From positions 100,854-164,853 of the forward strand of contig JBHLOY010000009.1 in NCBI GenBank assembly GCA_048939995.1: a stretch of 64,000 nucleotides of DNA. Direction: 5' to 3'. Below, piece after piece: positions 1 to 64,000 of the stretch. Origin of the DNA: Promethearchaeota archaeon. GTDB taxonomy: Archaea > Asgardarchaeota > Lokiarchaeia > Sigyniarchaeales > SOKP01. The notes below the pieces were generated by a model. It was not told the DNA's origin, ran no database searches, and saw only the letters and a program-made list of their open reading frames with translations. The translations under genes and the position numbers were made by a program. Numbering within the stretch: the stretch's first letter is position 1; every line of letters starts with the position of its first letter.

Positions 1-523
1 TTATGGTATACTGAACCCATTCCATCGCTGTTTCTAAATCATCTAAGTTTTCTGGCTTCATGCCGATAATCATTCTGGTCATTGGCATTTCTACAGCAAT
101 ATTGTTTCCCATATTAATTGGCACGTTCCCATACTTCTCCTTAAGCCAGTGTAAGAGATGACCTCCATGTGCGCTATGACATGCTGCTCCGATACAACAC
201 GCAATCTCAACAATTCTTGCTTGCTGAGTTTCCATATTGATACCACAAGCACCAGTTCTGCCTTTAGAAAGATTACACTTCCCAAAAGTGCATAAACAGC
301 ACATATCGCAGATTGGCATATAGAACGGTTTATATCTTTCCATTAACTTAAAAAACCAGTTTCTTAACGTAGGGATTGTAGGTTTAGGCGTAGGTCCCAT
401 AGGTTCCCATTCGGTTTCATCGCCTTCACTAATAACTCTCCCTGCAGTCAACTCAAAACCCTTGATTGTCCCAAGAGGGCCTTTATAGGAGTCAATTTTT
501 AATTTTGCGCCTTTTTTACTCAT
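1..523 (-). CDS. cdhA: CO dehydrogenase/acetyl-CoA synthase complex alpha subunit, 5' part (runs off the window edge)
   Basis: Absent from the ORF track. Manual translation from ATG at 523: MSKKGAKLKID...WEPMGPTPKPTIPTLRNW...RYKPFYMPICDMCCLCTFGKCNLSKGRTGACGI...QQARIVEIACCIGAACHSAHGGHLL, the characteristic archaeal CdhA N-terminus with Fe-S Cys ligands. Confidence 0.95.
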   Translation of the reverse strand, partial: MSKKGAKLKIDSYKGPLGTIKGFELTAGRVISEGDETEWEPMGPTPKPTIPTLRNWFFKLMERYKPFYMPICDMCCLCTFGKCNLSKGRTGACGINMETQQARIVEIACCIGAACHSAHGGHLLHWLKEKYGNVPINMGNNIAVEMPMTRMIIGMKPENLDDLETAMEWVQYTI

Positions 524-628
524 TTTAATCCTTAATTTGGTTTTTTTAATATTTTTTAATTATGGTTTGATCAATATTTAATATTATTTTAAAATTGACA
601 TTCTATGGTTTAGATAAATTCCAAGTTA

Positions 629-665
629 TAAAGATTAATGATTATAGGTTAAAACTTAATCTTTA
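629..665. promoter_or_regulatory. Perfect 10-bp inverted repeat upstream of cdhA, candidate operator
   Basis: TAAAGATTAA (629-638), 17-bp spacer, TTAATCTTTA (656-665), about 105-140 bp upstream of the cdhA start. AT-rich, so chance occurrence is possible. Confidence 0.25.
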
Positions 666-775
666 AGTATATTTATAATAAGTTAGTGTGAAATTTCATT
701 TCAAAATGGAATTTGATGGATATAATGCCTAAACATAATTATAAATGAAGACCTTTCATGTAGGTAATAGAGATT

Positions 776-1529
776 TCATGATACTTTCTTTTTAGAAGCA
801 TTTTTAGTTCTAATCTTTTTTACTATTAGATAACTTGCAGCACTCATAATTGTCTTTAAAGAGGCTTTCATACCTAAATGCTTGTAAATCATCTTAAGTA
901 ATAGCCCCAGTAAGGGAATCATCAATAATACAGGAATCCAAATAGTTATTACTGATAATTGTCGTACAAAAAGAAAATACAATAAATTATGGACAATATA
1001 TATTGAGAAGGAATAATACGCCAAAAAGATTGGGTTGCCCCTTATATGGAATTAACCACCATAGGAAAAATTGATTAGTAATGAGTAAAACAATACTTAT
1101 AACTAACCTAACAACTCGTGAGAATTTCAATATTGGATATGAGATTAAAAGTGATATAGAAAGGGTCTGTAAAATTAACCATGCCCAAATAAATGTAGGA
1201 TCTTTTAATCTTATAGCAACAGTAAGATTATAGATTAATGCGACTAGTAAAAGTAATAAGGCTCTAACAAGGTAGTTATCTTTTATGTCTCTCATAGAAA
1301 GGTCATCTGACTTTTTGGTTTTTAAAGAATTTTTTTAAAAAGATAATCCAGTACTTATTCCAGATATAAACACAAATCCTACAGCTCCGATGGGCCCTAA
1401 TAATGGCTTTAAAAAGTTATTAAATAACCATTAATCTTCGACTTTTAACCACCAATCAAAGAGGTGACCATAAACCATTATGAACATGCAGATGCCGCGA
1501 AAAATATCAATACTTTTAAGTCGCCTCAT
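776..1529 (-). pseudogene. Disrupted DUF1624/heparan-alpha-glucosaminide N-acetyltransferase-like membrane protein
   Basis: ATG at 1529 gives MRRLKSIDIFRGICMFIMVYGHLFDWW (R-L-x-S-x-D-x-F-R-G family signature). In-frame TAA at 1431-1433; the same frame continues (GFVFISG...) into ORF 987-1295, then shifts frame into the hydrophobic C-terminal fragment 776-1024 (YYSFSIYIVHNLLY). Confidence 0.75.
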
Positions 1530-1618
1530 TGTTGAAGCATTATTCATTTAAATCATTTTAATTATACAAAGTATAGATTCTTTCATTATAGAAAGGTCTA
1601 GATGTTAGAGATTTTAAT

Positions 1619-2158
1619 TTATGTTTGAAGAGCTTTATACATTTCTATAGCTAGCTCATCAAAAATCTCATCTATGCCTTGACCGAATTTAGCACTTGCT
1701 TCAAAGTAAGCAGTAGAACTTAGAGAATTCTTAAGATTGTTCAGTTCTTCTGAAGTTACACATCTCATTTCAGGACCAATCAAATCAAGTTTGTTTCCTA
1801 CTAAGATATTAGGTTTTGATCCAATAATATTCTCAATTTCTTTCTTCCAAAATTGTAAATTTTCAAACGTATCCCGTCGTGTTAGATCAAACATATAGAC
1901 TATGCCTTTAGCCCCTTTATAGAAAGCTTGTCTTACCCATTTAAAACGTTCTTGACCAGCAAGATCCCAAATTTGGAGAGTGATAAAACTCTTTACTTGG
2001 GGTATCTGCACATATTTTACAAAAAAGTTAGATCCAATAGTAGTTTGAATATCCGGCCTAAATTCTCCTCGTATATATTGATGTAATAAGGTTGTTTTCC
2101 CTACTCCCGCGTTTCCAGCTATGATTGTCTTGTATGCTTTTAAAATCATATTTTTCAA
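1619..2158 (-). CDS. Rab-like small GTPase (Ras superfamily)
   Basis: G1 GNAGVGKT, G2 TTIG, G3 WDLAGQE, G4 NKLD, G5 EASAK. RabF-like motifs IGSNF, LQIW, RFKWV, FYKGA, YMFDLT. No C-terminal Cys prenylation tail. Confidence 0.93.
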   Translation of the reverse strand: MKNMILKAYKTIIAGNAGVGKTTLLHQYIRGEFRPDIQTTIGSNFFVKYVQIPQVKSFITLQIWDLAGQERFKWVRQAFYKGAKGIVYMFDLTRRDTFENLQFWKKEIENIIGSKPNILVGNKLDLIGPEMRCVTSEELNNLKNSLSSTAYFEASAKFGQGIDEIFDELAIEMYKALQT

Positions 2159-2235
2159 TTAATTTTAGCCTTACCTAAATTCTAATACTAATAAGACTTT
2201 ATAAATTTTCCATTGTAATAAAAAGAGGTGAATAA

Positions 2236-2832
2236 CTATAAGGAGGCTAAAAAGTCAGAAACAGCTTGCTCTGACATTTCTTCATCTACTAAATTGTTTG
2301 GAAGCTCTTCTCCAATAAGATCAAATTTATATGAGCATTTCTCTCCACCAGTAAGAATACATTCAATCTCCTTTCCTTCAACATCAATCGTTAAGACTTC
2401 AAATATTCCATTAAATATACCCAAATACAAAAGACAAAGATTTTTAGCCATAATATTTTCTTTCTCTTCAGCAGCTAATGATTCATAGACATTAATTATA
2501 ATATGATCTTTTTTAAAAGTGCCAGTTAGAGCACCATAACCCATAAGAATTAATGATTCTAATACACCTAACACAACTTCTTTTTTCACGGCAATATTTT
2601 CAGTACTCCAGTCTTTATTAGAAAAATATTTTTCCATAAGGGTTTTTCCAAGGGTTTTACCAACCCAGATAATGATATCATCAGCATTAGCTCCAGCAAA
2701 TTCTGCAAACTCTAGAATTTCATTAGGACGCAACATAACAAGGCGAATATCTTTTTTAGCCTCTCCCAAGAATAGATGTCCTTCTTTCTCTTCAATATTT
2801 ATTTGTAAATCTTTTTTTAGTCTTTTAAACAT
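2236..2832 (-). CDS. V4R-domain protein (Bet3/TRAPP-related fold)
   Basis: RLVML...GKTLG...MGYG...NLCLLYLGIFNGIF...EIECILTGGEKCSYKF matches the V4R C...E.EC...G...C.Y pattern. Confidence 0.85.
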   Translation of the reverse strand: MFKRLKKDLQINIEEKEGHLFLGEAKKDIRLVMLRPNEILEFAEFAGANADDIIIWVGKTLGKTLMEKYFSNKDWSTENIAVKKEVVLGVLESLILMGYGALTGTFKKDHIIINVYESLAAEEKENIMAKNLCLLYLGIFNGIFEVLTIDVEGKEIECILTGGEKCSYKFDLIGEELPNNLVDEEMSEQAVSDFLASL

Positions 2833-2931
2833 GGTTGATATCCATTATCTTTTTAGGGATTTATTAATTTGATATGAAGAATATACTTAATATATTAGAA
2901 ATTTAATTGTCTAGATTTATAAATTTAATGT

Positions 2932-3942
2932 TTAATTACGGGAAATTAGATTAAAAATCGTAAATAACACATCATTGATATTAAAATTTGTCTTAACTGA
3001 AGTAAATAAGAATTCCCATTCTCTGTTTTTTAAATCGCGAAAATCAAAATAATTAATTATTTCATTTCTAAGTCTTTTTAGTTGTTCTTGGTTATTATTT
3101 TTAGAATCGTTAATTAAATCTATTTTATTTCCAAGGATTAATATTGGAATCTCTGCTGTTGTTTCTTCACTTATAACCTTCCAAAATTCTTCTTTTGATT
3201 CTTTAAAACGTAGCTGATTAGCAATATCAATCATATAAACTAAAATATTAGAGTCTTGGATACCTTTTAACCATTTTTCGCGGAAAGAAATCTGTCCCGG
3301 AATATCCCAAAAAGCAAGAACATTGTTTTGTCTTTGGATATATTCAATATCGAACTTTCTTGTAGGTGTGAAGAAATTGTCATCGAATTGCCCTGTTTTC
3401 AATCTTCTTATTAATGAACTCTTTCCAACTTCATCTATTCCAGATAAAAATACTTTTGTAAATTTATTGATTGGTTGGATAATTGTTTCGGAATATTTTT
3501 CTAAAATTTCATCTCCATATCTACGTAAATCGATGAATAATGTTATTAGAAAGTTTTCTATTTCTATTTCATCTTCTAAGGAACAATAGTTCTCATTATT
3601 CAATAATTCGTGAGATAAATCTTCAAAAATTTCTTTATAATCATAAGGATTATCCTCATTGTCAAAAATTAGACCAATAATCATCTTTGAATTAATACAT
3701 ATTGAGTAAAAGTTTTTTTCTCCAAATTTCTGAAATATTGGAATACATATTAGGAAATTATTTTGTACTTTTTTAGATGATAGAGTATTTGATTTTTGGT
3801 TGCGATGATCATGACCTTGAATTAATTCATTAATTAAATTACTCTTGTAATTTCGAGTAATGTCTTCTGGATAACTATAAATATCTAATTGGTCGAGATC
3901 ATCAAAATCTTTACCCTTTATTAGAAAAATAGTGGATAACAA
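2932..3942 (-). CDS. Arf-like small GTPase fused to an N-terminal longin/uDENN-like domain
   Basis: C-terminal GTPase motifs GIDEVGKS, FTPTRKF, FWDIPGQ, FREKW, GNKID, TSVK are Arf-type. The N-terminal ~145 aa has a beta-beta-alpha-beta-beta-beta-alpha-alpha pattern (TIFLI, IYSYPE, FYSICI, IIGLIFD); the longin call is inferred. Confidence 0.8.
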   Translation of the reverse strand: MLSTIFLIKGKDFDDLDQLDIYSYPEDITRNYKSNLINELIQGHDHRNQKSNTLSSKKVQNNFLICIPIFQKFGEKNFYSICINSKMIIGLIFDNEDNPYDYKEIFEDLSHELLNNENYCSLEDEIEIENFLITLFIDLRRYGDEILEKYSETIIQPINKFTKVFLSGIDEVGKSSLIRRLKTGQFDDNFFTPTRKFDIEYIQRQNNVLAFWDIPGQISFREKWLKGIQDSNILVYMIDIANQLRFKESKEEFWKVISEETTAEIPILILGNKIDLINDSKNNNQEQLKRLRNEIINYFDFRDLKNREWEFLFTSVKTNFNINDVLFTIFNLISRN

Positions 3943-4106
3943 TAAATTTTCCTTAAAGATTTATTTGCTTAAAGATGTAAATAAAAAATTCTTAAAAAAA
4001 TTTTGGTTTTATTTTTAATTCGTTTAAATAAATGGGATTTTTGATAAATTTAGTCGGAAATATTAATGATATTAAAAATTATTAAATAAAATATATTGTA
4101 AATGAA

Positions 4107-5528
4107 CTAAATTTCTTCATTTTCTGTTTGTTCTTCATCAATTTCATCCTTTAATTCTGATTTTTCTTCACCTGAGTCAGCTTGAGAATCATTTAATGGT
4201 TGCTCTTGAAGCTCTTGTGATGGTTGCTCTTGAAGCTCTTGTGATGGTTGCTCTTGAAGCTCTTGTGATGGTTGCTCACCTACAGGATTTCCACAAATTG
4301 GACATTTGCTCCAACCAGGTCTCAAGCTATAACCACAAGAACATTCTGTTAATTCTTCATCAGGCGCCCACTCAGGGATATTTAAACCTCCTCCTCTTCT
4401 CTTCTCAGCTAAATCGTGTAATTCTTCTTCTGTCCAAACTTCCATACCCTCTGGAATTCCCGAACTTCTTTCGGCAGCGAACTTCTCTAATTCTTCTGGT
4501 GTCCAAGAGGGAATATTGGGTTGAGTTACCATCCTTTTTTGAGCTTCTTGTGCTAATTCTTCTACTGTCCATGCTTTTAGTTCAGGAGATCCCGCTTTCG
4601 TTGGTTCAACAGCACCTACTTGTTTTATTGAGGGTGCTTGGCAACTAGTAGCTGAAAACTTTAATAATGCCTCAAAACATCTTGAATATTTGCTTGAATC
4701 ATCACCCTCGTCAGTAACAATCATGATTGTTGTCTTATCAGAGGGAACCGGAAAAGCTAAGGAACCTATAGCAATATCTGATTTTATCCGACCAGATTCT
4801 AATCCAGAGTTAACCTCTTCCATGGATTCTAACAAATCATCATTTTCCATCAAATAATCACAAATTGGGTCCCCGTGTCTTTGATAATCTTCATGATATT
4901 TAGATAATTGGCTTATTACGATAGGAGATTCCATCGAATTAATAATAGCATCTACATAAGAAAAGACTTGGGATTTAGGTCCTTTTTCTAATTCATTCAC
5001 TTTATATCCATGTAAATCAAGATTACCAGTAAAAGGGGCAAATAAAGGTCTTTGATTTTTTATTTTACCATAAACTGTTGTTCTTGCAAGAAAGCATTTA
5101 ATTTCACCATAATATGCAATTGCCTTATCCAAAAAGGTTAGGCTATTATCTTCATAAATTAAACGTGGAATAGTTCGAAAAATAAGATTAACCCAGGGTA
5201 ATTCCTTTACAGGAATAATCGCTACGCAGGTCTTAAGGATAACCTCTTTAAGCTTTTTCAAATAATCTTTTAAAAGTCTCTTAATTTCTTTATACTTTAC
5301 ATTTTCTAACTCTAATTCGGCTTTTTTCATTAATTCGTTGAATTTATCTTCATTTTTTTTAATAGAACCTCCAAGGGTTTTAATTTCTCCAACGATATTA
5401 TCTTTTAGAATAAAAGTGGCATCATCAATTACTTCTTTTTGAAGATCACTAAGTTCTTCGATTAAATAATCATTAACATCAAAATTTAAACTATTAGTAA
5501 AGATTTCAAATAATTTTTCTTCTGACAA
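4107..5528 (-). CDS. Hypothetical protein with C-terminal W-T-x-E-E-L repeats, zinc ribbon and acidic low-complexity tail
   Basis: 473-aa ORF, TTG start after AGGT. Contains WTVEEL, WTPEEL, WTEEEL, WAPDEEL; CSCG...CPICG; (QPSQELQE)x3. Confidence 0.75.
   Translation of the reverse strand: MSEEKLFEIFTNSLNFDVNDYLIEELSDLQKEVIDDATFILKDNIVGEIKTLGGSIKKNEDKFNELMKKAELELENVKYKEIKRLLKDYLKKLKEVILKTCVAIIPVKELPWVNLIFRTIPRLIYEDNSLTFLDKAIAYYGEIKCFLARTTVYGKIKNQRPLFAPFTGNLDLHGYKVNELEKGPKSQVFSYVDAIINSMESPIVISQLSKYHEDYQRHGDPICDYLMENDDLLESMEEVNSGLESGRIKSDIAIGSLAFPVPSDKTTIMIVTDEGDDSSKYSRCFEALLKFSATSCQAPSIKQVGAVEPTKAGSPELKAWTVEELAQEAQKRMVTQPNIPSWTPEELEKFAAERSSGIPEGMEVWTEEELHDLAEKRRGGGLNIPEWAPDEELTECSCGYSLRPGWSKCPICGNPVGEQPSQELQEQPSQELQEQPSQELQEQPLNDSQADSGEEKSELKDEIDEEQTENEEI
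4196..4277. repeat. 24-bp perfect tandem repeat, about 3.4 copies (coding VNTR)
   Basis: ATGGTTGCTCTTGAAGCTCTTGTG at 4196, 4220 and 4244 plus a partial copy at 4268; encodes QPSQELQE repeats on the minus strand. Confidence 0.95.
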
Positions 5529-5644
5529 AATTTCTACCTTTAATGTGTTGTTTATTCTCTAATTATAAATATAGCAATTATATGTATATAAAAATTTATT
5601 GGAGATAAATTTCTATTACCAAGAAAAACAAATTATATTATATC

Positions 5645-6691
5645 ATGAAAGATTCAGTAAATATCCCATCGGAGAAAATCATTGAATTATGCTTTATTTC
5701 TGATATTCCTAAACAAGTGAAGAATTATTTTGAAATTCAATTAGAAAAAGTGGCAAATGTTAAACTAATATTTCCTAAGGATTATTCTGAGAAGAATTTA
5801 AATAAGTTGGTTTCAGAAGCAGAGATATTAATTGGTTGGCGCCCTTCTAAAACCCTTTTATATCATGCAAAGAATATGAAATTATTTATTAATCCCGGTG
5901 CAGGGATCCATCACTTAATAGAAATTTTTCGGGAAATTAACAAACAAAGGGATGTTATTTTGATAAATGGGCACGGAAACTCATATTTTGTTGCTCAACA
6001 TACAATAGCTTTACTTTTAACTTTAATGAATAAGATTATTTTCCATCATAGATGGATGAGCCAAGGGATTTGGAGAACTGGGGATAAAGAAGCAGTTTCA
6101 ATTCCATTAAGGTTTAGAAAGATAGGACTCCTAGGTTATGGAGCAATTAATCAGAAGGTGCATAAAATGCTTTCTGGATTTAATAATGAATTTTACATCC
6201 TCAGAAGGAATTGGAATAAACAAAGTATAGTTCTCCCTACTAAAATTACAAAATTTAAGCCTAATCAACTTCATGAGTTTCTAGATATAATAGACATCCT
6301 AATAATTGCTATACCAGTTACTTCCCTTACTAGAAATCTAATAAAGCAATCCGAGTTAGAACTATTAGGATCTGATGGTTTATTGGTTAATGTTTCTCGA
6401 GGTGAAGTAGTTAATGAGAGAGATCTATTTAATGCATTGAAAAATAGAAAAATAGTCGGCGCTGCTGTAGATGTATGGTATAATTATGAACCTAAAGCAG
6501 ATAAATACGGAAAGAAATACCCCTATAGCTTTCCATTTCATGAACTTGATAATATTGTTTTATCTCCTCATCGTGGTTATTCTCCATTTAATGATTTATT
6601 AAGATGGGATGAAATAATAGAAACAATTAATAAATTTGCTGAGGGAAGACGTGATTTTAAAAATATTGTAAACTTGGTTGAAGAATATTAA
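5645..6691 (+). CDS. D-isomer-specific 2-hydroxyacid dehydrogenase family protein
   Basis: GLLGYGAIN Rossmann motif, VNVSRGEVV, AAVDVW..EP, LSPHRG. Confidence 0.9.
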   Translation: MKDSVNIPSEKIIELCFISDIPKQVKNYFEIQLEKVANVKLIFPKDYSEKNLNKLVSEAEILIGWRPSKTLLYHAKNMKLFINPGAGIHHLIEIFREINKQRDVILINGHGNSYFVAQHTIALLLTLMNKIIFHHRWMSQGIWRTGDKEAVSIPLRFRKIGLLGYGAINQKVHKMLSGFNNEFYILRRNWNKQSIVLPTKITKFKPNQLHEFLDIIDILIIAIPVTSLTRNLIKQSELELLGSDGLLVNVSRGEVVNERDLFNALKNRKIVGAAVDVWYNYEPKADKYGKKYPYSFPFHELDNIVLSPHRGYSPFNDLLRWDEIIETINKFAEGRRDFKNIVNLVEEY

Positions 6692-7062
6692 AAAATTTTA
6701 TTAAAAAGATAAAGATTGGCAATTAAATAAGAAAAGGTTCTAATATTTGATCTTCTGTTTTGATCCTCTCTCTGTGTAAATCTTAGGTTTTCTTTTCGTA
6801 GAATGATTTAGGCTTCTAAATGAATAAAAGATAACTTTAAGAATTAATTTTCAAAGTAATCTTACGCTATGAGATTTGAAGCGAATTAAATTCTGTAAAG
6901 CCATACATGAAACTAAAACCAGTATAAATTTTTACTGAATAATAAATTTTGCCCAAATTCTGTCCTAATGGAAGATTTCAAGTTTCTCTTAGAAAAAAAT
7001 GGAAAACAAATTTTTTTTTCTACTTTTAAAAGCTGAATTTTTCTTTTTTCTAAATAAAGAAG

Positions 7063-7114
7063 ATTTTTTGAAAAACTTTCAAAAAATATAAAAATTTTTC
7101 AAAAATATTTTCAA
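7063..7114. promoter_or_regulatory. Palindrome plus TTTTCAA direct repeats upstream of the RHH regulator, candidate operator
   Basis: ATTTTTTGAAA-aac-TTTCAAAAAAT (7063-7087) is followed by two more TTTTCAA copies in a 637-bp non-coding gap. A BRE/TATA-like AAAAGG-TTTATATA lies near 7249-7262. Confidence 0.3.
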
Positions 7115-7328
7115 TAAATTAATTAAGTGGTTACAAAAGAGCTGATCTTTTAAGAGTTCTCAACTTCAAAAGATTTTCTTTCATTAAGTGCACGTATTCA
7201 TTAAATGAGAAAAAATTTATTTTTAAATATATATTAATAGGTTAAAAAAAAAGGTTTATATATCATCTTGAAATAAAATATTATATAAAGAAAATTCAAC
7301 AAAAATTAGAGGTTAAGGCGACTGTTAA

Positions 7329-7619
7329 ATGAAGATCGTCACAGTTAATGTACCCGAGAGTTATATTGATGCGATTAATAAATTAATCGGAGAGAATGGT
7401 CTTTATCCTTCTCGATCTGAACTTATAAGATGTGCAGTTCGAGACTTCTTATTAAAAGAACTTAAAGCAGCCAACAACATGGCTCAATTTAATAATACTA
7501 ATATAGAAGATTTTGACGACGAAAATTTCGTTCGTGTACCTTTTGAGAAATTAGATGAAAATTCTGAACCGGTACGTGAATTTAAAACATATAAAATAGT
7601 AAAGAGGTTAGAATACTAA
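7329..7619 (+). CDS. Ribbon-helix-helix (CopG/Arc/MetJ) transcriptional regulator, CdrS-like
   Basis: MKIVTVNVPESYIDAINKLIGENGLYPSRSELIRCAVRDFL is a beta strand plus two helices with the G.YPSRSE.IR.AVRD motif. Confidence 0.88.
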   Translation: MKIVTVNVPESYIDAINKLIGENGLYPSRSELIRCAVRDFLLKELKAANNMAQFNNTNIEDFDDENFVRVPFEKLDENSEPVREFKTYKIVKRLEY

Positions 7620-7897
7620 AAATTCTCTTATATTAACCAAGAAATAACCATTTTGGTTGTAAAATAAGTTTTTTTACCTTTTACTCTTTTTTTTATTTTA
7701 TTTATTAAGAGAAAAACCAACTTCTTGCTTGTTTCTCTACATAGATGTCAAGAACTCTAAAATTAAAAATTTTTAATTTTTACTTAAAAAATTAAACATT
7801 TATATAAATACATATTTAACTAAAAAGAATGGGCTATTAAATACCTTGAATAAATGTAAATTTTTATATAAAAAAGAAGGAGGTTACGGTACAAATT

Positions 7898-9157
7898 GTG
7901 AATAAAAATGGGCATAAGATGTTTCCTACTTTTATGGAATGGGGAATAATTAATAAAGAAAACTTCAAAGATATTTATGAAGTTCCTATTAAAAGATGGG
8001 ATCCATTATCTTCAATTCTATTAAGTTCAGATAACCATGGGCTTCATAGGAGGAAACAACGATATTCTGGTCACTACTCTTATATTTCTCCAATAAGAGG
8101 GAAGAGACCTAAAGGTTATAAAACTAAGGAAAAGAAAAGTGAAGCAAAAGATATCATCGAAGTTGATTTGAAAGAATTTAAAGATGTGTTTATGGCAATT
8201 ACTGAAGGAAAAGCTATTTATCGAAATGATGGTAAATTGCTTGGAGATGGTTATACTATTGTAATAACTGAAGATGGTAAAAAAAGAGATCATCCTTTTA
8301 CTGATAAGCCCCATAGGATTGATGAAATCTCAAGGAATTGTAAAGCAATAACTCTAATTAATAGATATCCCTCCATGGCGCGAGTCATTGATCCTGAAAT
8401 TAAAAATAATATAAAGCGTCAATTACCCCCTCAATTGAAATTAGCAGAAGGAATAAATCTAATAACTATCTCAAGGGATTTTTATCCGTCACTTAATTTT
8501 GAGATCATTCCAGAAGATGTTTTATCAGCTATTTTTACCTCCATGAAAGAAGCAATAATTTATTGCATTTTAGAAGCTATTGAGAAAGATTATTATGATA
8601 TTCCTGTAAATCCATTTTTTAATATTGGAACTAAAGTTGGAGGATCTCAACCTCGAATCCATAGCCAAGTATACATTGACTTAAACGGAGACGGACATGG
8701 ATCAAGATTAGAAGGATATTTACGTGCCTTTAAACAGATGGGGGATAATTGTCATCTATGTGAAACAACTCATGGAGATACTGATCGTATAATATTAAAA
8801 ACTCAGTATTGGACTTTTTATACTACTGGTAGCCCCGTAAGAAATTATCATATAAGATTTCACCCAAATGAGCATATAAGAAGATTTTCACAATTAAAAA
8901 TAAATCAAATAAATGATTTAGCTAAAATTGTAAAGTTGCTTTTTCAGGCTTTAGATGATATTAAAATTGATAAGAATCGAAATATTTTATTCAATTGCTG
9001 CCCCTATGGTTATGATGATAATTTTCATTTATTTGGTGATATAATCCCCCATGAAACTATTGGGGGGGCTGAAATGGCAGATGATATGAGAGTTGCTAGA
9101 AAATTGCCTCATATTGCCGCTAAAGAAATCAGAATTTCCTTGGAGAAATATATATAA
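7898..9157 (+). CDS. GalT/HIT-superfamily nucleotidyltransferase (sugar-1-phosphate uridylyl/adenylyltransferase or NDP-sugar phosphorylase-like)
   Basis: INRYPSM, FFNIG..VGGSQPRIHSQ (variant of GAS..HPHSQ), CHLCE, FHLFGDIIP, IGGAEM. Confidence 0.7.
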   Translation: MNKNGHKMFPTFMEWGIINKENFKDIYEVPIKRWDPLSSILLSSDNHGLHRRKQRYSGHYSYISPIRGKRPKGYKTKEKKSEAKDIIEVDLKEFKDVFMAITEGKAIYRNDGKLLGDGYTIVITEDGKKRDHPFTDKPHRIDEISRNCKAITLINRYPSMARVIDPEIKNNIKRQLPPQLKLAEGINLITISRDFYPSLNFEIIPEDVLSAIFTSMKEAIIYCILEAIEKDYYDIPVNPFFNIGTKVGGSQPRIHSQVYIDLNGDGHGSRLEGYLRAFKQMGDNCHLCETTHGDTDRIILKTQYWTFYTTGSPVRNYHIRFHPNEHIRRFSQLKINQINDLAKIVKLLFQALDDIKIDKNRNILFNCCPYGYDDNFHLFGDIIPHETIGGAEMADDMRVARKLPHIAAKEIRISLEKYI

Positions 9158-9203
9158 ATAACTAGGAAAAAAATAATATTATTAAATTTTAAATTGATAC
9201 AAA

Positions 9204-10088
9204 ATGCCTATTGCAAAAATTAAAAATATTGAAATTTTCTATGATACTTTTGGAGATCCATCTTCTCAGCCTTTATTACTAATTATGGGTTTAGGAGCAC
9301 AGATGATAAGATGGGTTCCTGAATTATGTGAAGAATTCATGAAAAAAGGCTTCTTCGTTATACGATTTGATAACAGAGATGCAGGTCTATCAACGAAAAT
9401 TGAAGAAGCAGGTGCACCCGATATCATGAAAGTTTATCAAAAAGTAATGCGTAGAGAAGAAATTAAGGCGCCATATACTCTAAATGATATGGCAGATGAT
9501 GCCATTGGTCTATTAGATTTTCTTAAAATAGATAAGGCACATATCTGTGGTGCTTCTATGGGAGGCATGATTGCTCAGACTATATCCATCAGATATTCAT
9601 CTAGAGTTTTAAGCCTTACTTCTATCATGAGTAGCACTGGAGATCCTAATCTTCCTCACCCAAAGCCCCAGGCCTTGAAAGTTTTATTAACTCCACCTCC
9701 ACCGGGGCGAGAAGAATGTATTGAAACTTCTGTAGAAACTTGGCGCATTCTTTGGGGTTCAGGTTATCCATTTAATGAAGAGATACAGCGTAAGTTGGTA
9801 GCAGACGCTTATGATAGATCTTACTATCCCGATGGGTTTAAACGTCAGCTCTTAAGTATTCTTGCGAGTGGCGATCGAACTTCTGCTCTAGGTTCCGTTC
9901 GAATTCCTAGTCTCGTAATTCATGGAGCGGATGACCCTTTAGTTCCAGTTGAAGCTGGAAAAGCGACTGCAAAAGCAATTCCAGGAGCTGATTTATTGAT
10001 TATTGATGGTATGGGACATTCTTTTCCACCAGAAATTTGGCCAAAAGTTGTAGATGCAATATCAAAAAACGCTTCTAAAGCACATTAA
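9204..10088 (+). CDS. Alpha/beta-fold hydrolase
   Basis: LLIMGLG, RFDNRD, GASMGG nucleophile elbow, HGADD, GMGH. Confidence 0.92.
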   Translation: MPIAKIKNIEIFYDTFGDPSSQPLLLIMGLGAQMIRWVPELCEEFMKKGFFVIRFDNRDAGLSTKIEEAGAPDIMKVYQKVMRREEIKAPYTLNDMADDAIGLLDFLKIDKAHICGASMGGMIAQTISIRYSSRVLSLTSIMSSTGDPNLPHPKPQALKVLLTPPPPGREECIETSVETWRILWGSGYPFNEEIQRKLVADAYDRSYYPDGFKRQLLSILASGDRTSALGSVRIPSLVIHGADDPLVPVEAGKATAKAIPGADLLIIDGMGHSFPPEIWPKVVDAISKNASKAH

Positions 10089-10240
10089 ATAATACATTTA
10101 TTTTATTTCTATTAGATTCAATTCAATTCCTTGAATTCTAGCTAAATATATTAATTTAATAACGTTTAAATTTCAAATAAAACTAGATTTATATCTGTTA
10201 TTCGTCAAATAAATAATGAGTTGTATTGGAGGATGATTCA

Positions 10241-11389
10241 ATGAGAGAATGGTCAGCAATTATACTAGCTGGTGGTAGAGGTACTAGATTAATGCCTTTG
10301 ACTTCTCAAGTTCCAAAACCTTTAGTAAAAGTTACGAATAAGCCGATGGTTGACTATTCTATCGCACACTTGATTTATGCTGATATAAAGCATATAATTC
10401 TGGCTTTAGCTTGGCAAGGAAAGTTGGTGAAGGAACATATCGAAAAAACATGGACCCCTGATAAGTTAGGAGATGTAGAATTAGAATGTTTAATTCAAGA
10501 AAGCAAGGGAACTGCTGATGCATATAGACTTTCAATTAATAAATTAGATTCTGAAAAAGTAGCAGTTAGTATGGCAGATATTGTGACCAATCTTCCAATG
10601 AAGGATTTTATGACATTTCATTCTGAAAAAGGTGGGATCGCTACTATATCAATGAAAACTAGCGAAAGTCATACAAGTCAATATGGAGTGGTTTTATTAG
10701 ATAAAAACAGAAAGATTTACCTTTTTTTAGAGAAACCCGCTCCTATGGAATTGTATTTAAGTAGCATGGCTCAAAGAACTGATTTATTTCTGCATACCAA
10801 TATTATTAATACAGGTATTTATTGTTTTAAAAAAGATATAGCAGATGTTCTTACAAAAACTAATTTAATGGACTTTGGTGGTGAAGTTTTTCCATTTTTA
10901 CTTGAAAATGAATACGAGCTATATGGCTTTGTTAAGAACTATTATTGGTTAGATTGTGGAAATGCAGAAACTTACAAATGGGCAAATTGGGATCTATTGC
11001 GTAAATATGCTTGGCCAATTACTCCAAATGGAGAAGAATATGATCAAGTTTTTGTTATGGGTATTATCAACTCTGACCAAAATGTAACCATTGAGAAGCC
11101 CACTTGTTTTGGAGAATTCGTAGAACTTCGAAATAGAGTTAAAATTAAAGAATTAACTTCAATAGGAAATCACGTTACAATTGGAGAAGATACTATTTTA
11201 GAAAAAAGTGTTATCTGGGATAATGTTAAAATAGGAGCAGGTTGTAAAATTATTGAATCTGTTATTTGCGATAATTGCGAAATAGGTAATAATGTAGTTT
11301 TATATAATACAATTGTTGCCCCTACTAGTAAAGTAAGTGATGATATAGAACTGAGAGATAAGGTTATAGATCTTGGAGAACAAATTTAA
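10241..11389 (+). CDS. NDP-sugar pyrophosphorylase (GlgC/mannose-1-phosphate guanylyltransferase-like) with hexapeptide-repeat C-terminus
   Basis: ILAGGRGTRLMPLT..PKP, GTADA, FLEKP, INTGIY, DFGGEVFP, YWLDCG and left-handed beta-helix repeats. ATG 10241 preferred because GGAGG lies just upstream. Confidence 0.88.
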   Translation: MREWSAIILAGGRGTRLMPLTSQVPKPLVKVTNKPMVDYSIAHLIYADIKHIILALAWQGKLVKEHIEKTWTPDKLGDVELECLIQESKGTADAYRLSINKLDSEKVAVSMADIVTNLPMKDFMTFHSEKGGIATISMKTSESHTSQYGVVLLDKNRKIYLFLEKPAPMELYLSSMAQRTDLFLHTNIINTGIYCFKKDIADVLTKTNLMDFGGEVFPFLLENEYELYGFVKNYYWLDCGNAETYKWANWDLLRKYAWPITPNGEEYDQVFVMGIINSDQNVTIEKPTCFGEFVELRNRVKIKELTSIGNHVTIGEDTILEKSVIWDNVKIGAGCKIIESVICDNCEIGNNVVLYNTIVAPTSKVSDDIELRDKVIDLGEQI

Positions 11390-11416
11390 AATTTTGCACT
11401 AATTTATACATAATTT

Positions 11417-13009
11417 ATGAGGCTAGGATTTTTTGGTTTAGTTTTACATGGACATATGCCATGGTGTAAGAAAAGTGGAATTTGGCCTGCCGGTGAAGAT
11501 TGGTATTTTGAGGTAGCTTTGGAAACCTACATTCCATTATTAAATATTTTGAGGAGTCTTAAGGAAAGAGGAATCAAAACAGCAATTACAATCAACATAA
11601 CGCCAATCTTAGCTGAACTTATGGCTGATGAATATATGAAGCAACGTTTTTCTGAATACATGGATAATTTAATAAAAAGAGCTAAATCTGATATTCAAAG
11701 ATTTAAACATCAACCTCAGCAGAAAAAGATAGCGGAATACCATTTAAAAAATTTTGAATATGTACTAAATACATTCTACAGTAATTATTATAGAGACCTT
11801 TTGGGAAGTTTTAAGTGGTTACAAAACGAGGGCATGATTGAATTAATTACGTGTGCTGCGACCCATGGGTTTTTACCTCTATTTGAGTGGGATTCAGGAC
11901 TCTTTTCTCAGATTCAAACAGCAGTAGACACCCATAAGAAATATTTTGGGCAAAACCCAAAAGGTATATGGCTTCCAGAATGTGCATATCGTCCAAAACA
12001 AATTCATCAAGGAATTTTAAGAGAAAGTATTGATTATTGGCTTAATAATTCTGGAATTGAATACTTCTTTGTAGATTCTCATGGAATCTTAAATGCTGAG
12101 ATTTTGGAACAAAAAAATGAAGTCGGTTTGAATACTAACATAGGATATTCTTTGAAAACTAGAGTTTCAGTTTTAGGACGTAATGAAAATACAAGTAGAC
12201 AAGTTTGGGATGCAAATATAGGTTATCCTGGAAATGAATACTATAGAGAGTTTCATAGAAAGGATCATGAATCTGGTCTACACTACTGGCGAATAACAGG
12301 TAAAACTTTAGAAGCAGACAAAAAGGAATTATATGATATCAACAAAGCTAATGAGGTTGTTGATTCCCACGCTCATCATTTTATCTCTTTAGTTGAATCA
12401 GATTTAAATAAATTCTCGAAAGATTGGAAATTTCCAGGAATAATTGTCTCACCCTTCGATTTTGAATTATATGGACATTGGTGGGGTGAAGGTATCAATT
12501 GGTTAAACAGAGTTTTTGAACTCGTTAATTCCAATGATAAAGTAGAAATGATTACTATTTCCGATTACATTTCAAAATATAATGAGGATTTCTCCATAAT
12601 AGAAATGAAAGAAAGTAGCTGGGGAGAAGGAGGTGATTTTAGAGTATGGAAAAATCCTGAACACGGTTGGGTTTGGCCCTATATCAATGGTTCGATCAAA
12701 GAGTTTGAAGATATCTTGCAGAAATATCCAAATCCTAATGATTGGGAAAAAAGAATTCTTAACCAAATTTCTCGAGAGCTCTTATTAATGGAAGGAAGCG
12801 ATTGGCCCTTCCTTCTTTATACTAAACAAGCCAAAGAATATGCTAATCAAAGATTTCATCACCACCATCAGAGATTTCTTAAATTAATTTGGGCTGCCAA
12901 AGATTTTAATGATAAATCAAGAATTTCCTTAAGTGAATTGGAAAGTATTGAGGATATCGATTCATGTTTCAAGGATATAAAAGTCAAATATTTTAAAAAA
13001 ATTAATTAG
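11417..13009 (+). CDS. GH57 1,4-alpha-glucan branching enzyme (DUF1957), short-loop paralog
   Basis: HGHMP, ETYIPL, ATHGFLP, WLPECAY (nucleophile Glu), PFDFELYGHWW (acid/base Asp), SSWG, SDWPF. Confidence 0.92.
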   Translation: MRLGFFGLVLHGHMPWCKKSGIWPAGEDWYFEVALETYIPLLNILRSLKERGIKTAITINITPILAELMADEYMKQRFSEYMDNLIKRAKSDIQRFKHQPQQKKIAEYHLKNFEYVLNTFYSNYYRDLLGSFKWLQNEGMIELITCAATHGFLPLFEWDSGLFSQIQTAVDTHKKYFGQNPKGIWLPECAYRPKQIHQGILRESIDYWLNNSGIEYFFVDSHGILNAEILEQKNEVGLNTNIGYSLKTRVSVLGRNENTSRQVWDANIGYPGNEYYREFHRKDHESGLHYWRITGKTLEADKKELYDINKANEVVDSHAHHFISLVESDLNKFSKDWKFPGIIVSPFDFELYGHWWGEGINWLNRVFELVNSNDKVEMITISDYISKYNEDFSIIEMKESSWGEGGDFRVWKNPEHGWVWPYINGSIKEFEDILQKYPNPNDWEKRILNQISRELLLMEGSDWPFLLYTKQAKEYANQRFHHHHQRFLKLIWAAKDFNDKSRISLSELESIEDIDSCFKDIKVKYFKKIN

Positions 13010-13022
13010 ATATAATTAAATG

Positions 13023-13508
13023 TTATTTAGATCTCTTTCTCTTACTTATTTCTATAAATTCAATAATTGTGCCAAAGATGTTCTCAGTATCCATATACAT
13101 GTATTCTAATTTACCAAAATTAAAAAATCCAGTTTGTATAACGTTTAACTCCTTGTTCTGAAAGTGACTTTTATAATTTTCAAGATTTTCTACGTAACAC
13201 CCGATATGATGCAGTCCCTCCTTTTTAGCATCTACAAATTCTTTATAAATACAATCACCAATTAGCCATTGAAACAGCTCAATGGTTGTACCAAAACATC
13301 GACTGACTCCAATCTTCAAAGAAAATTTGGTTTCTCTCCCTCGATAAATAGCAGACTGGTCAATAGCTTCCGAAAAGTTGAACTTTGGCATTTTAAATAA
13401 AGATTCCATCACTTCTACTTGCTTCTCTGCCTCCTTATAAATAAAGCATAGATGGTCTATTTTTAGATTCCTAAAATCAATATCAATTTGAGGTTCCATA
13501 TTAATCAA
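13023..13508 (-). CDS. VOC/glyoxalase family protein (methylmalonyl-CoA epimerase-like)
   Basis: IDHLCF, IELFQ, EGLHHIG, YMDT...GTIIEFIE. Confidence 0.85.
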   Translation of the reverse strand: MINMEPQIDIDFRNLKIDHLCFIYKEAEKQVEVMESLFKMPKFNFSEAIDQSAIYRGRETKFSLKIGVSRCFGTTIELFQWLIGDCIYKEFVDAKKEGLHHIGCYVENLENYKSHFQNKELNVIQTGFFNFGKLEYMYMDTENIFGTIIEFIEISKRKRSK

Positions 13509-13579
13509 TAACTCTATGAATTATTAAATTATAATAAGCTAGGATATAAAATTTTTTAATCAAAAATTAAACAATTTTG

Positions 13580-15307
13580 CTAGTATTTTGCAAAGGGTGT
13601 AAGATCAATATCCATAAAGAGGCCATCATTAGCCTCAAGAGTTCCAAGAAAATGCCATTCTCCCTCGTCCACATGCTGTCCACTTCCAAATTTCGAAGCC
13701 ATATCATATAGGCGATTAAAATTCTCATAATGAAGTGCTATTCGATTTTCAGCGTAATCTCGAGCGGACCAAGTAGTCATTAGAAATTGCCAGTCTGAAC
13801 TTTGCAGAAGCAATAATTCTCTAGCCATTTGTTTTAAGATTTTAATTAAATGTTCATTTGATGAATCTTTGTATTTACTCATGATCTCTTCGCTTTTTGC
13901 TTCACATTCATAGATTTTTTCCCATGTCCACGTTGTCCATTCATTCAACCAGACCCAGTGCGAACTTCCTTGGCCCCAACTGCCTTCAATTATTTGAACT
14001 ACCTTATTAGGGGAATTTTCTTCTATAAAAAGTCTTGTATTTGTTAAATCAATCGCAGGATCATCTTCAATCCATCTTAGGATTCTTGCTAGCCACCAAT
14101 TCCCCTCAAACCACCAATGTCCAAAGAGTTCACAATCATAGGGGGCTACAATTATTCCGTTATTCCCAAATTTTGCTCTATAATCCATAAGAATGTCTTT
14201 AATGAGTTGCACATAATGACCAGCATTTTCATCTAATTTTCTTGGGACGTCATCTGGCCAGTAAAGCCATTTTTCTCCCAGATCAACTTTGGGACCTGTG
14301 ACACGCCAATAACGCATCCCTCCAGGCCAATGTTTTTTATGAAATTCTAAATATTCTGCACAGCCAGGATAGCCGTGTTCTCCGCTCCAAACTACAATTC
14401 CTGTTCTTTCATCTCTTGTAAAGAATGCTACCGGAGCTTCCGTTGACGGATCAGTCGAGACCAGATAGGCTTCATATTGTGACTTTTCAAAAGAGGTAGG
14501 TATTTCTTCATATTGATCTGCAAATTGTTTCCATAATTCTTTCAATAGAGGGAATCTTGCTGCATAGACACCTTGAGATTTTCCTCCTAATAATAAAGCT
14601 GTATCAACAAAAAAATACTTTAAACCATTTTTTGCAAGAAAGTATTCTATACCAGGTCGATTATATTCTTCCCCAGTAATGGGATTCTTCCATCGATATC
14701 CCGGACGATAGGCACATTCAGGTAACCATGTTCCTGTTGGCCTTCTACCAAAATGCATCTCATAGTTATCTACTGCGGTTTTAAATTGAGCGTTAATAGA
14801 AGTATCCTTTGAAAGTAACGGAGCATATCCATGTGTAGCTCCACATGTTATAATGTCCAAAAGTCCATCATCTTGCAGTTTTTTAAATCCTCCCACAATA
14901 TCTCTGTTAAATCGATGTATAAAGTCATCTCTTATTCTTTCATAGAATTCTTGCCACCATTTCGCTAATTTAATTCTACCCTCTTCATATTTATTAGTAG
15001 TAAAATCATCATAATCGTGAAGAGTAGCAGCAACCTTCTCATCTAAATAACCAATAAAGCCATCAACAAAAGAAGGGTGTCTTAACATCTCACATAAGAC
15101 AGGGGTGATGCCTATGGTAAGCTTTGGATGGTATCCATCCTCTACAAGCTTATAAAGTTCTTGGAGTAGAGGTATGTAGGTTTCTGCAGCTGCTTCATTG
15201 GTCCAGCTCATCCCGTGAGGCCATATTCCATGATTTAGAACCCACGGAAGGTGGGAATGCAATACTAACACGAAAGAGCCTAATTTATCTGGCATTATTT
15301 TTACCAA
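13580..15307 (-). CDS. GH57 1,4-alpha-glucan branching enzyme (DUF1957), long-loop paralog
   Basis: HSHLP, ETYIPL, ATHGYAP, WLPECAY, PYDCELFGHWW, GSWG, SSDWQF. Confidence 0.93.
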   Translation of the reverse strand: MVKIMPDKLGSFVLVLHSHLPWVLNHGIWPHGMSWTNEAAAETYIPLLQELYKLVEDGYHPKLTIGITPVLCEMLRHPSFVDGFIGYLDEKVAATLHDYDDFTTNKYEEGRIKLAKWWQEFYERIRDDFIHRFNRDIVGGFKKLQDDGLLDIITCGATHGYAPLLSKDTSINAQFKTAVDNYEMHFGRRPTGTWLPECAYRPGYRWKNPITGEEYNRPGIEYFLAKNGLKYFFVDTALLLGGKSQGVYAARFPLLKELWKQFADQYEEIPTSFEKSQYEAYLVSTDPSTEAPVAFFTRDERTGIVVWSGEHGYPGCAEYLEFHKKHWPGGMRYWRVTGPKVDLGEKWLYWPDDVPRKLDENAGHYVQLIKDILMDYRAKFGNNGIIVAPYDCELFGHWWFEGNWWLARILRWIEDDPAIDLTNTRLFIEENSPNKVVQIIEGSWGQGSSHWVWLNEWTTWTWEKIYECEAKSEEIMSKYKDSSNEHLIKILKQMARELLLLQSSDWQFLMTTWSARDYAENRIALHYENFNRLYDMASKFGSGQHVDEGEWHFLGTLEANDGLFMDIDLTPFAKY

Positions 15308-15485
15308 TTGAATATTAATAATTAATTAAATTTATTGGAGCGTGGATTATAAAGTTTTTAAATTTTTAAGGTAATTAATTTTTTCGATTTTTTAAAACAG
15401 TTAAAGTTATAAACTCAAAACTAGCTATATAATATATAATTTCCAATTGACTTTTTTCAAATAATTCAAATTTTAAATGATTTAG

Positions 15486-16880
15486 ATGGTTCAAGATCTA
15501 GAGACCTTAAATAAGAATGGTCGAATAGTAGGTCGTGCAAATTATATTTTTACACCAGAGGTTTCAAGCTCAATTGGTTCTATTCATGGAAGCATGTTTA
15601 AGGAAAATGAAACTGTTGTAATTGGTAGAGATTATCACAACGATAGTCGGATGTTAAAAAGAGCATACACTTCAGGTCTTATGAGTACTGGTGTTAATAT
15701 ATTGAATTTATCTGATTGTACCTATCCTCTTTTACAGTTTACAATAAGAAGATTTGGGGCTACAGGGGGAACTTATTTTTCTGGAGGACATTTATATAGT
15801 GAGGATGTTGGTGTTAGATTTGTTGATGCGGGAGGTATAGAGTTTGCACCAACTGAAATTGAGAAAATAATAAGATCTTATAATATATACCCTCAGAAGG
15901 TAAGAAGAGTAGAACCTAGTAAAATAGGTCAAATAACAGCAATTCCTCAAACTCAGGATGTATATATCAAATCTTTAGAACAATTTGTGGATAAAAAAAG
16001 AATTAAAGGAGCAGCTCTTAAGATTGTTGTAGATTGTTCATATGGGCCTACAGGGAAAATAACCCCGATATTAATAAATGATATTGGTGTTGAAGTTATT
16101 GCTTTAAACACGCATTATCGTCAACGAGAGCAGGTGCCTGTCCCCAGTATTAATACTATTAAAAATACTGCTAATATAGTAAAAGCTTCAAATAGTCATT
16201 TAGGCGTTTGTTTTGATGTTGATGGTTCGAGAATACTAGTTTTGGATGAAAATGGTTTAGAAATAAATTATGAAGATTTATTAATGCTATTTATATCATA
16301 TGATGAGCGTATTCAAAAATCTAAATCAAGTACAGTAATTATAACACCTTCAATTTCCTCAGTAGTAACGAATTTCATTCAAGAATCAGGATTTCCAATA
16401 AAACTTGTTGAAAATCTTCCTGGGGAAATTTCGCGACAAATTAGAGAAGAAAGAGCCTGTTTTGCTGCAGCAGATACATTTAAGTTTTACTTCCCGCAAT
16501 ATAGTCCTTTCAGTGATGGAAATTTCATCTTATTGAAAATTCTTGAAATTATGACTGCTCAAAAAGACCTTTTGAGTTCACTAACTAGAGGTTTTCCAAA
16601 GGGAATTAAGGTAAGCAAAACAATCCCAGTTTCAGACAATTTAGCTAATAATATCCACAATACCTTAATAAAATTCACAGAGGAGAATAATTTAAAATAT
16701 CAAGACATCATTAATGAACTTAAAATTATTGGTGATGATGTATTCACTAATATTAAAGTTGCATTGAATCGAAATGCAATACTTCTGTCAGCAGAATCAG
16801 AGGATTCATTAAAATCTAAAAAAATGATTGAAGAGCTATCAAAGATTATATCTGAATTAGAATTATTACATGAAAAATAA
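15486..16880 (+). CDS. Alpha-D-phosphohexomutase-fold protein with a degenerate active site
   Basis: VVIGRD...SRMLKRA..SGL, KIVVDCSYG and the overall length fit PGM/PMM. The phospho-Ser loop reads FSGGHLY instead of TASHN and the metal loop reads FDVDGSR instead of DGDGDR. Confidence 0.82.
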   Translation: MVQDLETLNKNGRIVGRANYIFTPEVSSSIGSIHGSMFKENETVVIGRDYHNDSRMLKRAYTSGLMSTGVNILNLSDCTYPLLQFTIRRFGATGGTYFSGGHLYSEDVGVRFVDAGGIEFAPTEIEKIIRSYNIYPQKVRRVEPSKIGQITAIPQTQDVYIKSLEQFVDKKRIKGAALKIVVDCSYGPTGKITPILINDIGVEVIALNTHYRQREQVPVPSINTIKNTANIVKASNSHLGVCFDVDGSRILVLDENGLEINYEDLLMLFISYDERIQKSKSSTVIITPSISSVVTNFIQESGFPIKLVENLPGEISRQIREERACFAAADTFKFYFPQYSPFSDGNFILLKILEIMTAQKDLLSSLTRGFPKGIKVSKTIPVSDNLANNIHNTLIKFTEENNLKYQDIINELKIIGDDVFTNIKVALNRNAILLSAESEDSLKSKKMIEELSKIISELELLHEK

Positions 16881-16965
16881 TCAACAATCTATTAAAGATT
16901 TAAAAAATAAGACTTTATATAAATAATAATAAAATGAAAATTAAAAATAAAAAGGAATCTTAATC

Positions 16966-17667
16966 ATGGCATTCACCATTGATACAATAATATTTTTAAT
17001 AACATTTTTCATCATTTTTGGAGTTTTTTTAATATTTGATGTATTCAAAAGGAATGAGAAATATGGATATCTTGCCTATATTATAGCACTTTTGCCTTCT
17101 GATTATCTCTGGGGTCTCGGTTTTGATGTTCTCGGGGTTTATTTAGTTCTATTTATCCTTTGGGATATATGTTTAATTCGTGATTTATTTGGTGTAGCAT
17201 CGCAGAAGAAGGAAATAAACGAGATTATTCTTTATTTTGTATTGGCGATTATCATTCAAATTATTCTCACTGCTATTCTCCCCGTTTCAGTTCCTTTCAT
17301 GCAAACGAATACAATCCCATATTGGTTTTTTTATATGCCGGATATCTATACAGATACATTTCTAATCGAACCATGGGTAGATCTAGGGATTTTGATGGGT
17401 TTTAGAATAGCAGCATCAATGAGTGTGGGTTTAGTTATTATTCCGTTACTCATTGACTTAAAGGGAGAAGAAGTTCCAATACCAGTATTTATAATAATTA
17501 TAGCCCTCTTTATTCTGCCTTTTCTGTATTTAAGCTATGTATGGTTGCCTGAGGCGATGGCAGTATTAACAGTTCTTTTTTCGGTTATATTGTTCATTAT
17601 TTTACTTATTATAACTAGAAGTGGGAAGGAAGCTCAAATAAAATTGACTCCACAAAAGAAAAAGTAA
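16966..17667 (+). CDS. Hypothetical multi-pass membrane protein
   Basis: 233 aa with about 7 hydrophobic segments; no recognisable motif; immediately upstream of radA. Confidence 0.75.
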   Translation: MAFTIDTIIFLITFFIIFGVFLIFDVFKRNEKYGYLAYIIALLPSDYLWGLGFDVLGVYLVLFILWDICLIRDLFGVASQKKEINEIILYFVLAIIIQIILTAILPVSVPFMQTNTIPYWFFYMPDIYTDTFLIEPWVDLGILMGFRIAASMSVGLVIIPLLIDLKGEEVPIPVFIIIIALFILPFLYLSYVWLPEAMAVLTVLFSVILFIILLIITRSGKEAQIKLTPQKKK

Positions 17668-17736
17668 ATCTGTATTTTTTATTCTTAATTAATAATTTAT
17701 TAAATTATAATAAAGTGAAAGGAAAACAATCTGATA

Positions 17737-18738
17737 ATGGCGAAAAAAAAAAATAGTCAATCAGATGAGGAATCTAAAATAATTGAAAATCAAAATATAG
17801 TAAAATTTCAATTAGAAGACATCCCAGGGATAGGAGAAGCTACATTAAAAAAGCTTAAGGAGGCAGGAATTATATCTACGCGAACTTTAGCCGTTTATCC
17901 ACTTACTAAATTAGTTGAGGAAGCTGGAATTGGAGAAAAAACAGCTCAAAAAATAATAAAATCTGCTCAAGAAGTTGAAAAAATGGGTTTTAAGTCTGCC
18001 GATATTATTTGGGAAAAAAGAAAAACACTAAAAAAATTAACGACTGGAAGTCAAAATTTAGATGATTTATTGGGGGGTGGTATTGAAACTGGTGCAGTTA
18101 CTGAGCTCTACGGAGAGTATCGAACAGGAAAAACACAAATAGCGCATCAATTATGTGTCAATGTACAATTACCTTATGAGGAGGGAGGTATTGGAGGTAA
18201 TGCCTTATATATCGATTCTGAAGGTACTTTTAGACCAGAACGTATTGTACAAATGGCATCAGCAAAGGATTTGGATTATAATAAGATATTGCGGAATATT
18301 ACATATGGAAGAGCATATAATAGTGATCATCAAGTACTATTGGTAAAAGAAGCTCCAAAAATTATTGAAGAGAAAAATATTAAATTAGTGATAATCGATT
18401 CAATAATAGGTCATTTTCGCAGCGAGTATGTGGGAAGAGGAACTCTAGCCAATAGACAACAGATATTGAATGGTCATATTCATGATCTTCTAAGATTAAC
18501 TGAGATATTTGATGAATTAGCTGTTGTTTTTACAAATCAAGTTTCTGCTAGACCAGATGTATTTTATGGAGATCCTCTTAGAGCAACTGGTGGAAATGTG
18601 ATAGCCCATGGGGCTACAATTAGAATACGCTTAAGAAAAGGAAAAGGTGAGCAGAGAATTGCCAAAATGATTGATGCTCCACATCTACCAGAAGAAGAAG
18701 CTGTGTTTTCTATTACTGAAGATGGACTAGCAGATTAG
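17737..18738 (+). CDS. radA: DNA repair and recombination protein RadA
   Basis: N-terminal HhH (IPGIGE), polymerisation motif GFKSA, Walker A GEYRTGKTQ, YIDSEGTFRPER, FRSEYVGRGTLANRQQ. Confidence 0.97.
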   Translation: MAKKKNSQSDEESKIIENQNIVKFQLEDIPGIGEATLKKLKEAGIISTRTLAVYPLTKLVEEAGIGEKTAQKIIKSAQEVEKMGFKSADIIWEKRKTLKKLTTGSQNLDDLLGGGIETGAVTELYGEYRTGKTQIAHQLCVNVQLPYEEGGIGGNALYIDSEGTFRPERIVQMASAKDLDYNKILRNITYGRAYNSDHQVLLVKEAPKIIEEKNIKLVIIDSIIGHFRSEYVGRGTLANRQQILNGHIHDLLRLTEIFDELAVVFTNQVSARPDVFYGDPLRATGGNVIAHGATIRIRLRKGKGEQRIAKMIDAPHLPEEEAVFSITEDGLAD

Positions 18739-18777
18739 AAGAGCTTATAAAGCTAGAGAACTATAAAATCCTCTCTT

Positions 18778-19224
18778 TTAATAATTGAGATTTACTTCTA
18801 CGTCTATTCCTTCTCTTACCGCTTGAGTGACAATGCAATAATTCTCAAACATTTTTCTGCACTGATCAGCTCTTTTACGCGTTTCAGGGTCCTCAATCTT
18901 AGAATTAATATCCACATTGATTTTTTTAACTCTCCAAAATCCTTTTTCATTGCGTGCTACGGTCACTTCTGCTTCTGCTTTTAAATCTTTTAAATTGAAT
19001 TCTCGCTTTTTTAGACAGAAAATAAAACTAGCACTAAGGCATCCCAAAACGGCTAAGCCTAACATCCTTGAAGGATTTGGCCCTAACATATCTACTTCAT
19101 CTTTATGAGTATCATCTATATAACAATCCTTTACTTTCATCTCTCCTAGATCACATTTAAATATCATTTCTTCTTCCAAAGAAATTCGAACTTTAGTTTT
19201 TATTGTTTCTGTCATATTTCTCAC
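18778..19224 (-). CDS. OsmC family protein
   Basis: GPNPSRML..AVLGCL and FENYCIVTQAVREG, the two conserved Cys motifs. Confidence 0.85.
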   Translation of the reverse strand: MRNMTETIKTKVRISLEEEMIFKCDLGEMKVKDCYIDDTHKDEVDMLGPNPSRMLGLAVLGCLSASFIFCLKKREFNLKDLKAEAEVTVARNEKGFWRVKKINVDINSKIEDPETRKRADQCRKMFENYCIVTQAVREGIDVEVNLNY

Positions 19225-19321
19225 CAGAATCTGTAAAAGTTATTTTTATTATTTTAGATTCTTCTGAAATTCTTAAGGTTTATTTATATAAAATATAAGT
19301 CATCAAATCAACCTTTAAAGA

Positions 19322-19912
19322 TTAGTTAGCTTCGCCTTTTTTTAAATAGAAATGACGTTGTAAATGAAAAATCAAAAAGGGAAAATAAAATAAAATGATT
19401 AGAAAAAATTGAAAAGCAAAGTTAATGAGGAAAATAAACATCAGAACAAATAAAAGAACTTCAATTGCCAAACAAAATTTACTATTGTAATATTTTTCAT
19501 CAAAAAATGATTCAGGTTTCTTGTAATTTGATAAATATTTTGACATATTGTCAAATTCTTCTTTTGAGATTAATAGTTTTAAGCCGACTTGTTTTTTGGG
19601 GAAATAGAAAACATTTGTGCCCCAGTCAAAGGTATCTATAACTATATGTATAAAATATGCCATTCCACTAAAAATTAAAATTATCAAAGAGAAAATAATC
19701 CCAATTAAAATCATGAAGACACTAGGGAGGAGTGAATGTGAAATTAGCATCCTATGATTATGATCTTTTGCATATTTGGAGAAAAACACATCAAAATCAC
19801 ATATAAAGGAAAAAATTACAATTAATACAAATTCATTGAGGTTAAAGGTGAAAAAATAATTTAATATCGAAGAAAATATAACACCTACGGCAAAATGTGA
19901 ATTTATGTGTAT
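19322..19912 (-). CDS. Membrane-bound metal-dependent hydrolase (YdjM/DUF457-like), probable ATA start
   Basis: The frame is open 41 codons upstream of the tracked start, giving (M)HINSHFAVG...ICDFD...HNHRMLISHSLL...IHIVIDTFDWG, which matches the H..H / D.D / HR..SHS / H...D pattern. AGGTGA lies 6 nt before ATA at 19912. Confidence 0.7.
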   Translation of the reverse strand: MHINSHFAVGVIFSSILNYFFTFNLNEFVLIVIFSFICDFDVFFSKYAKDHNHRMLISHSLLPSVFMILIGIIFSLIILIFSGMAYFIHIVIDTFDWGTNVFYFPKKQVGLKLLISKEEFDNMSKYLSNYKKPESFFDEKYYNSKFCLAIEVLLFVLMFIFLINFAFQFFLIILFYFPFLIFHLQRHFYLKKGEAN

Positions 19913-20898
19913 TTGAAATCACCTAATATAGTTCCTTTGTTTACTCGTTTTATTACTTTTGATTTGCATTGAAACCCATCTGGACCTTTTTTTTCCACTA
20001 AAAAAGATGCTGCCGCGGATGCTAAATAAGCAGAATTCCTCACAGCCTCCCAAGATTTATTAGAACTAAGAAATTCGTGCAAAAATATTGCTAAGTAAAC
20101 GTCCCCCGCCCCCGTCTCATCAACAACTTTTTTAGCTTTAAATGCCGGAATGTTCATTATCTCTTGTCCTTTCTTAATGACTCTTGAACCTGCTTCGCCA
20201 AGGGTCATGATATAGATTCCATTGTTATCGAACTTATTAAAGTAATACATAACTTCGTCTAAATCGTTATTGTTAGACAATAGTTTCATTTCTATTTCAG
20301 AACCTTTTAATATTAATCTGTCACCAACTAAATCAATAATAGCTTTCATATTTTTCATTAGATCTGAATTCCACACATATGAAACTTTACCATCATTATC
20401 AATATGCCTGATAAAACCTTGAACATCTAAACCAATGAATACGTCAGGAAATGCTTCTAAAATCTTAGATACATAACTATAAGAAATTTCATTACATAAT
20501 GGAACTAAAACAATTACATTAGGTTTATTAGCAATAAATTCCCCAGGAAAGTCTTCAAAATTTAGGTTCGGACTTTTAGTTTTAAGAGTTAATGCTCGTG
20601 AATGATTAATATAATCTAATACAAATTGTGTATTATTAGTTTTTAATGATTTTATACCTCTTAAATCAATATTATTATTTTTTAATAAATCTAACAAAGC
20701 CATGTTAAAATTTAATATACCTAAATTGGATATTATTCTAATAGATCCATTTTGATCATATTTTCTTAACGCTAGTGAGCCAAATGATACGCTTCCTCCC
20801 AAGGAGGGTTTTCTTAATTTCTTAAAACGTATTATGGAATCGACAGCTAAATGACCAATGAACAAAAATGATAATTGCTTCGGTTTATTTTCGCTCAT
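19903..20898 (-). CDS. PfkB/ribokinase family carbohydrate kinase
   Basis: IGHLAVD, GGSVSF, LDVQGFIR, MTLGEAGS, VVDETGAGDVY. Confidence 0.92.
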   Translation of the reverse strand: MSENKPKQLSFLFIGHLAVDSIIRFKKLRKPSLGGSVSFGSLALRKYDQNGSIRIISNLGILNFNMALLDLLKNNNIDLRGIKSLKTNNTQFVLDYINHSRALTLKTKSPNLNFEDFPGEFIANKPNVIVLVPLCNEISYSYVSKILEAFPDVFIGLDVQGFIRHIDNDGKVSYVWNSDLMKNMKAIIDLVGDRLILKGSEIEMKLLSNNNDLDEVMYYFNKFDNNGIYIMTLGEAGSRVIKKGQEIMNIPAFKAKKVVDETGAGDVYLAIFLHEFLSSNKSWEAVRNSAYLASAAASFLVEKKGPDGFQCKSKVIKRVNKGTILGDFKYT

Positions 20899-21001
20899 GT
20901 TTCCTATTTTGTAATTTCCTATTATTGAAAAAAGTTTTGATAAGAATTCATAATTCTAAAAGAAGTAACCAATAAAAATAGTTCTAATTTATGAGCGTAA
21001 A

Positions 21002-22081
21002 TTAAAGACCAATTGATTCTTGTAATTCCTTAATTTTCTGATCTTTTTCTTGGATTGTGGTTTTTAATTTATTTATGCTTTTTTGTAATTCTTCCACAAG
21101 ATTAGTCATAGGTCCAGAATTAGGTCCTTCTTGTGCTGTTTGTGATAGTTTTAATTGGATGATCTGTTCTTCTTTTTCTTTCAATTTTAATTCTAAAGCA
21201 CTTATTTTCTCTTCAGAAGCTGATGAAACTTCCTTTGAAACAGTTTTTTTTAAAGAATTCTGTAATTCAGTTAGATCTTTTTTCAAAGCTTCATTTTCTT
21301 CCCTTAAATTGATTATATCTTCTGGACTAAATTTCAAACCTTTTTGATCTAGCATTTCCTTAAGTTGGGACTTCTCTTTTGTAAGTTTATCAATTACTCT
21401 TTTGTATTTGTTTAAATCTGCTTGTAAGTCTTGACAAAGCTGTTCTAAAGGCTGTGAAGAGCTTACGTGAGGTTTTGGTTTGATAACTTCAGGTTGTTCT
21501 ATTGGTACAACATAATCAATTGGAAGACTTTTAATTTTTTCAACTAATTGTTGATTAATAACTTCATTTTCAGCAGTTAGTTCTGATATTTTTGATTCTA
21601 ATTCTGAAATGAGTGAATTTTTTTTTGTTAATTCTGATCTTAAATCCTCAATTAATGATCTACTTACAGTAGAATCCGAGCTAATCCCAGAAGCTTTTAG
21701 TCTTGATAATTCCTCTTCTTTAATCTTTATCTCTTCATCCTTCTCAAGCAAGAGTTTAACCATACTCTTTACTTTACTGTTTAATTCTAAATTTTCAGCC
21801 TCTAAATTTCCTAATTGAGTATTAATTTCTAATAAGGATTCATTTTCCACTTTTAATTTATCTTTCTCCTCAACGGTTATTCGGATGAGTTTTTCTGATC
21901 TACTAATCAAATCTATATTTTGAGAAATTTTTTTCCTTAGTTCTTCATTTTCTTGCTCTAGTTTACTTAATTTATTTAAGGTATCCCCAATTATTGAGGG
22001 ATTTTTATTATCGGTTTCCATCTTCTTTTTCCAAAGGGATATAAAATCCTCAATCTTACCATTTTCATTTTCGTTGGGCAT
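21002..22081 (-). CDS. Long segmented coiled-coil protein
   Basis: 359 aa, E/K/L-rich heptads broken by Pro/Ser linkers; no TM segment or catalytic motif. Confidence 0.75.
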   Translation of the reverse strand: MPNENENGKIEDFISLWKKKMETDNKNPSIIGDTLNKLSKLEQENEELRKKISQNIDLISRSEKLIRITVEEKDKLKVENESLLEINTQLGNLEAENLELNSKVKSMVKLLLEKDEEIKIKEEELSRLKASGISSDSTVSRSLIEDLRSELTKKNSLISELESKISELTAENEVINQQLVEKIKSLPIDYVVPIEQPEVIKPKPHVSSSQPLEQLCQDLQADLNKYKRVIDKLTKEKSQLKEMLDQKGLKFSPEDIINLREENEALKKDLTELQNSLKKTVSKEVSSASEEKISALELKLKEKEEQIIQLKLSQTAQEGPNSGPMTNLVEELQKSINKLKTTIQEKDQKIKELQESIGL

Positions 22082-22123
22082 AGCTCTTCAAAATTCTTTT
22101 ATTCATATAATGAAATATTTGAT

Positions 22124-23014
22124 TTATTTAATAATTATCCCAGAAAAATATCCAACACAATATCCATGAAAATTTCCTGTTTTTTCAGAACTCGTATAAT
22201 ATTTTAATAATTTCCCTTCAGTTGCATTTAAATTTTTACCAATTAACATCAATGCTGTAATTGTTTGAGGTCCGCACACAGTTCTCCTAAGTGCAGTTTC
22301 GAGTGTTTTTGAAGGATTTAACTCTATAAAAGAATCAATAACTTTTTGATCTCCTTCCTTTAACTTTTTTAGATCATCAGTCCCATAAATTTCCTTATGG
22401 GTCATATCGGATGATGCTATAATGATTACATCTTTATTATATGTTTTAATTGCTTGTGATATATCTTTGGCCAATTTCTCTAACACACTATAATTTCTTA
22501 TAGATATTATTATTGGGATTATTTTCACATCTTTATTTTGGGAACAATATTTTATAAAAGGAAGTTGCACCTCAATATTATGTTCTCTTCCAAAAGGGTA
22601 CCCAACGAAAGCCGATTCGTCCTTTTTTATAACTTCGCTAATATCTAGTATTTTTTTTGATAATTCTGTGTCTATTTTTAAATTTCCTATAGGTGTCTCC
22701 CATTCTCCTTTATCCATTAATGCAACTCCACCATAGCCTATATGGTCTGTTCCAAGAATTATAACTGTATCAGGGATTTTTTCTTTGAATAAATTTAAAA
22801 ACGTAAAGGCAGCACAACAACCTGAATATATATATCCCGCATGAGGTGAGATTCCTCCTATAATGGATCTTGTGTCAAGATTTAATGTTTGAATTTCCTC
22901 ACCTGGACCAAACTGCTTATCCAAAAATGATTGTTTAATTGTCTCGATTAAAGTGGATTTGTTGCTAGGGTAAAAGTGACCCGCATTAGAAGCTTGTCTC
23001 ATAGTCATTATCAT
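22124..23014 (-). CDS. amrB: MEMO1 family protein (AmmeMemoRadiSam system protein B)
   Basis: RQASNAGHFYP, SPHAGYIYSG, GTDH, WETPIG, EHNIEVQLPF, ASSDMTH, TVCGP, VGY. Confidence 0.93.
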   Translation of the reverse strand: MIMTMRQASNAGHFYPSNKSTLIETIKQSFLDKQFGPGEEIQTLNLDTRSIIGGISPHAGYIYSGCCAAFTFLNLFKEKIPDTVIILGTDHIGYGGVALMDKGEWETPIGNLKIDTELSKKILDISEVIKKDESAFVGYPFGREHNIEVQLPFIKYCSQNKDVKIIPIIISIRNYSVLEKLAKDISQAIKTYNKDVIIIASSDMTHKEIYGTDDLKKLKEGDQKVIDSFIELNPSKTLETALRRTVCGPQTITALMLIGKNLNATEGKLLKYYTSSEKTGNFHGYCVGYFSGIIIK

Positions 23015-23132
23015 TCACATTAATTTTTCTTTTATACTTAAATCTAAGATTATTAATTTTTAAAATTTTTATTGTCATTATCTGCTTATGTGAAATTGAT
23101 AGATTTATTAAAGTATATTTAATGATTCTATC

Positions 23133-23738
23133 TTGATGAATGAAGAACAGAAAAGCCAAGTTTCCCTTGATGATATTAGTGAAGAAAGTTTGCCTGAAAA
23201 AATTCCTACCAAATTTATAAATTCAAGAGTCATTGTTTTTGACCCTTTATATGCTTCTTATTTATATGTAAAACAGAAATTTTTTGGGTCGCCACTTGGA
23301 ATTAGTAAACCACGCCTAGAATATTTTTCTAAACCATCTGAGTTATCAATTGAAGAGGCATACTATTTACTGCAAAAAGGAAAAATTACTATTTTTGATC
23401 CTCAACAGAATAAGTATCTAAGCTTAGAAGATTTTAGCACTATAGCAAGAAAAATCCATTATAAATTTGAAGAAAAATCGATAATATATCAAGATTTAAG
23501 AGAAAAAGGATATATTCCAAGACCTGGTTTAAAGTTTGGGGCGGATTTTGTAGTGTATAAGAAAGGTCCGGGTTTAGAACACTCTCCTTTTATTGTTCAC
23601 GTCTTGCATCATGATGCGAAGATAACTGCTGTGGATATGGTAAGAGCAGGAAGGTTAGCAACATCAGTTAGAAAGAAATTTGTTATCGCTAATCCCTTAA
23701 CGAAAAGTTATTACTTTTTTGAGTGGTTCAAACCGTAG
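23133..23738 (+). CDS. endA: tRNA-intron lyase (splicing endonuclease), catalytic subunit
   Basis: LSIEEAYYL, IYQDLREKGY..RPGLKFGADFVVY, GPGLEHS, RLATSVRKK; Tyr/His/Lys triad present. Confidence 0.95.
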   Translation: MMNEEQKSQVSLDDISEESLPEKIPTKFINSRVIVFDPLYASYLYVKQKFFGSPLGISKPRLEYFSKPSELSIEEAYYLLQKGKITIFDPQQNKYLSLEDFSTIARKIHYKFEEKSIIYQDLREKGYIPRPGLKFGADFVVYKKGPGLEHSPFIVHVLHHDAKITAVDMVRAGRLATSVRKKFVIANPLTKSYYFFEWFKP

Positions 23739-23749
23739 ATATAATTGTC

Positions 23750-25564
23750 TTATTCAAGTTTAGAAAGAATTATCCTCCGATTAATTTCATCCTTAAAATA
23801 CTCAAGAGATCTTAAATCATTATTAGGAATAGTTTGATTCATTTTTAATATTTCAGCAATGAGATCCCTTCCTAATATGTTCTCAATTGAAATATCTTGT
23901 TTTATGAGCTCTTTCCCCATTTTATAGATGAATAAAATTATTTTAACTAATCCTAGCAACTTTTCACTATTTGTATAATTATCTATCTCATCATAAGCAT
24001 TTTGTATCAAAAATCCATTCCTTATTAAATTCGAAACTAAGAGGATTAATTGTTGATCTTTAGATAAATAATTTACTCCAACTAGTGGTATAAGGCGAGT
24101 AAGATCTTGTTCTTCAGACAAAATTTCATTAACTTTATCTCTGCATTCCATCCAACCAACATTTATCTCTGGCCAATCAATATCTCGTTCATACCACCAC
24201 TTTTCAAGGAATTCTGGATAATGTGAATAAGAATTAAACCAACTTATCGCAGGATAATGCTTTAGATATGCTAATTTTGGATCCAATGCTAAAAAGACTT
24301 GTACGACTCTTTTAGTTATTGCGGTAACCGGCTCATTGAAATCACCTGCTGGCGGTGATATTGTCGCAATAATAGTTATAGAACCACTCCTTTCAAGTGA
24401 TTCACCATTTCCTAATAATTCAACAAGTCCTGCGCGCTCATAGAAACTGAAAAGTTTAGATTGTAAGTAAGATGGGTATCCTTCCTCAGCAGGCATTTCT
24501 CCTAATAAGCCAGAAATTTCTCTCAAAGATTCTGCCCATCGAGATGTACTATCTGCTAAAACAACTACATTATATCCCATATCTCGATAATACTCTGCAA
24601 TGGTAACACCTGAGAATAAACTAGCTTCCCGTGCAGAAACAGGCATATTTGAAGTATTAGCAATAAGGATAGTTCGTTCTAAGATAGGACGGTTTGTGTT
24701 TGAATCCATTATCTCTGAAAATTGTTTGAGAGTATTGGCGATCTCATTACCAGGTTCTCCACATCCTATAAAAACAATTATATCAGCATCAGACCACTTT
24801 GCTAAAGATTGTTGTAAGACGGTTTTACCTGTTCCGAAACCTCCAGGAATAGCCGTAGTACCACCTTTTGCAATTGGAAATAGTAAATCAATCACTCTAA
24901 TCCCTGTGATTAGAGGTTCAGTTGGCTGTTTTTTTTTTTTATACGGTCGTTTCTTTGAAACAGGCCATTTTTGTATCATGGGATAAGATTTTACATTATT
25001 TTCATTTTTTAACTTATATATCTCTTCAACTATTGTATAATCCCCTTCTTGGGCTATAAAAACTATATTTCCAGAAGTATTAGGCGGAACCATGATTTTA
25101 TGCGTTATTGAAGGGGTTTCTTCTACAACTCCTATTATATCTCCACCATTCACGTGAGTATTTAATTCCTTTAATGGAATAAAGTGCCATTTCTTTGTCC
25201 TTGATAATGCAGGGAAGTTCATACCCCTCTCTAACCACCCTGATTTAAAATTTCTAAAAATTTCTTTTAATGGTCTTTGCATTCCGTCAAATATGTTACT
25301 TAACAATCCAGGTGCCAATTCCATTGAGAGAGGCTCATATAAACTTTCAACTTTTTCATTTAGTTTAATTTTGAAAGTATCTTCAAAACATTGAACAACG
25401 ATGTGGTTTTCATATATTTGTATTACTTCTCCTAATACATTATGATTTAAGATTTTAATAAGATCATGCAATTGAACTTGGGTTTCTAAACCTTTTATTT
25501 TGATTATAGATCCAAAAATCTCAGAAATATATCCAATTTTTCCACTTTCGATTTTACTTTTCAT
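23750..25564 (-). CDS. atpA: Second V/A-type ATPase subunit A paralog, with GCGEPGNE variant
   Basis: Full length (604 aa). P-loop [37 protein letters not shown]. The conserved GCGERGNE reads GCGEPGNE (CCT codon at 24752-24754). Confidence 0.93.
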
Positions 25565-25601
25565 CGTTTTTATATAAAACTTTAATTTAGTAAACTAAAT
25601 C

Positions 25602-26045
25602 TTAACCCATTACTGGCACTCCACAATTTGGACACGTTTTTACAAAATTTGGAATAGTAATTTTGCAATTAGGACATTTTCTAATTATTGGCTTCCTATA
25701 TTTAAAATTTAAGTTAATATCTTTTGTATCCACTGGTTTAAATTCATATGTTTGAGATTGACTTTTAAGGTCTTCTTTATATAGTTCATAATCAGATTTC
25801 TCTCGCCTTTCTCTTTTTGGAAAAAGACGACGATACATTGATTTCGAGATTCCAGTAAGAAGGGGTCCGATAACTATTAATATTAAGAAAATTAGTATGA
25901 TAATGATAATCCAATGCTCTATTGCTAAATCAACTAAAAATATGTAAAGAAAGTAAAGAGATATTAAATAGAATGCAATAAAAATAAAACGAATTATTAT
26001 TCCTCTCTTGCTTAGAACTTTTTTTTTGGTAGATTTCTCTTCCAC
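25602..26045 (-). CDS. Two-TM membrane protein with C-terminal zinc ribbon
   Basis: Two hydrophobic helices, then CPNC-x10-CPNC; GTG start after GAGGT; located inside the ATPase operon. Confidence 0.8.
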   Translation of the reverse strand: MEEKSTKKKVLSKRGIIIRFIFIAFYLISLYFLYIFLVDLAIEHWIIIIILIFLILIVIGPLLTGISKSMYRRLFPKRERREKSDYELYKEDLKSQSQTYEFKPVDTKDINLNFKYRKPIIRKCPNCKITIPNFVKTCPNCGVPVMG

Positions 26046-26067
26046 GTGTTAGAACCTCTTTTAAAAG

Positions 26068-28398
26068 TTAACTTTTAAAATATTTTTGTTCAATATAACT
26101 TATAGCTTCATCAATATCTTTTTTTGCTTTCTCAGGCTCAATTTCTTTTTCTATTTCCTCTGAGATTACATCTTTTTCAAGATGTTCTCGAAATATTATT
26201 TTAGAATAATCATTATCTAAATAAAATGGGAAAAATTCTGTTCCTGTACCTTTGTAAAATTTAAAGAAAAATTCGTAAAAGTGAAGTCGAATTGTATTAA
26301 TAAAGACCAAAATACCTTCCAATAATATTACGATAATATTTCCGAGAATTAACCCTAAAAACTTTAGGATATCAAACCAGATTCCCTCACCTTGAAGTAA
26401 ATTAGAGAGAGCTTGTATAGATATCATTAACGCTATGTGAGCAAGGGCTAATGCTAACAATCGAATATATGATGCTACATTGCTTAATACTGATAAAGCG
26501 GTCTCAAAAGTCTCCATTGTACCTTCTCCCATCAATGCTCCATAGGATTCTTTCTTCAAATAAGATATACCGAATACTTTACCTAACGGTTTTAGTAGAA
26601 TTAATAGAATACCTGGAATAATAACAAGTAAAATTGGAGGTGGTAGCGTTATTGGCCCCCAAAAAGTAAGGAGAGAAGTTGATGATAACCAGACGGTAAG
26701 ATTTATACCATAGGTAAATATTAAGTATGTACCCCCTGTTAATAAACATATTTTTATAAAGGAATTGGAAAAGGCTAAATATTTCTTTGATTGCCTGACG
26801 TAATTAATTAGTTCAAGGAACCACCCTAAATTAATGTGGACCACTCCAATGAAAAGAGCAAATTCAAAAACGACTGTAATATTCGCAATAGGATCAAACA
26901 AACTTACCGGTCCAAGAAATGGTACCGTAATAAAAATTGGTTGCAAAGGTATCCCAAAAATTTGTTCATAACCAAAAAATTCTCCATAAAATAATCCCCC
27001 TAAGACAGCTCCAATCCCGCAATAGAACACTATCCAACTAAATTGACCTGTTTTTTTCTTGCGAAAAAGTATTCCCCCTAAAATGCCAGCAATAATTAAG
27101 ACCAATCCATGACCTATATCTCCAAACATCAATCCAAAGATAAAGGGAAATGTAAAAGCTAAGAAAGGCGTTGGATCAACTTCAGAGTATGAAGGGACTC
27201 CATACATCTTTGTAATTAACTCAAAAGGTCGAATAAACCATGGGTTTCTCATAATTGTTGGAGTTTTAGCTTTTAATTGTTCTTCTGCTTGATCTAGTTG
27301 GTTGGTATCTGTTTTTTGTGGGATATTTTTAAGACTTTCTTTTTCTTTTAATTTCGATTCTAACCGATCTAAATCTTTTACTTCATGAAACCTAGGAATA
27401 TCAAATATATCAATGACAATTTTATTTTTAAATTGGTCTGATAAGAGTTGTTCTACATTTCTTCTTCTTCTTAGAGGGAGAAAAAAGTTAAGAGTTAATC
27501 GTTCTTTTGAGAATTCTTCAAATTGTTGCTCTGCCCAATGATATTCTTCAACATTTTGTACAACTTCATTAAGAGCCGCAAACTTAATCATATTTTGATC
27601 TCGTAATAAATCCCTTTCTTTTTGATATTTTGAGAGTGTTGTATTAATTATATCAATCTCATTATTAATTCGTGAAAAGTTGATTACTTCGGTAGTTAAA
27701 TACTTCTTTAAGATTGGGACTTCTTCAGCATGTATTAGATTTATTCTCTCTCGTAGATCTTCTTCACGATCTCTTGGATATATAATAAAAAAAGTGATTC
27801 TATCTTCTAATCTATATGCATTTGGAAAAAGTTCATCTGTTTGATGAACATTTGGAAATGCGTCGAATTCAAAAAGGCTTTTAAAATTCTCAATGTTCTT
27901 TTTAAATGTAGTAAAGACTTTAAAGTTTAAATTATTAAATTTTGATAAACTATCTCTCGTTAAATTATATTGTTCAAGGAATGTATAGCTAGATTTTATT
28001 ATTTGTATATTTTCCAATTCAATTCTTGCCTTGGCAATATATTTATCTAATTCATTAATTCGATTTGTATAGAAGTTTATTTCTTCTAATGTTTTATTAA
28101 CCAATTCAGGTATATCTCTTACTAAAAATTCAACTTTTTGATTTTGAGCAACTTTTTTTAGTTCCTGAAAATTTGATTCATTAACATTAAGTTTATTAAA
28201 TAATGAATCTAAACCTTGCCTTAGATTTTTAACAATGTTGAAGAATGTATCTTTTTCTTCTCCTTTTTTACCTGAAATAAGTTTTTCTCTAGCTTTAATC
28301 TGAACGTTATTAATCGAAGAAAGTACATTTAAGAGCCTGTCCTTATCATATTTATTTATCCCTACTTTAAATAGGCACATTTCAGTTTTTTTTGTCAT
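26068..28398 (-). CDS. atpI: V/A-type ATPase subunit I (a)
   Basis: PFELITKMYGVPSYSEVDPT, FGLMFGDIGHG, SNVASYIRL (essential Arg), IRLHFYEFF. Confidence 0.95.
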   Translation of the reverse strand: MTKKTEMCLFKVGINKYDKDRLLNVLSSINNVQIKAREKLISGKKGEEKDTFFNIVKNLRQGLDSLFNKLNVNESNFQELKKVAQNQKVEFLVRDIPELVNKTLEEINFYTNRINELDKYIAKARIELENIQIIKSSYTFLEQYNLTRDSLSKFNNLNFKVFTTFKKNIENFKSLFEFDAFPNVHQTDELFPNAYRLEDRITFFIIYPRDREEDLRERINLIHAEEVPILKKYLTTEVINFSRINNEIDIINTTLSKYQKERDLLRDQNMIKFAALNEVVQNVEEYHWAEQQFEEFSKERLTLNFFLPLRRRRNVEQLLSDQFKNKIVIDIFDIPRFHEVKDLDRLESKLKEKESLKNIPQKTDTNQLDQAEEQLKAKTPTIMRNPWFIRPFELITKMYGVPSYSEVDPTPFLAFTFPFIFGLMFGDIGHGLVLIIAGILGGILFRKKKTGQFSWIVFYCGIGAVLGGLFYGEFFGYEQIFGIPLQPIFITVPFLGPVSLFDPIANITVVFEFALFIGVVHINLGWFLELINYVRQSKKYLAFSNSFIKICLLTGGTYLIFTYGINLTVWLSSTSLLTFWGPITLPPPILLVIIPGILLILLKPLGKVFGISYLKKESYGALMGEGTMETFETALSVLSNVASYIRLLALALAHIALMISIQALSNLLQGEGIWFDILKFLGLILGNIIVILLEGILVFINTIRLHFYEFFFKFYKGTGTEFFPFYLDNDYSKIIFREHLEKDVISEEIEKEIEPEKAKKDIDEAISYIEQKYFKS

Positions 28399-29069
28399 TA
28401 TATTAACCCTCCGGGTTGTTTTATTACCTTTCTCTTAATCAATTCCTTAGTTTTTTTTAATCTTACAAAATTTTCACGATCAAGTTCTTCTAAAATTTCT
28501 CTAATTTTCTTAATATCTGTTGAGAGTAAAGGGATAATTCTATTTTTTAATCCATTGATCCTTCGATTTACTTTTTTAAAGTTTAAAGCTAGAAGGAAAA
28601 AAAAATCCTCAAATTCTGCAAAGTTTATTAAAAATTTGAAAAAATCTTCTAATAAAGGCATCAGCTCATCTATAAAATGACTAGTATTTTCAAAGGAATA
28701 GGCAGGCAGTTTACCGATTCTATTTAAGTCATATTCTAATTGATGGGTTGTTATACCAATATTCTTGATATTAAGGATATTAATTGTTGGATTAAACTGG
28801 ATTTTACTTAAATTACTAATTAATACGAGATCTCTTTTACCCATCTCTTTATATGCCTCATTCATAAAGAATAAAGCTTCTTTATACCATTCAATAAATT
28901 TATTTAATTTTTCTTTATAGTCTATCCAACTAGACTTAATTTGAGTAATCAACTGTTCACGTTTAAATTCTAAGAATTTTTCACCTTTTTTGGCAAGGAT
29001 AAGTTTTTTCTTTAAGCTGATTAAATTTGTTTTTGTGGGTTTAATTTCTCTAAAACTAATGACAAACAC
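28398..29069 (-). CDS. atpD: V/A-type ATPase subunit D
   Basis: IKPTKTNL..LKKKL..AKKG..FLEFKREQL, KKVNRRINGL, LEELDRENFVRLKK. The true start may be ATT at 29060. Confidence 0.93.
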   Translation of the reverse strand: MFVISFREIKPTKTNLISLKKKLILAKKGEKFLEFKREQLITQIKSSWIDYKEKLNKFIEWYKEALFFMNEAYKEMGKRDLVLISNLSKIQFNPTINILNIKNIGITTHQLEYDLNRIGKLPAYSFENTSHFIDELMPLLEDFFKFLINFAEFEDFFFLLALNFKKVNRRINGLKNRIIPLLSTDIKKIREILEELDRENFVRLKKTKELIKRKVIKQPGGLI

Positions 29070-30458
29070 CTATTTTCTATAATACTTATCAATTAATCCT
29101 TGGTGAATTCTAAATAATTGGTTTTGAGACAAATTTGAAAGAACATCCCAAGCAATAGAAAACGTTTCATTAAAAGTACGATTCTCATTTAAACCTTGAT
29201 TTAAGAATTTCTGTTCAAAATCTTCGCCATATTTTAGTAATGCTTTTTGTTCAAAATTCAAACCATCTTCTCCTACAACTGATAATAGATCTCTTGCCTC
29301 AAGCGCATCTGAGTATGAGGCTAACAATTGAGAGCTAAGATCAGCATGATCCTCTCTAGTAGTATTTTTTCCAATTGAATCCTTCATTAATCTTGAGATT
29401 GAGGCCAATACTTCAAATGGAGGATATATTCCTTTTTTATTTAAATCACGATTTAAGACTAATTGTCCTTCGGTTATATAACCAGTAGTGTCAGGGATTG
29501 GATGTGAAATATCATCATTTGGCATCGTTAATATCGGAATCTGAGTTATTGAACCTTTTCTACCTTTTAATTTGCCGGTTCTTTCATAAATTGAAGCTAA
29601 ATCAGAATATAGATATCCGGGATAGCCCTTCCTACTGGGTATTTCTTCCTTTGCAGAGCTTAATTCTCTTAAAGCTTCAGCATAATTCGTAATATCAATT
29701 AATACCACAAGAACTTGCATTTCTTTTTCAAATGCAAAATATTCTGCAGTAGTTAAGGCCACACGGGGAATAATTAACCTTTCCATTATTGGATCGGATG
29801 CAAAATTTATAAAGGAAATAATATTTTGAATATTTCCGCTTTCTCTAAATGCCTTAAAAAAGCTTATAGCATCATCTTCAATGATTCCAATTCCACAAAA
29901 GATTATTAAAAATGGTTCTTCTGTCAATACTTTTGCTTGAGTTACTATCTGTGCTGCTAATTTATTATGTGGCAATCCTTGGGCACTAAAAATAGGTAAT
30001 TTCTGACCTCTAATTAACGTAAAAAGACCATCTATGACAGATATGCCTGTTTGGATAACTTCTGATGGATATTCTCTAGAATAGGGATTAATAGGTGCAC
30101 CATAGATGTCTAGTTCAAGATCAGTAATTATCTCTGTACTTAGAGGTTTTTTAGTATAAATGTCAAACGGTTTTCCTGAAGAGTTAAAAGTTCTTCCAAA
30201 CATATCGCTTTCAGAGATTCTAACTTTAAATGAATCTTCTGTAAAGGATACATTTGAATTTTCACTAGATAAACCTTTTGTATCTTGAAAAACTTCAATT
30301 ACTATAATATCTTCATTCATTTTTACAACTTGGCCTGTTCTAACTGATTTATCTTCGGATTCGATATTTACAATTTCCCCATATTGAACCTGATGTTCAT
30401 TTTTTAAAAAAATTAGCGGACCAATGATTTGTTGGATATTTTTGTACACTATACTCAT
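29070..30458 (-). CDS. atpB: V/A-type ATPase subunit B
   Basis: GPLIF, RGQKLPIFSAQGLPHN, DITNYAEALRE, GYPGYLYSDLASIYER, SISRLM (arginine finger). Confidence 0.96.
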   Translation of the reverse strand: MSIVYKNIQQIIGPLIFLKNEHQVQYGEIVNIESEDKSVRTGQVVKMNEDIIVIEVFQDTKGLSSENSNVSFTEDSFKVRISESDMFGRTFNSSGKPFDIYTKKPLSTEIITDLELDIYGAPINPYSREYPSEVIQTGISVIDGLFTLIRGQKLPIFSAQGLPHNKLAAQIVTQAKVLTEEPFLIIFCGIGIIEDDAISFFKAFRESGNIQNIISFINFASDPIMERLIIPRVALTTAEYFAFEKEMQVLVVLIDITNYAEALRELSSAKEEIPSRKGYPGYLYSDLASIYERTGKLKGRKGSITQIPILTMPNDDISHPIPDTTGYITEGQLVLNRDLNKKGIYPPFEVLASISRLMKDSIGKNTTREDHADLSSQLLASYSDALEARDLLSVVGEDGLNFEQKALLKYGEDFEQKFLNQGLNENRTFNETFSIAWDVLSNLSQNQLFRIHQGLIDKYYRK

Positions 30459-32290
30459 TCTTTCTTGCGTCCTCCGTACATTAACTTTATCGATTGAATA
30501 TCTGCTAATAATCGATTTTTAATTTCTTCTATTTTGTTAAATTCATCATTAGGGATATTTTGACTAATTCTTCTTAAGTCATTTAGAACTTCAAAAGACT
30601 TTATATCTTCTAAAAGATACCCTGAAGTTAAAAGTTCTTTAGCTTTATTGTAAAAAAGCAAAATTAATTTTATGTGGCTTAGTAATTTATTTCTATTAGT
30701 ATAATTATCAATACTGTCAAAGGCGTTCTGAATTAGAAAACTTTCTCTAATCAATTTTCCAATAAAGAGGATCAATTGCTGTTCCTCAGGTAAATTTTCC
30801 TCTCCAATTAATTGGACAATATTCTTTAATTCATTTTCTTTTGACAGAATTGTATTTGTCTCAGCTCTACATTGATACCAGTCGAGATCAATTTCTGGCC
30901 AATGAATATCTCGTTCATACCACCATTGAGAAATATACTCTAAATAATTTGAATAAGAACTCAGCCAATTAATAGCAGGATAATGTTTCGAATAAGCAAG
31001 ATTAGCATCTAATGCCCAAAATGCTTGAACAAATCGTTTAGTTGTAGCAGTTACAGGTTCACTAAAATCACCAGCTGGAGGCGAAACTGAACCTATTATA
31101 CTCAAGGATCCAATTCTTCTTTTTTCCGTATGATTTCCTATGGCTTCGACTTTACCAGCTCTCTCATAAAAGCTTGATATTTTAGAAGGTAAATATGCTG
31201 GATAACCCTCCTCTGCAGGCATTTCTTCTAATAATCCAGAAATTTCTCTTAAAGATTCTGCCCATCTTGAAGTGCTATCTGCTAAAACTGCAACATCATA
31301 TCCCATATCTCGATAGTATTCTGCGATAGTAACTCCAGAGAATATACTTGCTTCTCTGGCTGAAACCGGCATGTTTGAGGTATTTGCTATCAATACAATT
31401 CTTTCCATCAAAGGGCGTCCACTTTTAGGATCAACTATTTTTAAAAATTCTTTTAATGCATCTGCTATCTCATTTCCTCTCTCCCCGCAACCAACAAATA
31501 CAATTATATCCGCATCAGACCATTTTGCTAAGGATTGTTGAATAACTGTTTTACCAGTGCCAAAACCTCCTGGTACGGCCACTGTTCCTCCTTTTGCTAT
31601 AGGAAAAAGTAAATCAATTATTCTTATTCCCGTAATTAGAGGTTCTTCCAATGGGATTCTTTCTTTATATGGTCGACTTATTGTAATCGGCCATTTTTGC
31701 ACCATATTTAATGCATATTCCTTTGAATTTTCCTTTAATCTGTAAATTTCATCCATTATAGTGTATTCACCCTCATCAACTATAAATGATAATATTCCCG
31801 AATAATTCATTGGAACTAAGATTCTATGCTCTATTAATGGGGTTTCTTGAACAGTACCAACTATATCACCTGGTACTAACTTTTCTCCTACTTTTTTTTG
31901 AGGAACAAAGTGCCATTTACGTGATCTTGATAGAGGGGCTAATTCAATACCACGTTGTAAAAAAGCACTATCTAATTTTTTATCAACCATATTTAAAGGT
32001 CTTTGAATTCCATCAAATACACTAGTAAGGAGTCCTGGACCTAATTCCATTGATAATGGCTCTTTAAGATTAGTAACTTCTTGATTTAATTTTAAGTTAT
32101 AAGTGTTTTCATAACATTGAATAACCACATGATTATTGTAGATTTGTATAACTTCACCTAAAATATTTTGTTCTGAAACTTTTATTAAATCATGTAACTT
32201 AACTTTTTTCTCAATACCTTTTACCTCAATTAAGGATCCATTAATAGCGGTAATGTGACCAATTTTAAGTGGTTTTTTAGAGTTGATCAT
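30455..32290 (-). CDS. atpA: V/A-type ATPase catalytic subunit A
   Basis: [48 protein letters not shown]; all catalytic motifs canonical. Confidence 0.97.
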   Translation of the reverse strand: MINSKKPLKIGHITAINGSLIEVKGIEKKVKLHDLIKVSEQNILGEVIQIYNNHVVIQCYENTYNLKLNQEVTNLKEPLSMELGPGLLTSVFDGIQRPLNMVDKKLDSAFLQRGIELAPLSRSRKWHFVPQKKVGEKLVPGDIVGTVQETPLIEHRILVPMNYSGILSFIVDEGEYTIMDEIYRLKENSKEYALNMVQKWPITISRPYKERIPLEEPLITGIRIIDLLFPIAKGGTVAVPGGFGTGKTVIQQSLAKWSDADIIVFVGCGERGNEIADALKEFLKIVDPKSGRPLMERIVLIANTSNMPVSAREASIFSGVTIAEYYRDMGYDVAVLADSTSRWAESLREISGLLEEMPAEEGYPAYLPSKISSFYERAGKVEAIGNHTEKRRIGSLSIIGSVSPPAGDFSEPVTATTKRFVQAFWALDANLAYSKHYPAINWLSSYSNYLEYISQWWYERDIHWPEIDLDWYQCRAETNTILSKENELKNIVQLIGEENLPEEQQLILFIGKLIRESFLIQNAFDSIDNYTNRNKLLSHIKLILLFYNKAKELLTSGYLLEDIKSFEVLNDLRRISQNIPNDEFNKIEEIKNRLLADIQSIKLMYGGRKKE

Positions 32291-32999
32291 ATGTCTTCAA
32301 ATACACCTCTATTTCTTTTTTTTTTAGTTTTATATCCCTCTCAAAATCATCTTGTAGTTTTACTATTTCTGTTTCAGAAAAGATACTTGATAAGTTTTGT
32401 TCGATCTTAACCAAATTTTTAGCTAATAAATTATCAATAGTATAGTTATAGGTAATTTTATTATCTCCAATAATTACCTTAAATCCCCCAATAAAATCGT
32501 CCTCAGCAGAATTGAGATCGATTTTGTTTTTGAATAGAGGTTTGATATTAGACCCAATATTTTTGACATGATCAAAGTCTCGTTCATTTAATAAAATGAG
32601 AACTTTTGGAGGTTTATCAATAATATGAACTGAATCTTTTATCCTCGCAATCAAGTAATTCAGATAATTAGAATAATTTTCTGATATATTACTTCGAATA
32701 TGTTCTAGAATTCCCCGATTTAAATCCTTTAGCAACTTGTTTTTTAATTTTAATACTAATTCTTTAGCTTGAATTAAATTCGAAGATAATGTTTTATTCA
32801 AAAACTGATTATACATCTCTATAAATTGATTTTTGATCTTCAAAGAATTGTTTTCAATTTTCTTTAAATAACTCTTTTTTATCTCTGCTTTTTGATAAAG
32901 CATTTTTTGGTTAACTTCTTTTATCTGATCTTCAGCTTTATCAATTACGTAAACTCCTAGCTTACCAAATTGTTCCTTAATATCCTTTTCTTCTGAAAT
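32277..32999 (-). CDS. atpE: V/A-type ATPase subunit E, probable ATT start
   Basis: C-terminal FIGGFKV...YNYTIDNL; lies between F and A. The frame is open upstream of ATG 32903 to ATT 32999 (preceded by GAGGGT), which restores the N-terminal stator helix SEEKDIKEQFGKLGVYVIDKAEDQIKE. Confidence 0.82.
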   Translation of the reverse strand: MSEEKDIKEQFGKLGVYVIDKAEDQIKEVNQKMLYQKAEIKKSYLKKIENNSLKIKNQFIEMYNQFLNKTLSSNLIQAKELVLKLKNKLLKDLNRGILEHIRSNISENYSNYLNYLIARIKDSVHIIDKPPKVLILLNERDFDHVKNIGSNIKPLFKNKIDLNSAEDDFIGGFKVIIGDNKITYNYTIDNLLAKNLVKIEQNLSSIFSETEIVKLQDDFERDIKLKKKEIEVYLKTYDQL

Positions 33000-33014
33000 C
33001 TTACCCTCAACGTC

Positions 33015-33335
33015 CTATTTTATAATTTGTCCTATAGATTTAAAAATTTCGTCTAGAAAAACTACCTTTTCTTCGAGTCGATCTTTAAATATGTTCGGAA
33101 GAAAAAATAGTAATGGTTTTTCTCTACTTAATTTATGATCAATCAATTGTGCTATATCATCTTCTAATACATCCAGTGCTACAATTACCAAGCCTATAGA
33201 TGAATCCTCCTTCAAGGCATTAAATTCTTTTAAAAATAGCTCTGGTTTATTGAGCACCTTTCCTTCGATTCCTAATAAACCCATCATTAAGACTGTTTCT
33301 TCATCCCCAATTACAAAGATTTTCTGTTCAGGCAT
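33015..33335 (-). CDS. atpF: V/A-type ATPase subunit F
   Basis: KIFVIGDEETVLMMGLLGIEG...IGLVIV...IFKSIG. Confidence 0.92.
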   Translation of the reverse strand: MPEQKIFVIGDEETVLMMGLLGIEGKVLNKPELFLKEFNALKEDSSIGLVIVALDVLEDDIAQLIDHKLSREKPLLFFLPNIFKDRLEEKVVFLDEIFKSIGQIIK

Positions 33336-33645
33336 TAAAGTCCAACTCTAAGTTAGTGATAATTTGATCTATTATTCTTTTTTTATTTTGTTCATAATTC
33401 GATTCATAATTTTGAATAATACTTGCCAACTTCTTTTGAAATTCATTAATTTTTTTATTAACATCTTTCCTAATGGATTTTAAAGCGTCATTAACTAATT
33501 CTTGTTTCTTTTGTATAGACTCACTTAATGCTTTTTCACTTTCAGCTCTTAAATCTTCAATTTCCTTTAGATTATCATTTTTAGACTTTTCTATCAACTT
33601 ATCATAAATATCTTCAATTTCAGAAACCCATTCAAAAATCTTCAT
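33328..33645 (-). CDS. V/A-type ATPase subunit G/H (peripheral stalk)
   Basis: 105-aa charged coiled coil inside the operon, overlapping the atpF start; the only missing subunit of this size. Confidence 0.7.
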   Translation of the reverse strand: MKIFEWVSEIEDIYDKLIEKSKNDNLKEIEDLRAESEKALSESIQKKQELVNDALKSIRKDVNKKINEFQKKLASIIQNYESNYEQNKKRIIDQIITNLELDFNA

Positions 33646-33649
33646 TTTA

Positions 33650-34711
33650 CTATTTTAACCTCTCATACTTTTCGTGAATTATTCTAATTACATTTGGCAT
33701 TATATTAAATTTAATCTCCTTTTCTTTTTTGATTATTAGTTCTAGTATTTTATATATCGTAAAATATTCAAAATCGTCAATTTTTAACTGAAATTTTTTA
33801 AAATAATAATTTTGGTATAATCCCTCGAAAGACCATCTTAAATGTCTTTTACTTATCACGATGGGTACAAATAATTCCTTTAACTCTTTTGAAGAATTTA
33901 AATATACTTCTAATGTTGAAATAAAATCGTCAATATTACCTGAATTCAAAAGGATTTCAATTTTATTTGGATTTAAGAATAAATATTGATTGACTAAAAG
34001 TTGGGAAGTTAAATTTTTGTCAAAATTATTGATAATCGCTCGTGAAATCATTCTTAAATTATATACTTCCGTCGAATAGGCAATATATAACGATATCATA
34101 GCACTTTCTTTTTTGTCATATATGGGTGTTGTCATAATCAGATTTTTATAAAATAATTTATCTAAAAAAGCCTCTAAAATAAATATTTCATTGTTATTTT
34201 TAAAATATAAAATACCTTCACGAACGGCTTTATTATACCTTGAATTTTTCAAATAAAGTTGGATTTCATCTAGTTCATCAATTTCAATTAAATCATTGAT
34301 AAAATCTGAATGTTCTAAATATTCCTCAACTAAAAAATTAATTCTTTTGGATTTTTCACCTTTACTTAAACCTATTATAGACCCTAAGATGATTTGTTTA
34401 ATATTAGAAATTTCATATTTCACAAATAAACTTCTTAAAAAGAGTCTCATATTTTCTGGTGAGAATTGTAAGATTTTTCCCATCAATTTAATTAAAATGT
34501 GGAAAAGAGCTTGTTCAATCTCTATTATAGTATAATCTTTAATATTTATTTCGGGATAATAAGGACGTATAAATTCAACAAACTCCTCAATACCACTGAT
34601 TTCTTTTAACTTTGGCAAAATATTTTCTTCAATAATTAATTTTCTTAAAAAATTAATTTTTATGTAAGTATAAACATATGAAGGGATTAATGTACTCGTA
34701 TGCAACACCAA
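33650..34711 (-). CDS. atpC: V/A-type ATPase subunit C (d)
   Basis: 353 aa, helical; YVYTYIKI, KYEISNIKQII, LEAFLDKLFY, EVYNL, KEKEI patterns; operon position. Confidence 0.82.
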   Translation of the reverse strand: MVLHTSTLIPSYVYTYIKINFLRKLIIEENILPKLKEISGIEEFVEFIRPYYPEINIKDYTIIEIEQALFHILIKLMGKILQFSPENMRLFLRSLFVKYEISNIKQIILGSIIGLSKGEKSKRINFLVEEYLEHSDFINDLIEIDELDEIQLYLKNSRYNKAVREGILYFKNNNEIFILEAFLDKLFYKNLIMTTPIYDKKESAMISLYIAYSTEVYNLRMISRAIINNFDKNLTSQLLVNQYLFLNPNKIEILLNSGNIDDFISTLEVYLNSSKELKELFVPIVISKRHLRWSFEGLYQNYYFKKFQLKIDDFEYFTIYKILELIIKKEKEIKFNIMPNVIRIIHEKYERLK

Positions 34712-34763
34712 TATATGAATAGTGAAATCTGTATATACTTAAAAGTATAAAGAAATTTTTAGA

Positions 34764-35144
34764 TTATGCGGGTGGGGTAGGAATTTTTGTCCATAATAGT
34801 ATACCAACGATAAGACCATAAACGGCTAAGGCTTCAGCTAATGCTACAACTAAAAAAGCTTTGAAAAAAGATTCTTCGCGCTCTGCTAGTGATGATATTG
34901 CAGCAGTTCCAACAGTTTTAATAGCTAAGGCACTTCCCAGTACAGAAGCACCAACGGAAACTGCTGCTGAAATAGCTAACATTGCTGATGTAACTGAGTT
35001 ATAATAATAATAATTATCATCTGTTGGTTGAGCGCCTACTAATCTTATTAATCCATTTACCGAGAAAAAAACTGAAAATACTAGAATTATTTGAAACAAG
35101 CCAAGTAGTATAAAAAATTTCTTTTTTCCATTCATTTTTACCAC
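34764..35144 (-). CDS. atpK: V/A-type ATPase proteolipid subunit K (c)
   Basis: Single hairpin with GTAAISSLAE and ALAEALAVYG (ion-binding Glu), preceded by a signal-peptide-like segment. Confidence 0.93.
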   Translation of the reverse strand: MVKMNGKKKFFILLGLFQIILVFSVFFSVNGLIRLVGAQPTDDNYYYYNSVTSAMLAISAAVSVGASVLGSALAIKTVGTAAISSLAEREESFFKAFLVVALAEALAVYGLIVGILLWTKIPTPPA

Positions 35145-35294
35145 ACTTTAATAGATATATGAAATAATTAAATAAATAGATATAATTAATTGCGTAAAAA
35201 GTTTTCTTAATTTTTTTATAAGGAGGTTAAATATAATAGAAAAACCTATGCAACATTGTAAATTTTTGAATAAATTTAGGAGAAAAAAGTTCTT

Positions 35295-35948
35295 TTACTG
35301 ATAAAGAATCACTCTTATTATATCAGCAATATCATGCATTCTATCGGCTAATTGTTCTAATAATACAATACTATCTCTTAATCTTAATAATAATCTAATA
35401 TCGAGTTCATCATTGGAAGTAGAATATAGGTAATCGAGAAATTGTCGATAAATTGCATCAATATCATTTTCGATTTCATGGATCTTCACTGTATTCTCAT
35501 ATACCTTATCTCGGGCATCTCTAAGATTTTTAATAGTTTGTTTCAATATATCTGCCATTTCCATAATCTGATTTATTAATTTGTAGTAACGTTTTTTAAT
35601 TTCATCAAACTTTTTACCTTTTGGATGAATCTTATCAAGCATATCTACAAATTCGAGAGGGTAATTAAGGACATTGTCCATTCTTAAGATTAAGGCGATA
35701 TAATCTCCTAAACCTTGAGCTTCGGCTTCAGAAAAGTTTTGTATAAGTCTAATCTTATATTCATCTGCTTCTTCTTCAGAGAGTTGCATTTTACTCTTTT
35801 TTTTTTGCAAACTTTCCTTATTTTTTTCATAATCTTCTGCCCAGGTATTATAATACACTCCCATATCGCTAAGAACATCATACATAATCCTTGAATGTTC
35901 GACGAGTAAACTAATAATTTCCTCCTTTGTCTTACTATTCACTGCCAT
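35295..35948 (-). CDS. DUF47/PhoU-like phosphate transport regulator
   Basis: Two helical repeats: EEEADEYK...LILRMDNV and IHEIENDIDAIYR...LEQLADRMHDIAD. Confidence 0.85.
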   Translation of the reverse strand: MAVNSKTKEEIISLLVEHSRIMYDVLSDMGVYYNTWAEDYEKNKESLQKKKSKMQLSEEEADEYKIRLIQNFSEAEAQGLGDYIALILRMDNVLNYPLEFVDMLDKIHPKGKKFDEIKKRYYKLINQIMEMADILKQTIKNLRDARDKVYENTVKIHEIENDIDAIYRQFLDYLYSTSNDELDIRLLLRLRDSIVLLEQLADRMHDIADIIRVILYQ

Positions 35949-36177
35949 TTTTCTTTTTCACTAAATTTTTAATAATCTAAGAATATTATATGATTAGATC
36001 AATAAAAATCATCAGATTTTAGAGAAATTTAAACTAAATATAATCATCCTATAGATATAATTATTACACCCAATAAATTGGTTCAATGGTGTCTCATTAA
36101 AGTAGAAAAACTTATTGCTAAGCGAAAAGTTTTTACTTTTAGTTTAATTTGTCACATACAGGTGTATTTTTAACAAA

Positions 36178-36951
36178 ATGGGAAAGGAATCAATATTTGA
36201 AAAATGGCGAAAGTATTCCCAAATGTCTGACTTGGGAATAATTGCACGTCGGAAGTTCTTTAACAATTGTTTTGATGGAGCTTTAACTTGTGCTGGAATT
36301 GTAAGCGGGATGTTTATGATTTTTTTATTCGGTACTAGTTCCGCAACCACTCCCTCTACAATAATAATAACAGGTTTTGCAACTGCTCTAGCAATAGGTA
36401 TTAGTGGTTTATGGGGAGCTTTTCTTTCGGAAGAGGCAGAAAGAAAGAAAAAAATTAGCGATTTAAAGAAGGATATGGTTATTATTGAAGAAAATTTAGA
36501 TGATTATAGTGAAGATGAGCTCGAAAAAATTGAGTTAGCTAAAAAAATTCTTGAAGAAAAAGAAATCCAGAGAGCTATGGTTATCCCTGTTGAGATAAAT
36601 GGTTTGGAAAAGAAAAAAAATTTATTAATTCCAATAAGGAAAAAAGCAAAAAATGATAAGAATAATAAGACATTGATAGAACAAGCAGAGCATTTTGCTA
36701 CAATAGTTGCATCTTTAGTAGATGGAGGTGCTCCAGTATTGGGATCATCGCTCCCTTTAATTCCCTTTTTCTTTGGAACTACTTTAACATTGTTCCATTT
36801 CATCTTTTCTTATATAATTTTAACAGGCTTACTAGTATATTTAGGCATATTTCTTGGCAATATATCAGGAGGGGGTCGTATAAAATACGTTTTACATCTA
36901 GTAACAGCAGGCATAGTTACACTATTAATTTCATTATTATTAGGAATTTAA
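36178..36951 (+). CDS. VIT1/CCC1 family transporter (archaeal TIGR00267-like), paralog 1
   Basis: ARRKFFNNCFDGALT, ISGLWGAFLSEEAER, charged cytosolic insert, LVDGGAP..G..LPLIPFF, then two more TMs. Confidence 0.85.
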   Translation: MGKESIFEKWRKYSQMSDLGIIARRKFFNNCFDGALTCAGIVSGMFMIFLFGTSSATTPSTIIITGFATALAIGISGLWGAFLSEEAERKKKISDLKKDMVIIEENLDDYSEDELEKIELAKKILEEKEIQRAMVIPVEINGLEKKKNLLIPIRKKAKNDKNNKTLIEQAEHFATIVASLVDGGAPVLGSSLPLIPFFFGTTLTLFHFIFSYIILTGLLVYLGIFLGNISGGGRIKYVLHLVTAGIVTLLISLLLGI

Positions 36952-36997
36952 AATTTAAAATTTCAGGCTGAATAGCCTTTTTTGAAGAATTAGTAAA

Positions 36998-37708
36998 ATG
37001 TTTAAGAAATACAAACTCTTTTCAAAAATAACGAAAATAGGAACAATAGCACGAAGGTATTTTGTAAACAACTTTTACGATGGACTTCTAACCGTTTTAG
37101 GAATTCTTTTAGGATTTTTTGTATTAATTATTAAAGGTTCTGAAGTGACTATTAATAGTAATATAGTACTTTTAACAGGTTTTGGCACTTCTATTTCTAT
37201 GCTTATATCAGGTATTTCGGGGTCTTACTTATCGGAGAAAGCAGAACAAAGGAAATTGAAGTTAGAATTAGATAAAGCAATGGTACTTGTTGAAGAAGCT
37301 AAGGAAGGAGGCACCCAATTATCTCAAGAAGATTTAGAAAAGGCAATGTTAAAACAAATTAATTTAAATGAAAGCCCCAATAATCTCCAAGTTAACAAAG
37401 AGGAAATCGTTGAAAAAAAGACAATTCAGGAAAAAGCAAAAAGGTTTGCTACCATATTAGTCGCATTGGTAAATGGTTTTGCTCCATTTCTTGGTGGTCT
37501 CATCCCTCTTATTCCCTTTTTTCTTGTTCCATATGCAAGTTTTGAAACATTTATAATTTCTTTTGTGATTATTTTTATATCTATTGTATTATTAGGATGT
37601 TTCCTTGGGATAATATCACGTGAATCTATTATTAAAAATATCCTACAAATGTTGATTGCTTTTTCATTAACTATGATTATCTCGATTCTTTTCTTAAGTG
37701 TTAATTAA
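36998..37708 (+). CDS. VIT1/CCC1 family transporter (archaeal TIGR00267-like), paralog 2
   Basis: ARRYFVNNFYDGLLT, ISMLISGISGSYLSEKAE, LVNGFAPFLGGLIPLIPFF. Confidence 0.85.
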   Translation: MFKKYKLFSKITKIGTIARRYFVNNFYDGLLTVLGILLGFFVLIIKGSEVTINSNIVLLTGFGTSISMLISGISGSYLSEKAEQRKLKLELDKAMVLVEEAKEGGTQLSQEDLEKAMLKQINLNESPNNLQVNKEEIVEKKTIQEKAKRFATILVALVNGFAPFLGGLIPLIPFFLVPYASFETFIISFVIIFISIVLLGCFLGIISRESIIKNILQMLIAFSLTMIISILFLSVN

Positions 37709-37782
37709 TACTGGGAATTGTAGGATAAATTTAATAATCGTTCCTAAATTTCTAAAGTAAAATTTAAAAGGTAAATGGTAAC

Positions 37783-38562
37783 GTGAAGGCTTTTATTGGA
37801 ATTGACATTGGATCTTTAGCAACTAAAATCGTTTTAATAAATGAGGGTAAATTAATTGATCACCGGACAGAGAGGTCCACATATAACTTTAAAAAAGTAG
37901 GACATAATCTTTTTGATGATATTTTGCTAAAAAATAACCTAAAGAGATCTAACGTATATGTTATGAGTACGGGTTATGGGAGAAATACTATTGATATTGC
38001 TGATGATCGTGTTACAGAAATCACTGCTCATGCTAAAGGAGCCCAATTCTTTATTGATGACACACATTCAGTCATTGATATTGGGGGGCAAGATAGTAAG
38101 GCTATATTAATCTCTAAGAAGACTGGGAATGTAATTGATTTTCAGATGAACGATAAATGTGCTGCTGGAACAGGTCGCTTTCTAGAGGTTATGGCACATG
38201 CATTAGAGGTTCCTATTGATCAATTTGGTAATTTAGCATTGAATTCAATTAATGCAGCATCTATTAGTTCTACCTGTACTGTATTTGCTGAAAGTGAAGT
38301 GATTAGTTTGTTTGCCAGAGGGTCATCTAAAGAAGATATAGCCGCAGGTATCCATAAATCAATTTCAAGGAGAGTTGCAGGCATGGCTAAACGTATTGGA
38401 GTTGCACCAAAATTAGTATTTTGCGGAGGAGTTGCTAAAAATGTTGCTGTTAAAAAATATTTAGAAACTGAGCTAGGTTTTGAAATTGTAGTGCCAGAAT
38501 ATCCTCAATTGACAGGGGCTATTGGTGCTGCGTTAATAGCTCAAGAGAATAATAACAATTAA
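37783..38562 (+). CDS. 2-hydroxyacyl-CoA dehydratase activase (HgdC/BadF/BcrA-D family ATPase)
   Basis: GIDIGS, STGYGR, EITAHAKGA, IDIGGQDSK, MNDKCAAGTGRFLE, STCTVFAESE, GGVAKN. Confidence 0.95.
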   Translation: MKAFIGIDIGSLATKIVLINEGKLIDHRTERSTYNFKKVGHNLFDDILLKNNLKRSNVYVMSTGYGRNTIDIADDRVTEITAHAKGAQFFIDDTHSVIDIGGQDSKAILISKKTGNVIDFQMNDKCAAGTGRFLEVMAHALEVPIDQFGNLALNSINAASISSTCTVFAESEVISLFARGSSKEDIAAGIHKSISRRVAGMAKRIGVAPKLVFCGGVAKNVAVKKYLETELGFEIVVPEYPQLTGAIGAALIAQENNNN

Positions 38563-38628
38563 AATTAAATCTTTTGATGGATTAACTCATTTTTAATCAA
38601 TAGATAATATATACTCAAAATTAAAACC

Positions 38629-39762
38629 ATGAAAGCTTTAGAATTGTTATCAGATTTTTCATTAATTCTTAGAGAAAAGAAAGAAGAAGGGAGGAAAATT
38701 ATTGGCTTTATCTCTCACGATAATATTCCCGAGGAATTACTTGATGCTGCTGGATTTTTTCCTTTTCGGTTGATGTTTGGTGGTAATGATGATCTGATGA
38801 ATGCTAGTCATGATTACTTACCACCATCTACTTGTGCATTTGCCCAATCATCTATCGGGTTATTTTCATTGAAACCAAATTTCTTTCAGTTCTTAGATTT
38901 GTTAGATTATTTTATTGTATCGAATCATTGTGTATCTGATATTTGTGCCTCAGAAATCATTTCTAAGTATTTTAATATTCCTCGTTTAACATTCTATACA
39001 TCTTATACAAAAAATGAGAATAGTCTGAAATACTTAAGAATTGAGTTAGAAAATCTCAAGATTCAATTAGAAGAACTTATTGGACATGAAATTAAGGATG
39101 AGGACATAAGAACAAGTATCAAAAAGTATAATGAGTTTAAGAAAATGCTTGTCGAGTTGAATTATTTAACTTTAAAGGGTTCAGTAAAATTAAGTTTATT
39201 TCAAAAAGCTCTTTTATTCGGTCCAGATTTTATGTCTGAATTAGAAAAAATAATTCACCAGTATAAAGAAAACCATCAAAATTTTGACAGTAGTTCAAAA
39301 GACCTCATACTTTCGGGTTGTTCAATTTTTATTAATGATTACTTAATAGATCTAATAGAGGAAGGAGGAGGAAATATTGTTTTTTATGATACATGGATAG
39401 GTAATGATTATTTACAAATTATAAGTGATGAACTTATTGAAAAGGAAAAAGATCCTTTAAACTTATTCATTCAACGATTTAAAGATAATATCTATGGAGA
39501 TCATTCAGTTCCAAATTTTTTAGAAAATAAAATTGCACTTATTTTAGAGACATATAAGAAATATAAAGAAAAAACTGGCAAAAAATTAGCGGTTATTAAT
39601 CATATAATTAAGTTTTGTGATCATTTTTCCATTATGTCTTCCTTTTTTAAAAATGAATTGCAGAAAAAAGGGTTATCTGTGTTGAATCTAGAGAGAGATT
39701 ATTCAAAAGCAAATAGAGGGCAGCTATCTACCCGAATTGAAGCATTCTTAGAGATGATCTAA
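38629..39762 (+). CDS. 2-hydroxyacyl-CoA dehydratase family subunit (HgdB/FldC/BcrC-like)
   Basis: PEELLDAAG, STCAF, NHCVSD, KFCDH, GQLSTRIEAFLEMI. Confidence 0.9.
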   Translation: MKALELLSDFSLILREKKEEGRKIIGFISHDNIPEELLDAAGFFPFRLMFGGNDDLMNASHDYLPPSTCAFAQSSIGLFSLKPNFFQFLDLLDYFIVSNHCVSDICASEIISKYFNIPRLTFYTSYTKNENSLKYLRIELENLKIQLEELIGHEIKDEDIRTSIKKYNEFKKMLVELNYLTLKGSVKLSLFQKALLFGPDFMSELEKIIHQYKENHQNFDSSSKDLILSGCSIFINDYLIDLIEEGGGNIVFYDTWIGNDYLQIISDELIEKEKDPLNLFIQRFKDNIYGDHSVPNFLENKIALILETYKKYKEKTGKKLAVINHIIKFCDHFSIMSSFFKNELQKKGLSVLNLERDYSKANRGQLSTRIEAFLEMI

Positions 39763-39764
39763 AA

Positions 39765-41120
39765 ATGAGCTTGATGGCGGACGAATTAATTAGGTTCTCT
39801 TCTGTTCTAAGAATTGCTTATAATTTTTTAGGAGGTAGAGACTATTTAAAAAGAAAAAAATTTCGAGAACACAAAAAATTAATATCGGTTGCCCTTCCAT
39901 TTTCAGATTTGGTATTTGCCGCAGGAGCAGTGCCAGTATTTCCTATAAGAATGCAGATTTTTGAAATTAATAAATATTTAAGATATCTAGGCTCTGCTTC
40001 CAACATACTTGGCTGGAACCGAGTATCTGATTTTTTAGGTTTTATAAAAAATCTCGGTATAGGAGAAGTTAGTAAGTTAATAGATGATATCATTGATGAG
40101 GTAATTGATACAATAAATAAAAAGTACAACGAGATGTATGATTTAGGAATTGAAAGTGGCATTCCAACTGATTTTTGTTATGGAATAAAAAGTTTATACG
40201 GTATGCATGTTAGCAAAATTAAAAATGTAGAGGCCACTATAAATTATACAATTCGATGCAGTGCATGGAATAAATATTTAGAATCTTTAAAAACTATTCC
40301 AGAGTCCACTGAACAAATCTGGGTTGATATACCACCCAGAAATATAGGAAATTCGTTAGATCTTTTAACGGATAATCTTTCTAGGGCAATAGTTAAATTA
40401 GAAAAAATAACAGGAAATTCCGTATCTGATAATGATTTGAGACGGCATTTTAAAACTGTGAATCAAATAAAACGCTCTTACAAAACAATTTTACATGAAA
40501 TTAGCACTTCTAATTTCTATCCATGCAATCCTGCTACTTTTAGTGAAATTTTAGCGTTATTAAATATCACCTTTCAAGATTATAATTCTGATGCCAAAAG
40601 GTATGCAGAGAATTTAAATTCATTAGTAAATGAAATGCGGGAAAGAATAAGAAAGGGAATTGGGATGGATGTTTCAAAAATGCCTAAAATTTTGGTTACT
40701 CCTATGTTTGGAGGTTGGCCTCCCGAGTCACATGAGATTATATATGAATTAGGTGGAAGGGCGATTTATGCTGATTGGGAGATGTTACAATTTTTCAAAG
40801 AAATTGATACTTCACCTCATTCAAATCCAGTCGAGAATTATGCTCAATTTTTAATGAATGCCACAGAGAATGGAGTTGGTTGTGATAATGATAAGTTAAC
40901 AGACTCCTATATAAGAATTGCAAAAGATCTTAGCGTAGATGGTCTTGTGTTTATTCAATTATTTGGTTGTCATTCAGTTTCAAACTGTTATGCAATGCTT
41001 AGAGAAAAAATCCGTCGTGATCTAGAAATTCCTTCAATAGCTTTAACTTTTAATAAGATTGGTGAAAATGTTGAACAAGTAAAGACACGTCTGGGCGCTT
41101 TTATGGAGATGTTTAATTGA
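39765..41120 (+). CDS. 2-hydroxyacyl-CoA dehydratase family subunit (HgdA/FldB/BcrB-like)
   Basis: DFCYG, IRCSAW, VDIP, LEKITG, VDGLVFIQLFGCHS, QVKTRLGAFMEMF. Confidence 0.87.
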   Translation: MSLMADELIRFSSVLRIAYNFLGGRDYLKRKKFREHKKLISVALPFSDLVFAAGAVPVFPIRMQIFEINKYLRYLGSASNILGWNRVSDFLGFIKNLGIGEVSKLIDDIIDEVIDTINKKYNEMYDLGIESGIPTDFCYGIKSLYGMHVSKIKNVEATINYTIRCSAWNKYLESLKTIPESTEQIWVDIPPRNIGNSLDLLTDNLSRAIVKLEKITGNSVSDNDLRRHFKTVNQIKRSYKTILHEISTSNFYPCNPATFSEILALLNITFQDYNSDAKRYAENLNSLVNEMRERIRKGIGMDVSKMPKILVTPMFGGWPPESHEIIYELGGRAIYADWEMLQFFKEIDTSPHSNPVENYAQFLMNATENGVGCDNDKLTDSYIRIAKDLSVDGLVFIQLFGCHSVSNCYAMLREKIRRDLEIPSIALTFNKIGENVEQVKTRLGAFMEMFN

Positions 41121-41146
41121 AAATATAATAACAATTTGGGTTTCTT

Positions 41147-41848
41147 ATGAGTCACAATCAAATTCTTCTTATCGATAACTATCCTCGAGGATCTCAAACC
41201 GATCGAATATTAAGAATACAAGAGATTGTAAATGGTTTGAGAAGTCAAATTAAACAAAAAACAATTCACTATTCCCAACTAAAATATGAATTAATGGAAA
41301 ACATAAAGGGAATTATAATTTCAGGTTCAAGCCTTAATGTATCTAGTTTTTATTATAATGATAAATTAAAGGAGAAATTTTCACCTCAAATTAAGTTAAT
41401 TAAACAAATAAAAGAAATACCAATCCTTGCAATATGTTTTGGACATCATTTGGTTTCCTACTCTTATGGAGCACAAATATCTAGGATGAAAACTCCAGAT
41501 ACAGGAGGAAAGGTAATTTTCTTAAAGTTTTCCAAAACGGATAGCTTAATAAAAAAGAAAAATATTCCCGTAGATATCCATCATCGCGATTTTATATCTC
41601 CTAATGACTCTGAAATTCAAAAAAATTTTGAGATTAAGGCTAAATCAACTACTTTAGGTTATAACATAATCCAATATATGCAACATATTGAAAAACCCCT
41701 CTTTTCTTTACAATTTCATCCCGAAACACATAAATCATACTCATTCTCAAGCATGCACTTTAGTGAAAAAATTTTATCAATAACTAGACAGATCGGAAGA
41801 GATATCATTGAAAATTTTGTATGGTTTTGCATCAATAAAACTGGATAA
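41147..41848 (+). CDS. Class I glutamine amidotransferase domain protein
   Basis: LLIDNY, GIIISGS, PILAICFGHH (catalytic Cys), SLQFHPE (His-Glu). Confidence 0.87.
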   Translation: MSHNQILLIDNYPRGSQTDRILRIQEIVNGLRSQIKQKTIHYSQLKYELMENIKGIIISGSSLNVSSFYYNDKLKEKFSPQIKLIKQIKEIPILAICFGHHLVSYSYGAQISRMKTPDTGGKVIFLKFSKTDSLIKKKNIPVDIHHRDFISPNDSEIQKNFEIKAKSTTLGYNIIQYMQHIEKPLFSLQFHPETHKSYSFSSMHFSEKILSITRQIGRDIIENFVWFCINKTG

Positions 41849-41898
41849 AACAACGTTAAGATAGAGTATGAGCATTTATAAAGATTTTTTAGTTAAAT

Positions 41899-42513
41899 TT
41901 AATAGCCGTTAGAGAGTTCCATTTGATTCTTCATGAATTGCAAGGAACTTACAATATCATCTTCCCCAATGAAACCTATTATTTGATTCGTTGTTTCATC
42001 TTCAACTGCTATTAAATGAAGACGATTTTTCATTTTAATCAATTGGTTTATCACTTCTTTTCCATTAGCACCAGAGTTGATAATAGGAAAATGGTTAATC
42101 TTTTTCATTAGATATCCAACAATTATGTCATTTCTTTGGTTAATTGGAACTCGCTTAACATCTTCGATATGAATGACCCCCACCACCTCTCCAGCTTTAA
42201 TAACTGGAAAATAGGTTTTTTTATAGAGCATAAAAAAATTACTAATTACCTCGCTTAAAATAGTATTAAATGGGACTGCTACCTCAGATATGGTTAAAAA
42301 TTCTCTAGCACTTAATTTTGAGAGAGCAATCTCATTAAAAGTTTGAAGATACGCATGTCTTGATTGGTTGTTAAGAAATGAGGCAATAATGATTAATCAT
42401 AGACCATTGAAAAAACTAAATAATAACATTAAAACAAATCCAAGACCCATTAAACTATAGGCCAAATATGACCCTATTCTTGCAGCAGTTTTAGTTGCAG
42501 ATAAAAAATTAAA
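41899..42513 (-). pseudogene. Remnant of a site-2 protease (M50) with CBS domains
   Basis: Upstream of the tracked CBS ORF the same frame reads FLSATKTAARIGSYLAYSLMGLGFVLMLLFSFFNGL*LIIIASFLNNQS. TGA at 42397-42399 falls where M50-CBS proteins have the W of GLWL. The HExxH N-terminal half and a start codon are missing. Confidence 0.75.
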
Positions 42514-42636
42514 TTAAAAATTCTTATTGAACCATTTGATATTACAAAATACGTATATTTAGCTAATATTGAGATTTAAAGTCTAAATTTTAAGAATTTT
42601 AAAAAATAAAAAATAAGAAAGTTATTAAAAATTTGA

Positions 42637-43113
42637 TTATCTTACAATTAAAACATCACAATCTATATGCCTTAATACTTTCTCTGTTACTGAGCCTAAG
42701 AGGATTTCCCCAATTAAAGTATGTTTTCCTTTGCTCCCTAATATAATTAGATCCACCTCACCTTGTTTTACCAGCTCTCTGATATAAGATACAGGATCAT
42801 ATTCGGGTTCTAATCGGGCATCAACTTGTATTCCTGCTTCCATAAAAATTTCTTCAGCTCGATTAATAATTGATTTCGCATTTTTTTCATATACTTCTCT
42901 GATTCTTTTTAAATCTGGATCTGCAACACTAAATACATGAGGAATTGCAAATGAAGGTGCCATAACCATATCACTCCCTGGAATTGCATGATGTTCTACT
43001 GAATGAAAAACAATCACCTTACATTTATATAATTTGTGAAGTTCTATTGCTTTCATCATAGCTTTATATGAATGCTCTGATCCATCAATACCAACCAATA
43101 TTGCCTTATAAAT
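42637..43113 (-). CDS. Universal stress protein (USP), probable ATT start
   Basis: (M)YKAILVGIDGSEHSYKA...VDLIILGSKG...LLGSVTEKVLRHIDCDVLIVR; GGTGA lies 6 nt before ATT at 43113. Confidence 0.9.
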   Translation of the reverse strand: MYKAILVGIDGSEHSYKAMMKAIELHKLYKCKVIVFHSVEHHAIPGSDMVMAPSFAIPHVFSVADPDLKRIREVYEKNAKSIINRAEEIFMEAGIQVDARLEPEYDPVSYIRELVKQGEVDLIILGSKGKHTLIGEILLGSVTEKVLRHIDCDVLIVR

Positions 43114-43371
43114 AACAATTCACCATATTAATCATTAATAAATAAATTTCTAGACTTTATAAAAAGATAATCTCTAGGATTTATTTGGTAAATTTCTATA
43201 AGTAATTTTATTAATGTTTATGAAGATAAAACCTTAAAAGGTTTTTTTCAATTTGATTAAAACGATAAATAGACTAATTTTCTGAATAGAGTATATTTGT
43301 TTCATTTATAATTTTAAATAGGCAATAATAAATAACTTTCTAATATATTCAACTTTGATTTTTAAGGAAAA

Positions 43372-44037
43372 ATGATTTTTATGAAAAGAATTGAAAATAT
43401 TGAAAAGTTAGCTCAGCATAATCAAAATCTAGCTAATCATGAAAGTGAACTTGCTAAAAAGGAAAAGCACCTTGCAAAAAAATTGAAACTAAGGACAAAG
43501 GCAAGAAAGATTTTGATTAAAAAAGAATTAGAAATAGCCGAAATCCGAAAATCATTGGCTAAAAAAAATCAAGAACTTGTAAATAAAAAGTTGGAAATTA
43601 GCCAAGAGAATATTATAAATTTCCCAGAGAAATTATTGAAACACGAAAAAGATTATACTTTATTTAATGAAAAATTAGCTGAAAATTTAATTGATTTAAG
43701 CAAGTTATCTCTTAAAGTTACAGATCTGGAAGAAGTAATCGCAAATAAAAAAGAAAAGTTAGCTGAAAATAATTTAAAAATAGCAAAAATTCGCAATATT
43801 TTAGCAAAACAACAATATAAATACGCTCAAGCCCTTAAATCGCATCCAAATAATCAGGAAATAGTTAAAATGGAGATGGACTATTTAAATACAGAGAAAG
43901 ATCTAAAAAAAATATATAATGATAGAGAAAGAGATACTAAAGATTTAATTAAGAAGAAAGAAGAGTTGACTGACTTAAGCAAGAAAATCTCATTAAATTT
44001 AGCTGAACGTGAAAATATTAGGCTTCATGATATTTGA
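43372..44037 (+). CDS. Lys/Glu-rich coiled-coil hypothetical protein with internal duplication
   Basis: 221 aa, all-helical; LEIAEIRKSLAKK / LKIAKIRNILAKQ and KHEKDY / KMEMDY recur about 85-90 aa apart. Confidence 0.7.
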   Translation: MIFMKRIENIEKLAQHNQNLANHESELAKKEKHLAKKLKLRTKARKILIKKELEIAEIRKSLAKKNQELVNKKLEISQENIINFPEKLLKHEKDYTLFNEKLAENLIDLSKLSLKVTDLEEVIANKKEKLAENNLKIAKIRNILAKQQYKYAQALKSHPNNQEIVKMEMDYLNTEKDLKKIYNDRERDTKDLIKKKEELTDLSKKISLNLAERENIRLHDI

Positions 44038-44339
44038 AGCTCATTAGATAATTTCTCAAGGTTTTTATGAAGAAAAGGAATAAAAGAAATCACCTATTTT
44101 TATTTTAATTTTTTTCTTTTCTTAATTACTCTTATTCTGTGAAGAAGTTGTTACAAGGTTCTGTAATTTAAATCATTTATTAATTTTAGATGATCTTTCA
44201 AGAAGATTCCAGTGAATAACGAGTTATAGTACAATTTCAAAAAAAGCTCTCGCAAATTTTAATACAAAATCATGATTACTTTTAAATTATAGTAATTGAA
44301 AAGTTGAAGGCTTTATAATCTCTAAGGAGTATTTGGAAA

Positions 44340-45698
44340 ATGAGCATTTACGCGGAAGATGTTCTTAGTTTTACTTCAGTTTTAAAAATGTCCTATAATT
44401 TCTTATCTGGAAGAGATTACCTAAGAAAGAGAAAGACACGAGAAAGAAAGAAAATAATCTCTGTTGCATTAGGTTTTCCTGATTTAGTGTTTGCAGCTAA
44501 TGCAATCCCAGTTTTTCCAATTAGGATGGAATCATTCAAAATAAACACCCTTTTAATAGCGTTAAATTCTGCAACAAGTGTTTTAGGTTGGGATTTAACT
44601 TCAAAAGTTCTGGATATTGCCAAAAAATTTGATATTTTAAAAGTCGTGGATAAAATCTTGGATGAAGTAATTAACTCTGTAAATGAAAAATATAACCAAA
44701 TGTATGATTTAGGTTCTGAAAATGGAATTCCATCAGATTTATGTTATGGTGTCAATGCACTTTATGGAATGCATAAATCAGTGGGAACTCAGATTGATGG
44801 AAATTTGAATTTTGCAATGAGATGTGGAGAATGGAATAAATATTCTGAATCTTTAAAATCATTAGTACCAAATCAGGTTTGGGTTGATTTGCCTCAAAAG
44901 GGTAAAGATGTGGAGGATGAAAAGAATGCAGTACAAATAATGAAAAGTAATATCCAAAATGCTGTTAAGGAATTAGAAAATATTACTGGTAATTATGTCT
45001 CTGATGAGAGTCTTAGAAAGCAATTTAGAATAGGAAATCAAGTCAAAAGGTTCTATAAGACAATATTATATGAAATTTGCCCCGGTAATTTCTACCCATG
45101 TAATCCTGCAGTTTTCTCAGAGATTTTAGCTCTACTTACAATATCATTTCAAGACTATAATTCTAATGCTCAGAGATATCTTGAGAATTTAAGTCAATTA
45201 GTTAAAGAAATGAGAGAAAGAGTAAAGAAGGGTATAGGTATGGAGGTTTCGAATAGACCTCGTTTACTTTTTTCTCCAATGTTCACTGGTTGGGAACCGG
45301 AAATCCATGAGATTGTATCTGAATTAGGCGGAAGATTAATTTATGCAGATTGGGAACTCTTAGGATTACTTGAAGAAATACCTGTATCTAATAATTCTGA
45401 TCCTATAGAAGATTATGCTAAATTTCTCTTAAAAGCATCTAATGAAGGAATAGGCTGCAATATTGACAATTTAAAGAGGTCTTACTTTAAAATTGCTAAA
45501 GAAATGCAAATTGATGGGTTAATTTTCAATCAAGCTTTTGGATGTCCTTCTATCTCCAACATTTATGACAGTCTTAAAGAAGAGATAAAGGAAGATCTTA
45601 GTATTCCTGCAATCGGAATTACATTCCGAAAAATTGGGGATAATGTAGAAGAAGTAAAAAATCGCTTAAAATCTTTTATGGATATGTTTAATCAATAA
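44340..45698 (+). CDS. 2-hydroxyacyl-CoA dehydratase family subunit, close paralog of 39765-41120
   Basis: Collinear with 39765-41120 (YNFL.GRDYL, PVFPIRM, NFYPCNPA.FSEILALL); Cys motifs LCYG, MRCGEW, AFGCPS. Confidence 0.87.
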   Translation: MSIYAEDVLSFTSVLKMSYNFLSGRDYLRKRKTRERKKIISVALGFPDLVFAANAIPVFPIRMESFKINTLLIALNSATSVLGWDLTSKVLDIAKKFDILKVVDKILDEVINSVNEKYNQMYDLGSENGIPSDLCYGVNALYGMHKSVGTQIDGNLNFAMRCGEWNKYSESLKSLVPNQVWVDLPQKGKDVEDEKNAVQIMKSNIQNAVKELENITGNYVSDESLRKQFRIGNQVKRFYKTILYEICPGNFYPCNPAVFSEILALLTISFQDYNSNAQRYLENLSQLVKEMRERVKKGIGMEVSNRPRLLFSPMFTGWEPEIHEIVSELGGRLIYADWELLGLLEEIPVSNNSDPIEDYAKFLLKASNEGIGCNIDNLKRSYFKIAKEMQIDGLIFNQAFGCPSISNIYDSLKEEIKEDLSIPAIGITFRKIGDNVEEVKNRLKSFMDMFNQ

Positions 45699-45700
45699 TG

Positions 45701-46264
45701 CTACTTCTTGAATAAATCAGAAGGTTTCATAAGATGGGGTTCTTCTTCATCCTCGTCTTTCTTCTTTTTTGGAGGAACATATCCATATATCTCAGATTCT
45801 TGTGTTGTTGAAACTCCAGATGGAGGAGTTAAATTTATATCAGCTGTGATTTGTTCAGGTTGTTGTCCTACTGAAACTTTAGGGGGATATCCTGCTAGAT
45901 TTGATTGAAATGCAGAGGATTTTAGTACTTTTAATTCGCTTAATACTTTTTCTAAATTCATTGATTGAACACTTTTATTCATAGTATCCATTATTTCTTG
46001 TAAAGATTTAGACGTTTCCCTGAGACCTTTTGGATTAATACCTGTCAATAGTGAATCTAAATTATTATTGATATTCTCATTCAACTCCTTCAACGAATCT
46101 AAAACTGTAGACCAGTGTTTATTCATCTGAGATTCGATCGCATTAATCATTTTGATCGTTTCGTTCATGAAATTAACATGAGCTTCATATCGCTCCTCAT
46201 CTTTGGCTCGTAGATCAGAAATTAACATAATAAGTTTCCTTAAAGCTTCTTTCTCTTCACTCAT
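45701..46264 (-). CDS. Hypothetical protein: helical N-terminus, disordered linker, short C-terminal motif
   Basis: 187-aa ORF ending in YGYVPP-KKKK-DEDEEE-PHLMKPSDLFKK. Confidence 0.7.
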   Translation of the reverse strand: MSEEKEALRKLIMLISDLRAKDEERYEAHVNFMNETIKMINAIESQMNKHWSTVLDSLKELNENINNNLDSLLTGINPKGLRETSKSLQEIMDTMNKSVQSMNLEKVLSELKVLKSSAFQSNLAGYPPKVSVGQQPEQITADINLTPPSGVSTTQESEIYGYVPPKKKKDEDEEEPHLMKPSDLFKK

Positions 46265-46465
46265 TTGTAGAACACAAAATCTTTTCTTTTTTTAATATAG
46301 TAGTGATGATGCTAAAATATATATGTATTTATATTTAAATAAATCTTACATTGTTCTAGCTGATATCTATAAATTTTGTAGAGTAATCTTAAAAAATTGA
46401 AATTATTTTATAAATAAAGCTAAATAAAATATATTCATTATAATTTATTTTAAGTAAGATTTACT

Positions 46466-47950
46466 ATGTCAAATCAAAATATCAATTGGCCAAATCATCC
46501 AAGAATTTTAGAAATAAATACATGGCCATGGTTGCATTCTTTATCGGAAATTCATGGACATAAGATTGATCTAAGCAATATACCTGTTGAACTAATTGAC
46601 CAAGAATTTAAAAATTTTGATTGTGTCTGGTTAATGGGGATATGGGAAAGAAGTCCGAGAGGAAGAGACATTGCACTTCAACAAGAAGGTTTACAAAAGG
46701 AGTTTAAGAAAGCTTTAGATTATTATAATACAGATGATGTTATTGGTTCTCCTTATGCGGTATATTATTACCATGTAGACTCCCATTTAGGGGGCGCCGA
46801 AGCATTAGTTAACTTTCGGAGTCAATTACATGATCATGGTTTACTATTAATGCTGGACTACATTCCTAATCATGTAGCTATAGATCATCTATGGACATTG
46901 GAGAAATCGGATTGCTTTATTAAAGGTACACTTGATGATTTAATGAAAAAACCTTATGAATATTTTTCGGTGGGTAATAGTGTTTATGCACATGGACGTG
47001 ATCCTAACTTTCCCCCTTGGAGTGATACTGTACAAATCAATGCTTTTTCTTCAGATGGTCGTAATAAAGCATTTAATACATTACTCTCAATTGCATCTCA
47101 ATGTGATGCTATACGTTGTGATATGGCAATGTTAATGATTAATGACATTTTTAGCGAAAATTGGGGTGAAAAAGCTGGTAAGCTTCCGGAACGTGAGTTC
47201 TGGGAAGAAATTATATCTAAAGTGAAGGGAAAATACCCTAATATTAAGTTTATAGCAGAAGTATACTGGGATTTAGAATGGAAGCTTCAACAACAAGGTT
47301 TTGATTATTGTTATGATAAAAAGCTTTATGAACGCCTGGCTAATGAAGATGCAATATCAATTAGAGAACATTTACAAGCAGATTGGGAATATCAGAAAAG
47401 ATTATTACGTTTCATTGAAAACCATGATGAGCAGAGAGCTGTTGCTATTTTTGGAGAAGAAGCTTCCATGGCAGCAGCTTTAATTACTCTGACTTTACCT
47501 GGTGCTAGATTAGTTTTTGAAGGTCAAATGCATGGGTTTGAAAAAAAATTACCAATTCAATTAGGCAAATATCCTACTGAGCCAGATAACATTGATATTA
47601 TGTTATTTTATGATATTTTGTTAGAGATTATTCCTGGTAAAGAGTTTAACAATGGAAAGTGGTCGCTATGTAAAGTTAATCAGGTTGATGATAATACCTA
47701 TAATAATATTATTGCCTATCAATGGTTTACAGAAAAAAATAGAATATTAATTGTGGTTAATTATAGTTTAAAGACTTCAAGAGCTCACATTATTTTAGGA
47801 GAGATAGATTACGGTAATGCAAATTGGAGTTTTAATGATCTACTTAACCAAAAAACTTATTCTTATAACGGTCAAGATCTTAAGGATAATGGATTATTTG
47901 TAAGATTAGATGCATGGAAAGGACATTTTTTTCATGTCGAAAAAACTTAG
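46466..47950 (+). CDS. GH13 alpha-amylase family glycosidase
   Basis: GSPYAV, LDYIPNH, IRCDMAM (nucleophile Asp), FIAEVYW (acid/base Glu), FIENHDE. Confidence 0.92.
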   Translation: MSNQNINWPNHPRILEINTWPWLHSLSEIHGHKIDLSNIPVELIDQEFKNFDCVWLMGIWERSPRGRDIALQQEGLQKEFKKALDYYNTDDVIGSPYAVYYYHVDSHLGGAEALVNFRSQLHDHGLLLMLDYIPNHVAIDHLWTLEKSDCFIKGTLDDLMKKPYEYFSVGNSVYAHGRDPNFPPWSDTVQINAFSSDGRNKAFNTLLSIASQCDAIRCDMAMLMINDIFSENWGEKAGKLPEREFWEEIISKVKGKYPNIKFIAEVYWDLEWKLQQQGFDYCYDKKLYERLANEDAISIREHLQADWEYQKRLLRFIENHDEQRAVAIFGEEASMAAALITLTLPGARLVFEGQMHGFEKKLPIQLGKYPTEPDNIDIMLFYDILLEIIPGKEFNNGKWSLCKVNQVDDNTYNNIIAYQWFTEKNRILIVVNYSLKTSRAHIILGEIDYGNANWSFNDLLNQKTYSYNGQDLKDNGLFVRLDAWKGHFFHVEKT

Positions 47951-47958
47951 GCTTCATC

Positions 47959-49815
47959 TTAATGTACTGTTACTGTTTTTGCTAGATTTAGTGGCTGATC
48001 TGGGTCTAATCCATGTTTTAACGCGGCATAGTAAGATAATAACTGTAATGCGGGAATAAAGGTAATTGGACTAAATATATTGTGATAATTATCACTAGGT
48101 TGAGGTATTCTAATTGTTATATCACTCAGGTTGGTAATTTTTTTATCATCATCTACTACCAGTGAGATAATTTTACCTCCTCTTGCTTTAAATTCCATGA
48201 CATTTCCTACTAGTCGCTCATAAGTTTCATCTGGAGGAGCGATAAATATGATTGGAAAGCCTTCTCTTACTAATGAGATTGGCCCATGCTTTGCATGGGC
48301 TGCTGAATAACCTTCGATAAATCGGCAAGCAACTTCTTTTAATTTCAAGCCACCTTCTTTTGCTGTGGCAATTGAAATCCCTCTGGCTAAATAAAAGAAG
48401 TTGTGACTCTTATCAAGGCTTTCTACAAGACTTTTTATTAATTCAATATTTTTTCCTAAAAATTCTTCTATAATATCAGGAGTTTTATAGAGCGCATCGT
48501 AATATTTTTTTATCTCCTCATTTGGGATCAGTTTTCTTAAAACTGCTATTTCTAATGCGATTAATGAGAGTGTAAGCACTTGCGTACAATAAGTTTTTGT
48601 TGCAGCGACCCCAATTTCGGGTCCAGCTTGTGTATTTATTACTTGATCTGAATATCTAGTAAGAGAAGACCCTATCACATTTGTAATTGACAAAACTTTA
48701 ATTTTTTTGCCTAATTTTTCTTTTGCCCATCTAATAGCTTCAATCAAATCGATAGTTTCTCCTGATTGTGAAATAGCAATAATAACAGAATCTTCTTTTA
48801 GAGCGTCACCCAACTGAACTTTAAATTCTGAACATTCTATTGCTTCAATATATTTATCTAGAAACTTGGTGATAATGAACTTGCCTGCCAATGATGCATA
48901 AAAAGATGTGCCAGCTGCCGTGATATAGATATTTTTTGCACCCCACAAAATCTTTGCAAAGGTTTTAAGCAATTCTTTGGATATTCTCATTGATTTCCGT
49001 AAAGCCAAAGGTTCTTCATATATTTCTTTTAACATGAAATGCTCGTAGCCTCCTTTTTCTGCTGCGTCAATGGTCCAATCAATTTTCTGCATCTCCTTAT
49101 CTTTTGGATTATCGATTTCATTAATATTATAAAATTTAACTGATCCAGGGCTTAAAACAGCCATCTCATCATCTTCCAATATAAAACAATTACGAGTATA
49201 CGGTAAAAAAGCGGGTATATCCGAAGCACAATAAGAAGTATTGTCTTTATCCAATCCAACTACGATTGGTGATTCCTTTCGTACAGCAATAATGGTATGG
49301 GGATAATCAGCATGACAAATAGCGACACCATATGCGCCTTCACATCTTTGGACTGCTTTTGCAACAGCATTTTTGAAACCCAAATTTTCATTCATATATT
49401 CTTCTACTAAATGGGGGATGATTTCAGTATCAGTATCAGATACAAATTTATGTCCTTTGGATTGTAATTCTTCCTTTAATTCAATAAAATTGTCTAGAAT
49501 ACCATTATGAACCACTGCAATTTTTTCATGACAATCTACATGGGGATGACTATTAATTTTTGTTGGCGCTCCATGAGTTGCCCATCTCGTATGAGCTAAT
49601 GCTAATTTAGACCCATTAGGAAATTCATCTAGCTTAAGCTTTCTATGAATCTCGTCAATTTTTCCCGCATCTTTTTTTATATATAATTTTGAATCGAATA
49701 AGGTTACTATCCCACAAGAATCATATCCACGATATTCTAATCGTTTGATACCTTCAAGAGCTATTTTACCAATCGAAAGAGTTTGATTAGTAATGACCCC
49801 AAATATACCACACAA
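47959..49815 (-). CDS. glmS: Glutamine--fructose-6-phosphate transaminase (isomerizing)
   Basis: TTG start; MCGIFG, LEYRGYDS, HTRWATHG, SQSGET, VAATKT, LKLKE, KHGP, NLAKTVTV. Confidence 0.96.
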   Translation of the reverse strand: MCGIFGVITNQTLSIGKIALEGIKRLEYRGYDSCGIVTLFDSKLYIKKDAGKIDEIHRKLKLDEFPNGSKLALAHTRWATHGAPTKINSHPHVDCHEKIAVVHNGILDNFIELKEELQSKGHKFVSDTDTEIIPHLVEEYMNENLGFKNAVAKAVQRCEGAYGVAICHADYPHTIIAVRKESPIVVGLDKDNTSYCASDIPAFLPYTRNCFILEDDEMAVLSPGSVKFYNINEIDNPKDKEMQKIDWTIDAAEKGGYEHFMLKEIYEEPLALRKSMRISKELLKTFAKILWGAKNIYITAAGTSFYASLAGKFIITKFLDKYIEAIECSEFKVQLGDALKEDSVIIAISQSGETIDLIEAIRWAKEKLGKKIKVLSITNVIGSSLTRYSDQVINTQAGPEIGVAATKTYCTQVLTLSLIALEIAVLRKLIPNEEIKKYYDALYKTPDIIEEFLGKNIELIKSLVESLDKSHNFFYLARGISIATAKEGGLKLKEVACRFIEGYSAAHAKHGPISLVREGFPIIFIAPPDETYERLVGNVMEFKARGGKIISLVVDDDKKITNLSDITIRIPQPSDNYHNIFSPITFIPALQLLSYYAALKHGLDPDQPLNLAKTVTVH

Positions 49816-49979
49816 GTGTAATCTTCTCTTAAGAGTGAATTAGAGGCTTTATAATTCAATTAATTTTAATCAATTAATAATTTTTTGTTATTTTGATAGA
49901 TTTAATGTAAATAAATTAAAAAATAATGTTAAGTATTTAAAGAATATCTGGCTAAGATGACATTTTTCAACAAAAAGCA

Positions 49980-51101
49980 GTGAAATTTTTGAATGAGAAA
50001 GAGAATGATACTAATAGAGATAATCTAGGTAAATTAACAGAAAATGAGATCTTTGAAATTCCAGTTGTGTTAAATAGAGCGACTCAACAAAAGGAATTAA
50101 TAAGTAAAGTTGCTAAAGAGCTAATTAATAGGAAAATTCATCAAATTTACTTAATAGGGGCTGGTAGTTCATATCACGCTGGATTTGCTATGTCTTATAT
50201 GTTTAATCGCATAACAAAGATTCCCACTTTTACGGAATTTTCAATGGAGTTTCAATATTTAATAGAACCTATTTTAAAGGGATATGATTGTGTCATTGCA
50301 TTATCTCAAAGTGGAGAAACAAAGGATACAATTGATTCTATTATTCTAGCTAAACAAAAAGGATGTCTAACTATTGCGATTACGAATAATTCAGAATCAA
50401 GTTTAGCAAAAAATTGCGATTTCTTTATTGAGTTAAAATGTGATGAGGAGAAGTCAGTATTAGCAACTAAGACATACGTGTCAGAATTAGCTGTATTAGC
50501 TATGTTATCTCTTGAAATTAGTAAGGAAAACAAATCAATCTCAAATGAAGAATATAATAAGATATGGGTTGAACTAATACGTATACCCGACAGAATTTAT
50601 TCAGTTCTCCCTCAAATACATGAAAAAGTAAAGAAATTTGCATTTCATTTTAAAGCTACTAAATATTGCTTTATTTTAGGGAGTGGTCCTGAATACGCTA
50701 CAGCAATGGAAGCAGCGCTTAAGTTAAAAGAAGGTGCTAGGATCTTTGGACAAGCCTATTCTACTGCTGAATTTCCACATGGTCCAATTACTCTAGCTGA
50801 TTCAGAAACATGTATTTTAGCCATTATACCTTATGAGGATGATAGACGGAAGATTAAGTTGCTAGATCTACTGAATCGTATCAAACAAAAACAGTCTACT
50901 ATTTTGGGAGTGTATGAGTTGGTTGAACAAGATAAATTACCAGAACCATTAGATTATGGCATTGAAGTTCCAAACACTCTAAAAGATTTACAACCCTTAA
51001 TTATGATTTTAGCTATCCAATTATTAACTTTAGAGATATCTCGAATTAATAATATAAACTGTGACACTCCAAAGTTTCTCTCAAAAGTAAGTGAAATTTA
51101 A
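49980..51101 (+). CDS. Double-SIS-domain sugar-phosphate isomerase/deaminase (GlmS C-terminal-like, GlmD-like)
   Basis: GAGSSYHA, SQSGET, SVLATKTY, EAALKLKE, EFPHGP, PKFLSKV; no glutaminase domain. Confidence 0.88.
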   Translation: MKFLNEKENDTNRDNLGKLTENEIFEIPVVLNRATQQKELISKVAKELINRKIHQIYLIGAGSSYHAGFAMSYMFNRITKIPTFTEFSMEFQYLIEPILKGYDCVIALSQSGETKDTIDSIILAKQKGCLTIAITNNSESSLAKNCDFFIELKCDEEKSVLATKTYVSELAVLAMLSLEISKENKSISNEEYNKIWVELIRIPDRIYSVLPQIHEKVKKFAFHFKATKYCFILGSGPEYATAMEAALKLKEGARIFGQAYSTAEFPHGPITLADSETCILAIIPYEDDRRKIKLLDLLNRIKQKQSTILGVYELVEQDKLPEPLDYGIEVPNTLKDLQPLIMILAIQLLTLEISRINNINCDTPKFLSKVSEI

Positions 51102-51110
51102 ATGGACCCT

Positions 51111-52535
51111 TTAGATTAACTCTATTTTTTCCATTTTATTTTGGATTAATTGATTCGTTTGTTTAGTATCTTCAAGGTTCTTATTAGATTCACCTGAGAT
51201 TCTTAAATAGGGGCTAGTACCAGAGCGACGAATGAGAATCCAACCATCTTCATAATCAAATCGACAACCATCCAATTGGTTGACATTTTTTATTCTTATT
51301 CCTAGCTCATCAAATGTTTCTTTTATCTCTTCAATGATCTTCTTGTTAATTTCTTCAGTAAAGGGGATATCTTTCTTTAATCTAAATTGACTAGCATAGT
51401 AGGGATAATTAGGAATATCCAACAATAATTCCTTTAAACTTTTCCTAGTTTTAACAATCATTTGTAAAACATTAGCAATTGTGACTATAGAGTCAGGTCC
51501 ATAATGAAATTTGGGCCAAATATAGGTTCCTGATGTTTCTCCTCCTAAAAAACCTCCAAAAGCTTTTAAGGCTAATGCAACTTTGATATCTCCAACTTCT
51601 GTTCTAATTACCTCGCATCCTAATGGTTGTAATACATCTTCAATTAAACTTGAGGAATTAATGGGCGTTACAACCTTCATATCATTTTTAGGTAATGTAT
51701 TTTTGTTATCTAATATAAATTGTTTAGCCATAAGTGCTAATAATCTAATAGGATCAACAATTTCTCCATTTTCATCTAAAAAGATAACTCTATCGGCATC
51801 TCCATCAAGAGCTATTCCAATATCCTCTTGCATTGATATTTTCAGAAAATTTGATATTTGCATTAGATTTTCTCTACTTGGTTCACTCATCCTTCCGGGA
51901 AATCTTCCATCCATCTGGGCATTAATCGTCACAATTTTAATACCATATTTACTTAGTAGATGGGGTACGATATCACATCCAGAACCATTTCCAGGATCGA
52001 CAATTACATTTAATTTACTGCCATCAAATAAAATGCGATTAGTAATGTCCAATATATGGATATCATTAATATCATTAATCGCTGTTACCTTACCAATTTC
52101 GTTCCATTCTATTTTAATAAAATCCTTATCATTGTAGATTCTTTCTATTTCTTCTTCTTGTTCTGGGGAAAATCCAACCCCTGAGGGATTCCATAGCTTT
52201 AATCCGATATATTCAGGTGTGTTATGCGATGCTGTAATCATAACGCCTACATCTGCATTTAGATATCTTAATGACATCGCTAATGTTGGAGTAGTCACCA
52301 CGCCTAGTGTTTTAACGTTTGAACCTGAACTTATTAATCCAGAAATTAAAGCATATTCGATAGGTAAAGCAGAAGTTCTAATATCCTTACCGATTACAAT
52401 AGTTCCACTATTTACATAAGTTCCAAGAGCTAAGCCTACTTCTAATGCCATTTGGGGTGTAAACATTAGATCTGATTCTGAATAACTTTGAAAGACGCGC
52501 CTAATCCCAGAAGTACCAAAAATATTACTCGTCAT
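51111..52535 (-). CDS. glmM: Phosphoglucosamine mutase / phosphohexomutase
   Basis: FGTSGIR, ITASHN (phospho-Ser), DGDADR, GGETSG, RRSGTSP; next to glmS. Substrate specificity is inferred from context. Confidence 0.85.
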   Translation of the reverse strand: MTSNIFGTSGIRRVFQSYSESDLMFTPQMALEVGLALGTYVNSGTIVIGKDIRTSALPIEYALISGLISSGSNVKTLGVVTTPTLAMSLRYLNADVGVMITASHNTPEYIGLKLWNPSGVGFSPEQEEEIERIYNDKDFIKIEWNEIGKVTAINDINDIHILDITNRILFDGSKLNVIVDPGNGSGCDIVPHLLSKYGIKIVTINAQMDGRFPGRMSEPSRENLMQISNFLKISMQEDIGIALDGDADRVIFLDENGEIVDPIRLLALMAKQFILDNKNTLPKNDMKVVTPINSSSLIEDVLQPLGCEVIRTEVGDIKVALALKAFGGFLGGETSGTYIWPKFHYGPDSIVTIANVLQMIVKTRKSLKELLLDIPNYPYYASQFRLKKDIPFTEEINKKIIEEIKETFDELGIRIKNVNQLDGCRFDYEDGWILIRRSGTSPYLRISGESNKNLEDTKQTNQLIQNKMEKIELI

Positions 52536-52825
52536 AAGCTTGCTTGATTCGATTCAAGTGGAAAGAAATATGATTATAATCATATTTAATTAAAGGAATA
52601 TAGCATTCATATTAAATTTATTTTAACTTTAATTGAATTAGGGTTTATATTTTCTTTTTTCAATAAGGGCAGAAAATAATCCTTAATTAATTTTGATCTC
52701 TTAAATGGATGGTTCTTCAATTTAATTCAATAAGAGAAAAATATTAATGTATTATTTAATTTATTATCATTCAATAGATTCAGATTTCAAGAGTAATAAT
52801 TTTTTTAAAACTTTGGTAACTTTTA

Positions 52826-54304
52826 ATGATTTTCCAAGGCCTTTTTAACATTTTAAGCTTGTATTTAGATGATATTGATCTTTTTTATAATGCAATTGAC
52901 TCATACCTACGAGAAAAGATTAATGAGGAATTTGAAAACATTGCTATAAATAAAGAGGATCTAGATGATAAACTTGATGAGCTTATTAGAATTTTCAAAA
53001 AGGAATTTATAGAAATGGATTTTGATGCTGAAGAAATAGAAAATAAATTTTTAGATCCTTCCTTAGAATTAAGCCTTGAAGATGAAAAGAATATTAGATC
53101 TGTTTTAGAACTTTATGAAGAAAAAATTTCTCCTATTGTTGTTGAAATTTTACTCGAAAAAATTGTTGATTATCTAGTAGATGTCACCATTTCCCCATTG
53201 ATATTAAATTTGAAGTCAAAAGGATTATTACCATTAGAATTTATTATTCAATTACGAAATTTGAAAGATCTACTCGATGATAATCCAGAAAAAAAAGAAA
53301 ATTTAAAGAAATATATTCAAATTAGAGAGAAATTTATTAGAAAGTTAAATCAAAACAAATCTAAAATCGAAAGTTTAGAAGATTTAAAAGATACAAGGGA
53401 TAAATTACAGTTAATATACCTTATTTATCGGATTATTAGTTTTTTCAATTTAGAAAAAAGATTCGATTTTTCTCATATAAAAGAGTTTATTATAAAGAAC
53501 GTTAAAGATTGGCTAATGACAATTCCTTTGGTAACCTTAAAAAATCCGGATCTTTATTTTTGCGGATTATTTTTAGCTAAAAGGTTGAATATAAAACTTG
53601 ATCGCAAAAAAGTGATAAATTTTTTATTAGAGTTATATGAAGAAGGTACTGATGAATTTGAAGCTCCTTTAGTAGAAGCTACAGACGGCTTATACTATTT
53701 TTTAAAATCCACACATTTCATGAAATTATGGCTAACTGATACTCAAATCAATAGATTAATTGATACCGATTCTAAATTTTTTGAGTCAAGTTACTTGAAA
53801 AATTTAGAGACTTCCCAATTAGTTGTAATATTAAAAATATACAACTTCCTTAAAATACAAAGAGTACAACAAGGTTTAGATACTATATTGGATGAATTAG
53901 AAAAAAGAATTACTCCTGAGGGAATTAAGCAGTATAGAGATGGCTTCTTTTCATCCGAAGCGACATATTATGTATTATTTGCTAATTATATGAGGAATAC
54001 ATTGGAAAAGTTGAAAGACTATGACTTTTTGGATAGTATAGTTTCAATTATTTATAGAAATTTAGAACTTCTTGAATTTTCTGCGGACATGAATTTTGAT
54101 TTAATCTCCGAGCTATTTTATTCATTTGAAAGTCTGAAGTTATTTAACTGTATAGAAACTAAACAAATGATAATCCAGCTTGCTAAATACCTATTTCCAA
54201 AAGTAGTGGTGGAAAAGATATCAGTAAATACAGAAATTATTAAAACAAAAGCAAGATTTAGGCATTTTAAAGTAGATAAAGTGACTGGCGAAACTATCTA
54301 CTAA
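52826..54304 (+). CDS. Hypothetical all-helical protein, C-terminal half possibly prenyltransferase-like alpha/alpha barrel
   Basis: 492 aa; recurring helix-end motifs DLYFCG, DGLYYFL, GIKQYRDGFFSSEATYYVL. The fold call is weak. Confidence 0.55.
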   Translation: MIFQGLFNILSLYLDDIDLFYNAIDSYLREKINEEFENIAINKEDLDDKLDELIRIFKKEFIEMDFDAEEIENKFLDPSLELSLEDEKNIRSVLELYEEKISPIVVEILLEKIVDYLVDVTISPLILNLKSKGLLPLEFIIQLRNLKDLLDDNPEKKENLKKYIQIREKFIRKLNQNKSKIESLEDLKDTRDKLQLIYLIYRIISFFNLEKRFDFSHIKEFIIKNVKDWLMTIPLVTLKNPDLYFCGLFLAKRLNIKLDRKKVINFLLELYEEGTDEFEAPLVEATDGLYYFLKSTHFMKLWLTDTQINRLIDTDSKFFESSYLKNLETSQLVVILKIYNFLKIQRVQQGLDTILDELEKRITPEGIKQYRDGFFSSEATYYVLFANYMRNTLEKLKDYDFLDSIVSIIYRNLELLEFSADMNFDLISELFYSFESLKLFNCIETKQMIIQLAKYLFPKVVVEKISVNTEIIKTKARFRHFKVDKVTGETIY

Positions 54305-54407
54305 ATTGATTTTATCATTTAGCAATCAATCATTTTTTACACTAAATCATAATTTTAAATTAAATCTAATCATTTTAGTAAGTTAATAAATTAAGATTGC
54401 TTGATAA

Positions 54408-55886
54408 TTGATGAAATTAAAAAATTTTGAAATTATATATAATGAAAATCGATTTAAAATTGAAGAAATAGAAAAAATACAAATTAAGTTAAATGAAATT
54501 GTTGGTAGTAAAAATGTTTCCGCAGATGAAATTGACCTTTTAGCTTATTCAACAGCTCTTTTAATTTCACTAAATTGGTCACTACAAGGAAAAATTCCTG
54601 GATTACCCGACTTAATTGTTTGGCCGGAAAATAAGTTTCAAATTTCAGAAATCTTAAAATTAGCAAATACTGAAAAAATTCCTGTTATTCCTTATGGGGA
54701 AGGCTCTGGAGCTGTTGGAGGTACTATACCACTTCAAGGGGGAATAATACTAGATATGAAAAAATTTAATAAAATTCTTAATATTAATGATAAAAATCTT
54801 ACTGTTACTGCTGAATCGGGAATTAATGGGATGAATTTAGAGAGATATCTCAATGCTAAAGGGTATACTTGCGGTCATATTCCACAATCACTCTACATGT
54901 CATCATTAGGAGGGTGGATTGCTCATAAAGCAGCTGGTCAGTTCAGTACAAAATATGGAAAAATAGAGGATATAGTATTAGGTATGGAAATGATCCTACC
55001 TCAAGGAGAAATTATTAACTTCAAGCCCATAGTTCGAGCTTCAACGGGACCTCAACTTGATAAATTCTTTATTGGTAATGAAGGAACATTAGGAATTGTA
55101 ACTGAAGCTACATTGAAAATTTGGCCTTATCCTGAAGCACGAGCATTAATCTCCTATGTATTCCCATCAATTGAAGATTCCTTCAATGCTACTAGAGAAA
55201 TTCTCAGAGAGCATATTTTCCCCGCTGTAATTCGAATTTATGACCAGTTTGAAACAGAACGTCATTTTCCCGAAATAGAGAAGGCTAAAGACAAAGTGAT
55301 GGTTGTATTCGTATGCGAAGGAAATCAAAAGCTGGTTAATCTAGAAGAAGAAATTACTAAGGAAAAGTGTGAAAAAAATAATGGTGTTAGTTGTGGTCCA
55401 CATCCTGTAGAACACTGGTTTGAAACAAGGTTTAGAGTTACAGAAACTTCTACTATGCCACCCTACAAGATAGTGTTTGATACTCTGGAAATAGCATCAT
55501 CATGGGACAATGCAGCAAAAATATATCATAGCGTCATAGATTCTATGAATGATTTAAAAGGAGTAATGATGATAACGGCTCATATATCACATTTTTACCC
55601 TAATGGAGTTGGTGTTTATTTTAGTTTTGGAGGAGTTCCGGATAAAGGAATTTCAGATCTAAGTTTTTACCAAAAATGTTGGGATACGACAATTAAAGCT
55701 GTTTTGAATGCAGGTGGTTCAATTGCTCATCATCACGGCATCGGAATCAATAGATCGCATTGGATGGATGATGAGTGGGGAAAATCCATGCAAATAATGA
55801 GAAGAATTAAAGACTTACTTGATCCCAATAATATCCTTAATCCAGGAAAAGTATACACAAATATTTGGAAAGGAAGTGAACAATAA
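54408..55886 (+). CDS. FAD-linked oxidoreductase, alkyl-DHAP synthase (AGPS)/YgcU-like
   Basis: IPYGEGSGAVGG, GHIPQS..MSSLGGWIA, GQFSTKYGKIED, GNEGTLGIVT, HISHFY..G..VYF, AHHHGIG, DPNNILNPG. Confidence 0.87.
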   Translation: MMKLKNFEIIYNENRFKIEEIEKIQIKLNEIVGSKNVSADEIDLLAYSTALLISLNWSLQGKIPGLPDLIVWPENKFQISEILKLANTEKIPVIPYGEGSGAVGGTIPLQGGIILDMKKFNKILNINDKNLTVTAESGINGMNLERYLNAKGYTCGHIPQSLYMSSLGGWIAHKAAGQFSTKYGKIEDIVLGMEMILPQGEIINFKPIVRASTGPQLDKFFIGNEGTLGIVTEATLKIWPYPEARALISYVFPSIEDSFNATREILREHIFPAVIRIYDQFETERHFPEIEKAKDKVMVVFVCEGNQKLVNLEEEITKEKCEKNNGVSCGPHPVEHWFETRFRVTETSTMPPYKIVFDTLEIASSWDNAAKIYHSVIDSMNDLKGVMMITAHISHFYPNGVGVYFSFGGVPDKGISDLSFYQKCWDTTIKAVLNAGGSIAHHHGIGINRSHWMDDEWGKSMQIMRRIKDLLDPNNILNPGKVYTNIWKGSEQ

Positions 55887-57158
55887 ATGGGAGTATTTGA
55901 AACTTTGAAAAAGTATAAGTGGGTGCTGCCCCTTATTAATAAAGCAGATAGAGAGACTAAAGCTACTCTTCTAAAAAATTTTCGCAATAAAAAGAAAGAT
56001 TATTACCCCAAGGGGGAATATAAAGCCGATGTTGATAATTTAATTAAATGTATGCTCTGCCCTAACATGTGCCGTTTTGATTGTGGTACTCTTCAAGCAT
56101 CTCAAACAGAAACTATGAGTCCAGCATACAAAGCAAAAATAGCGTATTATCTCTCAATTAATAGAATTGATCCAACTAAAGATGAAAATAAACAGTTTAT
56201 TGATCTCATGTATAAATGCACCAATGAGGAAAACTGCAAGATATGGTGTCCCTTTGATTTTTCAGTAGTATCCTTGTTAGAATCTGTGAGGGATGATCTA
56301 AACGATAAGGGATTAATGCCAGATTATTGTAAAGTCCAAATTAATAAATTAATTAAGACAAAAACAATAGAAGATTATAATATTTTTGCAACTTACAAAG
56401 AAAAAGGAATTCAAAACATCGAAAGTAAGGGTGACGATGAGGTTTTCTACTATATTGGATGCGAGACGATGAAGTTTCCTAAAATAGTGGGAGCAAACAT
56501 AGAAATATTAAAAAAGGCAGGGGTCAAGTTTTCTACGAACTTAGAAAAAAGAGTATGTTGTGGAGCTCCTTTATTTAATGTAAGAGATTTAGAAAACGCC
56601 GGAAAATTCGCTAAAGATAATATTGAATTAATTAATAATACCGGAGCAGATTTGGTGATTTCCGACTGTCCTGGTTGTGTAGTGGCATTATCTAAAAAAT
56701 ATGAGAAAATAGGGAAGAAACTAGATAAAAAAGTTATTCATATCGTTGAATTTATTAAAAAGTTAATAGAAGAAGGTAGATTGAAACCAAAAGTTATTTT
56801 ACCAGAATTTAAGAAAGTTACTATTCACGATCCATGCCTTCTGACTAGAAATCTAAAAGATAATCTTTCAATAAGAGATATTCTGAAATCTATTCCACAA
56901 TTGGAAGTTATAGAACCTATTTATAATAGAGAGTATACCCATTGTTGCGGTTGGAGCGGTACAGCTCATTGGGCAGACCAAAATCTTGCGATTAAAGAAG
57001 CTTCTATAAGAGTAAATGAATTAAAGGAAACAGGATGTAGGTTCTTTATAACAGCATGTCCATTATGTGAGCTGGGATTAAGTTATGGAATACAAAATTC
57101 TGAAAAAAGTAGCTATAAAATTATGGATATTTCTGAGCTTTTAATTAAGGCTTTATAG
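55887..57158 (+). CDS. Fe-S oxidoreductase with ferredoxin motifs and two CCG domains (GlpC/GlcF/HdrD-like)
   Basis: CMLCPNMCRFDC, CTNEENCKIWCP, GC..VCCG..CPGC, HDPC..HCCG..CPLC. Confidence 0.88.
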   Translation: MGVFETLKKYKWVLPLINKADRETKATLLKNFRNKKKDYYPKGEYKADVDNLIKCMLCPNMCRFDCGTLQASQTETMSPAYKAKIAYYLSINRIDPTKDENKQFIDLMYKCTNEENCKIWCPFDFSVVSLLESVRDDLNDKGLMPDYCKVQINKLIKTKTIEDYNIFATYKEKGIQNIESKGDDEVFYYIGCETMKFPKIVGANIEILKKAGVKFSTNLEKRVCCGAPLFNVRDLENAGKFAKDNIELINNTGADLVISDCPGCVVALSKKYEKIGKKLDKKVIHIVEFIKKLIEEGRLKPKVILPEFKKVTIHDPCLLTRNLKDNLSIRDILKSIPQLEVIEPIYNREYTHCCGWSGTAHWADQNLAIKEASIRVNELKETGCRFFITACPLCELGLSYGIQNSEKSSYKIMDISELLIKAL

Positions 57159-57164
57159 GATGAG

Positions 57165-58091
57165 CTAAAACACTTGTTGTTCGGGTAGTTGTCCAATCTC
57201 AAATTCCCTTCCACTATAATTCAAGTAAAATTCATTGGGAAAGCTATACCACAATTTTGTGGTCGCTTTGAAACCTGTGCAATGACATGGAGATAATAAT
57301 TGAAAATTATATCTTCGTAATCCTTCGATTGTTTTATCAATATATGAATCTTGACGTCTTACTAAATGGGTTCCACCTATTAGCCCATGAAATTTACTAA
57401 AACTTCCAAAGCGTGCTACTTGATTGATTATATTAAGCAATCCCGCATGAGCACAACCAACCAATACAATGGGCCCAACATCTTCAACATCTGCCCATAA
57501 AGACTGATCATCTAAAATGAGATCGTCAGCTTCAGTACCATCTATAATTTTGACTAATTTTTCACCTTCGTTTAATTCCATTACTCTTTCAAAAGAGTTT
57601 CTTTCAACTTCACCCGTAGTCCAAACTCCCGGCACTATCTCAATCGGTTTAGTTGAAAACACAACTTTACCTCCAGCAGCTTCTATTTTATCTAAGCTTT
57701 GGTCTTCATGAATTCCGATTTCTCTTTTTTTACCATTAACCTTAATATGATAACGAGAAAAGAAAGCTTCCGGATGTGTATACAATTTAACTCCGCCTGT
57801 GGATTTCGAAACCTCTACTAATGCCCCTGCATGATCCCAATGTCCATGACTGAGAACAATAGCATCAAGCTCATTAATGTTAGCTTCAAATACTTTAACA
57901 TTATGCATAAAAACGTTTTTATCTCCACCTGTATCAAACAATATTTTTCTTGGCACGTCAGATGCATCTTGAAATTCTAAGAGAAAAGAAAGTCCCCAAG
58001 AACCCCAACTTTTGCCGCCCACCATATTCTCAACAAGAGTTAAGATTTTTAAATTCCTTATAGGTTTTATTGTCATTTGATAATCCCTCAA
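57165..58091 (-). CDS. MBL-fold metallo-hydrolase (MJ0301/pterin-linked family)
   Basis: ILFDTG, LSHGHWDHAG, DDQSL, GCAHAG, IGGTHL, PCHCTG. Confidence 0.9.
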   Translation of the reverse strand: MRDYQMTIKPIRNLKILTLVENMVGGKSWGSWGLSFLLEFQDASDVPRKILFDTGGDKNVFMHNVKVFEANINELDAIVLSHGHWDHAGALVEVSKSTGGVKLYTHPEAFFSRYHIKVNGKKREIGIHEDQSLDKIEAAGGKVVFSTKPIEIVPGVWTTGEVERNSFERVMELNEGEKLVKIIDGTEADDLILDDQSLWADVEDVGPIVLVGCAHAGLLNIINQVARFGSFSKFHGLIGGTHLVRRQDSYIDKTIEGLRRYNFQLLSPCHCTGFKATTKLWYSFPNEFYLNYSGREFEIGQLPEQQVF

Positions 58092-58228
58092 TATAATTTT
58101 TATGATTAAAAAATAATCTTAATATCTTAAGAATTTAATCATAGCTATATGGAAGAAAAAAAGAAAGTATAAAATATGACATGCATCTGAATAATAAATA
58201 ATATCAATTAAAAATAAGACGTGGATTT

Positions 58229-59692
58229 ATGAGTGAATTCATTTGTGTGTTTGATGTTGGTACAACTGGGGCAAGAACAATAATATTTGACAGTAGTGGT
58301 AGTGAAATTGTTAAAGCTTATGAAGAATACCCCGTTGTGAAACAGTCAGTAGGAATTTCTGAACAAGATCCTATTATTTGGTGGAATGCAATAAAAAATA
58401 CTTGTAATAAAGTAGTCAAGAGTGATTTATTTGATCCTAATGATATCATTGGTATAGTACCAACCTATTCTCGATTAACTTTAACAATTATCGATAATGA
58501 GGGTAAAATATTATACCCTGGCTTAACTTGGATGGATGAAAGAGAAATCTCTGATACTAAAGCTTTAAAAGAAAAAGAAGGCTTGCGTAGAGCAATTCCA
58601 AAAGTATTATGGATTAAAAATGAAAGGCCAGATTTATTTAATAGGGCTTTTAAAATTATTTCTCTTGATTCATATACATATATGAAATTATGTGATAAGT
58701 TTGTTACAGATCCGACTATCGGAATTTATAGTTTTCTAAACTTAGAAACATTAAAATGGGACGAAGATCTTGCCGACTCATATAATATAAGTATAGATTT
58801 ATTACCTGAATTGCATACTCCTGGAGAAAAAGTGGGTGAATTATCGAGTATGGCAGCAGAAGAACTTGGACTAAATCAGAATTTACCGATTATATTAGGG
58901 GGTGGAGATCAACAATGTGCAGCACTAGGTTTAGGTGTTATTCATAGTGGAGAAGCAAAAATCACTACTGGAACTGGGATATTTGTTGATCTCATTGTTG
59001 ATAAACCAATCCCTAGTGTTGGAGATATACCCATTTTTTCTATACCACATGTTATAAAAGGTAAATGGTTAATTGAGGGTACAATGCCAGGAACAGGGAC
59101 AATGTTTAAATGGTTTAAAGATAACTTCTCTCAATGGCAGATTAACGAATGTGAACGACAAAATATTAATATCTATGATAGTTTAACGGCAGAAGCGGAA
59201 AAAGTTCCACCAGGTAGCGATGGACTATTATTTGTACCTCTTTATGTATTTAGAAAGGGCACAATTCATGGATTAGGTTGGAATCATACTCGAGCACATG
59301 TATCTCGCGCAATTATGGAGTCAGCTGCATTAAGTGCTCAAATGTACTTACAGCTTTTAGAAGGGATGGCAAAAGTGAAAAAGGCAGAGGTAGCAGTTGA
59401 TGGAGGTGGAATGAATAGTAGGATTTGGGCTCAAATGTTTGCGGATATTATAGAAAAAGATATTAAAGTTCCAGCGATTAAAGACGGAGCAGCATTAGGC
59501 GCAGCAATTCTAGGATTCTATGGGTGTAAAAAATATCAAAATATTGAACTTGCAATAGATAATATGGTGAAGTTCAATGATACTATAAGTCCAATTAGAG
59601 AAAATACAAAGATTTACAGAAAATTAAAAAGGCTATTTATGCCATTGGTACTTGAAACATTGAATAAAAAACGAGTGACAAAAGATCTATAA
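58229..59692 (+). CDS. FGGY-family carbohydrate kinase (xylulokinase/glycerol kinase-like)
   Basis: FDVGTTGAR, EQDP..WW, WMDER, PKVLWIK, GGGDQQCAALG, TTGTG, DGGG, AALGAA. Confidence 0.9.
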   Translation: MSEFICVFDVGTTGARTIIFDSSGSEIVKAYEEYPVVKQSVGISEQDPIIWWNAIKNTCNKVVKSDLFDPNDIIGIVPTYSRLTLTIIDNEGKILYPGLTWMDEREISDTKALKEKEGLRRAIPKVLWIKNERPDLFNRAFKIISLDSYTYMKLCDKFVTDPTIGIYSFLNLETLKWDEDLADSYNISIDLLPELHTPGEKVGELSSMAAEELGLNQNLPIILGGGDQQCAALGLGVIHSGEAKITTGTGIFVDLIVDKPIPSVGDIPIFSIPHVIKGKWLIEGTMPGTGTMFKWFKDNFSQWQINECERQNINIYDSLTAEAEKVPPGSDGLLFVPLYVFRKGTIHGLGWNHTRAHVSRAIMESAALSAQMYLQLLEGMAKVKKAEVAVDGGGMNSRIWAQMFADIIEKDIKVPAIKDGAALGAAILGFYGCKKYQNIELAIDNMVKFNDTISPIRENTKIYRKLKRLFMPLVLETLNKKRVTKDL

Positions 59693-59910
59693 ATTGTTCT
59701 TAATAATTTTTTTTCAATTTTTTCTAACTTTATGTTTGGAATCATTAATAATAGATGAAAAAAATTCACCAAAATCTCAAATTTATATATTCAAAACTGA
59801 AAAAAAACTACTTAGTTCTCATGAATTTTAATGTTTTTTCATTTTAGTAAAGTATTTTTTGAATCTTTTATTTCAAAAAATATTAACAAATTTTGAAAAG
59901 ATCTTCTTAC

Positions 59911-60747
59911 ATGCCTTATTTCATTAATAAAGAGGGTTATAAACTCTACTATGAGGATATCAATGGAGATAGTAAGGAAGAAACACAAGGAACTATAATT
60001 TTACTCCATGGATTTGCCTCTTCAGCATCATTTTTCAACAGTCAAATTGAGGTTCTAAGAAATAATTACCGAATAATCGCATTTGATGCATTGGGGCATG
60101 GTAGAAGTGACCATCCTAAAAAAGCGAACCTTTCAAAGAACATTAGGTATGAAATTATTCGCGATCTAGAAGACCTCCTAAATTATTTGAGTGTGGATGA
60201 AAAGTATGGAATTATTGGGCATTCTCTTGTTGGTGGAATGATTGCTCAATTGTTCTGCATGAAACACCCAAAAGATATAAGATTCCTTATTTTGTTAAAT
60301 TCTGGATACATCATGATTGATAATGTTATAAGGAATATATTTTACAATTTACTTCCATATTTCATTCGTATGAATTTTTTAGGGATAGTTTCTAATTCTA
60401 TTGACAATATTCTGGATAAGATTATTCCGTTTATTTTAGCCTCATTAGCAGAATCTATAAATGGTATGAAATTAACAAAAGATAAATTATGTATGTTAAT
60501 TGAAGACCAAATTTTTGGTATGATAAATGAAATGAAAGAGTATGATCCATCTGGCATAAAATGTCCAACACTTATTATAGGAGGACGACTGGATAATTTT
60601 GCTCCAGAACAAATGTCAGAAGAATTGCATAAAAAAATACCTAATTCTCAACTTGAAGTAATAGATATGGCAGGTCATTTTGCACCGGCTCAACGTAAAG
60701 ATGTAATTAATGAGTTAATATGTGATTTTATAAAAAGTCTTAAGTGA
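59911..60747 (+). CDS. Alpha/beta-fold hydrolase
   Basis: LLHGF, FDALGHGRS, GHSLVGG, PTLIIGGRLD, AGH. ATG 59911 (MPYF) preferred over TTG 59893. Confidence 0.85.
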   Translation: MPYFINKEGYKLYYEDINGDSKEETQGTIILLHGFASSASFFNSQIEVLRNNYRIIAFDALGHGRSDHPKKANLSKNIRYEIIRDLEDLLNYLSVDEKYGIIGHSLVGGMIAQLFCMKHPKDIRFLILLNSGYIMIDNVIRNIFYNLLPYFIRMNFLGIVSNSIDNILDKIIPFILASLAESINGMKLTKDKLCMLIEDQIFGMINEMKEYDPSGIKCPTLIIGGRLDNFAPEQMSEELHKKIPNSQLEVIDMAGHFAPAQRKDVINELICDFIKSLK

Positions 60748-60791
60748 ATATAATATAGAGATGCTCGTACTCTCATAACCGGGTAGTTATT

Positions 60792-61163
60792 ATGGATATA
60801 CTTCAAAATGATGAAAATACTTCAATTTCTTATTTCAAAAATCAAGTACAGGAATTTGTAAAAGATCGTAATTGGTCAAAATATCATTCTCCAAAAAATT
60901 TAATTCAAGCTTTGGGAATTGAAGTCTCAGAGTTATCTGAACTTTTCTTATTTAAAGATTTCAATTCAAATGATATAATTAAAAATAATGAATTATTAGA
61001 AGCTGTTTCCGGAGAAATAGCAGACGTTTTTATCTACTTAATTAGCCTTACTAATTCCTTAAATATAGATTTAACTTCCTCTTTTGTTAAAAAAATGAAA
61101 TTGAATGAAGAAAAATATCCTCCTGATGAATTTCATGATGGAACATATTATAAGAAAGAATAA
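60792..61163 (+). CDS. MazG-like nucleotide pyrophosphohydrolase (dCTP pyrophosphatase-like)
   Basis: FVKDRNWSKYHSPKNL..AL..EVSELSELF, GEIADVFIYL, KMKLNEEKYP. Confidence 0.9.
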   Translation: MDILQNDENTSISYFKNQVQEFVKDRNWSKYHSPKNLIQALGIEVSELSELFLFKDFNSNDIIKNNELLEAVSGEIADVFIYLISLTNSLNIDLTSSFVKKMKLNEEKYPPDEFHDGTYYKKE

Positions 61164-61244
61164 GTTAGAGTTATTTGATTACTAATAATCGGTATATAAA
61201 ATATATAATAAGATTTTTTATGCAAATTACTCTTTAATAATAAC

Positions 61245-62219
61245 ATGGTAAACAATCTTGAGGAGATAATTAAAAATCAACTAGATAAAACCTTAAAAGA
61301 AACAAATCTATCTGCTTTAGGGACCTTATATAGAGGAAAGGTCCGAGATAATTATATTAGAGACAATATCAGAATTATTATCGCAACTGATCGCTTATCT
61401 GCTTTTGATCGTGTTATAACAACGATCCCTTTTAAAGGACAGATGTTAAATCAAGTTTCTTCATTTTGGTTTGAGAGAACAAAAGATATCGTTAAAAATC
61501 ACTTGATTGATGTACCAGACCCTAATGTAGCCATAGTTCATCAGTGTGATTTAATACCCATAGAAATGATTGTAAGGGCTTATATTACTGGAACTGCATG
61601 GAGGAATTATGCGAAAGGAGTAGCAACTTCGGGTATCAAGCTCCCAGAAGGATTAAAACAAAATCAGAAATTAGATGAGCTCTTAATTACACCCTCAACT
61701 AAAGCAGAAGCTGGACACGATATCTATCTTTCGAAAAATCAAATCCTCAAAAATGAGTTAATTGAAAAAGAAATATATGAAGAAATGGAAGAAGCCGCAT
61801 TAAAGTTATTCATTTTTGGAGAAAAACATTGTAAAGACAATGGGCTTATTCTAGTTGATACAAAATATGAATTTGGCTTAAAGGATGGTGAATTATATGT
61901 GATTGATGAGATACATACTCAAGATTCTTCTCGATTCTGGATACTAGACACTTACGAAGAAAATTTTGAAAAAGGAAAAGATCCTGAGATTTTAGATAAG
62001 GAAATATTTAGAGGGTGGTTAATGGAAACATATCCCGATATATTTCCTGATATAAAACCTGATCAGGAGATCCCTCCCATTTCAGTGGATATTAAGATTG
62101 AATTGGCAAAAAGATACATGAGAAGTTATAAAAAAATAACTGGATTAGAATTTCAAGCTGAAGTGGCAAATGTAGAACAACGAATAATGAGAAATTTAAA
62201 ACAACGTAAATATATTTAA
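61245..62219 (+). CDS. purC: Phosphoribosylaminoimidazolesuccinocarboxamide (SAICAR) synthase
   Basis: YRGKVRD, TDRLSAFD, PIEMIVRAY, TPSTKA..GHD, LVDTKYEFG, DSSRFW, DKE. Confidence 0.96.
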   Translation: MVNNLEEIIKNQLDKTLKETNLSALGTLYRGKVRDNYIRDNIRIIIATDRLSAFDRVITTIPFKGQMLNQVSSFWFERTKDIVKNHLIDVPDPNVAIVHQCDLIPIEMIVRAYITGTAWRNYAKGVATSGIKLPEGLKQNQKLDELLITPSTKAEAGHDIYLSKNQILKNELIEKEIYEEMEEAALKLFIFGEKHCKDNGLILVDTKYEFGLKDGELYVIDEIHTQDSSRFWILDTYEENFEKGKDPEILDKEIFRGWLMETYPDIFPDIKPDQEIPPISVDIKIELAKRYMRSYKKITGLEFQAEVANVEQRIMRNLKQRKYI

Positions 62220-62286
62220 CCTTTTAGGAAAGAATTAAATATTATGACAAAAGATTTATATATTTTTAAAGGGTAATTTCTTTATT

Positions 62287-62487
62287 ATGTTTCATTTAAT
62301 ACTATTAATTGGCACATATGGACTCCTTATTGCAGCTTTTATTTTACTTTATATTGATTTAATCTCATCAAAAAAGTATCAAAACAAATCATTTGATGGT
62401 AAATTTCCTAAACTAACTAGAAATAGTGTGATAATGACCTTAGTTGCTATTGTTCTTTTAGTATTTATTAGCCTTGGGACTGTCTGA
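62287..62487 (+). CDS. Small two-TM membrane protein
   Basis: 66 aa; two hydrophobic helices around a basic loop; fills the purC-purS gap. Confidence 0.55.
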   Translation: MFHLILLIGTYGLLIAAFILLYIDLISSKKYQNKSFDGKFPKLTRNSVIMTLVAIVLLVFISLGTV

Positions 62488-62620
62488 TGAAGAAAGTTTA
62501 CCAAAATCAATCTAGTAGAAATATTTTAAAAAAGATTCAAAATATATCGCATTTTGTCGGTGATAATTATTTATAAATTAATAAAAATTATTTTAATTAT
62601 TATTCAACTTATTTTAAAAA

Positions 62621-62893
62621 ATGATTCCTTCAGAATTTATTGTTGAGGTTATATTAGAAAATAAACCTGCTGCAAGAGACCCAGTTGGAGAAACTATTAA
62701 AAGAGATTTACTTGCAAAAAAAGGTTATAACATGGTTTCCCATGTTCGAAGTGGCCAATATCTTCGATTTTATCTTACTGCCGAAAATGATAAGAAAGCT
62801 CGGGATATTGTGGAAGACTTATTAAATAAACTGAGAATTTTTAATCCTGTTACTCAAAACTTCAAAATCTTAAACTTAATTACAGAGAAATGA
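62621..62893 (+). CDS. purS: Phosphoribosylformylglycinamidine synthase subunit PurS
   Basis: KPAARDPVGETI, VRSGQY, IFNPV; overlaps purQ. Confidence 0.93.
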   Translation: MIPSEFIVEVILENKPAARDPVGETIKRDLLAKKGYNMVSHVRSGQYLRFYLTAENDKKARDIVEDLLNKLRIFNPVTQNFKILNLITEK

Positions 62894-63606
62894 TCAACAT
62901 GACCTTAAAGATTGCTGTTGTACAATTCGCGGGTGCTAATTGCGATTTAGATACTATACATGTTTTAAATAATGTTCTGAATGTAAAAACAGAATTAGTA
63001 TGGCATAACCACTTTAAAGAAGCTCATTATGACGGAGTCATATTACCAGGGGGATTTGCCTTTGGAGATTATTTGAGAGCAGGTATTATTGCTGCTCACA
63101 GTCCAGCTCTAGATCAGGCAAAGATTATGTTAAAGGATGGTAGACCTGTAATAGGAATTTGTAATGGATTTCAAATCTTAACTGAGGCTGAATTTCTTCC
63201 TGGTGCTTTATTAAAAAATGATTCACTTAAGTTTATATGTAAATGGGTTAATTTAAAGGTAGAAAATAATAAAACGGCTTTAACAAACAAAATGATGACT
63301 GGTGATATCTTAGATATTCCTATTGCACATGGAGAGGGTCGATATTTTACGGATAATATAAAAGAATTGGAAGAGAATGAGCAAATAGTATTTAGATACT
63401 GTAATGAGGATGGGGTAATAACAGGAGCTTCAAACCCTAATGGATCACTCGAAAATATCGCAGGAATATGTAATTTAGAACAAAATTGTATAGGACTAAT
63501 GCCTCATCCAGAACGAGCATCAGAATCAATTCTAAGTCCAAAAGCGACTACTCATGGAAGAATCCTTTTTGATTCGATGATTAATTTCATAAAGAAGAGG
63601 TTATAG
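62890..63606 (+). CDS. purQ: Phosphoribosylformylglycinamidine synthase subunit PurQ
   Basis: [47 protein letters not shown]. Confidence 0.97.
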
Positions 63607-63608
63607 TT

Positions 63609-64000
63609 ATGCCAAAAGTTAAAGTTGATAAAGATGAATTAAATGTAGATTTGACACCTTCTGAAATTCAGTGGATAAAAGATACTTTAAACAGAGAGCC
63701 TTCTATTACAGAATTAGGCATGTTTGATGTAATGTGGAGTGAACATTGTTCTTATAAATCTTCACGTCCCAAATTATCTTTATTTGAGGATGCTGAAAAA
63801 AATTATGATTATGTGTTGGCTGGTCCTGGACAAGATGCTGGAGTCATCGATATTGGAGATGGTTATGCTTTAGCTTTTCGAATTGAGTCTCATAACCATC
63901 CGTCTGCCATTGAACCTTACCATGGAGCTGCAACAGGGATAGGGGGGATAATAAGAGATATTCTATGTATGGGAGTACGACCTATTGCTTTATTAGATCC
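63609..64000 (+). CDS. purL: Phosphoribosylformylglycinamidine synthase subunit PurL, 5' part (runs off the window edge)
   Basis: Absent from the ORF track. From ATG 63609: ...[27 protein letters not shown]...[12 protein letters not shown]...[27 protein letters not shown]. Confidence 0.97.

What the first reader, a model, noticed from the sequence alone, without database searches (positions are those of the whole stretch)
23750..25564. Second full-length ATPase subunit A with the catalytic Arg replaced by Pro
Seen: the operon encodes two A subunits but one B. Both A copies share an unusual Trp-rich segment (WWYERDIHWPEIDLDW / [16 protein letters not shown]), which suggests a lineage-specific duplication. 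The distal copy is intact over 604 codons with P-loop and catalytic Glu retained, but reads GCGEPGNE where the proximal copy reads GCGERGNE. Established: this Arg, adjacent to the catalytic Glu, coordinates nucleotide phosphate in F1-beta and V1-A and is needed for turnover. Inference: this is a maintained nucleotide-binding pseudo-enzyme that could enter the A3B3 ring as a brake against ATP hydrolysis in a very low-energy organism, or act as an assembly factor or alternative non-catalytic subunit.
Basis: partly seen in the sequence, partly recalled or inferred. Interest (0 to 1): 0.8.

Follow-up and report, generated by a model that had tools for sequence, protein, structure and literature searches.

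The report
Arginine-less spare ATPase motor subunit
One family of Asgard archaea keeps, under strong selection, a second copy of the motor subunit of its rotary ATPase in which the arginine that grips phosphate is always proline; it most likely slips into the enzyme head as a dead subunit that stops ATP being burned, but no experiment has tested this.

Summary
Confirmed. A2 (23750-25564, minus strand) ends the operon K-C-H-F-E-A1-B-D-I-hyp-A2 and reads GCGEPGNE (CCT, 24752-24754). This is no error. The motif occurs in 80 of 135 genomes of this Lokiarchaeia family and in 0 of 265 other Asgard genomes. All 63 aligned A2 have Pro (all four codons); all 93 A1 have Arg. dN/dS is 0.13 for A2 and 0.11 for A1. 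A2 keeps the P-loop, catalytic Glu, adenine pocket and B-facing residues. It also fixed I316L, F420V/L/I and S434L and lost acid in the rotor-facing loop. In one genus, apparent gene conversion homogenised A1 and A2 but spared these sites. A2 was gained or lost about seven times, and this genome probably re-acquired it laterally. The equivalent F1 mutant binds ADP but not Pi and is about 2000-fold slower, and one dead site stops F1. Best reading (about 45%): an optional, dominant-negative head subunit that brakes ATP hydrolysis. The five family genomes tested lack redox-driven ion pumps. Expression and incorporation are untested. No paper was found; earlier agents of this scan reported the same gene in other genomes.

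The parts
23750..25564 (-). A2: second, Pro271-bearing A/V-ATPase subunit A (604 aa), last gene of the operon
   Evidence: all four subunit-A Pfam domains over their cut-offs
24752..24754 (-). Pro271 codon CCT, replacing the phosphate-binding Arg (E. hirae A-R262, E. coli beta-R182); first residue of helix 271-284 in the model
24755..24757 (-). Catalytic Glu270, kept in 63/63 A2
24821..24844 (-). P-loop GGFGTGKT, kept (positions 241-247 invariant in A2)
24617..24619 (-). Leu316: Leu in 63/63 A2, Ile in 93/93 A1
24305..24307 (-). Val420: Phe in 93/93 A1, Val/Leu/Ile in all A2
24263..24265 (-). Leu434: Leu in 62/63 A2, mostly Ser in A1; beside the adenine pocket, at the modelled B interface
24734..24736 (-). 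Asn277: Asp in 92/93 A1, Asn in 53/63 A2; at the modelled B interface
24053..24079 (-). DELSEED-like rotor-facing loop (496-504); mean charge -1.5 in A2 against -3.5 in A1 (E498 mostly K)
   Evidence: equivalence to DELSEED from own knowledge
24152..24199 (-). Trp-rich segment (W456-W471) containing a family-specific insertion, shared with A1
25602..26045 (-). hyp: 147-aa two-helix membrane protein with a C-terminal CxxC-CxxC zinc ribbon; operon-linked but also present where A2 is absent
26068..28398 (-). Subunit I (a)
   Evidence: gene order conserved
28398..29069 (-). Subunit D (central rotor)
29070..30458 (-). Single subunit B, arginine finger R356 kept (107/107)
30455..32290 (-). A1: canonical catalytic subunit A, GCGERGNE (Arg codon at 31478-31480)
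32277..34711 (-). Subunits C(d), H(G), F and E
   Evidence: assigned by position and sequence features; order conserved
34764..35144 (-). Subunit K(c): leader plus one hairpin with one Glu, no evident Na+ motif
   Evidence: ion reading from own knowledge

Best explanation
A2 is a pseudo-catalytic third head subunit. Shown: it arose once, by duplication of A within this Lokiarchaeia family, and is kept under purifying selection with a fixed set of changes (R271P, I316L, F420V/L/I, S434L, mostly D277N and a less acidic rotor-facing loop). It is optional. Inferred from F1/V1 biochemistry: without the Arg it still binds MgADP but not Pi or the gamma-phosphate tightly, so it barely turns over. Inferred: it assembles with the single B in place of A1 in a fraction of A3B3 heads. 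Because the three sites work in sequence, one such subunit stalls ATP-driven rotation. Where tested, these cells have no redox-driven ion pump, only a membrane pyrophosphatase and this ATPase, so the ATPase can drain ATP. A2 would then be a dominant-negative brake whose dose sets how many heads can hydrolyse.
For: Conservation and selection. One origin: the C-terminal tree without diagnostic sites puts 26 A2 in one clade, support 83. Genus g12: A1 and A2 share 58-89% of fourfold sites (other genomes, median 36-42%), yet A2 keeps P271, L316, V420, L434 and K498. The N-terminal half of g12 A1 groups with g12 A2 (support 99), inside the A2 part of the tree, so an A2-type crown appears to serve in a catalytic subunit. 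The 35 B-facing positions of the nucleotide domain have entropy 0.18 in A2 against 0.72 for the rest of that domain. The A2+B model scored 0.62 against a best control of 0.29; the mark was reached by 58 of 80 solved and 2 of 110 mismatched pairs; runs agree in at least 85% of contacts; partner pLDDT at least 83. This is a textbook pair, so the pass shows likeness only. E. coli beta-R182Q: 0.020 against 42 units, ADP binding kept, Pi binding and synthesis lost (PMC3268026). One dead site of three stops F1 hydrolysis (PMC4415626). No complex I/Mrp/Ech-type, Rnf, COX1 or OadB pump, but an H+-PPase-family gene, in five family genomes. The whole operon is missing from an intact locus in G158.
Against: No expression, incorporation or activity data. 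A2 appears co-transcribed with A1, and across 61 genomes its ribosome-binding signal and codon use are not weaker than those of A1. At equal amounts and random assembly only about 12% of heads would be all-A1, which is costly unless A2 is dosed by a mechanism not seen here. Glu270 is invariant in A2, which a purely dead subunit would not obviously need. A dead site should also hinder synthesis. B shows no clear A2-linked changes, and A2-negative sister genomes have the same pump inventory, so the selective trigger is unexplained.
Confidence: 0.45

Rival explanations
1. A2 works outside the finished motor: an assembly chaperone, a sink that holds B in inactive A2-B dimers, or a free ADP/ATP sensor.
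For: The C-terminal, rotor-facing part is the most relaxed region, and its loop lost acid residues. In two g17 genomes A2 stands alone, far from the operon. This reading avoids the stoichiometry problem.
Against: The crown appears interchangeable with that of A1. Central-cavity and subunit-interface residues 342-362 remain 84-100% conserved. Close relatives assemble the enzyme without A2, so it is not a required chaperone.
Confidence: 0.22
2. A2 is a slow or re-tuned but active isoform: L316, L434 and N277 compensate for the lost Arg, giving heads with altered kinetics or affinity for some growth state.
For: Glu270, Lys247, Asp338, Arg342 and the adenine pocket are all kept. Pro sits at the first turn of a helix, where it need not distort the fold. 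The co-fixed changes cluster around the site.
Against: No new basic residue is fixed in A2 to replace the Arg. Even beta-R182K loses more than 99% of activity. No genome whose operon was read in full has A2 as its only A.
Confidence: 0.15
3. Gear shift or ratchet: a head with one A2 cannot run on ATP but can be driven by ion flow past the idle site. It would make two ATP per turn instead of three, and so work at a lower proton-motive force, for example one fed by the membrane pyrophosphatase.
For: The R182-type lesion removes Pi and ATP binding but not ADP binding. The rotor-facing loop is less acidic, as for a loosely coupled subunit. The c subunit has one Glu per hairpin, as in synthases. 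A PPase-family pump is present.
Against: No precedent found. Synthesis by hybrid heads is untested, and the energy threshold per 120-degree step may not fall. The ion pumped by the PPase is uncertain (motif reading K-type; PMC7997004 lists Na+ for other Loki).
Confidence: 0.13
4. Sequencing error, young pseudogene or neutral duplicate.
For: The gene is often lost (about 7 state changes) and evolves somewhat faster than A1.
Against: 80 genomes, four Pro codons, dN/dS 0.13, no stops in the listed matches. Losses are mostly clean deletions with no remnant.
Confidence: 0.02

Closest known systems
Catalytic subunit A of A/V-type rotary ATPases (P. horikoshii 1VDZ/3M4Y, T. thermophilus 3A5C/7VAI, E. 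hirae 3VR2)
   Same: Full four-domain architecture, P-loop, catalytic Glu, Walker B Asp, adenine pocket; E about 1e-174 to 1e-157.
   Different: Arg after the catalytic Glu is Pro. It coexists with an intact A1, is optional, and carries further fixed changes.
Non-catalytic head subunits (B of A/V-type, alpha of F-type)
   Same: A paralog of the catalytic subunit that lost a catalytic residue and was kept; the ancient event is discussed in bioRxiv 10.64898/2026.10.01.756066.
   Different: B lost the P-loop and alpha lost the Glu; both supply the arginine finger and are obligatory. A2 lost the Arg, keeps Glu and P-loop, has no arginine finger and would sit in an A position.
Engineered dead-site F1 (E. 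coli beta-R182Q/K; TF1 hybrids with one beta-E190Q)
   Same: Same residue lost (R182); the same dominant-negative logic is proposed (PMC3268026, PMC4415626).
   Different: Those are laboratory mutants of F-type enzymes; A2 is a natural, selected paralog of an A/V-type enzyme.
Hydrolysis inhibitors of rotary ATPases (IF1, epsilon, zeta; yeast V1 subunit H; ADP inhibition) - from own knowledge
   Same: Proposed purpose: stop wasteful ATP hydrolysis.
   Different: These are small accessory proteins, domains or kinetic states, not a pseudo-enzyme copy of the catalytic subunit.

Membership tests
A/V-ATPase subunit A (catalytic) | Beta-barrel, barrel-sandwich insert, nucleotide-binding and C-terminal domains | tested here: met
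   PF02874, PF16886, PF00006 and PF22919 all over cut-off
A/V-ATPase subunit A (catalytic) | Walker A GxxxxGKT, Walker B Asp, catalytic Glu | tested here: met
   P-loop 241-247, E270, D338 and R342 at 100% in A2
A/V-ATPase subunit A (catalytic) | Arg after the catalytic Glu (GER) | tested here: not met
   Pro in 63/63 A2
A/V-ATPase subunit A (catalytic) | Adenine pocket aromatic and QN residues | tested here: met
   Y437 90%, P438 100%, Q521 100%
A/V-ATPase subunit A (catalytic) | Assembles with B into A3B3 | tested here: inconclusive
   Model passes by likeness (0.62 against control 0.29); interface residues conserved; no experiment
A/V-ATPase subunit A (catalytic) | ATP hydrolysis or synthesis coupled to rotation of D | not testable with these tools
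   Needs biochemistry
Non-catalytic B/alpha-type subunit | Supplies the arginine finger (SLSRLM-type motif) | tested here: not met
   A2 consensus W.NSYSNY has no Arg there; B keeps R356
Non-catalytic B/alpha-type subunit | Loss of the catalytic Glu or of the P-loop; no barrel-sandwich insert | tested here: not met
   All retained
Pseudoenzyme paralog | Intact gene under purifying selection with a catalytic residue fixed in an inactive state beside an active paralog | tested here: met
Pseudoenzyme paralog | Measured loss of activity and a regulatory effect on the active paralog | not testable with these tools
   Inferred only from F1 mutants

The most novel reading that the evidence does not exclude
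A2 is a true third kind of head subunit that gives rotary ATPases with only two working sites (A1-A1-A2 with B3). Such a head could not run as an ATP-burning pump but could be driven in the synthesis direction at a higher ion/ATP ratio. The ratio would be changed through the head rather than the c-ring, in close relatives of eukaryotes.
Probability: 0.13. Interest if true: 0.92.

Novelty: new variant of a known kind. Interest (0 to 1): 0.68.

Why it matters
Rotary ATPase heads are taken to have two kinds of subunit and three equivalent working sites. A natural, selected, catalytically crippled paralog of the catalytic subunit would be a mode of control I found in no paper searched (a dominant-negative pseudo-enzyme inside the ring). 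It would also be a recent replay of the ancient catalytic/non-catalytic split. It is directly testable, because A3B3D heads can be expressed and assayed, and it bears on how slow-growing Asgard archaea manage ATP and membrane potential. The natural comparisons (sister genomes with and without A2, a converted pair differing at few sites) narrow which residues to test.

Tried and rejected
Lower expression of A2 read from sequence: this genome's A2 has no SD-like signal, but across 61 genomes A2 signals are not weaker than those of A1 and codon bias is equal (the anti-SD was assumed, as my pattern found no 16S end). I rejected this as evidence. An internal promoter was not supported: sigma-70-type hits are at chance level and the scan does not cover archaeal promoters. 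hyp as a dedicated A2 partner was rejected: it persists in A2-negative genomes and in a sister family with no A2-linked change. Co-evolution of B, D, E, F or K with A2: no clear signal. A2 replacing B was rejected (no arginine finger). The A1-specific C-terminal GGRKK-type tail is probably the ribosome-binding site of B rather than a protein feature. ATPase absence in G022, G076 and G088 is inconclusive, because the neighbouring endA was not found either. Ten literature searches, including the literal motif, found no description of A2. The single-chain AlphaFold model is only moderate (pLDDT 71) and was used only for secondary structure.

Full report
Observation. The minus strand carries a complete A/V-type ATPase operon in the order K-C-H-F-E-A1-B-D-I, then a 147-aa membrane zinc-ribbon gene (hyp) and a second A gene, A2 (23750-25564), which converges on the tRNA splicing endonuclease gene. 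A1 reads GCGERGNE (AGA) and A2 reads GCGEPGNE (CCT at 24752-24754). They are 59% identical, and the assembly (98% complete) holds only these two A genes and one B. Related loci are titled Promethearchaeota (Lokiarchaeia, Asgard archaea).

Distribution. A DNA pattern for CGEPG(N/S)E matched 80 of 135 genomes of the window's family, in 7 of its 13 genera, and 0 of 265 other Asgard genomes; the reversed control matched none. In a scan of one genome per prokaryotic species, every hit that was an ATPase came from Asgard-labelled or unnamed archaeal records with A2-like sequence, and bacterial hits were unrelated frames. In the loci fetched, A2 almost always follows hyp at the end of the operon, even after the flanks were rearranged; in two genomes of genus g17 it stands alone elsewhere. 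The Trp-rich segment is a family-wide insertion present in A1 and A2 and absent from outgroup families.

Selection. All 63 aligned A2 have Pro271, with all four Pro codons, and all 93 A1 have Arg. Over 18 close pairs, median dN/dS is 0.129 for A2, 0.114 for A1 and 0.058 for B. A2 keeps the P-loop, Glu270, Asp338, Arg342, the EEGYP loop and the adenine pocket. Pro is not the only change. I316L is fixed (63/63 against 93/93 Ile), F420 is always Val, Leu or Ile, S434L is in 62/63, D277N is in 53/63, and E498 is mostly Lys. The loop 496-504, which by my own knowledge corresponds to the rotor-facing DELSEED loop of F1, has mean charge -1.5 in A2 against -3.5 in A1. In the AlphaFold model Pro271 starts helix 271-284, so the fold need not be disturbed (moderate model).

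History. With the diagnostic columns removed, the C-terminal tree puts all 26 sampled A2 in one clade (support 83, not starred), consistent with one duplication. Genus g12 is a natural experiment. Its A1 and A2 share 58-89% of fourfold-degenerate sites along the whole gene, against medians of 36-42% elsewhere, which I read as gene conversion. Yet its A2 still has P271, L316, V420, L434 and K498 and stays A2-like from about residue 250 onward. In the tree of residues 9-248 the g12 A1 groups with g12 A2 (support 99) inside the A2 part of the tree, although the AU test did not reject a single A2 clade there (p = 0.275). Inference: the N-terminal assembly half is interchangeable, and what makes A2 different lies at the catalytic loop and in the C-terminal half. 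On a B+I tree, A2 presence changes at least 7 times, and most losses are clean, with hyp and endA abutting. This genome's nearest relatives lack A2. Its A2 is closer to that of G149 than its neighbouring genes are: 58% against 40% fourfold identity (p = 4e-5; p = 0.03 against A1 alone), and it is the most extreme of 1770 pairs for A2 minus A1 identity. It was therefore probably regained laterally into its old slot. A2 is thus useful enough to be kept and moved, but it is optional.

What the change does. By alignment Arg271 is P. horikoshii R264, hence E. hirae A-R262, which contacts the terminal phosphate of ATP (PMC6371843, PMC9336149). By the shared GER motif it is E. coli beta-R182 (own knowledge). 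Beta-R182Q has 0.020 against 42 units of ATPase, keeps MgADP binding, and loses high-affinity MgATP binding, Pi binding, the transition state and ATP synthesis. Even R182K keeps under 1% of activity (PMC3268026). In thermophilic F1 a single dead site of three stops steady-state hydrolysis (PMC4415626). No new basic residue is fixed in A2 to replace the Arg, and A2 has no arginine finger, so it cannot stand in for B.

Does it bind B? A model of A2 with B scored 0.62 against a best control of 0.29. The mark was reached by 58 of 80 solved complexes and 2 of 110 mismatched pairs, the runs agree in at least 85% of contacts, and partner pLDDT is at least 83. A-B is a solved, textbook pair, so this shows likeness only. 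The modelled interface is the catalytic one and includes P271, N277 and L434. A separate check on sequence conservation: the 35 B-facing positions of the nucleotide domain have entropy 0.18 in A2 against 0.72 for the rest of the domain (A1: 0.09 and 0.50), and 51 of 60 interface positions share the A1 consensus. Some of these positions are also constrained by nucleotide binding.

Energetic context. In five family genomes (three with A2, two without) I found no complex I/Mrp/Ech-type, Rnf, heme-copper oxidase or decarboxylase pump, but all five have a membrane pyrophosphatase. In G158 the flanking genes phoU and endA lie 5.8 kb apart on one contig with unrelated genes between them, and no ATPase subunit was found in that genome (92% complete). 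In G072 the only A has lost the catalytic Glu. So the ATPase seems not to be indispensable in this family and may be a cost, which fits a brake. It does not explain why some members need A2 and their sisters do not.

Mechanism and rivals. Most likely (0.45), A2 is an ADP-binding, phosphate-blind subunit that replaces A1 in some heads and stalls ATP-driven rotation. The weak point is dose. A2 appears to be co-transcribed and shows no family-wide sign of weaker translation, and equal amounts would leave about 12% of heads all-A1. Rivals are a role outside the finished motor (0.22), a slow compensated isoform (0.15), a two-site 'gear shift' that permits synthesis at lower force while blocking hydrolysis (0.13), and neutral or error (0.02).

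Novelty. A2 belongs to the subunit A family by fold and descent but fails the GER feature, and it is not a B/alpha-type subunit. Public databases annotate its relatives simply as subunit A. Ten literature searches found no description. Earlier agents of this scan reported the same paralog from other genomes. Their notes are not independent support, and I had reached this reading before opening them. I rate it a new variant of a known kind, interest 0.68.

Noticed in passing
L271:4420-11463 (G158): The whole rotary ATPase operon is absent from an intact phoU...endA locus, replaced by four unrelated genes, and no PF00006 or subunit I was found in this 92% complete genome: an Asgard archaeon that may have no rotary ATPase.
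   Followed up: partly
L256:9121-10977 (G072): The only subunit A of this genome reads GAVGTGKT and GCGIRGNE (catalytic Glu replaced by Ile), with a divergent subunit I and no hyp detected: possibly an independently inactivated ATPase, or an assembly error.
   Followed up: partly
L258:1154-3031 and L259:8072-9925 (G068, G069): A2 stands alone, away from the operon, near an alpha/beta hydrolase gene, with CCGEPGNE and all diagnostic residues kept.
   Followed up: partly
window 25602-26045: Membrane hairpin plus zinc-ribbon protein with no Pfam match, kept after subunit I across this family and a sister family whether or not A2 is present: a candidate extra ATPase subunit.
   Followed up: partly
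L263, L264, L068 (G089, G064, G034): A1 of 1130-1155 aa, interrupted just after the P-loop, consistent with an intein.
   Followed up: no
L033 and L036 (G014, G015): The operon genes are 92-98% identical at fourfold sites (I 89%) but A2 and endA only 76-79%, suggesting a recombination breakpoint near hyp.
   Followed up: no
G000:C7:128608-130581: Membrane pyrophosphatase with a GNTAKA motif (K-type, read from own knowledge as K+-independent and H+-pumping), whereas PMC7997004 lists Na+-PPases for other Loki genomes.
   Followed up: partly
L236, L263, L238 (G085, G089, G110): An unrelated ORF of about 335 aa on the opposite strand occupies the A2 slot after hyp.
   Followed up: no
L056 and L057 (G031): A genome of another family has two separate ATPase operons, both with Arg-type A; one A groups with this family's A1.
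   Followed up: no
window 35295-35948: A DUF47/PhoU-like gene is often directly upstream of K in this family and in sister families.
   Followed up: no
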